Assembly: GCA_964016885.1 (NCBI GenBank)
Contig: OZ024743.1
Location: 161,510,001 to 161,574,000 of the forward strand
Source of the DNA: Eledone cirrhosa
Lineage: Eukaryota
Direction: 5' to 3'
Length of the DNA: 64,000 nt
Notes under the pieces: generated by a model
Told to the model about the DNA's origin: nothing
The model's database searches: none
What the model saw: only the letters and a program-made list of their open reading frames with translations
Translations under genes and position numbers: made by a program
Shown here: positions 1 to 64,000 of the stretch, one piece after another
Layout of the letters: every line of letters starts with the position of its first letter
Position numbering within the stretch: the stretch's first letter is position 1

Positions 1-790
1 GTATGCAGGCATCATACAACCTGCCTTTCATTTTTAGGGAGAACCCTTTAGCAGCTAATAGTGGTATAAGCTCTCTGAACTTTTTCAATCCAGTTCTGAC
101 TCCAGCTACTGTACTTTCAGAGCACTCTCCCCCACTGCTGATTTTGTCACCCAGGTAACGGAAGCTGTCCACTATTTCTATAGAACCCTCTGCGCAGTTG
201 AAAGAGCTAGTATTTTGTGGGCACTTGCTGCTACTTATTGCACCAGAGTACCGGCCACATGTAAAATCTATGTTCTTAGTTAGCTTACCTGTGATCCCAC
301 TACATCTCTTATGCACCCATACTTTGCATCTGGGACACAAAATGGAGTTTCTACCTACGCCTCCCCTACACACCGAGCATGGCCACTTCCTGGAAGGGAC
401 CGCCGCCTTATTTTCTTTCTTACAAACTAGAACTTTAGTCTTAGCCAGGTTAGTTTTAAGGCCTTTTGATTCTAGGCCGTGCTTCTATGCTTGGAATTTC
501 TTCTCTAGCTTGGCCATTGATTCAGCTATGAGTGTTAGGTCATATGCGTATAGGAGTTCCCATGGGCAGCCGGTCCCGAACTCCTCTGTTATAGCCTGAA
601 GGGCAATAATAAATAGTAGGGGGCTGAGAACAGAGCCCTGATGGACGCCAACTTTTACGCTAAACTCTTCACTATATTCGTTGTTAATTCTAACCTTACT
701 GACTGTTTCTTTATACATGGCTTGTATAGCTCTCACAAGCCATTCGTCAACACCTAGTTTTCTAAGAGCCCACCAGATAATGGAACGGTG
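1..790 (-). mobile_element. RTE-clade LINE fragment (RT C-terminal half plus PHD-like finger), runs off the window start
   Basis: ORF 485-736(-) GVHQGSVLSPLLF...LLYAYDL; near-identical to 36500-37300(+). Confidence 0.9.
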
Positions 791-830
791 GACTTTATTT
801 ATTTATTTATATTCTCTTAGGTCAGTATTG

Positions 831-901
<71 letters not shown>

Positions 902-995
902 AATAGTGAGATATATGGTTTGTTGATTATTATTCAACAGAATTAATTTTATAACAGATTTGAAGCACTCTACAAGATTTATCTGGAGTATTATT

Positions 996-1244
996 AAAAT
1001 ATCTTTATACTACCATATTCATTTTATTATGCGCACTTCAAGGACACCAAATTTCAGCGTGCTTTCATCAGTGATTTTGAATGTTTACCTCACTGCATAT
1101 AGTGGGCTTATACTATTAAGTTTATGCTAAGTTATGTCAATATCTTAACACCGAATATTATATTTTATCTGATGTAAGCACACTAAAATTTAGTGTCCCC
1201 GAAACACGCATAATAAAATGAATATGGTATTATAAAGATATTTT
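996..1244. repeat. About 76-bp inverted repeat; each arm is a decayed hammerhead/Penelope pLTR-like sequence
   Basis: 996-1071 is the approximate reverse complement of 1169-1244; arms carry CTGATG.A - hairpin - GAA.. motifs. Confidence 0.75.
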
Positions 1245-1496
1245 CCATTTATTAATATTGTTAATTTTATCATCATCATCATTGTTTATCGTCTATCTTC
1301 TACGCTAGCATGAGTTTGTATATATTTATATACATATTGTATATATTTATATACATATTGTATATATTTATATACATATTGTATATTTAATAATATACTA
1401 TATGATTATTTTAAAACATCTTGAAGGCCTATGAATTTAAAGTAGTGACTCAAGTCTCATACCTAGCTTCAGCAAAAACAAGGGGGAATGACTGAT

Positions 1497-1970
1497 GTGT
1501 TTCTCGCTGTTTAAACTCATTAACATACTGAGCAGTTACATTTTGAAGGGCTTTCACTATGAATTTACAGTACTGACTATAGCCACATACCTAGCTTCAC
1601 AAAAAAAAAAACATATATATATAATGACAGTGGTATAAAAGGGGAGAGAGAAAGACAAAAATATAAAAGAAGAATGTGTCTATTCTTTCTGTGGCAAATT
1701 GTCTGATTGCACACAGGAAAACAGACATACACAGTGTTTCTCGCTGTTTAAACTCATTAACATACTGAGCAGTTACATTTTGAAGGGCTTTCACTATGAA
1801 TTTACAGTACTGACTATAGCCACATACCTAGCTTCACAAAAAAAAAAACATATATATATAATGACAGTGGTATAAAAGGGGAGAGAGAAAGACAAAAATA
1901 TAAAAGAAGAATGTGTCTATTCTTTCTGTGGCAAATTGTCTGATAGCACACAGGAAAACAGACATACACA
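1497..1970. repeat. Tandem duplication, two near-identical units of about 237 bp
   Basis: GTGTTTCTCGCTGTTTAAACTC... starts at 1497 and again at 1734. Confidence 0.9.
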
Positions 1971-3501
1971 AATGCACACACACACAATGCCACAACCATC
2001 TGATACGTACATAGAAAAATATTCTTCTTATAACAATCTGATGTCTCTAAAGTTAAGAAAATTTGATGAATTTTTCCATAGTAAGGACATTAAATACTTT
2101 TTGTTAAAAATATAGTTCCTGTTGTCAAAGGGATAAAGCTAAAACGCCCACCAGAGGCCACAAATAAATTGCTACACCCATTTCTGGTGTCCCCTACCAT
2201 ATGAGGGGCCCAAGGCAGTCCCCCCCCCCCATTAAAACTAGTACTGCATATATATATATATATATATATGAAAAATCAAGCTGTAAACTTGTCTTGTACT
2301 TCGCCTTTCTTTATTTCCTCTTCCGATCACTTCTATGCACTAACACACAACTCCTTGTCTTCCTCCTCTTTCAATCTTTTCTATATTTCATCTGTCTGTC
2401 ACCCACCTTATAGATTGTCTCTCTGTTGACTACTGGTCGCTGGTCTCTGTCCATTGAGATATTTTTGCCCATTGCTGTCTTTGACAGCATTTAGCTGTTT
2501 TTAATGGCTTTCCTAGCGATGTGTTTTCTCATTTTTGTAGGTATTCAAATACACTTTCGCTTCATCTCAATCAGAGACACAGAGACATTGTTTTTGTGTA
2601 TATATATATATATATATGTGTGTGTGGAGAAGGGATCATAAAATGATGATGATGTTGATTTAGGTTTGACAAATGCATGAATGAGTACTTAATACCTTAG
2701 TAGAGATTAGTTTTAATGTAACAGGCTACTGATTTGACCTTAATAAATCTATGTATGTATGTGTGAGTGTGTGTGAGTCTCTCTCCCCACTCTCTCTGTG
2801 ACATAAATTTATAAAAATTTGACTGTATGTTGTATGAATTTAAGCATGCATAGTTACATAAGCAAACACCTAACAGCAATCTATATTGTATATCTGATTA
2901 CGTATACTTTTGTCCATGTTATATTATAAAGCCTAATATTTGTACTTTGCTTGTGTGTGTATTACTAAACTGAGTCATACACATAGATCGGTATATATTA
3001 GATATATACACGTGTGTGGGTATACACACAGCTACAGTTTCAAGATTATTATTTAAAAAATGAAAAGCTGCTGAATGTTTTGGTACATGTATATCTGAAC
3101 TTTCTTTTGTATCCACATACACAAGCATCTACACACATACATATACAAGAGATACACCTACACACAGATTGACCTGTCTACACACACAAACACACACGCA
3201 GAGGATTGTATAAACTCCAACTAAAGGACAGTGACATCTTGTTAGACAATATCTTAGTATGTTGTAAAAGAAACATTGAAATGAATAAGAAATAAATAGC
3301 AAGGCGAATGAAAATTTATTGGTCTGCAGCCTGAAGCCAATTATATGCAGTCTTGAATAAGTGTTGTTGTTGATGATGATATTGTTGCTTTTGTTATTGT
3401 TAAACAAACAGATCCATCACATTAATATATCTCCTTTCCTTTTCTTTTTAACATCTTCAGCTACCATTTGTAAGTGAGCTACTTATCATTATCATTACTA
3501 C

Positions 3502-3532
<31 letters not shown>

Positions 3533-4609
3533 TTAGTGTGATGTGCAAACAATTGGCTCTTCATTCAGCTCTCAAGTTATTTTATTAGACATGAACTTAT
3601 CATTGTTGTTCTGTGCTTGGTCATGAAATATTTTCTCCTCATCCAAATATTAATTCCCATTCCTCTTTAAGTTACTGTAATTCTGAACACTAATCGACAA
3701 TATATGCACTTTTATCTACACCTTACCTCCATTTTATTTTTATTAAATATATGTATTTATTTCTTTGCAAATTGTCTTATAAGCACCAAAACTTACATTT
3801 GGTTGATTTTTTTTCTTCTTATATATTCTTAAAAATCATATTTATTATTATTATTATTATCATTATTATTTTGTGTTTGTGTGAGTGTGTGTGTGTGTGT
3901 GTGAGTGTTTACTCATAGAAATACTATGGATTCTTTTGCATTTGTACGACCAATGAGTTTGTCTTCTTTTTAATTATTAAAATATATATTCAGTTCTACA
4001 ATATTTTTCAATTTCCTATGACTGCTCTTTCTTAGGCCCTATCTTGTTTCATTCACTTGTGGCTTTTCCTTTTGTGCTACTGCACCACTACATGTAATTT
4101 CTTTTCCCTATTGCCTGTTGAAACCTTCAAATGGCTGTAACTTTTTCAACAGCCTGTCAATGGTCACATTTGAATTTTACTCAAATCTGAAGGTCAGACT
4201 TAATTTGAAACAATTAACTGACATTAATTATTATCATTATTATTGTTATTATTATTAATTTTCATTTTCATTTTTCTGCGCTATAAATTGGTGTTAATTC
4301 AAATAAACTATTTCAGTAATGTTTAATTCTACAGATTACAATCTCCAAATACTTCTATAAAGATCTTAATTACTTTTTTTTTTTGCTACTTCTTATAATG
4401 TGCGAATTTAAATATTAATTGATTTTTTTTCTAAATCTGTTTAGATTTCATTAATAGGATGTGAAATGCTTCACGTAACAAATTATCTCATTAATGTAAT
4501 TGCTTTTTTGAAATTTTGATCAGATCTCTTCTAAAGAAGGAAGGCATATTGTACTAAAAACAACTATGATTGACTATATCCTCAAACTAAAATTTTAGTA
4601 TTGGATCTC

Positions 4610-7600
4610 ATCATCAACACCATCATTTTTATGTCTGCTTTTCCATACTCGCATGAGTTCTTCACAGCACAGCATCTCTCAACTTGTCGCATTCCTTTGT
4701 CATCTATGCAAGTCTCAGTGACTCAAGATCAGCTCTCACCACCTCTGCTCAGGTCTTCCTTTGTCTACCTCTATTGCAATTTCCTTTCACTGGGATTTCC
4801 TGGCACTTCTTCACCCAGAAATCATCATCCATGTACATCACATGTCCATACCAATGCAGTTTTCTCTCTTGCACACCACTTTGGTGTCCTCTGCAGTCAC
4901 TGCCCATGTTCATTGTATTTCACACACAGGCATCATACAGCTATCCTTTTTTTATGTAGGGAGAAACCTTTTTGTTGTCAACAGTGGGAGTAGCTCTCTA
5001 AACTTTTTTCCATCCTGTCCTTATTCTAGCTATTATGCTCTCAGAGCACCCTTTTCTGCTGCTAATTAGCAGAAGCTAACAAATTTTTCAATGGATCCTT
5101 CATGTGATTGGAAAAGGTTTATATCACTGATGTTCTTCCCATCGCTTATCCCTGTGCATTTTCTACATCCAAAGTCTTCCCTTTCTGTTAGTCTATTTAA
5201 TATCCCTCTACATTACTTATGTATCCAAGATTTACATTATGTACATCATTTGTGGGAGTCGGACTGTGCCAAAGGTGTATACTGTCAGCTCTCCTGTTCA
5301 TTATTTTCATGAGAAGGATTGACATGCACAGCTGGGCTGGAAGAGGTATCATGACTGGCAGGTGTAGGATCAGTTAGCTGAAATTTGCAGACAACATTGT
5401 ATTACTTAACTTATCAGAAGGTGATCTCCAATATGCATTTAATAGGCTTTTTGCCAGTTACCGCATGGCTGAAATGGAAATCAGTGCTGCGGAGACTGAG
5501 CCACTGGTCTTCTTATAAGGAAGCTTTTGCAGTGCTATCTACATGTGAATGGAGTTCCACTGAAGCAGATAGAGAAGTTCAAGTATCTTGGGGCTGTGTT
5601 CTCAAGTGATGGCAAGCAGGAGACTGAATTAAGTGAAAGAATTGCAGTAATGCACCAGCTTCAACATTCAGTAATCAGTAGAAGGGAGGTAGGCATAAAA
5701 GCCAAACTTGCTGTCTTCAATTCAATAACCATGCCAACCCATACATATGGTCATGAATCTTGGATAATGACTGAAAGAATACAAGTGGCCAAAATAGGGT
5801 TCCTCCAAAGCATCTTTGGGTTAACATTACTTGATAGCGTGTGTAGCTCGGAGATCAAAGTCACTCCAGATAGAGCCACTACTTCTCTGAATTAAAAGAT
5901 CACAGCTTTGATATTACAGACATGTAGTTATAATGTCTCAGGAAAGAATTGTTGGACAGATTTTACAGGCAAAACCAACTGGCAGTAGACCCAGGAATAG
6001 ACCCTGAGCAAGATGGATGGATAGCAGTAATGAGCTTCGAAGGTCTTGCTTGTGGATCCAGCAGGATTAATTGGAGTTGGTTGCTTCTGACAGGACCCAT
6101 TTGAAGGAGTGATTGAAGATTCTGCCCCCACGACCCTCTCAGAAATACGTGGGTGAAGAGGAAAACATCATATAGAGTTTATGCCTACTCCTTTTCTACA
6201 TATTGAGCAGGGCCACTTCCCTGAGAGAATCAGGGTCCTATTTTCTTTCCTACTTACTAACACTTTTTATTTCAAATTCTGTTTCCATGGTTGGAATTTA
6301 TTCTCTACTTCTTTTATGAATTCAGCTATAAGGACCAGATCATCCGCATAGAGAAGTTACCATAGACACCCAGTTTTAAACTCCTCTGTTATGGCCTGAA
6401 CAATTATGATGAACAGTAGTAGGCTAAGAACCAAACCTTGATGAACTCCTACCTGTATCTTGAATCCCTCACTAAACTCTCTTATTACTCTCACTTTAAT
6501 AACAGCTCCACTGTACGTGGCTTGCACTGCTCTTACAAGTCATTCTTCTACACCTAATTTTCTTAAGGACCTCTTGATAATAGATCTAAGTACTCTCAAA
6601 GGCCTTTTTTAGATCAACAAAAGCTAAATATATCAGCTTATTGTTGACTAGGAACTTCTTGTGTAATTGCCTCACTAAAAAGAGGACATCTGTAATACTT
6701 TTCCCAGGCATGAAACCGAATTGCATCTCATCTAATTTGACTCTTTCCCTAATTAGCTGTGCTATGATTGAACTGCTGCACCAGTCATTGGGTATGACAC
6801 AGGTTGTATTGCTTGATTGACTATGTGGGTTAGAAGTTTGACTTCTACTTCACCCAATGCTTTTAGCATCTCGACAACTATCTCTGACAATCCTGCACTT
6901 TTACCATTTTTTTATCTCCTTCATTGCTTCTTGGCCCTATAACTATCAATTTCAATAGCTGGTTCTTCTGTTGGGTAAGATGGGGGTAATCGCTCCTCAT
7001 CCCATTCATTCTCTACAGTCATCAGTCTCTAATAGTAACATTTCCAGGCCTCTTTCATTTGAGCATCAGTGGTGCTAAGTGCTCCAGTGTAATTTCTAAC
7101 ACACTTTTCCCCAACAGCATTCTGATTCACACAGACACACTGCCTTACAATGTGGAACACTTCACGTCTGTAAGCCTCACATCACAAGACATTGGCAAAT
7201 TTCCTTTTTTCGGCCTCTCTCATAGCTGTGTAAATCTGTCAACTAGCTTCTCTCTTAGCTACGTGGTACTGGTCCCTGCTACCTCCAGTCCTTCTACTCT
7301 TGGCTTCAATGGATCTATCTACTGTACTGTTCCACCACCAGGTCACCCTCTGTCTGGCTGGTGCTTTGCTCCAGCTACAAGTCTCATCAGTAGTTTCCAA
7401 AAGGTTGTTACACACGAATTTCCTGTTGTCTCATAGAGTCTTTCTAAACCTATATTTAACAGAAAGGTCCTTTAGTTTCCAAACCCTCTGTCTCCATATT
7501 TTTCATCATATCTTGTTCTGTCTTGTGTTTATTGTGATATCGTTAGTAACTAACTTGTGTTGGGTGGCACATTCTTCCCCAGGGAAGACCTTAGCATTTA

Positions 7601-8700
7601 TTACAGTTCATCTATCTCATTGTCTTACAAATAAGAAATCAATTTAGCTTGTGTGTTTGCCTGATTGCTAGGTGATCAGATGGCTGGCTGGTTTCCTGAA
7701 ATGTGTGTTGCAAATGGTTAGCTCATTTGTATCACAGAATTCCTGGAACTTCACTCTCTCTTCATCTCTTGAACCATAACCATAGCTGCCTTGATCTCCA
7801 GTGAATCTGCCTTGTACTGTCCAACATATATCCATTGAAATCACCTACTAAGATGATGAAGTCTTTTTCATTGGTAACGGTGGTTGCACCCCTCCATATC
7901 ACTTCCGGTACACACCATTCATCCACATTTCTCCTCTCTAACAGCTCTAGAATTTTATCTGATTTACCTTTCAGAATGCCAACATTGAGAGTGGCAGTTC
8001 TGAGATGTGTAACTTGACAATGGTTAGTTCCTTGGATAGCAGTTCTTTGTAGCTGGAAGGAAAAGAAAGCTGCACAATTGCTTGATTACGGTTGAGGAGT
8101 TCTCACACATGGCTACCCTATCCATCCAACAACCATGCACAGCACTAACATGACTAGTGATAGTCCTGTATACACAATTAGTGTGAGTCTTATATGTTGT
8201 GCTTTCCATAATTTTGGCATGAGTTTTCTGGCTGAATCCCCTTCCTGTCTCCAACCACTTTACAGTGTGGACTGGGTGCATTATTCATACCACTAACACT
8301 AGAGAGGTTGTCTTTGTGGACTCAATAGTAATCTCCACCCTATATCAATTTTTATTTGAAGCATTTACTCTCCTAAATGGGTTGCCTTCACTGCAGCTTA
8401 CAGAGTCTATGTCTGCCCTGTGCAGTCCATTTTAATCAGAGTCACTGCTTTTCTAAACAGGTTGCTTTCACTACAGCTAACGAAGTCCACATCTTCCTCG
8501 CGTATGCATTTTTATTCAGAGCCACTGTCTTCCTAGAAGTGCTGCCTTCACTATGGCTTATGGTGTCCTCATCTGTCCCAGCCAGTTGTTTTTTCAATAA
8601 GAGTTACTGCCCTACCAAATGAGCTGTGTTCATTATGGCTACTGGGTCCACATCTGCCCCAATGAGTTGTTTATAATTGTTATAATTGGAGTTTTCCCAT
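4610..8700 (-). mobile_element. Degraded near-full-length RTE LINE (APE, RT, PHD-like, thumb, (GAT)n tail), interrupted at 5250-6164
   Basis: Minus-strand remnants: TLNVGILKG near 7970, LLYADDLVL near 6340, GKWPCSICRKGVGINSI near 6200, CKSWIHK near 5230; CAT-repeat tail near 4610. The 5' boundary is approximate. Confidence 0.8.
5250..6164 (+). mobile_element. 3' fragment of a second RTE-like LINE family nested in the first
   Basis: LHVNGVPLKQIEKFKYLG...TYGHESW thumb motif; flanked by ACATCAT at 5243-5249 and 6165-6171. Confidence 0.8.
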
Positions 8701-9149
8701 CATAGATATTTTGTCTTCTCAATGACTTATAAAACTCAATTATTTTACTCAGAGCAACTGCTCTCCTAGATACTTGCCTACACTGGGCAGCAATAGTCTG
8801 CAGAGTAATTATGTAAGGGGATAAGTGTGAAAAGCAATGGACAAGAAGGTGGTGGAAAAAGGAATGCAAGACCATGTCTGACAAACAGTGGGCTGAAAGG
8901 TGGTGGAGAGAGGGAAGAGGTATGCGGTGACATTAGAACAAGAAGCTTCTAAAGTTAACGTCGGCAAAACAAAGGATTAAAAAGTCAGTAGTTTATGAAT
9001 GAGAAATAAATAAATAAAACAAAATGAAATAGTATAGATAGATAGCTCTTAACTGATCTATCTTTTATGGCAGAAACAAGTTGTTGAGTTCTTTTGTTGC
9101 AGCGAAAAACGAAGTATGTTGGTTGTGGTGGTAAGGTGTGTGCTGATAA

Positions 9150-10090
9150 CACTGGTCAGCAACCAAAATGCTTCTGAGACCAGAGTAGGCTTTTCCAACT
9201 AATTTTAGGTCGCTGATAATGAATATCACAGTTAAAACTGTTTGTTAGCTCTACTTTTCAACATACACATGTGTCACAGCAGGCTCCAACAGGCTTGTGG
9301 CAGTGTTTCTTACCACACTCAGTCAGTATTATTCCAACAGTCATAGGAGGTGGTTGTGTTGTACAAGTTTATATATTGAGGTGAAAGGTAGGTGATTTTC
9401 CTAGTCAAACACCTTTTAAACTTATAATAAATATTCATTGAGCAATCTATTGATATGCATGTGAGGCATTTTATATTTATTTTATTTTCCTACTGAATGA
9501 TTTTCTGTAAGAATGGGACAGCCATGCAAGAGGTTTCCACTATATCAGAAGAGCCTGGCCACCTCATCAATCATTGCAGCCTGAGAGGAAAAATGTTCAG
9601 CATCCACCTCCCACTGAACCAAACAAAATGTTGCTACCACCACTACAATTAAACTGAGGCTCATGAATTGGTGGAAAACCTCATCAAGGCTTACAAGAAC
9701 ATAGGATGTAACATGTCGCTTAAAATCCACTTTTTGAAATCCCATTTAGACTTTTTTCCAGCGAATTGTGAGACAGTTAGTGACAAACATGGTAAAAGGT
9801 TTCTCTAGGGCAAATGGAGCACAAAATGCTTGCAAACTATTGCTAGACATGGACAAGAGGTGATTTTTCAGCCCACTACAAGCATCAAGCAAAAAGGCGG
9901 AGAGTAGATACGAACTAAAGCTTAAAACATAATGACCCATATTGTATGTTATAATAAAATAATCAAATATTACATGTCATGTATATTTAAGCATTTATCA
10001 AGGTGATATTGGATTCAGGACATGAAAATCATAAGAATTAAATAATCTCATTTAAGAAGCACACTACTTTTCAAAAAGTGTTGACCAGTG
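9150..10090 (+). mobile_element. Internally deleted Chapaev3-like (CMC) DNA transposon
   Basis: TIRs CACTGGTCAGCA / TGTTGACCAGTG, TAA on both sides, transposase remnant MSLKIHFLKSHLDFFPANCETVSDKHGKRF near 9714-9805. The family assignment is from recalled motifs. Confidence 0.75.
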
Positions 10091-10701
10091 TAATATATAT
10101 AAACAATAGAACACAATAATAAAAGTTAACTTGGACCAGTTCCCCAATAGACTGAACTTTGGGGTAATTCCATGGAGAACCTCACACAAATCCTGGATTA
10201 CTTTGTAGCCTCACAGGTATTGAAAGTGTCCTCTCTCGGTTTCTTTCCTTCTTCTTGCTTAATAAAAAAGCATAATCAGAGTAGGCCCATTCAGCCTCAT
10301 TAATCTCACTGCTCTAATCCATTTTTCATTAAATGCTCTAGAAGACAGCACTTCCCTCACTACCTTCACCCTCTTAATAATAAATTAAACAAAATATTTC
10401 AATCCAAACCCCAGTCAGAGTGAATAAGACATGAAACTTTGCTATGTTTATACAACACAGCACAACACTACATATGGTACAATATTTAAAACATTTTGAC
10501 ATATGGAGTGCTTTTTCTTTGTAAAATTCTCTTCAGCCACTGGAAGTATCGTGCAGCATAACTAGTTTAGTGCCAACTACTCCGACTTTGTTTCCCCACA
10601 ACTTTCTTAATAATACATATATTTTCATAAAATTTTACAGATATGTTTTACAAGAAGTAGTTGAGGATTAATGCCGATGAAATTGTTAAAAAATGAATTG
10701 G

Positions 10702-10970
10702 TGGTTCTCTAGGATAGTTTCCATGATAAGTTAATATAAATAAGGCAGTAACACAATCCAGACCAATCTATTCCAAATTAGGTTTAGGGCTAGGGTTATT
10801 TCAATCAGTTACCTGTAATTAATTGAGACCAGATTGACAGACATACAAACAAAAAACATGAATTAACTCTAACCCTAATTTGGAACACACTAGCTCTGAA
10901 TACACCATTGTCGCCATCTATATTAATTTAGCATGTAAAGGGGGAGGGGACTATTCTGGAGAAGAACCAA
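10702..10970. mobile_element. Degraded MITE-like foldback with TTAGGG-like subterminal repeats
   Basis: TGGTTCTCTAGGATAGT / ACTATTCTGGAGAAGAACCA and TTCCAAATTAGGTTTAGGG / CTCTAACCCTAATTTGGAA form inverted pairs. Confidence 0.55.
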
Positions 10971-11849
10971 AAATTGCTCTAGGAAAGTCTGGAATATTGT
11001 TACAAAACCTTTTCCTTAAGATCTGATCATCCAATATGTTCTCATATATCACATTCAATAATTTCTCAGAATGATTGGATCCCATGCTACTCTTTTATTT
11101 CATTCCTTGACAGAAATGTGGATATTATTTCAGAAGCCTTATTCATTTTATTATCTTTTATTATACTTTGGCAAATAAATTATACTGTTCTATTATACAC
11201 AATTTCATAAATCCTATTAGATCTCTTTTTTCTTAACAGAAATTTAACTCTTGTTTTTATATTGTATATCATTTCCCATGCAGTATTTTTTTGCTTCAAG
11301 GCTATTTTCTTCTTAAGATGAAATATTTTAAGCATGGTTCATTTGTTACATCATTTGTTTAATGTGATCTTACCACTTCACCACCAATATGTTGTTTTGT
11401 AAATCATAGTACTTATAAATCACTTCTAGATGCTTATTTCTTACTGATTTGTCTAAAAAGATATAATTGTTAACTATCTTCCATCACTCTCCTTCCATCA
11501 ATTTCAAAAGCTAGCATTGATGAATTTGTTGGTTTTTGCCAAAATTCATTGTTGTCAGAGCAATGATTTTTTTTTTTTCAACTGAATACTTTTGCAAGTA
11601 ATTTAACTATGGGATAGTTGAGGAACGGAGCTGATGTTAACCAAACTCAGGCTAGCATAGCAATCTGTTTCTTCTTGTGGTTCAGCACAATAATGGCAAC
11701 AAAGTTTTAACTCAAGATTTAGCAATCAGTAATTAAAAACTTAACAGCAACTCAGATTTATATATGTCAACAGTTAAATATGAATTATCAAAAACTGTGT
11801 TTTATCTTTTACCAAAACATCACTTTCTAATGAGTTTCCTGTGAAATAT

Positions 11850-12190
11850 CCCATCTATACTACTAAGGATATTGCATGCAGTGAGTTGTAGGCATGCCAT
11901 ATTGACATGTGGCACTTCTAGGGTATTTCTGACACCTGACGGATCCCATCTCCTCTCCAGGTCTGAATACAGCAGATTTCTTCCAGGGAAAGATAGAAGG
12001 GATGAGAGAATGAAAGTGAGAACGAGATATAGGAGAATCAACCCCAGTACTAGACTGGTACTTTATTGACTTTGAAAGTATGAAAAGCAAAGTTGACATT
12101 GGCGAGATTTGAACTCAGAGAGCAGAGCTGAAAATATTACCGCAAAGCATTCTATTCAATGTTCTAATGATTCTACCAATTCACCTACTA
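11850..12190 (-). mobile_element. tRNA-derived SINE, long-tail variant
   Basis: B box GAGTTCAAATC on the minus strand; body matches 63020-63330(+). Confidence 0.7.
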
Positions 12191-12984
12191 AGGATATTAA
12201 TATATCACAAATCTATGTCATCATTCAAATGGGCTTGTACTCTTAATGATGCCAGGAGTTATGATACTTGCCTGCTCTTTCATTAACAGAATATCTGTAG
12301 GTGCCATACTCTGTTATTTATTCCCTAAAATATGCTAATTCTCATGCTTACTCATGTTCACTGATTCTACTTAGTGATTCTCTCATCACTATTTCAGTGA
12401 GTACAATGACGTCTATACTTTGCTGAAAAGGTCTAATAAAACTGAAACATATGCAGAGCTGTCTCGCATACTTGCTGAAATATTTCAATTAATCATTGAC
12501 TAACATTATTTTTCCTTAGTTTATAATTATTTCATATTAGCTATTTACTGGTAACACTAACTTAACTTTTGTTTTACCTGTGGATTACAACTCAGTAATT
12601 TCTCTCAATAATTTATTCTCTATAAACAAACAAGATTGTGATTAGTGGCCTAAATTTGTTCACATGCTTCCCTACTACACATTTTATAATAGATATACAT
12701 CTCCTAAAAGTGAGATATAAAACTTTTACGGATACTTAAAACCTTTACTCTTGCTAAATTTGTATACATTGCAATTGGAGAATTTTATATGTATATAGTA
12801 TATATGTTTGTGTATATACATATGTATATATATGTGTATTCATATATGTATATATATATGTGAGCATGTGTGTGTGCATATATATATATATATATTAAAC
12901 AAATATTGCTTTGGACATGCATATTTGTCATTCAATAGCCATGGCTTTCCTCTAAGAAATATGAAAAGATGGAATTAACAGAAT

Positions 12985-13092
12985 AATTGTTTCTACTTTA
13001 GGCACAAGACCAGCAATTACCCAGTGCATTACTGGTACTTTATTTTATCGACCCCGTAAGGATGAAAGGCAAAGTCAACCTCGGCGGGATTA
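12985..13092 (-). mobile_element. tRNA-derived SINE, 3' part
   Basis: Near-identical to the 3' part of the 62808-62987 copy. Confidence 0.8.
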
Positions 13093-13551
13093 GAATAATA
13101 TATTCAAATTATAGTCTAGTATCAATAATTGAGATAGTTAATTCATTATGGTTCATTTCAACTGGATGTGAAATGTTTGTTTCATTTTTTTTCTTATCAT
13201 CTATGATTCTTGAGAAAATAAGAATCATTTTGTAAGTCTTATTTCCTGTAAGCTGATTTCTGTTGTTGTCTACAACCCTTGAGCCAAGCATACTTCTCAG
13301 TAAATATCTTAAGCCATTATCAAATGTGAACACACCATTAATATTAATGTCTTCTTATGACCAACTCATATGGCCTTTGCAAAATACCTTTAACTTCAGG
13401 ATATTACCATTTATTAATCATTCCATTCTTAAGTTTCCCAGATTTGTTGGTTGGTCTGTTTGTTATTTGCTATAAATGTTGACCACCATCACTACTACCA
13501 CATATTACACTTATGAAAAATAACTTCTCTTTTCATCCATCGTTTCTACAG

Positions 13552-13659
13552 CCCCCATTTGATGGAGAAGATGAAGAAGAACTGTTCACTTCGATCACAG
13601 ACCACAATGTTTCCTATCCTAAATCTATGTCACGAGAAGCTGTGTCAATTTGTAAAGGA
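13552..13659 (+). CDS. PRKCA: Conventional protein kinase C, internal catalytic-domain exon ([36 protein letters not shown])
   Basis: Polypyrimidine tract and CAG acceptor end at 13551; 108-nt open phase-0 exon; GTAAGT donor at 13660. The peptide matches cPKC alpha/beta/Apl-[27 protein letters not shown]. The symbol denotes the cPKC group, not strict orthology. Confidence 0.95.
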
Positions 13660-14145
13660 GTAAGTCTTTTTACTTAAATATATACTTATTCATCATCATC
13701 ATCATCATCATCTTATTTTTATTCAACCTCATCATCCTTACTGTCATCATAAAAAATTATTATCATCCTTATCATCATCTCCATCATCGTCATTGTCACC
13801 ACCATCATCATCAGCATCACTATCATCATTTTCACCAACATCGTGAACACAAAGAGTCTCTACATGGCTGCACAACTGGCTAGAAATAATGTACAAATCT
13901 CTCTCAAACTCACCTTACCGTTTTAAAATGGAAAAGGATATATAATAATACCCCTGGAAATATATGTTGGTCACAGCTGGAATTCCTTTCCTTTCAGAAG
14001 ATTGATTCAACCATGATAATACAATGAAAGGTAGGTTAAGTGTGGTGGTACTGGGATGGCAAAGAGCACAGATATAAACCCTTCTGGATAGAAAAAAATG
14101 ATAGAGTGGGTGAACTAGTCTTTCTGTTAGCTTAGAAGTGGCTAG

Positions 14146-14332
14146 ATAATTGTTTCTACGTTAGGCACAAGGCCAGCAATTACCCAGTGTATTACTAGTA
14201 CTTTATTTTATCGACCCCGTAAGGATGAAAGCAAACTCAACCTCGGCGGGATTTGAACTCAGATCGTAAAGGGACGTAACTATGCTGGAAAGCATGGCGT
14301 CCGACCCTCTACCGATACTGCCAATCCACCGC
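14146..14332 (-). mobile_element. tRNA-derived SINE, full length
   Basis: A box TGGCAGTATCGG, B box GAGTTCAAATCC, central CTTTCATCCTTACGGGGTCGATAAAAT; flanked by a repeated CTAGAAGTGGCTAGATAAT-like sequence (probable TSD). Confidence 0.85.
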
Positions 14333-14379
14333 CTAGAAGTGGCTAGATAATGATAGTTAAAATACACAACAGAATCAAC

Positions 14380-15370
14380 ATCTGGGAATAGTCCTAAGCA
14401 ATGCAATAACAACAGCTATCTCCATTTACCATGATTAGGGCTAACTAAGGAAAAAATAACCACTCTTATGAGGGCCTCTTACAGAACAAATAAAAGCAAC
14501 ATCATTATCTTAGCTGACAACTTCAATGGACATGCTGTACAGCACCAGGATGTCTATTCTGGAATACATGATAGCTATGGATACAGCTTCAGAACTGAAG
14601 AGGAATTAAAGTACCTTGAGTTCTATGATGCAAATAACCTTACTTTGCAACACTTACTTCACAAAACCATCTAGCTACTTGATTACCTATATTCACGTAA
14701 ACACACAAGCCAGATTGACTTCATAACTCCTTAGAAAATGGTATAAATAGTTGGTTGTGTATTTTAAGTCTTTTCATGTACTAACCAATATTGACTAATT
14801 ATTAGAGGCATTAAAGTATAAACCAGATGAACTCAAAGGCACAGAACAATCTGGAAGAGCGTGTGGGAATTAAAGGATCCCTTTGTTAAATATAGGTTCT
14901 GAAGGGATCTATATGAGGCTTACAAGAAAACGGTGATAAACCTATACCTATGATATAGAGAGATTCCAGGCATGGAAATAAAACCTAGAATTATAAAGCC
15001 TCAGAGTAAATTTAGCAAAGATCAAAGTTCTAGTAAGACAGGATAGTGTTGCTGTGAGGGAAATATCCATGCTTAATTTGCAGAAAAGGAATAGTGTAAA
15101 CTTTCGGTGAACAAGAGATTTTGCGAGATTACAGGCTGGATCAGAGAGAAGGGTGATTTTATAAGTGGCAAATGCATAGAGGTAGTTAGTAGAAAGAACA
15201 CCAGTGAAATAGGCTCTTTCTAATCCTATGAAAGCTTTATGGAAGTAGTTGATAGCTTCTGTAACCTAGGTGATCAAATTAACAGTAGAGGTGGCTTCTC
15301 CAAAAGCATAGTAGCTAGAATAAATGCTGGGTGGAAAGATTTTAGGCGGCTACATTCTCTACTGGTAACG
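14380..15370 (+). mobile_element. Highly degraded RTE LINE pieces
   Basis: ILADNFNGH...YGY...EFYDANNL endonuclease remnant; VNLAKIKVL and GKYPCLICRKG remnants. Confidence 0.65.
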
Positions 15371-16299
15371 TAACATATGGAGAGAAGCTTTGCTCGAGAA
15401 GGCTTAAAAATGAAGGTAGTTGACCTGAAACTAAACAATACCTCCATCACATCACCACTGTTGTCTTCAGTAAGTATCATTAGTCGGGGCTTCATGGCTT
15501 TCTTATTCTATAAAATGTTGATATATCATCATCATTCCTGTGTTTTGACATGAAAGAATGTCTTTGAGGTAGCTCAGTTTTAACATTTAGTTAATGGAAA
15601 ATGGGTGTTTTTTTGCTTTGTTTTTTATTTACCAACAAAAGACTTTGAAACATTTCAACATCCACACAATTTTACCTTGCAGTGGAAAAATATAGTTTGC
15701 CTTTGGACAATTTTACATCATATCTTGTAAACATTCATTTACTTGCATTCCAATATGGCTTCTTCCTCTGGAATAGTGGTAAGAAGTGCTAACTGCAAAG
15801 GTGTTAGCCACACACACAACTCCAAGAAATTTGGGAAAATTTTTGATAAATTTTGAAACAAAAACACTGAATTTTTTTCCTTTTTAAAAGGCAAACAGAA
15901 AAGAAAATACAAGAATTAAACACACAAACACAAGCACTTTGAAAAATACATAGAAAAGATTGGCAATTCCACAAACAAATATATTTGTAAATACAAAGAG
16001 TGGTGAAGAAAATATTAACAGATGTAGAAACAAAAACAGTTTTCCTAGTTAGCAGCCTGACAAAAATATAGTTTCAGTTGGCTCTGCATGAAAAAAAAAT
16101 GTAGAAGTATGTTAAAAAAATGTTGCCTTCTTACCTGATGAGGTCAACTTTGCTTTTCATCCTATTAGGTTTGATAAAATAAAGTATCATTTAAACAGAA
16201 ATCACTTTAATCGACAAAGATTTCCACAAAGATTGTACTTAGATGAGAAACTATTATCATTATTTAGTAGTCTTATTTTTAATGTGCTGAATGGAGCTC

Positions 16300-17010
16300 T
16301 ATGTTCAGCATTATGTTTTGGTATTGTTGTTTCTCTTCTACTCTATGTAATATGTGTGCAGTGCCTAGTATTGATATTTTCTATATATTATGTAGATCTA
16401 TAGTTTCCAATTTCCAAGGTTTTAATTATGTATTTGTCTGCTTGTTTTCTTATTCTAAAAACACCTATTATTATAAAGATTGTTTTTATTTTTAGCACAT
16501 ACATTCACGTTATTTCTATTTCCATATCTTTCTATTTGAATTAATTTCTTCATTCCTTTGGGAGATATATTATCAGTTTTGGTACTGATGCAGGAGGCAT
16601 TACTTTCTCTGGTTGACTTTGACTACCAAATCTGGCTATTTAACTTTGAGCTCTCTGCCTGTATATGTTGACATATCCCAGAATATGATTACTTTCTCAT
16701 TCTCTGAACCTGTTTCTCGTGTCAGCATATACCATCTCTTTTCTGTTGGTATTTTAGGGTGCTTGCATAACTTCCAGTGTATGTAAATCTCAACTTGCTC
16801 ATGGATATGTTCTTTCTTGGCTAAGAACAAGCTGCCTGAGATAATGTGGTGAATTGTTTCCACATATTCTGCAGTTACTTAATGTAACTGGTAGTTTCTG
16901 GTGGAGAATCTGTCATCTTGTCCTGCAATCAATCCTGCATTTTTTAGAAAATGTTTTGAAATTTCTGTTGCTACTTACTTCCTTCCCTTTTAGCTTTTTC
17001 AGGTATTGGT
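16300..17010 (-). mobile_element. Degraded R4/Dong-like RLE domain fragment
   Basis: ETIHHIISG...YIHWKLCKH...IFWDM and LGTAHIL remnants. Confidence 0.7.
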
Positions 17011-17679
17011 AATGTAGGATTTTATTTTATTTTTTTTTTTTTTGACAAATTTCTGCTGTTGTTTCTCCATTTTCTTCAGAATACCATATTTACTTTTTTA
17101 TGTCTGAGAAATGGGCAAAACTCCAAGCCCTGTCTATAAAAGAAGGCAACTAATCAATGCATAATGTTTAAATGGCATGTTTTTTTAAGTTCCCCAAGTG
17201 GAAAATACTTTTATGAAGGTTTAATACTTTGATATCTAAAATGTTTTAAGTGCCATTTATAATATAGTTTTTGTTTAAAAAATTCATTACATAATGATTA
17301 TTGAACCATTTCATCCATTTTGTAAAGTTCAACAAGTTTCTCAATTTTTTGTTTACATCCTTTTAGCAGACATTCTCAGCGCCATCTTCCAAATGAAATA
17401 GGATTTTATTTAAAGTACAAATTAAAGGAAATGTGCATACACACACACACATATAGTCTGTTTATGTAGTCATGAGTGTACAGGTGTATGTTACTGTCTA
17501 TGTGTAATCATCATCATCATCCTCATCATCATATGTCCATTTTCCACGCTAGTGTGTATAAATACAGAGTATGTAGCTGAGACTGCACCAACATGTATAA
17601 ATATATACACATATCTAATATGTAGGCATTTTAACATGTCAGAAAATACAAATTGCCTTGTAAATTGAGAAAACAATGA

Positions 17680-17728
17680 ACACCTTTAATCAATTTTCAG
17701 ATCTAATTGGATCTTCATCAAAAGGTGT
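17680..17728 (-). ncRNA. Minimal type I hammerhead-like motif, C3U variant
   Basis: ACACCUU UUGAUGA AGAUC-caauua-GAUCU GAAA A-uuga-U UA AAGGUGU: 7-bp stem I, 5-bp stem II, UUA site. Confidence 0.55.
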
Positions 17729-17933
17729 ATATATCATCACACAACCAAACATGTATTTGATGGGTATATATACCCATTTGTTCTTAATATTCTGTAAGTA
17801 ATCATATTACAACTAAAAGATATGCTACATAAAGGAAACAACTATATTAGAAGTTTTAAATATACCCTATAAAAAGTTTGAATGAAATTTCATTATTTCC
17901 TTTAACCCAGGCAACACCAGGTACTTCTGCTGG

Positions 17934-17964
<31 letters not shown>

Positions 17965-17974
17965 ATATATGTAT

Positions 17975-17976
<2 letters not shown>

Positions 17977-18010
<34 letters not shown>

Positions 18011-18420
18011 GTTTAACGTCCATTTTCCACGCTAGCATGGGTCTGGACGGGAATTGTCCCACTTGAGGCAAGATTGGTTGTCTTGCTCAGGTCTGTCTGG
18101 CGGGTTTTCTACGGCTGTATGCCCTTCCTAACAACAACCACGTTTACAGTGTGGACTGGGAGGTTTTTACCGTGTTACCTACACGGCCACATTACAGCGT
18201 GGACTGTGTGTTTTATTGTCGTGACACCTACACGTCTGGCGGGTTTTCTACGGCTGGGTGCCCTTCCCAACACCAACCACGTTTAGAGTGTGTACTGGGA
18301 GGTTTTTACCGTGTTACCTACACGGCCACATTACAGCGTGGATTGTGTATTTTTTTGTTGTGACACCTACACGACCTCATTTGTTTCAGACTGGATGTTG
18401 TGGTACCAACATAACTTCAC
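17977..18420 (-). mobile_element. 5'-truncated RTE 3' UTR with (GAT)n tail and an internal tandem duplication of about 139 bp
   Basis: Reverse complement of 37800-38090; repeat units start near 18095 and 18234. Confidence 0.8.
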
Positions 18421-18569
18421 ATATAAGGGCTTATGCCCGAAACGTCGTCCCCCACCTCCCACTCTCAAGCGTGAAACTAAAAACCATATCATTTGTACTG
18501 CCTCTCTCTTTTTTGTTCTCTGTTCATTTATTAAACTATATATATATATAGGTACAGTTACGTAATCTC

Positions 18570-19250
18570 AGCAGGGTATTTATTCTTTCTTCGATGCACG
18601 TCATTACAATTCAATACATAATAAAAATACTGAAAAACATCTCATCCACTACCACAAATATAGCTAACAATTTGTTATCTAGCAATAATAAGAAAATTAA
18701 AAAGATATAATAATACATCAAATAATAGAACTAACACAGGTAATCTAGAAGTAAGAGGTGGCCTAAATATCCAAAACTCTCACACATCAGTCTATCTTCA
18801 TCATTCTAACTGTAATAATAACCTAATATCCAATTGAAACTATAACTGTGGAAACCCTAATACCTGCCCTCTTATTGGCAATTGTCTAACTGATAATGTA
18901 TTTTACCAATGCACTATATCCACACATACTTATAAGATGTATATAGAGGCCACCCCAAATAGCTTTTGATCTAAATATTATATGATTTAGAAAGAAGAAA
19001 AAAAAGTAGTTCAACCTCATTAGCTTGATATATGTGGGGCCTCAATGAGGCCAATACCAAGTACTCCATTGATTGGAAGATCCTGAAAATCGCCCATTCT
19101 TACCAGCCTGGAAACAAAAGGTGTAACTTATACCTCATTGAATGTCACTATATTTTAAAATCCAAACTAGTAATCCTTAACAGAAAATCTCAGTTTCTTT
19201 CCACCTGCCCATATAAATGTTCTCAATTTTTCTATCTTAGTAATTATTAA
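18570..19250 (+). mobile_element. Penelope-like element (Naiad-type) C-terminal thumb / Zn-finger / GIY-YIG remnant
   Basis: YNCGNPNTCPLIGNCLTDNVFYQCTI...MYIEAT at 18841-18960, then IDWKIL..AHSY....KRCNL...E..YIL.....LNRKSQFLSTC. Confidence 0.8.
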
Positions 19251-20189
19251 AATAATGGTACTATCTAAACTTTAAACAGATAATGATTTAACATATCTAT
19301 AGCTAAACTTGATATAACTCCCCTAGTTTTAATCAATTATGTTGTTAGAAATCAATATGTTGTTAGAAATCTGTATATATATAATACTTTTTTAATTTTT
19401 TTATAGATTAATTACTAACAAATAAATAGCTCCCACTCTACTAAATCCTAACTGACTTCTACCTTATTCACTAAGATTTTACGACACAGAAGCCTAATAT
19501 TTTTATTATTTCAATTTTAATCTTATAGTAAAATTAACTTTAACCCACTAGTCTTAATCATTATTTCTCCCTGTAAATTCAACAGGTTTTAGCCCTAAGA
19601 CATAAATGCAACAATTAATATACCCTCCTTAGGAAAAGTTTTTCTCCTATTCCTTCCGCCAAATGGAACCTATAAATAATTTGTATTATGTCCACATAAA
19701 TAGATATACATTTATACATCTTAAGGTGCATATCAGTAGATATATGTATGTGTGTGTGTGTGTATGTGAGTATGGGCCGATATATGAGTGTGTGTAAATG
19801 GGTGTGACTATACACATATGGGTGTCTAAATATGTATATGTGATTATGATTAAATATCCTTTTTGAACTGCTTATGAATGTACTCCTTCTATATATTCTG
19901 AAATTACATGCAATATAAGTATATTTTAACAATAATCTGACCTCGGCACACTAGTATCTAAGTCTAAATAGAAGTCTTTACTTATAAAATTCCATATAGC
20001 GACTTGGCCTAATTATAAAGTTTTATATGGCCAAGTATTACTTATAGAATTGAATTGAAAAATGGAATCATGAATAATATAATAAAATATTATAATGATA
20101 TGTTATATTGTATATAATACTTTGCTGTATGAGATGTCTTAATGTATTATGTTATATTCTATTTATTATATATTGTGCCAAGTTATACT

Positions 20190-20570
20190 TTTGTTGTTAT
20201 TATCATTCACCGTTGCCACAACTTATATACTTCGACCCTGTTTTTCGAAATACACTACATTGGTTATGCTTCTCCCTTAACCCATTACCTCCCAATTTCT
20301 CTCTCTCTCATTCATTCCGGTGGTACGAAGCCAGACAGACAGATTTCTGATTTCTGAAAGGCTACATGGATTTCTAAATACTTTCAACCTATCCCAGTCA
20401 TCCATAGATTATTTCTCCTCCTGCAGGTATCTGCCTTCCTCAATTTCAAAATGTCCTGTTCACATCGTTATTATTATTGTTGTTATTATCATTCGCTGTT
20501 GCCACAACTTATATACTTCGACTCTGTTTTTCGAAATACACCACGTTGGTCATTATGCTTCTCTCTCTGC
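20190..20570. repeat. Dispersed direct repeat of about 85 bp
   Basis: TTGTTGTTATTATCATTC..GTTGCCACAACTTATATACTTCGAC..TGTTTTTCGAAATACAC occurs near 20191 and 20477. Confidence 0.8.
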
Positions 20571-20999
20571 GAAAGTCATCCCTAACCCCCGTCATCACCT
20601 CCCTCTTCTCTCATACATTCATTTTGATGTTTATGAAGCTAGGTGACCATCTTCGAAATCCTCACATATTTGCCTTGTCCAATATGCCTACTTGTACCGG
20701 CATATTTCCCCAAAATCTCCTATGAGGCTACCTATCTCACAGTTTCCCTCCCCACGCCCCACTCACCACCATAGGCTATTTGTCCAATCAAACCTCAACC
20801 CATTATCAGCCCCAACAAATACTGCCATTACTACTACTACTACTATTACTGCACTCCTAGCCCTTATCAGCCCCAACAAACTCTGCCATTACTACTACTG
20901 TCCTTCTAGCCATGCACTAAATAATAATAATTCTTTTACTGATATCTATGGATGAGCTGAGGATAAATGGAGCAACCCCGAATTAATAAATGAATATGA

Positions 21000-22432
21000 A
21001 TCCGCGAGTTACCAAGCACCCATGCAAAGTTTTAATTCAGAGACAGGAAGCATACTCACACCCCCGCAAAAATTCACCCTTTCCCACGAATGTTGGCAAA
21101 TGCCCAAAACTCCGAGTTGGAACCATCAATGTAAGCACAATAAAAGGAAGAGCAGGAGAAATCGTAGAGATGCTAGAGCGAAAGGAAATTGATGTATGCT
21201 GTGTGCAAGAGACTAGATGGAGAGGAGAGTCCACTAGAGTCCTTGTAGGCAAAAGTCAGTGCTACAAATTTTTCTGGGTGGGAAATGACAATGGGACAGG
21301 TGGTGTAGGTATACTATTCGCTGACAAGTGGGTAGATAAGGTAATCTCAGTGAACAGGGTGAACACAAGAATCATTAAATTCAGACTAATCCTGAATAAA
21401 ACAATTGCCACAATCATATCAGCTTACACACCTCCAATCAGGGTTACCAGGCGAATATAAAGATAGGTTTTACGAGTCCTTAATGCACACCACTGCCCTA
21501 ACAAACAACAGTGACTTCCTAATCATTGCAGAGGACTTTAATGGATACGTTGGGAAACACTGTGACGGCTTCTATGGAGGCTACAGGTTTGGCACAAGAA
21601 ATGAAGAAGGCTTCAGGCTTCTAGGATTCTGCGATGCCAATGACAAGTCAATATGGAACACAAACTTCAAAAACCCGACAACCATCTGACCAACTATAGA
21701 TCAGGGGAGCATTCTAGTCAGATATATTTTATCCTCATCAAATGATGAGATAGATGGACGGTTGTAAACACAAAAGCCTTCCCTAGTGAGGAATGTACCT
21801 CCCAACATAATTTAGTTGTCAACGACCTCATTGTCGGACCTAGACAAACTTGGAAACAGAAGGCAACCTGGAGAAGAAAGATCTGGAAGCTGAAAGACCC
21901 CTCAACCAGTAACAGATTTAAACATATATTACTTGATGCCTATGACAGTAAAGAAGAACAGATAGAGACATTCAATGTAGAAGATCACTGGGAGTTCCTA
22001 AAAAATAACTTATTTAAGGCGATGGACGAGATCTGTGGTTGGAGCAAGACCACAGAGAGGAGGAGAGTGACTTGGTGTTGGAACAATAAGGTTGATGAGG
22101 CAATTAAGGCTAAGAGACAGGCATGGAAAGAATGGAAGAACGGGGGAAGTAGGGTACATTACATAGAGACCAGGAGGGAAGCTAGGCGACAAGTATACTT
22201 AGCTAGAAGGGAAGCGGAGGATAGAAAATTCAAGCATGTTTTGCAACATGAGGACCAGAAACAGGAGGTGTTCAGGATTGCGAGGCAGTGTGTCAGAGAG
22301 AATTGTGATGTCATTGGAGAGAAGTGTGTCCAGAATGATAAAGGTGAGCTTGCCCTCACAAATGCTGAGAAGAAGGATGCGTGGAAGAGCCACTATGAAA
22401 GATTACTAAATGAGGAGAATGCATGGGAGAAG
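21000..22432 (+). mobile_element. RTE LINE 5' half (APE endonuclease and linker), broken
   Basis: LRVGTINVSTIKG...CCVQETRW...GGVGIL...EDFNGYVG; homologous to 34628-36000. Confidence 0.9.
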
Positions 22433-23374
22433 TTATTTAATCATAAAATGGAATAATAAATAATATAATAATACAATGATATAAGGATAAGTTATATATT
22501 ATATTGTATAGCATTATATAATGTTTTGCTATACAAGATGTTATACTGTATTATATTCTATTATATATTGTACAAAGTTATATATTGTATATTACATATA
22601 GTTATATGTGGGTACGTATGTCTGTGTACCTATATATACGTAAATATGTCTTTATATATGTGTGCATATATGTGTGACCGTATGTATGTTTGTATTGATG
22701 CATGTGAGTATGTGTGTATATATATATATACAAACATTTATAAATTCATTCGGAACATTAATTACACTTATGATATTCCATAGTAAAAAATATTTAAATA
22801 TATATAGTAATTATTTAAAAATTATTAAAAACTATTAACATACTACATCGATAAACACCCTCCTAAACAAAGATATCAAACCGTATCTTAATCATTAATT
22901 CTCTAGATAATTGTAAGAATGATCTGACACACTATAGATCAGGACAATTGTTTAACAGTTGATATTAACTGAGTCAACACCACCTGGCTACAAAGACACT
23001 GCTTTACTAAAATTAAATTTACTGCATGAAGCCAAATATTTTAATTTCTTTAAAATCAATTATAACCAAAGTAAGATGATAGCAGCGAATTCAACTCTGT
23101 GCACAAACTGTATATTAGAACCTAATTAATATTAATGGTAATTTACATATGCTTTCTATATATTTATATTCATTCATCATCATCATCATCATTTCATTTT
23201 ACGTCCGCCTTTTCCCTTGCTTGCAAGGGTGGGACGGGAACTGATGCTGGCTTGATTTCTACAGCTGGATGCCCTTCCTAACACCAACCTCATTTACAGT
23301 GAGTGCTGGGTGCTTTTTTTCCGTGGCACCTACACAACCACTTTGCAGTGGAATGATATGGACCCCAGTCCCTA

Positions 23375-23522
23375 TCATCTCATTTCTACAGCTGAGTAAA
23401 CTGGAGCAATGTGAAATAAAGTCTCTTGCTCAAGGAAACAACACATCACCCGGTCTGAGAATTGAACTCACAACCTTTCGATTGCAAGGCAAATGCTCTA
23501 ACTACTAAGCCATGTGCCTCCA
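23375..23522 (-). mobile_element. tRNA-derived SINE with a CORE-like domain (second SINE family)
   Basis: TGGCTTAGTAGTTAGAGC A box, GAGTTCAATTC B box, CCTTGAGCAAGAGACTTTA; related copy at 56062-56350(+). Confidence 0.7.
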
Positions 23523-24639
23523 TCATTGTTTATGTGAAATGCTGACTGCTCTGCTATTGCTTCTGAAATACTTTCCACTCCTGCAAATCTAACATCAAAT
23601 ATTATTCTAACTACATAATGAAAATTGATAACAACATTGAAAATCATAGATAGGAATGCTTTTTACCTCAACTTACATGCTGCTGCCTCGTAAATAATTT
23701 CCACTTCCTGCAAGTCTAACAATAATATTATTCTAATCGTATAAGGAAAAATAATTAATAACATTGTAAATAGTAATGACTTCCATTTGTTGTTTTGTTG
23801 TTTTTTTGCACTGTGTAGTTTACTTCTGTTGTTATGGCCTACAATTGTTCAGATATTGTGTTTGTTGTTTTGACTAACCTTGTCTGTGGTGATTCCTTTG
23901 CTATCCATACTTCTCTAAATTCTTTTACTTTCTTGGATAGAGGATAGCAAATCAATAAATGACATGTATTCTGTCCCTTTATGCAATTGCAGTTTAGCTA
24001 TATTGAATATTCCTTTCCAATAAATTATGTTACCTACTGCTAATATGAAATATTGGCAAGAGTGGTGGATTGGAAGGATTGATAGAACAACAGAAAAAAT
24101 GTTTTGCAGCATTTAGTTATAGCCCTTTGCATTCAGATTTCAAATCTTGTTGGGGGTCAACTTTCATCCTTCTTGGATTGATAAAAAAAAGTACCAGTCA
24201 AGTTCTGGGGTTGATGAAATTGGCTTACTCTTCCTCAAACTTATTGGCTTTGTACCTAAATTAGAAACCATTATTATTATTATCGCTCTGTCATGCTATG
24301 CAGATGGGTAATGTATCTAGCCATCTATCAAGTCGCAACAAGAACCTCAGACAAATAATACTTTCCTCAAAATGTGCGCAGTACATAGAAAAACCACCTG
24401 TATGGTAGTCCCAGTCACTTTAAGAAGTCTTGAAGTTTCAATGGGATTGACCCTAATGCCTCGATCACAACTAGTATCACTTTCATATTACCTTCTTGTA
24501 TTCCAAATAGTCGTGCCAGCTCCAATTTCAATTCAGTGTACTTGGTGATTTTTTTCAATCTCCTTGCTCACAATATTTGTGTCATTTAGCCAAGTCGATG
24601 ATGTGACAGTATTTGTCTTTCTTGTTTAACTTGAGGCCA

Positions 24640-27600
24640 TAGAAGCGGTGGAGAAGAGAACTCTGGTCTTCAGATGCATCTCAGTTGAGAAGAAAAGAGC
24701 CACAAACTCTCCTCAAAGCAGACGTCGAGGCTGCTTCGAGGTGCATCGGAGGAGATAGAGAGTACGTAGTGAGTGGTCAACAATACGACACCATCTCGGT
24801 GCTGTTTAAGTCGGAGGCCCTCGCTTTGAGGCACTCAACGACCCCTTGCAAAACAAGCAAGGTTATTATGTACCCCACCCACATGGGATAAAAAACAATT
24901 AGAGTCCACTTTCCCAGGATTCCACCTGGACTAGATATGTGGTGGCTCTTGGGATGCGTGATTGTGGAGGGGGTCAGATGCCATCCCAATAGGACAGGAA
25001 GAGGGGACTGGTTCAGGGTTGATCTGGAGATACTTCTCCAGATCAAACATGAAGAAATAAAGAAAATCCTGGAGCAGATCCACCTCCAAAACGGAATGGC
25101 TTTACAAGTGATGGCTGAGGGCAAAAGGCCGCACTGTTTCAGTTGCGGCGAAAAAACACACTTGTGAACCTTCTGCCATCAGCTGTTGAAAATCCAAGGG
25201 GTCAAAAGTATCCACTGCTGCTGACGCCGGGGCCTCATCGTGAATTAACAACACCTACAACAAAATCTGCAACAGCAACACTAGCAGAACCAACAACTGC
25301 AAAGACAACCAAGACCACCCAGGGGCCACTCTAAAGAAGCTCTCCCACCCCCTTCCTCTCGAACACACACACACACACACCCATACACACACTGCCACTT
25401 ACATCTGACACACACACAGAAACCTCTTCATCACTAAGCGAAGATGAGGAGGAACACCAAAAGCCAAAAAAAAAAAAGAAAACACAAGAAGAAATCTCAC
25501 ACACCAACACAAACAGCAAACAGCAAACAAAAAAGACACATTCGCACCAAACACAGACACACATACTACAACACCCTCCCCCGCAAAAACACAACCGTCA
25601 ATACAAACACCATCTCCACCAACAACACTATCACTAACACAAACAACTAAAAGAAAACACACACAGCAACAACTTACAACCACAACACCTAACTTCATCT
25701 TAGTGAGGAAATCGAACACAAAACTACTGAACCTCATAACACGAAGTAAGGAAATAGAGAAAGAAGGGAAGGCATTTAATACTTGCACCTTCAAGGTGCC
25801 ACAAACACTTTTGCTGGTGCGAATGGCACTAAGCAATTATAAAACAATTAGGGAGGGCTTCCCCAACGACGTAGGAACACCCAGTGTAAAAGCCTCAAGT
25901 AGGCTTTTAAAGGGGTTCCCCAAAGAAACCCCACCAACTATGGAGGTCAAACCACCCGACCTTCACAAGAGCCCGGGAGGTAAGTAAACCTTTCCTCTCT
26001 CTTTTAGCCTGCCAACATGTCCATATTAAGAGTAGGATGTTTAAATGTTCGAGGCCTGCGATCGTCCTGGAAGCAGGGTCACCTGCTCAATGACCTCAGG
26101 TCTCTAGAAATGGAGGTAATTGCCGTCAGCGAGACCAGGATTTCGACATGAGTGCACTAGCCCCTATTTTCGACGATTATCAGATCTTCGCATCTGTTAG
26201 TCGGCCTGGAATGGGAGGGGCTGTAGCAGTGCTGTTTAGGAAAAGCCTGGAACAGGAAGTAAGGTCGATCTGACAGGTACCGACTAGATTTCCCTAATGC
26301 GCTAGTGTGGACCTGGACAAATCATTTAGGGACATCTAGATCGTACTTAGATAGGTTTCTAATTAGATTAGGGGATAAGGAAAGTATAAGGTGTCCACAA
26401 TTACATACGGTTACCTATTCAGATCACAAGTTTGTGATCTGTATGGTCGACCTAGATAAGACGCATAGGTTAGGACCTGGTTACTGGAAGCTGAACATAT
26501 CGTTTCCGGCATGTAAGGCTTACAGGGACTGGGTCAACAATTTAGTTAAGGAAAAGTTAACAGGGGGCGTCGTCAACAATAGATGGTGGGGGGGGGGGCT
26601 CTCAAAAGAGAGATTAGAGTAAACTCGATAGGGTTTAGCAAAGAAGTAGCGTTAGAGAAAAATAGAAAGGAGGGGGAGTTGGTAGATAAGTTAAACGAGG
26701 CTATTGGTAGAGGCATTGCAACTGACGTGCTAGTGGCGAGAATAGCATTAGATCATTTCTTCAATGCAAAACATGAAGGTTGCATTGTCAGAGTTAAGGC
26801 GTGTGCTCTGAGAAACGAGGGAACCAAAGCTGTTCGATGGGCCCACGTGGCAGAAGCGCAGTGTGGTAATAAAACCATGATTTGGTCTTTGACGGACCGA
26901 GACGGACATGAGCTGAGCAATTCCAAGCGGATGTGTGAGGCCTTTCGCCAACATTTTTCTCAGTTGTTCGGGGGAAGTGGTGGGTCAAAAACGGTGGCGG
27001 ACTTCAGTTCCTACCTCGACGGCCAACGCTGAGTGCTGTGAAAGGCCGAGATTCAGGATGCCCTTGTCGGCTGCATGAGGTGCAAGTCACCCGATTTGGA
27101 TAGTCTGCCCTACGAGCTTTACATAAATATGCCAAACTTGTTCTCCAATCTCCTCGAAGCGTTCTACTGCAACTGGTAGGAGAGCAGGAATATTCCCAGT
27201 TCTGTGAGCTGGGGCGTAGTGATGCTGATAAGGAAAGACAAGAACATGAGTGACTCATTAGACAATTTCAGCCCCGTAACTCTGCTCAACACAGAGTTTA
27301 AGATTTTGGCCAAGGTGTCAGCGAAGAGGTTGGCACATGTCGTCGAGGATTTGGTTGGGGAGGCGCAAACTTGCGCAATCCCAACCAGGTCCATAGACGA
27401 CAACCTCCACCTGATGCGATACATCATAGAGAGGGTAGGGTGTAAACCTGGCTTCGGTTGGACTCTGATCAATTTAGATCAATAAAAGCATTCGACCATC
27501 AGAACCTGGAGATAGGGTCGACCATCGATACCTGGAGGCTGTTCTCAAGGCAACTGGCTTCGGCCCTGTCTTCAGAAGCTGGATCGCTGCAATGCACAGC

Positions 27601-29256
27601 GCCATCTGGTCAGTGGTCAAAGTTAATGGCCACCTCTCGGAACCATTTCAGGTCTCCCGATCGGTCCGGCAAGGGTATCCTCTCTCGTATTGACTCTCGA
27701 GCCTTTACTGCGGAAACTGGAGATGTTGCAGGGTGTCCCACTTGAACCGGGATGCGGAAAGGCTGTGTCGGCTTATGCGGACGACATCATCTTGATGGTG
27801 TTGGACACCTCAGAAATCAAGGCGGACGGCAACTTATTGGAGGAATATGAAAGGTTGACGGGAGTAAAACTTAACCCGGAAAAGAATTGGGACGATGTGA
27901 CGGGCAGGGTAGCCAGTCTCACCCACAAATGGGCTGCGAGGAAGCTATCACTGAAAGGTCGGGCGGAGGTGGCGAACACGTACATCACGTCCGTCATCTA
28001 CTACCGCCTGACCGTCGTCCCTTGCCCCCGTTTGGCCTCACCAACTTGGAGCGGCTCCTCTTCAAATTCTTGTGAAGACGTCAGGTTCCGTTGGTGAGGC
28101 AGTCCATCTGCTGCCGGCACCCTCTACATGGAGGGCTGGGCATGCCGTGGCTAATGATGCGCAGACACGCGCTGAGGCTGCGGCATTTCCAGATATTCTG
28201 CCTAAACGGTGAACACATGTGGTCGCCATTTCTCAGACAGCATCTCCAGATATTCTGCCTAAATGGTGAACAGGTGTGGTCGCCGTTTATCAGACGGGCC
28301 TTTCCGCAGCTCGTCTCTTTCACTGAGCTGCAGTCCTGGGTCAAGAAGAGACCGAGACTGGGTGACTGGCATCTGGAATGTTGCCAGGCACTCACTCCCC
28401 TCTACCAGGCAGGCAATGCGGTCAGTGGAACTTCCACTCTCGAGTTCTATAGAGGATTAGTGGTGGGCAAGTGCGATGACGCACTCGGAGAGGCTCTGGG
28501 AGTCAACGAAGTCGAACTAACCAGTCTGTACCGGAAGACTTTCGAGCCGGGGACGATGGATAATTTCCAAAAATGCCTCATTTGGCACTGCCAGTTCAAG
28601 GTAAACTCTACAGACAGAAGTGCTGTCAGACGGACCTGCCCGAGATGCGCGCAGAGCAATGAAACCGTTCTGCACGCACTCGTCCAGTGTCCGTGCATTA
28701 CTGACTTGTGGAGTTATGTCGAACAGCTGTTGTCGCGTGTAGATCAGATCCGGCTATCGGCTGAGTCCATAGTGAAGATCGACCCGCCGCCTTCTTTTGG
28801 CCAGGAAGGGCAGGAAATGTTCCTGTCTGGTGGCAGTATGGTGGACAAGGTTGAAAGGACTGAAGACAGACACTTTTCTCTTCGGCCAATCCCTCATCAA
28901 CTTTTTCAAGTTTCACCTGGAAAGGAAGGTGAGGGTGGAGAGAAAAGTGTTGCCCCCCAGTACATTTGCTGAAAGGTGGTAGAATGGCCCATGTGAGTGG
29001 GCCTACTGTGATGATACGCCTGTAGGCGGGTGAATTTGAAGAGGAGAGGGTGCCCTTCCTGGGTGCTCTCGAAGCGGCGGGTGGTTCGGGATTGGTGGGG
29101 TACCTGAGTGAACTCTGGGTGGTCATCCCCCCTATTTGGGAGTCTTTCTTGTTGTATTTTTATTGTTATTTATATCCCCACTGTCCCAGTCTTTCGTATT
29201 CCCTATATGTCGACCCTTGTGGCCAATAAATGAAATCATTATTATTATAATTATTA
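24640..29256 (+). mobile_element. Near-full-length decayed Tx1/L1-clade LINE: ORF1 with Zn knuckle; ORF2 with APE, RT and C-terminal Zn finger
   Basis: RPHCFSCGEKTH at about 25130; IRVGCLNVRGL at about 26030; YLDRFL and SDH APE motifs; GPGYWKLN; PVTLLNTEFKILAK; AYADDI; CPRC...ETVLHALVQC; AATAAA plus (ATT)n tail. The 5' boundary is approximate. Confidence 0.88.
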
Positions 29257-29257
29257 A

Positions 29258-29450
29258 TGGTGGTGGATTGGCAGTATCGGTAGAGAGTCGGACGCCATGC
29301 TTTGCATCAAAGAGTTACGGCCCTTTATAATCTGAGTTCAAATCCCGCCGAGGTTAACTTTGCCTTTCATCCTTATGAGGTCGATAAAATAAAGTACCAG
29401 TAATGCACTGGGTAATTGCTGGCCTTGTGCCAAAAGTAGAAACAATTATT
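29258..29450 (+). mobile_element. tRNA-derived SINE with (ATT)n tail
   Basis: A and B boxes; same family as 14146 and 62808. Confidence 0.85.
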
Positions 29451-29651
29451 ATTATAATTATTATTATTATTTCCATTATTATTTTTATTGCGCATCATTA
29501 CTGCTTTACTGAGCACAGCTCTGTGTGACTTGGGTATGAGCAGTGTAGTTTTTGCTGATGTTTCTATTGTATTGAAAGTACTTTTTGTAATATGCCTCAA
29601 AACTGTCTTATCAATATCCAGTTGATCCTTGGTTCCCTGGGACTTCTCCCT

Positions 29652-32600
29652 TATTATTATTGTGTTATTTTGTTTAGCTCAGTTCTGTTTCTCTTTTACT
29701 GGGTTCAGGCCTTGAACCTAGAGCAATAGATGCTTTCATTGTAGAGAGAGAACTCGTCAGAGAATGTGTGCTGTTCCTAGTAGCCCAATCTTCTGTAGCT
29801 CATATTTACTGATCTTGCAGGGAAGGAGGCTAAGGTGCAGGTCTGAGTATTGGGGTATTAATCCTAATGCTCCTATTACCACAGGGATAGTGTTTGTAGT
29901 CATCCTCCACATGCGGTTGATCTTTATTTCCAGGTCTTTGTATTTTGACAGTTTTTCCATTGTTTTTATAGATGTATTCTTGTCAGATGGTATGGAAATA
30001 TCTATAAGGCTACACGTCCAATCTGTTTTTGTTTTTTATGATATCTGGTCTGTTGGCAGCGATTTCTCGGTCAGTTTGTATCAGCGATTTCTTGGGCAGC
30101 CAAGATGAAGCCTTCACTCTCCGCCTTTAGCCCTGAACTATGTAGCCACTGATGGGTGTGCTTTTGGTCAACATCAGCTTCTTTGCTACGGGCCATATAT
30201 TTGCCATGCAGAGGTTTCTGCTCCCAATTTGATGCTAATTGTCCTTGCCCTTTTGCTTTTGCCAGTGATTTTATGTGCCTAGCAGCATCAGTTGCATCAC
30301 TTTCTTTAGTGTGTCCAGCCTGTGTATCAAGCATGAGATCAGTAGCATATGTTTTGCTCTCCTTCAAGATAGAATGAAGCTTCTTACTTCTCTCATGCTT
30401 TTCAACAAGTTTCAGCATACAGTCGTTAGTTGTTTCAAGGTATTTGGCCAGTCCAATGATGTTGGTCTTATAAGCAAGTTCAAATTGGATCAGGCCACGG
30501 CCTGCCTGAGTTCTAGGAAGGTAAAGACGATCCACATCTGCTTTTGGGTGGTGCATCATATTACAGGTCAGTAGCTTACTGACTTTGGTGTTGATTCTTT
30601 TGATTTTACTCATATTCCAGTTCAACACACCGAAGCTATAAGTCACAACTGGGACTGCCAAGGAATTTATGGCTAGCACCTTGTTACAAGCATTTAGTTC
30701 TGATCTCAGAACAGCACGTACTCTCCTGTAACATTCTTTCCTTATCCTCTCTTTCATACTTGCATGCTGTATGCCAGAGCCCTCATTAATCCCTAAGTAT
30801 GTATAGTTTTGTTCCTGCTCAAGTTCCTTTATGATTGTTTCAGCATCAAGTTCAACTGAGTCTGAGTTGACAAGCTTCCCCTTCTTGAAAGTGGCTTTTG
30901 CACACTTGTCAAGTCCAAACTCCATCCTGATGTCATCGCTAAACGATTTTACTGTCTGCAAAAGGCCTTCCAGTTCGTCATTATCTTTGCAATATAGCTT
31001 CAAATCATACATATAAAATAGGTGGTTTATTTTTTGTTGTCAATTCTATAACCGTACCCTGTTCTATTAAGTTCGGATGTAAGGGGTATTAAAGCTATGC
31101 AGAAAAGCAAGGGTGAAAGTGAGTCACCCTGGAATATACCACAGTTGATGTTTATATTACTAGAGCAGAGTACCCCAGTGGAATGAGACAATTGGAGATT
31201 TGTGTTCCATAATGACTTATTGTGTTTCAGGAAGTTTGAGATCACAGGTGAGATTTTGAAGATGTCCAGTGATTTCAGAATTCATGAGTGTGGTATGCTG
31301 TCAAAGGCTTTTTAATAATCGATCCATGCAGAACTGAGATTTCTGTGTTTATTATGACAGTTCTCAAGGATCATACGGTTAATCAAAAGTTGATCTTTGC
31401 AACCATATGAACCTCATCAGCACCCTTTTTGTTCAATGGGGAAAAGATTGTTCTCCTCCAAAAACACATATGCTTTTTCCATGAGAATAGAGGTTAATAG
31501 TTTATAAGTGGTGGACAAGCAGGTTATGGGCCGATAGTTTTTTTTATCTTTGGTTTCGTTGTTCTTTGGTAGAAGGTAAGTAATGCCACTTGCTATCCAA
31601 TCAGGTGTATTTTGGGGATCTTTCATAATTCAATTAAACAGCTTGACCAATATATTGTGAGTGCATGGGAGTGAGGAAAGCCAGAAATTTGGCACCCTGT
31701 CTCTACCAGGAGATTTCCATTTATGAGATTTATTGGGTGCTGTCCTTAAGTCCGCTATAGAGATGTCTTCCCACACCTGTTCTTCTAAATTTGTGTATGA
31801 TTTTTCCAGGCGACTAATCCAATCTACATTAGCATTATATGTCTTCTCATCACTCCAAATCTTACTCCAAAAGTTTTCAACGTCTTCAATAATTAATTTT
31901 TTTCTTCCCTACTTCTCTATAAAATGACTAGGCATTGGATGAGAACAACTTATTTTGCCTGTAGAAGTTGTTTCGCTTCTCGAATCTACGAATTTGTTGG
32001 GCTTTTACTTGGACTTTTTGTTTCCGAGATTCTTTTGTTGAAACTACTGCTTCTCTAGAAGACAGTCCATATTTTCTCCTTAGCTTTTTTACCTTCTTGG
32101 TTCTTATATCATTTCCAGCGGTTAACTCACTCAATAAAGATATTTTTCCTCTCATTACGTCAATCTCCTTTTCGATTCTACTCCTCCAAATTGATTTACC
32201 TCGAAGGTTCGACTTTTTTTCTTTTATTGGTGGTAAACAACTTGTTTCAATTACTCTAGCAAATGCATAAATGATTTCATTTAACTCAGTAAGATCAGGT
32301 TCTAGTTCTTCTATGATTTCTTTTGTCATAGAATTACCAATCATTATTTGTTTTCTATTTTGGATTGTATTTGGGAGTTTTTGAAGTGGTTCTCTATCAT
32401 TTATACTAGAATGTCTTACTACTGCAAGCTCATTCAGTATTTTTTGCTTTAATTCCTTCATAGTCTCCCTGTGTTCTTCAGCAGACGTTTGGTTTTTAAT
32501 TACTGTTTCTAAGTCCCTCTCCTGGCTATTTTCAGTGGGTTTAATAGGGCTTCTCATTTCTACAAACCTATTTGTGATTTTGTCAGATGGCGGTCTTTCA

Positions 32601-33200
32601 GTAAAGTCTTGTAACTGGTTACTATCTCCAGGAGATTCTTCAGTTCTTTCATCATTTATATTTATGTCATTCTCCACAGCCTGCTTGATTGCATTTAGTT
32701 CAGTGTCTGTGAGTCTATTATTTCTGAAGATATACCTCCTTACATTTGCCAACTTATTTCCATCCATATCACGTCTGCTAGCTTGATTCCGAGTTTTCCA
32801 GATTTTGTAGGAGTTTAAAGTGATGGCTTACCTAATGCATAGTAATATGCATATATTACTTCTTTATACTCTTCTCGGGTCCATTTCATCCTTTTAGGTT
32901 TTTCTTTTTGAGGTAGTTTGGGTGTTAGTAATTTCTACATCAAAGACAGACATCTGATAGGCATATAGTTGGTAGCATCATTTTCCTTGACTTGGTCTTT
33001 CATTATTAGAACCATGGTATCTTTTGTCAAAATCTATGTTACTTCACCCTACACCAAGCAGTCATGAGCTTCAGTAACTGGTGGAAAGTTTTTATATTTG
33101 TAATCCAATATCCTTGCACAGCATCCAGACCTGGTGATTTTCAATTGTTTAATTTATTGCCCTGCTTTTTAAGGGTTTCAACCAAGATACATAAATCAAG
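29652..33200 (-). mobile_element. R4/Dong-like RLE non-LTR retrotransposon (family A), near full length, frameshifted
   Basis: N-terminal KWTREEYKE and LANVRRYI motifs; NYRPITCL, GIFQGDSLSPLLF, FGLDKC, RLYLPR..GRGL, NRPDI and KLSKYKDL...LGTAHIL; 3' end abuts (TAA)n. Confidence 0.88.
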
Positions 33201-33221
33201 TTGTTGGTGTGCTTGTTCGTT

Positions 33222-33425
33222 GAATTGGCAGTATCGGTAGAGGGTCGGACGCCATGCTTTGATGCATAGAGTTACGGCCCTTGCCATTCTGAGTTCAAAT
33301 CCCGCCGAGGTTAACTTTGTCTTTCATCCTTACGGGGGTCGAAAAAATAAAGTACCAGTAATGTATTGGGTAATTGCTTGCCTTGTGCCAATAGTAGAAA
33401 CAATTATTATTATTATTATTATTAT
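33222..33425 (+). mobile_element. tRNA-derived SINE with (ATT)n tail
   Basis: A and B boxes; shares diagnostic variants with the 29258 copy. Confidence 0.85.
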
Positions 33426-33850
33426 CATTATTTCCATTATTATTTTTATTGTGCATCATTACTGCTTTACTGAGCACAGCTCTGTGTGACTTGGGTATGA
33501 GCAGTGTAATTTTTGCTGATGTTGTTTCTATTGTATTGATAGTACTTTTCTAATATGTGTGCAGTGCCTAGTAGTGCTATCTTTTGTATGCTGTATATAT
33601 TTGTAAGTCCTGGGGTTTTGGCTATGTCTGTGTGTTTTTTATCATTCCTAGAGCACCTGTTATTATAGGTGTTGTTTCTGTTTTCATTTTCCCTATTTGA
33701 GTTATTTCTATCACTAGATCTTTATATTTGGAGAGTCTGTGGGGATAGATACATCTATTAGAAGGCATTTTTTTATTTGTGGTCTTTGGCTATAATATCT
33801 AGTCAGTTGGCCTTGATCTCTCTGTCAGTATGTATTGGCATATCCTAGAG

Positions 33851-34278
33851 CAAAGGTTTTCAACCCATTTTGCCCCTCGAAATCACGAAACGCTCCCTAC
33901 CCTATTTTTCCATTTTTCAAAAATATTTGATCTCAGTCGAAAAAGCTTTTTTTTTTTAAATTCTATATTTCACTGTTAGCTGTTGTAATATTTTGAGTGG
34001 ATAGACAATTGAAACTGTAAAGTCAAAATACAAAAGATGCAAGATATGAAGAATTTCTTACTTTTCTCTGAAATCACAAACTCAGGGGAAAAATAGTACT
34101 TTGCAAAATAAAATACCTCGTAGCAAAATAAAATACTTAGTAGCAAGGACGGAATTGAGAAGCTTGGCGACTAAGAAAGCAATATCTGTATCCCTTATAT
34201 ATATATATATATACATAGATATCCCTTATATATATACATAGATATATACACACACAGATAAATGTGCACGCACACACG

Positions 34279-34318
<40 letters not shown>

Positions 34319-37300
34319 TACACACAGACACACACAAATTTGTTTTGGTACAGAAAGAATTTCGTCTCCAGTTTTTATTGCCAGGTCAAAGGCCACTGCT
34401 CTTTTCAACAACACCAAATAACAACGCCATATATATATATATATATATAAATGAAGAGAGAAAGAGGGGGAAGAGAGAGTAAGAAATGTGTGTGTGTGTT
34501 TGGTAAACGTCTATCTATCTATCTATCTCCAACAGGGGGCTCAAACATGGTAGACCAGATTGAAAAAAGAAAATATATGTGTGTGCGTGTATAATATATA
34601 TATATCGCGGATATATATATACCGCGGATGGCTAACAAAACCCATCTCCCTCACACACACACACCCCTGCGCCCCACCCTCCAAAACTTCAGAGTTGGTT
34701 CCATGAATGTAGGCACCTTAAAAGGTCGCTCTAACGAGGTTGTAGAAATGCTTGAACGTAAGGGGGTCGATGTTTGCTGTATTCAAAAGACCAGGTGGAG
34801 GGGTGGGTCTGCTAGATTCATTGTGGGTAAAAAACGATGCTATAAGCTTTTCTGGGTGGGAACTGACAATGGGCTGGGTGGAGTAGGAATCATGGTAGCA
34901 GAAAAGTGGGCAGATAAGATAATAGACGTAAATAGAGTGAACAACAGAATAATTAAAATAAGACTTGGCCTCAATAGAACCACTGGGACAATAATATCTG
35001 CATATGCACCCCAATCCGGACTGCCTGGTGTTATAAAAGACAGATTCTATGAGTCGTTAATGCTCACTACCGCCCAAATAACCGACAGTGACTAATTATC
35101 GCTGGCGACCTAAATGGCCACGTTGGACAACATTGTGATGGCTATGACGGAATCCATGGAGGCTATAGGTTTGGTACTAGAAATGAGGAAGGCTCCAGAA
35201 TCCTGGAATTCTGTGACGCAAATAACCTAACTATCTGTAACACTAACTTCAAAAAAACGAGACAATCACTTGATCACCTATAGATCAGGGAAACACACCA
35301 GCCAGATAGATTATATCCTTACCAGAAGACGTGACAGAGTGTCTGTTGTAAACACTAAATCCCTCCCCCATGAAGAATGCACCTCTCAACATAGACTCAT
35401 AATTAGCGACCTCATGGTCAGGACGAGACATACTCGACAACAGAGGAGGACTATCCTCAGGAGAAAAATATGGAAGCTAAAGGACCCCACAGCCAGTAAT
35501 AAATTTAAAAGCATATTACTTGATGCTTTTGATAGTAAGGAAGAGCAATTGGAGTCATACAATATAGAGGAACAGTGGGAATTCCTGAAAGGCGACAGAT
35601 GAAATCTGTGGCTGGAGCAGACCTATAGGCAGGAGAAGAGTATCTTGGTGGTGGAACAGTAAAGTGAAGGAATCAATCAAGGCCAAAAAGCAGGCTTGAA
35701 AAGCATGGCGGGATGGGGGAAGTAGAGAAGACTATCAATTGGCCAGGAGGGAAGCTAGGAGACAAGTATACTTCGCAAGAAGGGAAGCAGAGGAAAGAAA
35801 GTTCAAGCATGTTCTACAATGCGAGGACCAAAAACGTGAGGTGTTCAGGATTGCTAGGCAATGTGTCAAGGAAAACCGTGATATTGTCGGGGAGAAGTGT
35901 GTCCTTAATGATGATGGTGTACTTGCCATCACTGACACTGATAAGAAGGTAGCTTGGAAGTGTCACTACGAAAGGCTACTAAATGAGGAGAATAAATGGG
36001 AGAAAGACAGTCTCCCCCACATCGATCCAATAGAGGGACCAGCAGTGCAAGTCGAAGGTAGTATAATAAGTAAGGCGATCAAAGATATGAAGACAGGCAA
36101 GGCGGCTGGGCCTTCGGAAATAGTTGCTGAAATGCTGAAAGCATCTGGAATGGTGGGACACACTATGGTCACCCGGATAGTAAACCAAGTCATACAGAAT
36201 GGGGTCGTTCTGAAGGACTGGCGTAGCAGCATCATCATTAACTGCTACAAGGGTAAAGGAGATACCCAAGATAGGGGAAACTATAGAGGCATTAAATTAA
36301 TTGACCAGGTCATGAAGGTCACAGAAAAAGTAATAGTGCAACTAATCAGAGAGCGAATTGATCTAGATGAAATGCAGTTCAGGTTTGTGTCAGGTAAAAG
36401 TACAACAGACGCTCTTTTCATTGTATAACAACTACAGGAGAAGTACCTAGCTAAAAGTAAACCCCTATACTTAGCTTTTGTCGACTTGGAGAAAGCCTTC
36501 GACAGAGTCCCCCGTTCCATTATCTGGTGGGCTCTTAGAAAACTAGGTGTTGATGAATGGCTTGTGAGAGCTATACAAGCCATGTATAAAGAAACAGTCA
36601 GCAAGGTTAGAATTAACAACGAATATAGTGAAGAGTTTAGCGTAAAAGTTGGTGTTCATCAGGGCTCTGTCCTTAGCACCCTACTATTTATTATTGCCCT
36701 TCAGGCTATAACAGAGGAGTTCAAGACCGGCTGCCCATGGGAACCCCTATACGCAGATGATCTAACGCTCATAGCTGAATCAATGGCTGAACTAGAGAAG
36801 AAATTCCAAACATGGAAGCATGGCCTAGAATCAAAAGGCCTTAAAATTAGACTTAAAAAAGACTAAAGTTCTAGTTTGTAGGAAGGAAAATAGGGCACTC
36901 GTTCCATCTGGGAAATGGCCATGCTCAGTGTGTAGGAAAGGAGTAGGCAGAAATTCCATTTTGTGTCCCAAATGCAAAGTATGGGTGCATAAAAGATGTA
37001 GTGTGATCACAGGTAAGCTAACTAAGAATATAGATTTTATACGTGGCCGGTGCTCAGGTGCAATAAGTAGCAGCAAATGCCCACAGAATACTAGCTCATT
37101 CCATTGCACAAATGGTTCTATAGAAATAGTGGACACCTTCCATTACCTGGGTGACAAAATCAGCAGTGGTGGAGGGTGCTCTGAAAGTACAGTAGCTAGA
37201 GTCAGAACGGGATGGAAAAAGTTCAGAGAGCTTATACCACTATTAGCCGCTAAAGGGTTCTCTCTAAAAATGAAAGGCAGGCTGTATGATGCCTGCATAC

Positions 37301-38490
37301 GAACAACAATGTTACATGGCAGTGAGACTTGGGCATTGTGTGCAGAGGATATACGCAGACTGGAGAGGAATGAAGCTTGCATGCTCCGTTGGATGTGTAA
37401 TAGTAATACATGAACGGCAAAGCATAAATGAACTCAGGGAGAAATTAGGAATAAGAGGGATCAGATGTTGTTTACTCGAGAGAAGACTACGTTGGTATGG
37501 TCACGTGATGCGCATGAAAGACGACAGCTGTATAAAAAAGTGCAGGCCAATAAAAATAGACAGTAGTCACGGAGTAAGCGGACCAAGAAAAACCTGGGAC
37601 GACTTGATAAATTCCGACCTCACACACTTACACCTCTCCAAGACAATGTCACTGGACCGAGATCTTTGGCGCTTCACAATAATACAGAAGACCCGCCTTG
37701 CCTAAGTATAAAGCGAAACCTACAGTCAGTAGGCACCTCTTAACAAAAATACACCCCGTCCCACTACCCCCACTTCATCCACACCACCCTTTTCAATGTA
37801 AAGTTATGTTGGTACCACAACATTAAGTCCGAAATAAATGAGGTCGTGTAGGTGTCACGACAAAAAAACACACAGTCCATGCTGTAATGTGGTCGTGTAG
37901 GTAACACGGTAAAAAACTTCCCAGTCCACAATGTAAACGTGGTTGGTGTTAGGAAGGGCATCCAGCTGTAGAAAACCCGCCAGGCAGTCCTATACAAGCA
38001 AGACAACCAATCTTGCCTCAAGTGGGAAAATTCCCATCCAAACCCATGCAAGCGTGGAAGATGGACGTTAAACAATGATGATGATGATGATATATATATA
38101 TATTATACACACATATATATATTCTTACACACTTAAATATAAATGTATATATATACAAATGTATAAATGCATAGCTATATACATACGTAAATGTATGTAT
38201 GTATGTAGATTTATATATATATATGTGTGTGTGTGTGGATTTATATATATATATATGTATGTATGTAGATATATATATATATACATACATACATACATTT
38301 ACGTATATATATAGCTATGCATTTATACATTTGTATATATACATGCATTTATATTTATGGTTTGTTTTTTTTGGTAAGGAGAAAATTCTGTCTCCAGATT
38401 TTATTACCTAGGGAGATTAAATAACACAGCTCTGGCTTAAAGCTGACCAGGTTCTCAACCTCATCAAACACTAACGCAGGCCTGTGTGTG

Positions 38491-38536
<46 letters not shown>

Positions 38537-38936
38537 CGTATGCATGTTCATATGTATGTATATGTATACACCCACACCTTTCACCACCATTGCTTCTTTT
38601 TGTGGTCATTCTGTTGTCAAAGTTGAAGTTGTCCTTATGTTCATTTTCTTTGATTTCTTTCATTTTCATTTATCTCCCTAGGGAATTCGTTGACAAGCTT
38701 CATTTATTTTTTTTCTTCGTTTTCTTCATTCAAATGCATTCACACTGGCTGTCTCGGAGACCTACAAATACTCACTTATAAAACTTACCAAACTAAAAAA
38801 CTAAAGGGGCTTCCAGCCCCTCCCCCAAAGCTTCAAAGGCCCCTAACGTCTCCTTGCTCCCAAACGCCCCCCAGAGCTCCGAAACGACCCCGGGGGGCAT
38901 ATGCCCCCCCCCCCCCCCCCCCGTTGACAACCTTTG
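33851..38936. mobile_element. Non-autonomous hAT (Charlie-like) DNA transposon, 5086 bp including a nested LINE
   Basis: TIRs CAAAGGTTTTCAAC / GTTGACAACCTTTG (13 of 14 match); perfect 8-bp TSD TCCTAGAG at 33843-33850 and 38937-38944. Confidence 0.88.
34628..38090 (+). mobile_element. Near-full-length RTE-clade LINE (APE-RT-PHD-like-thumb, 3' UTR, (GAT)n tail) with a few stops and frameshifts
   Basis: FRVGSMNVGTLKG, SQIDYIL, NYRGIKLI, EKAFDRVPR, GVHQGSVLS, YADDL, FHYLG, MLHGSETW, RRLRWYGHVMR; flanked by TA microsatellite. Confidence 0.93.
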
Positions 38937-41900
38937 TCCTAGAGAATGGTTGCTTTGTCATTCTCTTACACTTTTTATGTTGTGTTTTTGTACTATTTTT
39001 TTTTGTTGGTATTTCATAATGCTGGCATAATTTCCAGTGTATGAAGGTCCCAACTCTATCATGCCTGTGGATATATATATTTTTTTGGCTAGTGCTGGGC
39101 ATCCAGAGACTATGTGGTTGATTGTTTCTTCCCTATCTCCACATATTCTACAGTTACTTATAGTGCTTTGTTTCATTATGTACTTCTGGTAGTTTCTGGT
39201 GGGTAGACTCTGGTCCTGCTCTGCAATTAGAAATCATTCCATCTCAGTTTTTAGTCCAATGCTTCAGAGCCAGTTTTCTTTGTCTACTTCCTTTCCATTT
39301 AGCTTTTTGGGGTATTGACCATGTAAGGATTTCTCTTGTCATCGTTTTAACATGGCATTCTGAATGTCAGTTTTCAATTTAAATTTTATGTCTTTCACAA
39401 TTTCTATTGTTGTTTTTTCTTAGCTTTCATTTTCCTCACAATTATGTCTTAGTCTAGTTTTTTATTTGAATTTTTTGGCTTGCTTGAAGACCGAGAACAA
39501 ACATTTGTTTTGTTCATGATTCGTGGCTATTTGTATTAGCTTTCCTTTGTTGTTTTATTAGGTATTTTTGTAGTCCTACAGTAGTTATTTTACAAGAGTT
39601 TTCTAGTTGCATAAGGCCCCTTCTTTCTTTGTAAGTATAATCTTTCTACGTCTGATTTTGGATGGTATATTCTAAATGCGGTCATTATTATTCTTGGGTT
39701 TCTATCTATTCCAGCTAGTTCTTTTAATGTCCAGTTCAAAATGTTAAAGCTGTAGCTCATTATTGGGATTACTAAAGTGTTAATACTAATCACCTTATTA
39801 TTTGCATTTAGTTCAATTTTGAGTATTAACCTAATTCTTGTGTAGTATTCTTTTCTAATATTTTCTTTCACCTGTGTGTGTTGAATCTTATCTAGTTCAT
39901 TGATTTCTAAGTATTTGTATGTTTGAGTCTGATCTAGTTCTCTTATTTCTGTTTATTTATCTAACATGATATTATTTCTTTTCACTAGTTTCCCTCTCTT
40001 CAGTGTTGCCTTGGCACATTTTTCTAATCCAAATTTCATACCTATTTCTTTTGTGAATCCGTGTACAGTTTGGAGCAGTGTTTGGAGTTTTTTCATTTGT
40101 AACACATACAGCTTTAGATCATCCATTTATAGAAGATTGTTAACTTTCCCAATGTAGCATTTATACCTGGGCCCAGTTCTGTTTAGTGTTTCAGATAGTG
40201 GAATATGCCTCTGTTGATTGGGCTAGGCTCTGTTTCTATTGTTTTATCTTTTGTTTATATCAGCAAAACTGTTTGCCATTTACTCATGGCATGTTTGATA
40301 AATGTTGTTATTATTGCTGATATTTTATTCATGGCTAATGTGTTGAGTATCCATGTATGGGGAACACTGTCAAACACATTTTGGTAATCAATCCAAGCCA
40401 TACTGAGGGTATTTCTTGTTGTTTTTTTGCAGTTTTTAGTTATGACTTTATTTATTAATAACTGGTCTTCACATCCATATGAGCCTCTGTGGCATCCTTT
40501 CTCTTCTTCTGGGAGCAAGTTGTTGTTTTTTCCAGGTGTTTGGTTATTTTCTGTGACAGTATTGAAGTTAAGGTTTTGTATGTAGTAGGCAAGCATGTTA
40601 TGGGTTTGTAATTTTGGGGGCTTGCTGTGTCAGTATTTTGGGGGATCAGGGTTGTTTTCCTCTTAGTGAGCCAGTCAGGTGTTTTTTCTGATTCTATGAG
40701 AATTTTTAATTAAATTACTTTGCCAGCAGTTTATGTGTCCCTGTTAAATACTTTAACCAGAAGTTGGGGATCTTGTCATCTCCTAGTGCCTTCCAGTTAC
40801 GTGTCCCTCTTAGTGTGATAGACACATCATCTGCTGTAATATCCTCCCATAGTTGTTCATCTGCTGTGTTTGCTGTTCTTGCTAGCTTTGTGCATGGTAA
40901 TTTCTTTTCCACTTCTTCCCATATTCTTCTCCAGCACCCTTCCTCTCCTTTTACTTTTGGGGCTACATTAGCTTCTATTTTGTTTCTATTAAGTTCCTGG
41001 TAGAGTCGTTTTGGGTTGGAGTGAAACAGCTGATTTTGTTGAAAAATCTTTTGTCATTTTTCATATCTCCGGATTCTTTATGCCTTTGTCAGTATTTGTT
41101 ATTTAAGGCCTTCTTTAGTATTTGGGATTTCCCTTTCTGTTATGTTAATTTTGTTAGTGTTTTTATTTTTTCCCTGTTCTTAGTTTTGTTGTTTGTTTTT
41201 TTACTATTTCATTTAAGATTGAGAGGTCTTTTCTTTTATTTTCTATCTTTTTTGGTATCTTTGATTTCCACGTTTGTGTAGATTTTGTTTTTCTCACTTC
41301 TATAGCTCTAAGAGGGTACCACCTTCTTTTGTAACAACAGTGGCTGCTGCATATATTATATTATTTAAATCTTGGTTTTATTTATATATATTAAGTCTGT
41401 GATGGCTAGGTTAGCGTTTTTTTTGTAAGTGTTGCTACTTTATTATTAATTTTTACCTTTGGGAGTTTAACTCTTTGGTCCACAGGGGAATCGCCTATTG
41501 TTTGGAGTACTTGAAGTATTTTTTTTCTTTATTTTATTGTAATCTCGAATTTCATCATTAGGGGTTATTTTCTCTCTATTTTTTCTTCATATTTCTTTTT
41601 ATTTATATTTTTGGTTGTGTTGTCTGGAATCGGGTTTTGTTGAATCTTTTATGGTTGGGGTTTGCTCTGTTTTGTTGTTTATTTTAATTATTTGGGTTAT
41701 GTTGGTTTTGACGTCACGTTTTAAATTCTCTCTATGTCTATTTTCGTTAATTATTATGTTATCATTATTTGTGTTTTTATATGAATTTGTTCTTTTAGTT
41801 GTTTGATTTTAGTGTCTGATATTTTTTTTTGTTTTTAATATGTATCTCCTTAAATTTGGTAGTTTATTAGGGTCAAGTGTGTTGTTGTGTTTTCAGTTTT

Positions 41901-42424
41901 AGGGTGTAATGTTGCCGTAGGGTACGCATGTATAATTGAAACATATTCCTCAGTTGTCCATTTGTGTCTTTTTGATTTTACTTGAGGATTAGAGTCCGGC
42001 TCATTATTTAGATCTTTATCATTTTTGTTGGGTATCGGCTTTTGTGCTTCTGTGTTTGTATGGTTTGGTGCGCATTTGATATCGTACAATATTTTCCTTG
42101 AGTTCAAAGAGCGAACGTCTGCACATCTGTGTGATTGTTTTGTGTAAATTTCTCCTTGTGTTTATAATACAGGCATTTGTAATACAATCAGTAAATTTTG
42201 TTACTTACATGTATCGTTATTCTTTTTGTTTTGATTTCAAACTCTGTGTAGTGATGCTCACGAGGTCACAATTTTAATAAAGAAAATCATGTTATAAGGA
42301 CCATCTATGTATACAATTTATTTATTGTAGGCCTTGTTGGTTCTCGTCCATTATGTTCCCCCTTTCGTTTTCTTAGTATATTTATTATTGTTTTGTCAAT
42401 GGTGTCCATGATGTTATTCAGAAG

Positions 42425-44822
42425 GCTGAAATGATGGAGAAAACTAAAGTAGAGGGAGATCTAGTTAGAAAACTAGAAGAGGCACTTACTAAAGGCATCA
42501 CAGCCAATGTGCTGGTGGTGAGTACGGAGGCTGCATTGTTAGAATGCACGTGATCTTAGACACAAGGGGACAAGAGCCGTTCAATGGGTCTGAGTGGTGG
42601 AGGCGAGGCATCGCAACAAAGCCACGATCCAATTTTTGGAGGACCACGATGGGCGCATGGTACTTGATCCCAAACAGATGTGCGAGGTCTTTCAGCAACA
42701 CTTCCCTCAAATGTTCGGGAGCGGTGGCAGGTCAATCTGAGGGGTGAATTTCAGAGCCTACCTCGATGGCCTACCACGGCTTTCAGCAAGGGGGTGGAGT
42801 GTGGCGAAAAACTGATAACTGCCAAGGAAATATGAGACGTAATGGCAAGCTGCACGAAGGACAAATTGCCTGGCTTAGATGGTCTGCTCTATGAGCTTTA
42901 CACAAACATGCCAGGCTTATTTGGGGGCGGTAGCACGGCTGAGAAAAGACCCGAACAAGGAGGACCATATAGACAAATTGAGGCCCATAACTCTGCTAAA
43001 CACAAAGTTAAAAATGTTGGCCAAAGTATTAGCAACAAGGTTGGTGCTTATCATCAGTGATCTGGTAGGAGAAGCACAAACATGCACCATTCCAAACAGA
43101 TCCATCCAGGAAAACCTCCACCTCATGTGATACATCATAGAGAGGGTGGCTAAGGAATCTGGCACGGGTGGGGTTCTGATCAATTTAGATCAATCAAAGG
43201 CCTACAATAGCGTTGAGTATCGCCACCTTATGGCCATCCTCAAAGCAGCAGGCTTTGGACCCATTTTCAGGAGCTGGATCGCTGCAATGCACAGCGACAT
43301 GTGCTCTGTGGTTAGAGTGAACGGTCACCTTTCAGAACCATTAAAATCATGTGCTAGGTTCACCAATGTTGCCCCTTCTGTATGAATTGACTCATGAGCC
43401 TTACTACACAAATTGGAGATTTTGAGGGGCATCCTACACGAACTAGGATGTGGGAAATCCATGTCAGCATATGCCAATAACGTCACCATAGTGGTGTCGA
43501 GCACCAAACACAATGAGATGATTGGCACCACTCTCAGGGAGTATGAAGTGGTAACAGGAACAAAAATCAACCAGGAAATATCAGTGGGCCTGCAACTTGG
43601 CACCTGGAGAGGCAGGTTCGTGCTGTCCAATAGTGTTGTCAGGCACTGGACAGGCGGACCAGTTAAATTACTTGGAGTCTTGTTTGGACCGGACCTCCAG
43701 ATGGACACAAACTGGGACAAGGTAACGTTTAAGGTGGCTTCTTTCACCCAGAAATGGGCCAAGAGGCAACTCCCTTGAAAGGCCTGGCAGAGGTGGCAAA
43801 TGTGTACATCGCGTCCATCATCTACTACCGCCTGACCGTCGTGCCTTATCCTAAGCCTTGCCTGACTGCTCTGGAGTGTCTGCTCTTTCATTTTTTGTGG
43901 AAGGGATGCACTCCAATGGCCAGGCAGTCCAATTGCTGTCAATACCTCTTCATTGACAATGAACAGGTGTGGATGGTGTTTGCTAGACACGTTTTTTCTC
44001 CAACTCCTTGAGAGAGCTGCAGTTCTGGGTCAAGCGAAGACCAAGAGGAAGCATTTGGAGACTGGAATGTCTTCAGGCGCTGCAATCAGTCGAAACTCCC
44101 CCTTGATGTTCTATAGAGGGTTAATGGAGGGAAAGAGCAATGATGTCCTTGGGGAGACTCTGTGCATCGATGAAAATCAACTAGCCAATCTCTTTGGGAG
44201 AACGTTCGGGCCAGGGCCCATGGACAACTTCCAGAAATCCCTGGCATGGCAGTGCTACCAAGGAGCTTTGCCAGTTCGGGATAAACTCTACTGTCATGGA
44301 AGTGCCATCAATTGGGCCTATCTGAGGTGTGTACAGGGTGACAAAACCGTTCTGCAGGCACTTGTCGAGTGTCCAAGTATTGCTCACCTGTGGGTTTATG
44401 TCAGTCATGTGTAGGACAGATCTGACTCTCAACTGAGTCCATTGAGAAGATCGCCCCTCCATCCTCCTTTAGAGGGGAAGGACAGGCAGTTTTTATCTGC
44501 CTGGTGGCCATGGCGAAAGAGGTCATGTTGTGGACGCATTTAAAAGGGTTGAAGGCAGCCATCTTCCTCTTCGGCGAAGCCCTGATTAACTTTTTTATAT
44601 TTCACTTGAAGAGGAAAATCAGGGTGATTTCTACACAAGTGACTGTTAGAGTCTCCTCATCTTTGGGGAAGTTGTTTGTTTTAAATGTTTATTTTCTTAG
44701 TCTCTTTTATAAATTTTATTTTACACAAAGAAAAACCTACACTGTATCATCCTGTAACATCTTTAATGTTTCCTTAATGTGAGCCCTATGTGGTTAATAA
44801 AGAAATCATTATTATTATTATA
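42425..44822 (+). mobile_element. 5'-truncated Tx1/L1-clade LINE, related to 24640-29256
   Basis: RPITLLNTKLKMLAK, LINLDQSKAY, AYANNV, YIASIIYYRL; AATAAAGAAATC plus (ATT)n tail. Confidence 0.85.
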
Positions 44823-46418
44823 TAATGGGAAATGCAGAGGATTGGCAGCTTTGTTAAAGCATCAGACAATATAGTTCATGGCATTTAGTTATGGCCCTTT
44901 GCATTTTGAGTTCAAATCTCGCTGGGGTTGGAAAATTGATAATTTTTCAAGGTTATCACCCTTGATTTTTTTTAAACCAGAATTAGTCATTTAGTTTACA
45001 TATTGAAACCCCAACTCATCTTATTTATTTTATAACATATGAGATTTCTTGCAATGTTTTGGGGTTTTGGAGGGGTCGTGTGTAATGTTTTAATGTCTAA
45101 AAAATATTAATTATCAAATTATCGCAGTAATGCTACCACTTAGAATAAAATTTCGCTGGCGATAGAGTAGCAAAATTTAATAATGTGGGATTGGAATAAG
45201 AGCGATGTGAGTAGGAAAAAAATCTGAAAAATGAATAAGTGGGGGCAATTATTCAAGACCCGTGAGTACATTTGACGGATTTACTTTAATATCATGTTGT
45301 TGTCATTGCTGTTTAGTTGTCGTTAAAACTTAGTCAAGTGGAGATCAAAAGCAGTCTAATGTATTTTTTCTTATTTTCAGACGTAGTATATCTTGGGATA
45401 TCCTTTCATTGTTTTAAAGTAAAATGTAATTTAATTGAGATTTGAAAACTATTTCGCGCTAGTTCAATGGCCACATAAAGATTTCCTTGTTTTCTCAATA
45501 TGTTCTTGCTGTTACTCTTTGCACCAGGCCAGGATTAACCCAGCAGGCTTATGATCAAAGATCTTCCAACCATGACCATCTTATCTTTTGATATTTAGAC
45601 ATAGTTTATCTAGGAATACATTAACTGTTATTTTTTTTGTTTTTTAGATGGTAATGTTGTGATTTCTATTTCTAGGATCTCAAATTACTACTTGAGGCTC
45701 CTTTGCTGGTATATTTAACATAATAAAAATTAGGGTGGTGTAGTAACTGTTGACTAATTTTCCACTGGTTGTCATCTCATTTTACTGAAACATGAAACCT
45801 GCTCAGAATTAAATACATCGTGGGAAATAAAAAAAAATGTGTACATTTTTTTCATGATTCTCTTCAGCATATTAGTGACCCATTATTTCATAACCATTAT
45901 TACCACTGTCTTCATTAACACTCTCATTATCAGAATGGTGAAATAGCAGAAATGCTAAAGTACTGTATTAAATGTTGGGTGACATTTACTTATGTCTCTT
46001 TTATGTTTCCAGTTCAGATGTCCTCAATATTAATTTAGTTTTCCATCCATCCCAGGTCATAAAATAAATATCTGGCATGGCTATGTTATTAAGAAATTAG
46101 CTTTACAATCACATGATTCCAGGCTTAAATCCACTGCATGGCTTCTTGAACAAAAACATTCTGCTTCGGAAACCTGTCTAATCACCATTAATGGACTTCA
46201 CAGTCCAATACTAAAAAAGAAAACAAATATATTCTAGAGTGAATTCAATCAACTATAGTACTTCATCCCCATAAATATATGCCATGTGTAAATGATAAAA
46301 AATTATAGAAATTATTATTGTTAAATCACAATGGATGGCAGAGTCAGTGAAGTGACAGACAAAATATGTTGGAGTATTTGGTTATATCCATAATGCTCTA
46401 TATTTAAATCTTGTTTAA

Positions 46419-46639
46419 CCCTTTAGCATTTAGATTACTCTATATATACTATTGTATTTTTGTGGTAAAGGCTTTATCTTACATAATTGTCTCATATAAT
46501 ATCAAATCTATGAGATTTTGATGCTATTTATTTTTAGAATAATTCCTTAACATTGGTGTGAGTAATTGGTTACAACCGGTTTGAACAGAAAGAGGTGAGA
46601 GAATTCTGGCTGGATGCAGCCGATTTAAATGCTAACGGG
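46419..46639. mobile_element. piggyBac-like MITE inserted in a decayed SINE
   Basis: TTAA-CCCTTTAGCATTTA ... TAAATGCTAACGGG-TTTA; SINE-like sequence on both sides. Confidence 0.65.
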
Positions 46640-46842
46640 TTTAGTTAACATTGCCTTTCCACCCTCCTAAGACTGATAAAGTATGTATTGGATTCAGTGT
46701 AATCAATTGTAAAAGAATATATATTTGCACATTTTTTAATCCCTTTCCAATTTTTTAAATAAATGAATGAATAAATTATTAAGTAAGTTATCCAGTCTTC
46801 TCAAATTTATTTACTATCTTTCTTTATCACTTCCTTTTCCAG

Positions 46843-46983
46843 TTACTTACCAAAAATCCCTCCAAGCGTCTGGGCTGCACTAACAATGGTGAACGGGATA
46901 TTAAAGAGCATGCTTTCTTCAGGCGCATCGACTGGACAAAGGTGGAAAGTCGAGATGTACAGCCACCATATAAACCTAAAATA
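46843..46983 (+). CDS. PRKCA: Conventional protein kinase C, next exon ([47 protein letters not shown])
   Basis: TTCCTTTTCCAG acceptor, 141-nt phase-0 exon, GTGAGT donor at 46984. Continues the previous exon in frame; kinase C-lobe end and start of the AGC tail. Confidence 0.95.
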
Positions 46984-49589
46984 GTGAGTATATAGCTATA
47001 TACATATATCCAGAAAACTGTCAGCAAAGTTACACCTCTGACTTCACCTTTTGATAATGTTTCTTGCTTGCTTTCTTTCTTTCCTCATCTGCTGTTTCTT
47101 TAGATTTTGGATCATCACATCTATTTGGTTTTACAAATTACTGGGTGGCACCAATGATTGTCTTTAACAGTTATCCATAAAGCAGTAATGTAGCAAATGG
47201 TTGAGTTGATACATTTCTTAGATACCTGACACTTGTCATGGGTTCAACTCTTTCTGCTGACATTGCATTATGTTGTAATCTTTTCGACTACCACCCCATT
47301 GACATACATCAAACAAAATCTACTTGCTTATAGTTTTGTACATGATTACCAATCAAAGTGATTCAATAACCTCTGTGTGATGATTAATTTTTCCTTACTT
47401 TTGGGTTTATAACTTGGAGAGTGATTGTCACCACCAACCTGACTTATCCTACATATGCTACATAACAATGTCTTCTGTGCTGCGCCAATAATCTACTGAC
47501 TCACCAACATCATTTGTTCCTCTCACTCAAACTTCAGAGATGCTTTTTAATTGTATTTTCAATTGCTTGTTAGAATATATGAGTAAAATTTCCCATTATG
47601 ATGTGTAAACATGTTTTGGTAATATTCATAAATACAAGTCACAAATGTGTTGAATGTGTGTAAAATAACAAATGTATCAAGATATATCTGTATCTGCATA
47701 TATTCTTATATATATATGCAAAGAGTCAACACAGAATATAGTTTAGTGGTTGATATAGTAGGAAAAGAGTCGTAATTTTTCAGAAGTTAGTGCTTCATCA
47801 GAAGATAGAATGAGATATAGAAGTAATAGAAATATATACCAACATGGAAAGTAAAATTATATGATGGAAGTCATAGATACAGATGACACTTCCTAAAGAG
47901 CTGCAGCTATGGTGGAAACAGCCATGTAAGCAACCGGAGAATTGTTGAAGCTCCTGCTTGTGCTACACATACTGTGTACCTTGATAAACAAATTATAAAA
48001 GTTTCATCATTGCAAACATGTCATACCCTGACCACTACAACAACAGTGACCTGTTTACATGGAATTAAAGTGAATGAAGCCTGCATAGAAATTTATTCAC
48101 TTTTCAGATGGAACAACTTGCCTCCTGATGGCTCAACATTGATTGGGATGACCAAAAGTTAAACAATCCTTGGATTTTATATTAGTATACTGTAGTCTTA
48201 GATAGACATCCTGTGTATATGTATAGAGATATACATGTGTATGTGTCCTCCCATCCTACTCATCACCCTGTTAAATCCCACCACCCCAGTCACACACCTA
48301 TGATATCATACTTATCTTTCTTACACCACTACCACCCCTATCGGGTACAGAGAGGCTTTTCAGCTGAGTCAATGACTGACAACCTCTCTGGTGTTGGTGT
48401 CACAAAAATGCACCAAGTACACTCTGTAAGGCGGTTGGTAATAGGAAGGGCATCCCACTATAAATTATGCCCAAAAGGTTAAGAGCATAACAACCTTTCA
48501 TGTGTTGGTAACCTACACGATAAATGTACTCAGTACACTCACAAAATGGTTGGTGATAGGAAAGGCTACCAGCCATATAAAACCTGCCAAACAAAGGGTC
48601 AGGAGGACTCTTCAGCTGTGTCAAAGATAAAATGCACTTGGTTATATGCAGAAAAGTATGTAAGCAAGATGCAAACACCCAGCCAATCTGAGAGGTCAGT
48701 AGCTCCACTTGAGTACTGTCTCAGTCTATGACAAACCATCCAACAGGAAAAATGGATGTTAAATGATGATGGTGATAACACATATTACCATTGGATGCCT
48801 TTCTCATAACCAACCACTTTAGAGTGTGTAATTGGTGTATATCTCATGGTACCAGCACTAGAAGCGTTGTCATGCTATGACTACAGGATTATCTCAACCT
48901 TTTTTGCCATGGTTTCTATGGCTGGAAGCCACTCCTAACACCAACCACTGTACTGAGTGTACTTATGCTGGCAGGCAACGCCTTTCCAGTACTGCATGTC
49001 ACTAATCCTCATGGTCCTTTGTTATCTTTGTCATGAGATTCAGCTTCCTGAGATCAGTCTTCACGATCTCATCCAATTTCTTCCATGAGTCCCATCTACT
49101 TGGATCTCTGCATTTCTTCTTACAGCTGTCATCTTACATACACATCACACATCCATACCATGCACACCCCTCTTATACAGTTTTTCTCTCAGTTCACTTT
49201 TGCTACACTGTTTATGTGCACTAACCTTACACATCCACTGAAGTATGCTCGGTTCATTTCTTTCCATCCTTCATATGTCTTATACAGTAAAAGCCCATGT
49301 CCCACTGTAGCAGACACTCTACTCTTCTCTTTTAGAGGTAAGCTCTTTGTTGTCAGCAGTAGTATATGCAAATTAACATCTTTAGCAGATATTTTATATA
49401 CAAAAAGTATATAAGCTATTGCTTAAACTTGCCTCAGTACTGAATTAATAAACATCACTGATGATGGATAAAATCCTGAAACACTAATTTCTGGCATTCT
49501 CTTACAGCTTCTGAGATAGCTGTGACATTTATATCTTGTATGCCTCCATATACAACTCAATTAACCTCTAGGAAGCCTCCTTGGAAATG

Positions 49590-50150
49590 AAGGCAATCTA
49601 TTTCATGTGTGTTCTTAGTGTTTATTTCTCCTATGCATCTACTGCATACAAAATCTTCTCCATTAGCCTACTTTTAATCCCTCTAGATCTCTTGTGCATA
49701 CATAGATTATACTGTGTGCTCCTCATGGAATTTCCGTCCACTCTTTTTTGAGATGTAGAACAAGGCCACTTCACTGATGGTATCAGGTTCCTGTTTTTTT
49801 TTTATTTTTCCTACTTATAAGGATTTAATCTTTGCTAAGTTTACACTTAAGCCATTCAATTCTAGGTTTTTCTTCCATGTCCGGAATTTTGCTTGTAACT
49901 TTCCTGATGAGATCTTTGTCATACAGTAGTTCTTTTGGGGTACCAGTCTTAAATTCCTCTGTTATGGCCTGGAGAACATTGACAAATAGAAGTGGGCTGA
50001 AGTCAGAGCCCTGATGGAATCCCACCTGCACATTGAATTCATCACTATATACATTGCCATTTCAAACTTTGCTGGCTGCATTTCTATACATAGCTTGCAT
50101 GGCCCTCAAGCTATTCATCTACACCTAGTGTTCACCAGATTACAGAGCAA
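49590..50150 (-). mobile_element. Degraded RTE RT fragment
   Basis: QVGFHQGSDFSPLLF...ITEEFKTG. Confidence 0.75.
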
Positions 50151-51167
50151 GGAACCTTTTATTATTAGCACAGATTAAAAGTTAAAAGTTGATGTGATCT
50201 TCTTTGATTGCCATATTGATCACAAGGTCTTTTATTGGATCTAGTTTTAGCTAGAATTTCCCTGGATGTAAGCCAAAAGTGCTTAAGTTTGTATGTGTGT
50301 GTTTGTTCATATGTATTCAAAGAAAGATGTACGTATGTCAGCATGTCTATTTATTTATATCAAATGTTCTATTTGATACCATATTTTATTAAATTAACTT
50401 ACAACTTCTTCCATTCCTTTCAGTTACTTAATATTGTTTTCCCTTTTAAACATTTTTGACTGTGTAAAAACCTGTTTTATACTCAAATTACCTGAAGGCT
50501 TTAAATTTGTTTCATGGAATCTAGGAGTTGCTTTATAAAATTGCTCTTCATCAGGCACACTCTAAATATTATATCCTCATACACACACTCATGCTAGCTC
50601 ACACTGAATTTGTGCATGTGTGCATGAAGTGTTTGTATTATATATGCATGTGCCGATGTGTGTTTGTTGTATAAAATTCAGTTAATGAAATTTGATTTAC
50701 AAAATTCTACATATACAATTTTCTAAATGAATTTTATATATAAACTACAAAATTGTATACATAATACTGTATATGAAGTTCCTAAAGTTGAGTCAATTTT
50801 GGGTGTTGGATGGCTCTAAATAGTAGTCATTGGTTTGTATTTTGCTGTTAATAAAGCTTTCATTACAAAATTCAATCCAAACATCAACACAGATATAACT
50901 CATGTGAAACAAACTATACTAGTAACAGGTAGTTAATCATTAAACAACTTTAGATCCAATGAATGTAGTGTTATCAGTTACTACATTGTTTCATAAAACT
51001 TTAGTACCTACTTATATATAACAATGTTCCATCAATAATTTCTATCATATAAAACCAATGTCTTAAAATGTTAATTGACTAAACACAAAGGACTAATAAG
51101 GAACTATAAAACATGGTTGATAAAAAAGGATAAACTTTGATAAATATTTGAGAATATACAATAGCTC

Positions 51168-51312
51168 TCTTCTTCTTCTTCTTCTTCTTCTTCTTCTTCT
51201 TCTTCTTCTCCTCCTCCTCCTCCTCCTCCTCCTCCTCCTCCTCCTCCTCCTCCTCCTCTCCTCCTCCTCCTCCTCCTCCTCCTCCTCCTCCTCTTCCTCC
51301 TCCTCCTCCTCC
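51168..51312. repeat. Compound (CTT)n(CCT)n microsatellite, tail of the adjacent RTE-family-2 fragment
   Basis: Directly visible in the sequence. Confidence 0.9.
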
Positions 51313-51374
51313 TTTGTTGTCATCGTCATTGTGGTTGTCATCGTTGTCATGGTTGTCATTGTCTCCTCCTCTTC

Positions 51375-51705
51375 TCACTTATTCCTGAGCAGAATCTTCA
51401 AATACTCTTTCCAGCGGATTCTGTCAGAAGCAACCATCTCCAACCTGATCTGACTGGATTCTCATGGATGTTATCCAACCATCTTGCTTAGGGTCTATCG
51501 CTGGATCTCCAGCCAGTTGGTTTTTACCCATAAAATCTGTCCAGCAATTCTTTCCTGAGACATTCTGTTCACATGCCCAAAGTATCAGATTTGTGATCTC
51601 TCAATTCAGAGAAGTAGCAACTCTACCTAGAGTGATTCTCTTATTTCTGAGCTACACAAGCTACTGAGTAACATTAATCCAAAGACTCTTTAGAGAAACC
51701 CCATA
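51375..51705 (-). mobile_element. RTE family-2 3' end fragment (other copies at 55100-55390 minus and 57095-57465 plus)
   Basis: Shares GAATGTCTCAGGAAAGAAT.GCTGGACAGA and GATGGTTGGATAACATCC with 5930-6030 and the other copies. Confidence 0.75.
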
Positions 51706-51777
51706 GTCGATAAAAAAAAAATAAACTTCAAGACAGTTGTATTTTTAAATAATTTCAGTATAAAATGTAAATATTTG

Positions 51778-51906
51778 TGTCTACTTTAGGCACAAGGCCA
51801 GCAATTACCCAGTTCATTACTGGTACTTTATTTTATCGACCCCGTAAGGATGAAAGGCAAAGTCAACCTCGGCAGGATTTGAACTCAGATCGTAAAGGGA
51901 CGTAAT
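51778..51906 (-). mobile_element. tRNA-derived SINE, 5'-truncated
   Basis: Near-identical to the 62808 copy. Confidence 0.8.
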
Positions 51907-53360
51907 TCCTGGTTTGTCACCTACAATTGTAACTCAATTCTTGGACCAAGCAATGCATTTTGTCTTTAATCAAGACACTTCATAAATATTCCCCAGTTTA
52001 CTCAACTGAAAAAAGATGAGTGCCTGTAACAAATGGTAGTCAGCCTTGTGGCCAACCATTGTCTCCAGTCCAAGGGGAAGCCTTGTACTCTGCTGCTTAC
52101 CACCATTGAAGCCAGGATAAACACTGGCCTTATGAGCTTTTAAATAGACTTTAACATTTAACTCTCTCAAATATAATGACAACCTTAGTATTTTATTTCC
52201 AACTCAATCAATCATGTGGGTATATAGACTGAGTGAGAAATATGTATATGGGGTAAGGTTAAATATACATTTCTAGATTGTTACTTTGAAGCTAGGTCTA
52301 AAGCCAGAAGACATTTTTATCATAATATTATATAAATTATATAATATATATAATGTCCATTTCGCTATCAAATCCCCTGTCAAATGAATATTGCAATGAT
52401 ATGCTGGTCTTTTTTACCCTTCTCTACAATTTCATCTTCACACATTTCATTGATTTTATTGCTTTTCTAGCCAAGGCCAGATTATACTCTTGAAGATAAG
52501 TCTTAAAATTCATAGTCTTTATTGTAAAAAATATTATGATTAGTTATGGAGATTTGGATGTACCATTGCGCATTTCAAACAACTAGTTAGAAATTCTCTC
52601 ACATCTTTGTGTTTTCCCTGTTTTAAACACAACTGAGAGTTTATTAACTCTACTGCATTGAACAACAGCTATGTAGGTGTTCTCTTCCAAAGTGCTCTGT
52701 TTTGCTAATTTTATAATGTGGTCCCAGATTAAAATAAATCAAAACCTATTCCAGTTTAACATTCCCTATTGATTCTTCAATAATTATTTGCATTGTTCAG
52801 TCTGTTGCAAATATTCTGACTAATAATTTCTGTGCAATTGTTCAGGTTAGGTTCAAACTCACAAGGCTGGTAGATTGTGGAAATACCATAGGTACTACCT
52901 TTACTTTCCTGGCTAATTTATGGAAGAAAACATTAGGAAGGAAAAAATATCTGGACTGATTTTAAACATTCCATTGACACACTAAATATCATAAGTTAGG
53001 TGACACAGCTGATTGGAACTGTTCAACAATAACTGGCTATTTAATGAGCTTGCTGTTCTGTTTAAAATGTAAATGACTTTTAAGAAATCATAATTAATTC
53101 AGTATGAAAGTTTAAACAAATAGTGCTGTAATGTTCTCTATCATTCTCAATGACATTACATGTAAAGAAACAACAGAGAAAATAATGTAAAAGGAACCAA
53201 ACAGTTTTCACCGAGTATTTCAGTTAATATTGGCAACCATTTCTTTAGCAGTTGTCACATATTTCACTTATACAAATTTACCTATTATATATGTATATAT
53301 GTGTATATGAGTTCGTGTGTGTATGTACTTCTCTCTTTCTCTCTCCCTCTCTTTGTAAAA

Positions 53361-53394
<34 letters not shown>

Positions 53395-54370
53395 ATGCAC
53401 ATGTACTCCCTCTCTATCATTTTTTTTTACATAGATCACTCTATTAATTGTTGACTTACATAACTCTCCCTCACTTTTATTATACCTCCTTTCATCACTT
53501 TGTCTTCACCTTCCAACCATGCCACCACCTACCACTGCCTCCCTTCCATTACTCCTTCCTCTACCATCCTATTTGCTGCCTTGCTCATCACACTCATACT
53601 CTTTCTTCTATTTACACATTTGGTCCTGGCTACTTTCAACACACAGAAACAACTTAGAGTACATATTTCCTCTTTAGTTTTGCTGGGATCAGAGGTGGTT
53701 TGTGTTAAGAAGAGCACCAAACCATAGAAATAACAAAAAATTAATTAATAAAGCTTTAATATTAGTCAGGTTTTCAATCATTATAGTTTTGTCTCTTGAA
53801 CTTTTAATTGTGATTGCACTTGTGAGTAAATATAGCATAAGTTATACATGCCATATTTTCTCAAAGGCTTCTCATTGTGTACCGGAATATACATAACTTC
53901 AATATTTTTTTATGTTACTCTATTTCCAGCTTTGAGTTCTTTATATTCATTGTTGTCTATATTCTATTGCAATAAGTGTATTGTAATGCAATAATTTGTC
54001 AAGAGGTACTATTAATATGTAAGCTTTCTTCTATCAGCAGTGGGAGCACTGTATTAGTAGCATGCAATTTGTTAGTTTGTTTTTCTGTATTCCACATTGA
54101 ACTACTACTATAAACCTCAGGAAAAGTAATACACAACTGCAGAAATTACCCTTGAACAATTGCAATACTCAATCTTTGTAACAGCTCAAGTAATAAGAAG
54201 AATCAGTGTTGGCAGCCATTTATGAACTTTATTATAGTTGAAGTAGTCAAGTTTCTCTGTTTAAATAAAATTCCATATTCAATTCTATGCTAATTATGGA
54301 ATCATTCTGAAGAACACAGATTGCCTATACCAACTATATACAACTGAATGTATGAGAATTGAACTGAATA

Positions 54371-54440
54371 TGTTGAATATACTCTTGTGACTATATAAAG
54401 GTTTCATGACCTTTATATAGTCATAAGAATATATTCAACA
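54371..54440. other. 70-nt near-perfect hairpin
   Basis: TGTTGAATATACTCTTGTGACTATATAAAGGT-ttcatg-ACCTTTATATAGTCATAAGAATATATTCAACA. Confidence 0.85.
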
Positions 54441-55479
54441 ATAGCTACTTGCAATATATTACTCTCATAATAACACATTATAATTCAGTTCAACAAAGCA
54501 CTGATTGAATCAGTCAACTATGATTTAGGTATCAGTTAGTGTATGTAACACTAATCAGTATAACATATGAGGCATGTATAACAAAAACAATGTGGCTGTG
54601 GCTTTATGGATAAGGACAATGTTATATCTTAAGTCTAAGTGTTATACAAACTATAATTTAGAAATAAAGGTCCCTAGTTCACATTTACTTTGACTCCATA
54701 TAAATATCCAGGAGAATAACATCTGATGATGATTGGCATCCAAACTAATTGAATATTCTTTTCATAGAATATTTATAGCAACACATTTGAGTCTTATAAG
54801 TACAGTGATGTATAGTAGTGAATGACAAGCAGAATATATACAGTAACTAATACAGGGCAAGTTCATTTATGGTTTAATGATTTTCTGAAAGATACTTTTC
54901 TTCACTATCATTAATACAACAGTCTCTGCTCCTATGAACTGAAACTGTTGCTATTTATCCTTCTACACAAGCTTCTACATCTTTCTTGTAACATTTAACA
55001 TTTTTGGTACCAAACTGACTCTGCATCCATTAAAACTACTTTCTTTCTTCCTTCTTCTTCTTCTTTGTTGTCGTTGTGGTTATCATCGTCTCCTCCTCCT
55101 CTCACTTATTCCTGAGATGGTTGGGTTGTGGGAGCAGAGTCCTCAGACACTCCTTGCAGCGGGTCCTGTCAGAAGCAACCATTTCCAACTGATCCAGCTG
55201 GATCCCCAAGCAAGACCAGCCAAGCTAATGGATGTTATCCAACCATCTTGCTCAGGGTCTACCCCTGGGTCTCCCGTCCATAAAATATGTCCAGCGATTC
55301 TTTCCTGAGACATTCTAACCATAAGTCATGCACTCTATCAAGTAACATTACCCCCAAAGACCCTTCAGAGGGACCCCATTTTAGCCACTTTCCAACATAA
55401 TTTTATATTAGAATATTTTGTTAGGTTACAAATACTATCTTAATGAAATTATAATTTTATTGTAATGAATATATGATTA

Positions 55480-55700
55480 TCTATATATCTAAAACAGAGA
55501 ATGTCTGTCTGACTCCCTAAAACTCGAGAATCACCCAACCAATTTTTTTCAAACTTTACACATGTAATACTTATGGTCATGTGAATGTTTTGAGCAAAGA
55601 ATATTTCAAATTTTCAATGCCCTAGGGACCGCATTAGGCGATTTAGCGATCTCTCGCTCTCTTTCTTAGTCTGTCTTTTTAGATAGATACATAGCTATAA
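55480..55700 (+). mobile_element. Possible non-autonomous Helitron 5' end
   Basis: A|TCTATATATCTAAAA...GTCTGTCTG start pattern; no matching 3' end found nearby. Confidence 0.4.
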
Positions 55701-58700
55701 GGTCGCGCCCTTATAATGTCTGCATGTCTGGCTGTCTGCATTACGACATTATGACACTATCTGTGTGTGTGTGTATTTATGTATATATAGTGTGTGTGTG
55801 TGTATATATATATATAGTGTGTAATGTTTTTTGAAATATTTACTTCTGCGTTCACAGATTGATTTTTTTAGTTTCAGAAGATCCTGTTAAGGGTGAAAGC
55901 AGCGATTCTTCGCTTACACTTTAATCTGTTATTTTAATATATATATATAATTATATATTCTTTGTGTACAGATATTTACACAATAACAAAATATAAACAA
56001 ACGTATTTATTTCACAAGAGGGAACGCAATTACATGCTTTTGAAAAATCTTAATGGAAAATTGTGGTTAATTGATTGGGCTTGCAATCAGGAGGTTATGA
56101 GTTTGATTCTCGGACTGGGTGGTATGTTATATCTTTGAGCAAGACACTTTAATTCACATTGCTCCAGTTTACTCAGCTGTAGAAATGAGTTGCAACATTA
56201 CCAATGCCAAGCCGTATTAGCCTTTGCCTTTCCTATGGATAACATTGGTAGCATGGAGATGGGAGACTACTGGTCTTCCACAAACACACCATGTGCCTTG
56301 GAGGGAACTTTCTTGGTGCAAAACCATGGTCATTCGTGATCGAAGGAAGTCTCGCTCATTGTTGCTGGTTGTGTGTTTCCAAAGGGCCAATCAGTCACTG
56401 TGTGCATTTTCTACAGCAGAATTGGTAAGGGAGTATCTGAAATTTGTGCAGAAATAGTAAAAGTTATTTTTGTTTGATGCACCAGTTTATCAGCAGTGTT
56501 CTCCCTAAGAGGTATATATATGTGTGTGTGAGAGAGAGTGAGAGAGAAAATACAAATCAGATGAAAAGTATTAAAAATAAAACTATCAATGTTTGTATGC
56601 TGTGAGTAGAAAATAATTTAAACATTTTGAAAATCAGATGAAACATATGTCACAATAGAATTCTAAATAATTGGCTACTATTTAGAAAATAAAAGAAAAT
56701 AATTCACTCCAGTAAATAGATTTTCTTAAATACTTTGTCATCAAATTCAACCATTAACTAAAGCTGATGAGGCAATTAAAGTGAGAATTGTGTAAAATAC
56801 ATGAACACCAGGTTGTTGCCACTTTAGATATTACTTCTCAATTTGGTTTTCTGTTTGGTCAGACTGACAGCAAAATATGTAAGCTTAATATTCAATGTCA
56901 ATCTCTGGCACTTCACAAACCATAAACTGTCCTCTTTGTAATTATCGAAGAATCTGAGAAGTTGAATGAGTCTTATACAGTAAAGTTTATCAGAATGACT
57001 GTCAAATAATTTCCTATATTTGTAGTTAGGTGGGTAAATACTTAATAAATTAAGGAGGATTTTAGCTATATTGTATTTTAAATTAAGTGAATAGTGGCTG
57101 AAATGGGGTTCCTCTGAAGGGTCTTTGGAGTAATTTTACTTGATAGAGTGCGTAGCTCAGAGATCAAAGAGTCACTCCAGGTAGAGCCACTACTTCTCTG
57201 AATTGAGAGATCACAGCTCCGATACTAAGGGCATGTGATTAGAATGTCTCAGGAAAGAATCGCTGGACAGATATTATGGGTAAAACCAACTGGCAGGAGA
57301 CCCAGAAGTAGACTATAAACAAGATGGTTGGATAACATCCTTGAGCTTGGCTTGTCTTGCTTGGGGATCCAGCCAGATCAGTTGGAAATGGTTGCTTCTG
57401 GAAGGAGTGTTTGAGGATTCTTCCTTCACAACCCTCTCAGGAATAAGTGGGCGAAGAATAAGAAGTGAATAGTGTGAGGCAAACCAAATAATAATATGTC
57501 ATCTATTCTTATAATTCAATGTCACATTCTGTCACACTGATTCTGCCTGAGGATTCGGCTAATGGTATAAGTATCTGTGGGATACTCATCATCAAAACCA
57601 GTTGAAATCCATTTTCTTTAACCTTATGTATACACATACACATAGAAGCATGCATTTATGTATGTGTATGTATATGTGTTAGGTATACCTTTTAATAAAC
57701 ACAGTTTTAGCATCAATTTATAAAGTAAACAGTAATCAAATGGTTACACCACAAGTTTTATTTCTCCATAGATAAATAATGTGTGGTTGTTCTGATCATC
57801 AGACCACTTCAAGTGTTCTTATGTTTTTGTAGTACACTATTATTTAATTGATTAATTAATTAACATATATGTGTGTGTGTGTTCATTGTCAGACATTTTA
57901 ATTACAGCTCAAAGTTAAATGCCACTCTAATTAATATGGGGGTGGGCACAAACACAAACACACATATGCATGCACATATTTGTCTTGGTTTCTTTGAATT
58001 AGAAAAAAAAAGTTAAATATATACTTGTGATAGTTTACATGGTGGAGTTTGTTAATGTTTTGGATGATAGAATAAACATTGTCCCTTTGTCCTCCTACAG
58101 AGGAAACCATATACTTCTCTTTATTTAACCATTAGTTGTTGTTATTACTTTGCCCGAAGTCAACTTTGATCAAGCAGTCCAGTGTTCTAATGGGACTTTG
58201 CTTTAGGGAAATTTGGCAACTATTTTTAGCAAGTTGAACAACCATGTAGAATCTCCATCCATTTCGTTAAAGGAGTAAACAGCGTTTATTAAGAAACCAA
58301 TAACAAAACAAAAAACTAGATGTGTGGTTTGAACATGCAGATATGTGAGAGCATGTATAGCATTGTTCAATCTACCAGAAAAGCAGCCAAATCTCCCTCA
58401 AACTACATCCTACTGTCTTGAATAAAGAAATGCCAATACAGTTCTACATATCCCTAAAAAAGACGGGCTCAACATGACCAACATGCCTTTGATCATATGT
58501 CTGCCTGATCAGGATTGGCCTGAGGCTAAACAACAACCACCTTGCCTTAAACCTAATAGTCTTTTACAAACTTTAACCTTTCATTTAATATGCCTTTCTA
58601 TCTTGTACTCTGAATTAACTCAATCATCCAGATTCCTGACTTTTGCCCTATGGTGTTTTCTTTATGTAGTTATTCTAGAATTTTTATTCATAATTAAATC

Positions 58701-59214
58701 TCTCTTCACCACCTCCTTTCTATCATAACCCCTCCCCGCAACCATTCCAAATCACCACCACCATCTCCTACTATTAACTCCATCTCTACATCAACACTTC
58801 CCATATCAGGAAGAGGGAGAATTACTGCTACTATAACAATCCCAACCATTATTAGTCACCACCACAATTATCACTACCATTTATATATTATCATCCCACC
58901 CACAAATTTTTAACTTAAAGAAAACTAATATATTTAATTTCACTGTGTCTAAAGCTATTTTTCTCTCCTTCTCTTTCATTAACTTCTTTTCACTTTATAG
59001 GCACATAATCTCACACACTCACACATTCACACTCATTTATGTAATAAGCTTTCAAGACTATATATACACAAATATATTTGGATATATGTTTCATGCATAG
59101 ATAGAAGTGCAAGCTCATGATGAAGAGTTTGATCCCACTGCCTAGCATCTTCGGCAAGCATCTGCTGCCATAGTTTAGGTGGAATTTGTGTGGAACTCCA
59201 TCACACACATTTAT

Positions 59215-60544
59215 ATATGCAGGGAGGCAGAGAGTAGGAGGTTTGCCAATGTTCTGCGACGGGAAGATCAGAGGCGTGCGGTGTTCCACATTGCAAGGCA
59301 GTGTGTCAATGCAAATCAGGATGTTGTTGGAGATAAATGTGTCCGGGATGATGCCGGTGTACTTAGTGTCACGAATGATCAGAAAAAGGAGGCCTGGTAA
59401 TGTCATTATGAGAGACTGATGAATGTGGAGAACGAATGGGAGAGAGAGAAATTACCCTTGGTAGATCCGACAGAGGGACCAGCTATTGAGATTGACGAAT
59501 ATAGGGTCCAAGAGGCGATTAGGGAAATGAAAAATGGTAAGGCTGCCAGACCATCGGGAATAGTTGCAGAGATGCTGAAGGACGTAGGCACTAAACTGGT
59601 TGCACGCATCATCAATCAGGCTATATATGGTGGTGTCATACCCAAAGACTGGTGCAGCAGTATTCTCATAAATTGCTACAAAGGTAAAGGGGATGCTTTG
59701 GAGAGGAGCAATTATAGGGGTATAAAACTGATAGATCAGGTTATGAAAGTGGCAGAAAGGATTTTAGCACAACTAATTAGAGAAAGGGTCAAACTAGATG
59801 AGATGCAGTTTGGTTTTGTGCCTGGGAAGAGTACAACAGATGCCCTCTTCTTGGTGAGACAATTGCAAGAGAGGTTCTTAGAGAAGAATAAGCCACTATA
59901 CTTAGTCTTTGTTGACCTAGAGAAGGCCTTTGATAGGGTACCCCGATCTGTCATCTGGTGGTCCCTAAGGAAGCTAGGTGTTGAGGAATGGCTTGTGAGG
60001 ACAGTGCAAACTTTGTACAGAGGTACTCTCAGTAAAGTCAGGGTAGGAATGGAATTTAGTGAGGAATTCCAGATACAAATAGGAGTACATCAAGGTTCGG
60101 TCCTCAGCCTGCTCTTGTTCATTATAGTCCTCCAAGCCATAACAGAGGAGTTTAAGACTGGCTGTCCATGGGAACTTCTCTATGCTGATGATCTGGTTCT
60201 TATAGCAGAATCAGTAAAGGAGCTAGAGAATAAATTCTGGCTATGGAAACAGCAGTTGGAAGCAAGAGGACTGAGAGTGAATCTAGCTAAGACAAAAGTG
60301 TTGATGAGTAGAAAAGAGGACAAAACCCTGATTCCGTCAGGGAAATGGCCATGTTCGATATGCAGAAAAGGAACTGGCATAAATTCTATAAAATGCACAC
60401 AATACAGATCATGGGTACACAAAAGATGTAGCGGGATAGCAGGCAAACTAACAGGTAGGGAGAAATATGTATGCAGTAGATGTACAGGGAAATTAGACAG
60501 TAGAAGTCGCACTGATAGACACATTTTTCAAATGCAAGAGGGCG

Positions 60545-60545
<1 letters not shown>
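59215..60545 (+). mobile_element. RTE LINE internal fragment with an uninterrupted RT plus PHD-like ORF (59419 onward), cut by (TA)n
   Basis: NYRGIKLI, FVDLEKAFDRVP, GVHQGSVLS, LLYADDL, CSIC...WVHKRC...CSRC. Confidence 0.92.
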
Positions 60546-60586
<41 letters not shown>

Positions 60587-60590
<4 letters not shown>

Positions 60591-60824
60591 GTAGAACACT
60601 GCAAGGTAATATCCGTGGTGGTAGAGCACTCAGTCCATCAGACGAGTTAGGTAGAAGTGGTTACACAACAGTTAGTTCACCATACCGAGAACAATTGTTT
60701 CACCTTAGCGGATCCTCAGCTCGTAATGGGCATGGTTATCCCATGCGTAACCACTTCTACCTAACTCGTCCCATGGACTGAGTGCTCTACCACTACGGAT
60801 ATTACCTTCCAGTGTTCTACCACT
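60587..60824. repeat. 78-bp inverted repeat (74 of 78 match) enclosing a hammerhead motif
   Basis: Arms at 60587-60664 and 60747-60824. Confidence 0.9.
60680..60729 (-). ncRNA. Minimal type I hammerhead ribozyme candidate
   Basis: CGAG CUGAGGA uCCgcuaaGGu GAAAC aauu GUU CUCG: intact core, palindromic helix III, weak helix II. Confidence 0.6.
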
Positions 60825-60952
60825 TTATACATCTCCAGCACCGGTTAGCAGATTCTCTCCACTACGTAGAAGTTTGGCTTTTAACAGATTCTTCACAACG
60901 TGCGAGTTTGGCTTACTACCCTGAGAGCGCTCTCTATATCCTTGTGTCCTAC

Positions 60953-61049
<97 letters not shown>

Positions 61050-61073
61050 GATTAAAATTTAGCTTCGTTTATT

Positions 61074-61128
61074 ACTGCTATATATATTTCAGTGACAGCC
61101 ATCTTTGGCTGTGACCTCTTCAGGCAGT
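61074..61128 (-). ncRNA. Minimal type I hammerhead ribozyme candidate (Penelope pLTR type)
   Basis: ACUGC CUGAAGA GGUCACAGCC-aaagau-GGCUGUCACU GAAA U-auau-A UA GCAGU, followed by AATAAA and (TA)n. Confidence 0.72.
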
Positions 61129-61725
61129 TTGAATTAGTATGGTATAGACAAGTACATATGTTGTTTAGGTGTATAATATTGTCAATACTCTGATATGCCC
61201 AGTTCCTTGTTGGGTTGTTAATTCACTGAGGAACTGGAGTCATATGAATTCAAACAAACGAATTTCAGTGTCAAAGGTCCTCTTCTCCTCTCATTGGTCA
61301 GTTATTAGAACAATCCTCATTCTAAGTGTTGTTATTGTTGGAGTTAGCTTAAAAATTGATAAAATGGTAGAGCCTCACCCCAGAAAGAATTCTATAGACT
61401 TCTGACTGAGGAATGCTCTCAGAACTGACCAATGGGAAGTTTGACACTTTTTTTGTTATTTTGTTCCTTTAACACCTTGTCCCTTCTACCATTTTATTAT
61501 TTCGTACTAGTTTACTTTTCTGCACTGGGTGGTTGCTGGCCTTGTGCCTGGGGTAGAAACCTTTATTAATTATTTCGTGGTAGTTCCTTTAATATTTTGG
61601 CCCCCCTTTGTCGACCCGTCACCGTATGATATACGTACTTATACCTCTTAAAAGGGTCCTTTCCTATTCCGTCCCACCTAGTTTATTTATTTATTATTTT
61701 TTTATCTCTTTCTTTATTTATCTAT

Positions 61726-61760
<35 letters not shown>

Positions 61761-62105
61761 TTTCCTTCGCCTAGCAATAGCGAGAGACTTAGGTCGTAGA
61801 AATTGCTTATTTTTTTCTTTACATTTATTCGCTTTTTATCACTCTCAGTATTTTTTTTTAATATATTTTTACCCTTCATTGTTCTACTTACCGTTTCGAC
61901 TTCCTCCCCCTCCCTAGTATCTTCTTTGACCTCACGCCCAGCTGTAGCCGGCACTACCAACACATGAATGGGTCTACTCCACCCCCTCCCCTTTTTCTCC
62001 TACTGACAGGTTTAGCTACCCCTTCCCCCACTAATTTGCCATCACAGAATTACTACTAACTTGTGACCAATCCTTGTGACAATCACTTTGACCATATATG
62101 GAATT

Positions 62106-62199
62106 ACCCCTTGAGAAGCTCGGCTATTTAAATACCAGGATAAATTTTCATTTAGTCCAGAATTAGCTGTCGAAACGGCTTGAGCTCAGCCGTCGGGGT
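62106..62199 (+). ncRNA. Type I hammerhead ribozyme candidate with a U3-A8 core
   Basis: ACCCC UUGAGAA G[long imperfect helix II]C GAAAC GGCU-ugagcuc-AGCC GUC GGGGU. Confidence 0.72.
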
Positions 62200-62379
62200 C
62201 TTACTGGTTCTTATTACCCACTCTACTACCTTAAGTATTGAGTACTTTGGTGCGTTATGGTCCACCTGGTTCCTTACCACATTTCCTTCGTTATATATAT
62301 ATATATATACATTATATATATATATATATATATTATGGAATACTGTTGGCTTCTTGCTACAATAATTTCTATACTTTTC

Positions 62380-62419
<40 letters not shown>

Positions 62420-62705
62420 TAATAAAAAGCTGACGATTACTTTATTATTGAGATCTCTCCACCCAGATCATGACAGCAAACATTATAAGTGTGCATGTGT
62501 ATGTGTAGATGTGTGTGTATGTGTCTTTCTTTACAACAAAGTTAACAATCCTATAGGTATTCAGTGGTACAACAACTGCTATAATAGCTATCTACCTATT
62601 TATTTATATATCTCCAGAAAATAAAAACAACAATATTTATCAATCTACATACATCTGTCTTTTTGTCTGTCTGTCTGTCTATCTATCTGCTGGTCTGTCT
62701 ATATA

Positions 62706-62744
<39 letters not shown>

Positions 62745-62807
62745 GTCTGCTGGTCTGTCTATCTATCTGTCTGTCTGTAAATCTATAGCTATCTGTGTAT
62801 ATTTAAT

Positions 62808-62987
62808 AATTGTTTCTACTTTCGGCACAAGGCCAGCAATTACCCAGTGCATTACTGGTACTTTATTTTATCGACCCCGTAAGGATGAAAGGCAAAGTCA
62901 ACCTCGGCGGGATTTGAACTCAGATCGTAAAGGATCGTAACTATGCTGGAAAGCATGGCGTCCGACCCTCTACCGATACTGCCAATG
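62808..62987 (-). mobile_element. tRNA-derived SINE, full length
   Basis: A and B boxes; flanked by repeated TGTATATTTAATAAT (probable TSD). Confidence 0.87.
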
Positions 62988-63019
62988 CACCTGTATATTT
63001 AATAATGTATCTATTTATC

Positions 63020-63330
63020 ATGGTGGCAAATTGGCAGAGTTGTTAGAACAGTGGATAGAATACTTTGTAGTATTCTTTCCTGTTCTTTTCTGTTTGCATT
63101 CAAATCCCACTGAGGTCAGTGCAGCCATTCATCCATTCGAGGTTGATAAAAAAAAAGTATCAGTCTCGTACTGGGGTTGATTCTTCCTCTGTATCTCTTT
63201 CTCACTTCCTTTCTCTCACACTCTATCCTTCTCTGGAAGAAATCTGCTGTACTCAGACCTGGAGAGGAGATGGGCTCCACCAGGTTTAGAAATACCCTAA
63301 GAAATGCTGTATATCAATACAGCGCCCCTA
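63020..63330 (+). mobile_element. tRNA-derived SINE, long-tail variant
   Basis: Homologous to 11850-12190(-). Confidence 0.7.
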
Positions 63331-63399
63331 CAACTCCATCAGGAATTATGAGTAAAGAAGAAGAATCTATCTTCTAACAAGAACATTAACAACAAATCC

Positions 63400-64000
63400 T
63401 AAACCCTATCAACAGGCCACCTTACCTGTTAGATAGGGTGGCCTTGGCCTCTGGTCCCCAATCTCACTGGCTTTGCTGGCATTTCTTTCGTTGGTAACCT
63501 CATGCCGCATCCTAATCAACAAGGTTCTCCTAAACACAATGGAACCCACTGTGATCGAGGAACGTGAGGCCACCTGTGAAACATGGAACTGGCTTGGACT
63601 TAGCCCAGTTGACATCCCTCCTCCTATTCCCCCTGCTGATGCCAAGTCCCCCCAGAGTATATGGGATGCCATCCAGTGCAACCTGGCCTCTGACAGGGTA
63701 GCACGGCAGCTCGACCAACACTGCCTAGCATGTTTTCGTGCAGCCTCACAACCCCACATCGGTGCCTGGCTCCATGCCTTACCCTCCTTTTCTACTGGCA
63801 CACAGCTAGACAATGATAGCCTACACATCATGGTTTCCCTGAGACTTGGCCACCTCCAGGTCTGCAAGCCACACAAATGTCGCTGCGGATCCACCGTGGA
63901 CTCTTTCGGCCTCCACTCACTTTCCTGTCATTACAGTGCAGGCCGCCTTCCATGCCATGCTGCCAACAACGAGGTCATAAAGCATGGCTTGGATGCTACA
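63400..64000 (+). mobile_element. CRE-clade RLE retrotransposon fragment, runs off the window end
   Basis: QQATLPVR*GGLGL...GAWLHALP...LRLG...CRCGSTVDSFGLHSLSC...H...NEVI. Confidence 0.8.

Follow-up and report, generated by a model that had tools for sequence, protein, structure and literature searches.

The unit at 60587–60955 of the window (the 64,000-nucleotide stretch of Eledone cirrhosa DNA that was analysed) is, with little room for doubt, the left end of a dead Hydra-clade insertion, in which an inverted copy of the terminal repeat (pLTR) is followed by a direct pLTR copy and the 5' UTR, the rest having likely been lost by later deletion into a TA tract. Mapping within the same genome indicates that both arms of its foldback are an inverted and a direct copy of the pLTR of a Penelope-like retrotransposon (PLE) of about 2.6 kb. 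A preliminary description of this DNA had proposed a retroelement origin, and this holds, both arms and the right third mapping onto a natural full-length copy (L071). It had also proposed a retrozyme-like or new non-autonomous unit, which this is not: the sequence is that of a Penelope-like element's pLTR and 5' UTR, and the unit is the terminus of a Penelope family, a result that the same description had listed as counting against its proposal. The unit is an ordinary fragment: elements of this type normally include both a fold-back structure and a hammerhead motif.

The unit, its parent element and its neighbours

The outline of the unit (Table 1) agrees with what had been read from the letters alone. 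The arms (60587–60667 and 60744–60824) match at 76 of 81 positions, and the repeat finder returned arms of 89 nt at 92%, TA included. The minus strand is predicted to fold at −193.3 kcal/mol (z = −16), a stability equalled by none of 100 shuffled sequences. Both TA tracts and the small hairpin lie where they had been placed, and the right half of the hairpin is likely a short copy of the nearby pLTR, left by a template switch or as a repair patch; patches like it are present at other family junctions. The absence of a credible ORF is correct for the unit itself, but other copies run straight on into a reverse transcriptase (RT)-endonuclease ORF.

Table 1. Features of the unit and its flanks (window positions; a dot means no strand)
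Feature	Position	Strand	Evidence
(TA)21 tract, left end, target-type microsatellite	60546..60587	.	3291 family ends of type A adjoin TA
Inverted 5'-truncated pLTR copy, end A back to about −152	60588..60739	-	Maps to L071
Type I hammerhead motif of the pLTR	60680..60729	-	Core letters retained in 136–148 of 149 family hits
Small hairpin at the inversion junction	60730..60746	.	Junction once in genome, ≤2 mismatches
Direct pLTR copy, hammerhead part missing	60744..60823	+	End B after 60757, end A after 60823
64–66 nt 'tail' between family ends B and A	60758..60823	+	Genome-wide end counts and mapping
Element 5' UTR, broken 22 nt before the ORF start codon	60824..60957	+	L071 unit positions 5–134
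Right (TA)n tract, AT overlap with the 5' UTR; not a family end	60956..61049	.	

A search of the organism's own genome gave 84 matches among the 40 scored of 1382 candidates. In most of these the hammerhead has the same sense as the 5' UTR (the unit's right third), and the sequence continues into the ORF. L071 contains, in order, TA, an inverted pLTR (3174–3399), a direct pLTR (3398–3566), the 5' UTR, an ORF span (2177 bp, with a disrupted frame in that copy), the 3' pLTR and TA; its element unit is 2657 bp long, including a 55-bp duplication. Positions 60587–60739 map inverted to the last 153 nt of L071 (89.5%), and the direct pLTR and 5' UTR part maps to it at 92.5%, the right third ending ahead of the ATG at unit position 157. 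The stretch from UTR to ORF has 99 genome matches, with a pattern equal in length to those used for the family ends.

The fold junction of the unit is single-copy, and its right end also has one match genome-wide (≤1 mismatch). Neither youth nor selection follows from the high arm identity, which at 93.8% is ordinary for the family; the family median is 92.5% in the 13 of 90 insertions in which whole-insertion self-alignment resolved two arms. Pieces of the unit are at most 95–97% like other family copies.

The repeated GTGGTAGA(A/G)CAC motif, present in two copies (60588 and 60618), had been compared with a tRNA A box. This A-box-like motif, the inverted arms and the TA flanks would together suit a SINE of tRNA origin or a MITE-like DNA transposon bounded by terminal inverted repeats, but neither a tRNA nor a GTTCRA B box was found on either strand, and the GTGGTAGA motif is the antisense of the element's 3' end; the tail at 60758–60823 holds it as a repeated (C/T)TCTACCAC motif, which is GTGGTAGA(A/G) on the opposite strand. 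The arms do not lie at both ends of the unit, and the fold junctions differ from copy to copy. Mapping to the pLTR of an RT element refutes both of these origins, to which we give practically no credence.

The parent family appears to be a Hydra-clade PLE, apparently an unlisted one as judged against the literature rather than Repbase or Dfam; membership is assigned from motifs and by-eye comparison with references. The accessible text of PMC8557442 defines Hydra elements as short, with a C-terminal endonuclease, RWK, DKT, a CxCX5C linker, and CxxC plus CxH around a conserved E and N, and describes them as carrying canonical hammerheads and targeting (TA)n. The present element is <3 kb long, with a single ORF in which RT motifs are followed by a C-terminal YVG endonuclease motif, and two further Hydra traits, a pLTR hammerhead and (TA)n insertion, are present in the family. 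RLRWR and SDKTNN occur in the L071 ORF, and RWK/RWR plus DKT in homologues; ORF pieces contain the linker CSCRKPEAC as well as YVG, CGLCIDE and LNTRSEFFTRCPH, which fit CxCX5C, CxxC and CxH. Database homologues (the 120 listed of 662) are 38–49% identical, and 17 of those listed, when aligned, have the same motifs with small variations; no CCHH motif, CxC domain or IFD was evident by eye in this alignment of homologues. Atlas neighbours score 0.94–0.98, and several include members with RVT_1, HTH_animal and GIY-YIG. Compared by eye with the accessible supplement of PMC8557442, the first 250 residues of the ORF product are closely similar to Hydra-1_Obim; the hammerheads differ from those of Hydra-1_Obim, so the family would be a sister family. 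Pfam searches with the ORF pieces gave no RT or GIY-YIG hit, and a PDB sequence search with the ORF gave no match; RT-fold matches of the ORF model (pLDDT 65.7, pTM 0.37) were no better than E 1.3e-3. A Naiad/Chlamys affiliation was rejected: those PLEs have an N-terminal endonuclease, DKA and no canonical hammerhead (PMC8557442, accessible text), whereas here the endonuclease is C-terminal, the motif is DKT and a hammerhead is present.

Other mobile elements adjoin the unit in the window. A young RTE-like LINE (59219–60549; RVT_1 at E 3.9e-28, plus a PHD-like finger) is 99% identical to 39 other scored copies. It breaks off at its own TATA, and some 630 bp of its 3' part are missing from the window; its junction with TA is unique in the genome. 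At the break (60546–60549, compared with L156–L160), intact LINE copies continue with 12 letters identical to inverted end B of the Penelope-like family, which may reflect chance or target mimicry. To the right, at 61048–61497, lies the end of another family that targets TA and is much younger (2362 candidates; most of the 40 copies scored match at 99%). It has its own minus-strand hammerhead with its core from 61123, GAAA at 61090, an AUA cut triplet and a TA-palindromic helix III. An ORF piece beside one copy (L153) has RWK and DKT, and this is likely, by its motifs, another Hydra-type family. Finally, a short dispersed repeat occurs twice in opposite orientations, at 61521–61573 and 62799–62851; it follows TA tracts in other loci too and is probably the end of a common SINE-like element.

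The hammerhead motif

The minus-strand hammerhead had been located correctly, with CUGAGGA from 60719, GAAAC at 60701 and the predicted GUU cut between 60690 and 60689. It is a type I motif of the Penelope kind, in which the conserved core and three helices are present: helix I consists of 4 bp, a 2×2 loop and 4 bp; helix II is as weak as had been noted (2 bp); and helix III is palindromic, with a computed self-duplex energy of −6.4 kcal/mol. Two of the 149 family hits that underlie the core counts in Table 1 were counted twice, in overlapping loci. The N7 position varies among these hits (G in 118, A in 31), and from the core onward the common variants are limited to this free position and loop II. 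Since the downstream flank is equally well kept, core retention is weak evidence.

The predicted active fold of the monomer reaches −7.9 to −9.3 kcal/mol, compared with −11.7 kcal/mol for an alternative fold, and the computed pairing of helix I in the whole transcript is 0.10–0.16. The active hammerhead fold is thus, by these predictions, not favoured in the 60587–60955 copy. Rfam gave no match at the gathering score, and no hammerhead family was among the 28 rows returned at E up to 10; these rows score far below the gathering thresholds and reflect TA content or generic hairpins. No helix covariation was detected within the family, the copies being too alike, and the three double changes counted all came from one misaligned row of another family. 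The hammerhead is inherited from the pLTR, and in the element the ribozyme would cut tandem transcripts, probably as a dimer or with protein help; in the present copy it probably does nothing.

Insertion ends and the origin of the foldbacks

A preference for TA repeats, proposed from this one locus, is borne out across the genome, where about 3,300 A ends and 3,200 B ends adjoin TA tracts (3291 and 3173 matches; none with either reversed control), as counted with end patterns that miss phase-shifted TA junctions. End A is preceded by end B at a distance of 64–66 nt. Contigs of three runs have loose TA ends at 60652 and 60829, in agreement with ends B and A; the runs, of unrecorded kind, come from a single study, possibly the assembly's own source, and were not counted as independent.

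The A-end sample comprised 90 of the first 100 listed, all on contig C1, with eight neighbours in what appears to be a local repeat and the last two left out; the 90 include two pairs that resemble duplicated segments. At 60 of these loci an inverted arm starting from A meets a direct arm that runs to B; the others have a direct arm ending elsewhere at 8, one arm at 20 and other arrangements at 2. Among 40 B-end loci outside this sample, 21 pair with A (19 by scoring, and also L195 and L214 from the table) and none pairs with B, while the direct arm ends elsewhere at 3 and a single arm is present at 16. Exceptions to the A/B rule include two query-selected copies, L005 and L008, which have A at both ends. 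Junctions vary between copies, often with short templated patches. A continuous TA repeat across both flanks, which bears on pre-existing versus added TA, was found at 0 of 60 loci in the sequences compared. Because most of the sampled insertions are short inverted-plus-direct foldbacks that end in A on one side and in B on the other, and whose junctions vary, the rod is best regarded as a by-product of insertion.

An alternative, which we consider very improbable, is that the unit is a discrete non-autonomous retrozyme-like element transposing as a 370-nt rod via circular RNA. Its type I hammerhead, small size and strong self-pairing would suit such an element, retrozymes have been reported to derive from PLE pLTRs (bioRxiv 10.64898/2026.07.22.740005, accessible text), and 46 of the 60 A–B insertions are ≤300 bp long. 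For retrozymes, however, head-to-tail repeats of 150–450 bp with one hammerhead each are expected (PMC7229834, accessible text), whereas here there is a single inverted junction, from which one hammerhead cannot cut out a monomer, and a strict pattern found no same-strand hammerhead pair <1 kb apart in the sampled family loci. The unit's junction and its right end each account for the only match in the genome. One family junction, at about −160 counted from end A, does recur at 8 loci with different flanks, but A is on the left at four of them and B at the other four, and it must therefore have arisen independently at least twice. The retrozyme reading is thus largely refuted.

In G000:C1:143338022-143785347, nine A-type ends in the same orientation lie about 50–60 kb apart, which suggests a large tandem duplication. 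L003:1362-1848 and L004:1501-2620 are complete but internally deleted insertions with the A end on the left and the B end on the right; their direct arm passes from the ORF directly to about −160 in the pLTR. Each was seen once, and they are candidate short non-autonomous derivatives.

The foldbacks can be accommodated by the following scheme. The element's GIY-YIG endonuclease would cut both strands in (TA)n, its RT would initiate two cDNAs on the element RNA, at sites A and B respectively, and the two outward-facing, 5'-truncated cDNAs would be joined by a template switch or end-joining, so that only one end of the foldback would carry the 64–66 nt tail. The accessible text of PMC8557442 describes inverted 5'-truncated copies, and a tail of 30–40 bp, as typical of PLEs. 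A Poseidon PLE extends both strands in vitro, with two internal RT starts bounding the tail, and ribozyme cleavage is not needed for its insertion (PMC11167929).

In the window copy, A stands on the left while the right side runs through B and A, so the unit would be the left end of a longer insertion whose body is lost; we infer that the right part went by deletion. It is unlikely, though by no means negligible, that the copy is instead a complete primary insertion, its second cDNA begun at a minor third site in the 5' UTR and nothing deleted later. In favour of such a third RT start, L010 runs from about −158 to within 1–2 bases of the unit's right end, between two TA tracts, and L015 and L002 also end at TA tracts, 17–59 nt further on; the end patterns, moreover, would miss a phase-shifted TA junction there. 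Against it, these ends are scattered (unit positions 135, 150, 152 and 193), and a 23-mer end pattern gave 7 matches versus 4 in the control, with none of the six others a family UTR end; moreover, the LINE on the left, cut at its TATA and missing its 3' part within the window, points to deletions at a TA-rich site. The choice between a third start and a truncated left end alters only the history of this copy; its identity is unchanged.

The 5' stops of the arms are clustered. Measured against 13 natural references, a stop between −90 and −170 is seen in 53 of the 77 A arms extending to −90 and in 45 of the 55 B arms, and none of them stops between −170 and −200; an apparent pile-up at −136 is partly a reference artefact. 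The effect is weaker in the separate 40-locus B sample, with 19 stops between −90 and −170, 3 at −171 to −200 and 18 beyond. The recurring junction lies at about −160, where L010 and the internal jump in L003 also begin. At about −190 there is a GCGCATGCGC motif, which we take to resemble an NRF1 site. For Penelope, a start site inside the pLTR has been reported (PMC8557442, accessible text). The positions of the stops suggest that RT primes in the 5' pLTR and runs off where the RNA begins, a short distance upstream of the ribozyme; RT stalling at the ribozyme is the rival to such run-off. We put forward tentatively, as a possibility with the odds against it, that the family mass-produces fold-back hammerhead cassettes of about 200 bp, RT priming twice within the 5' pLTR of the mRNA, at A and at B, and running off the RNA start about 160 nt upstream of A. 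If so, the genomic ends, in their thousands, would locate the RNA start and the two RT start sites with single-base precision, and the formation of PLE inverted repeats and tails would be explained. Clustering of arm stops 90–170 nt from end A was not found in print, in a search with older subscription papers and repeat databases outside its scope.

Comparison with known systems

Inverted pLTRs, a tail between two ends, TA targeting and the hammerhead have all been published already. As a single unit, the present copy matters little, being one broken copy among thousands. The origin of inverted pLTRs and one-sided tails in PLEs is called unresolved in the accessible text of PMC8557442, and the present family, with its high copy number, two sharply defined ends, long tail and clustering of 5' stops, offers good natural material for studying it, and also serves Hydra-clade annotation; the in vitro work found concerns another clade.

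Non-LTR retrozymes (PMC7229834; bioRxiv 10.64898/2026.07.22.740005; both in their accessible parts) are likewise small, non-coding and PLE-related, with a type I hammerhead, but theirs are head-to-tail repeats that give circular RNAs, in contrast to the one inverted junction and one ribozyme of the unit. Closer are the minimal PLE hammerheads (Cervera and de la Pena 2014, PMC4209133, accessible text), which are type I motifs in pLTRs with a palindromic helix III suited to dimers, and which occur as many lone copies and as opposite-strand pairs 100–700 bp apart, derived from truncated PLEs; the present motif departs from them in its very short helix II (2 bp) and in its long helix I (about 8 bp, interrupted by an internal loop).

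PAc, the Poseidon PLE of Anolis (Frangieh et al. 2024, PMC11167929), resembles the present family in the two internal RT starts that bound its tail, in its AT-rich targets, in the cutting and extension of both strands, and in a pLTR hammerhead that is dispensable for insertion. It differs in clade and in that its starts lie inside the ORF, whereas here the two ends precede the 5' UTR by 66 and 0 nt; the PAc mechanism was demonstrated in vitro, whereas ours is derived from genomic ends.

The closest likeness is to the Hydra clade, of which Hydra-1_Obim is the nearest named member (Craig et al. 2021, PMC8557442, accessible text). The family shares with that clade a length <3 kb, one ORF, a C-terminal endonuclease, the RWx, DKT, CxCX5C and CxxC/CxH motifs, (TA)n insertion and a hammerhead about 100–130 nt from the 3' end. 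According to the same source, many Hydra hammerheads have, like the present one, an extra U on each side of helix II and a U at the cut site, and Penelope-13_HM has, like the unit, an inverted 5'-truncated copy.
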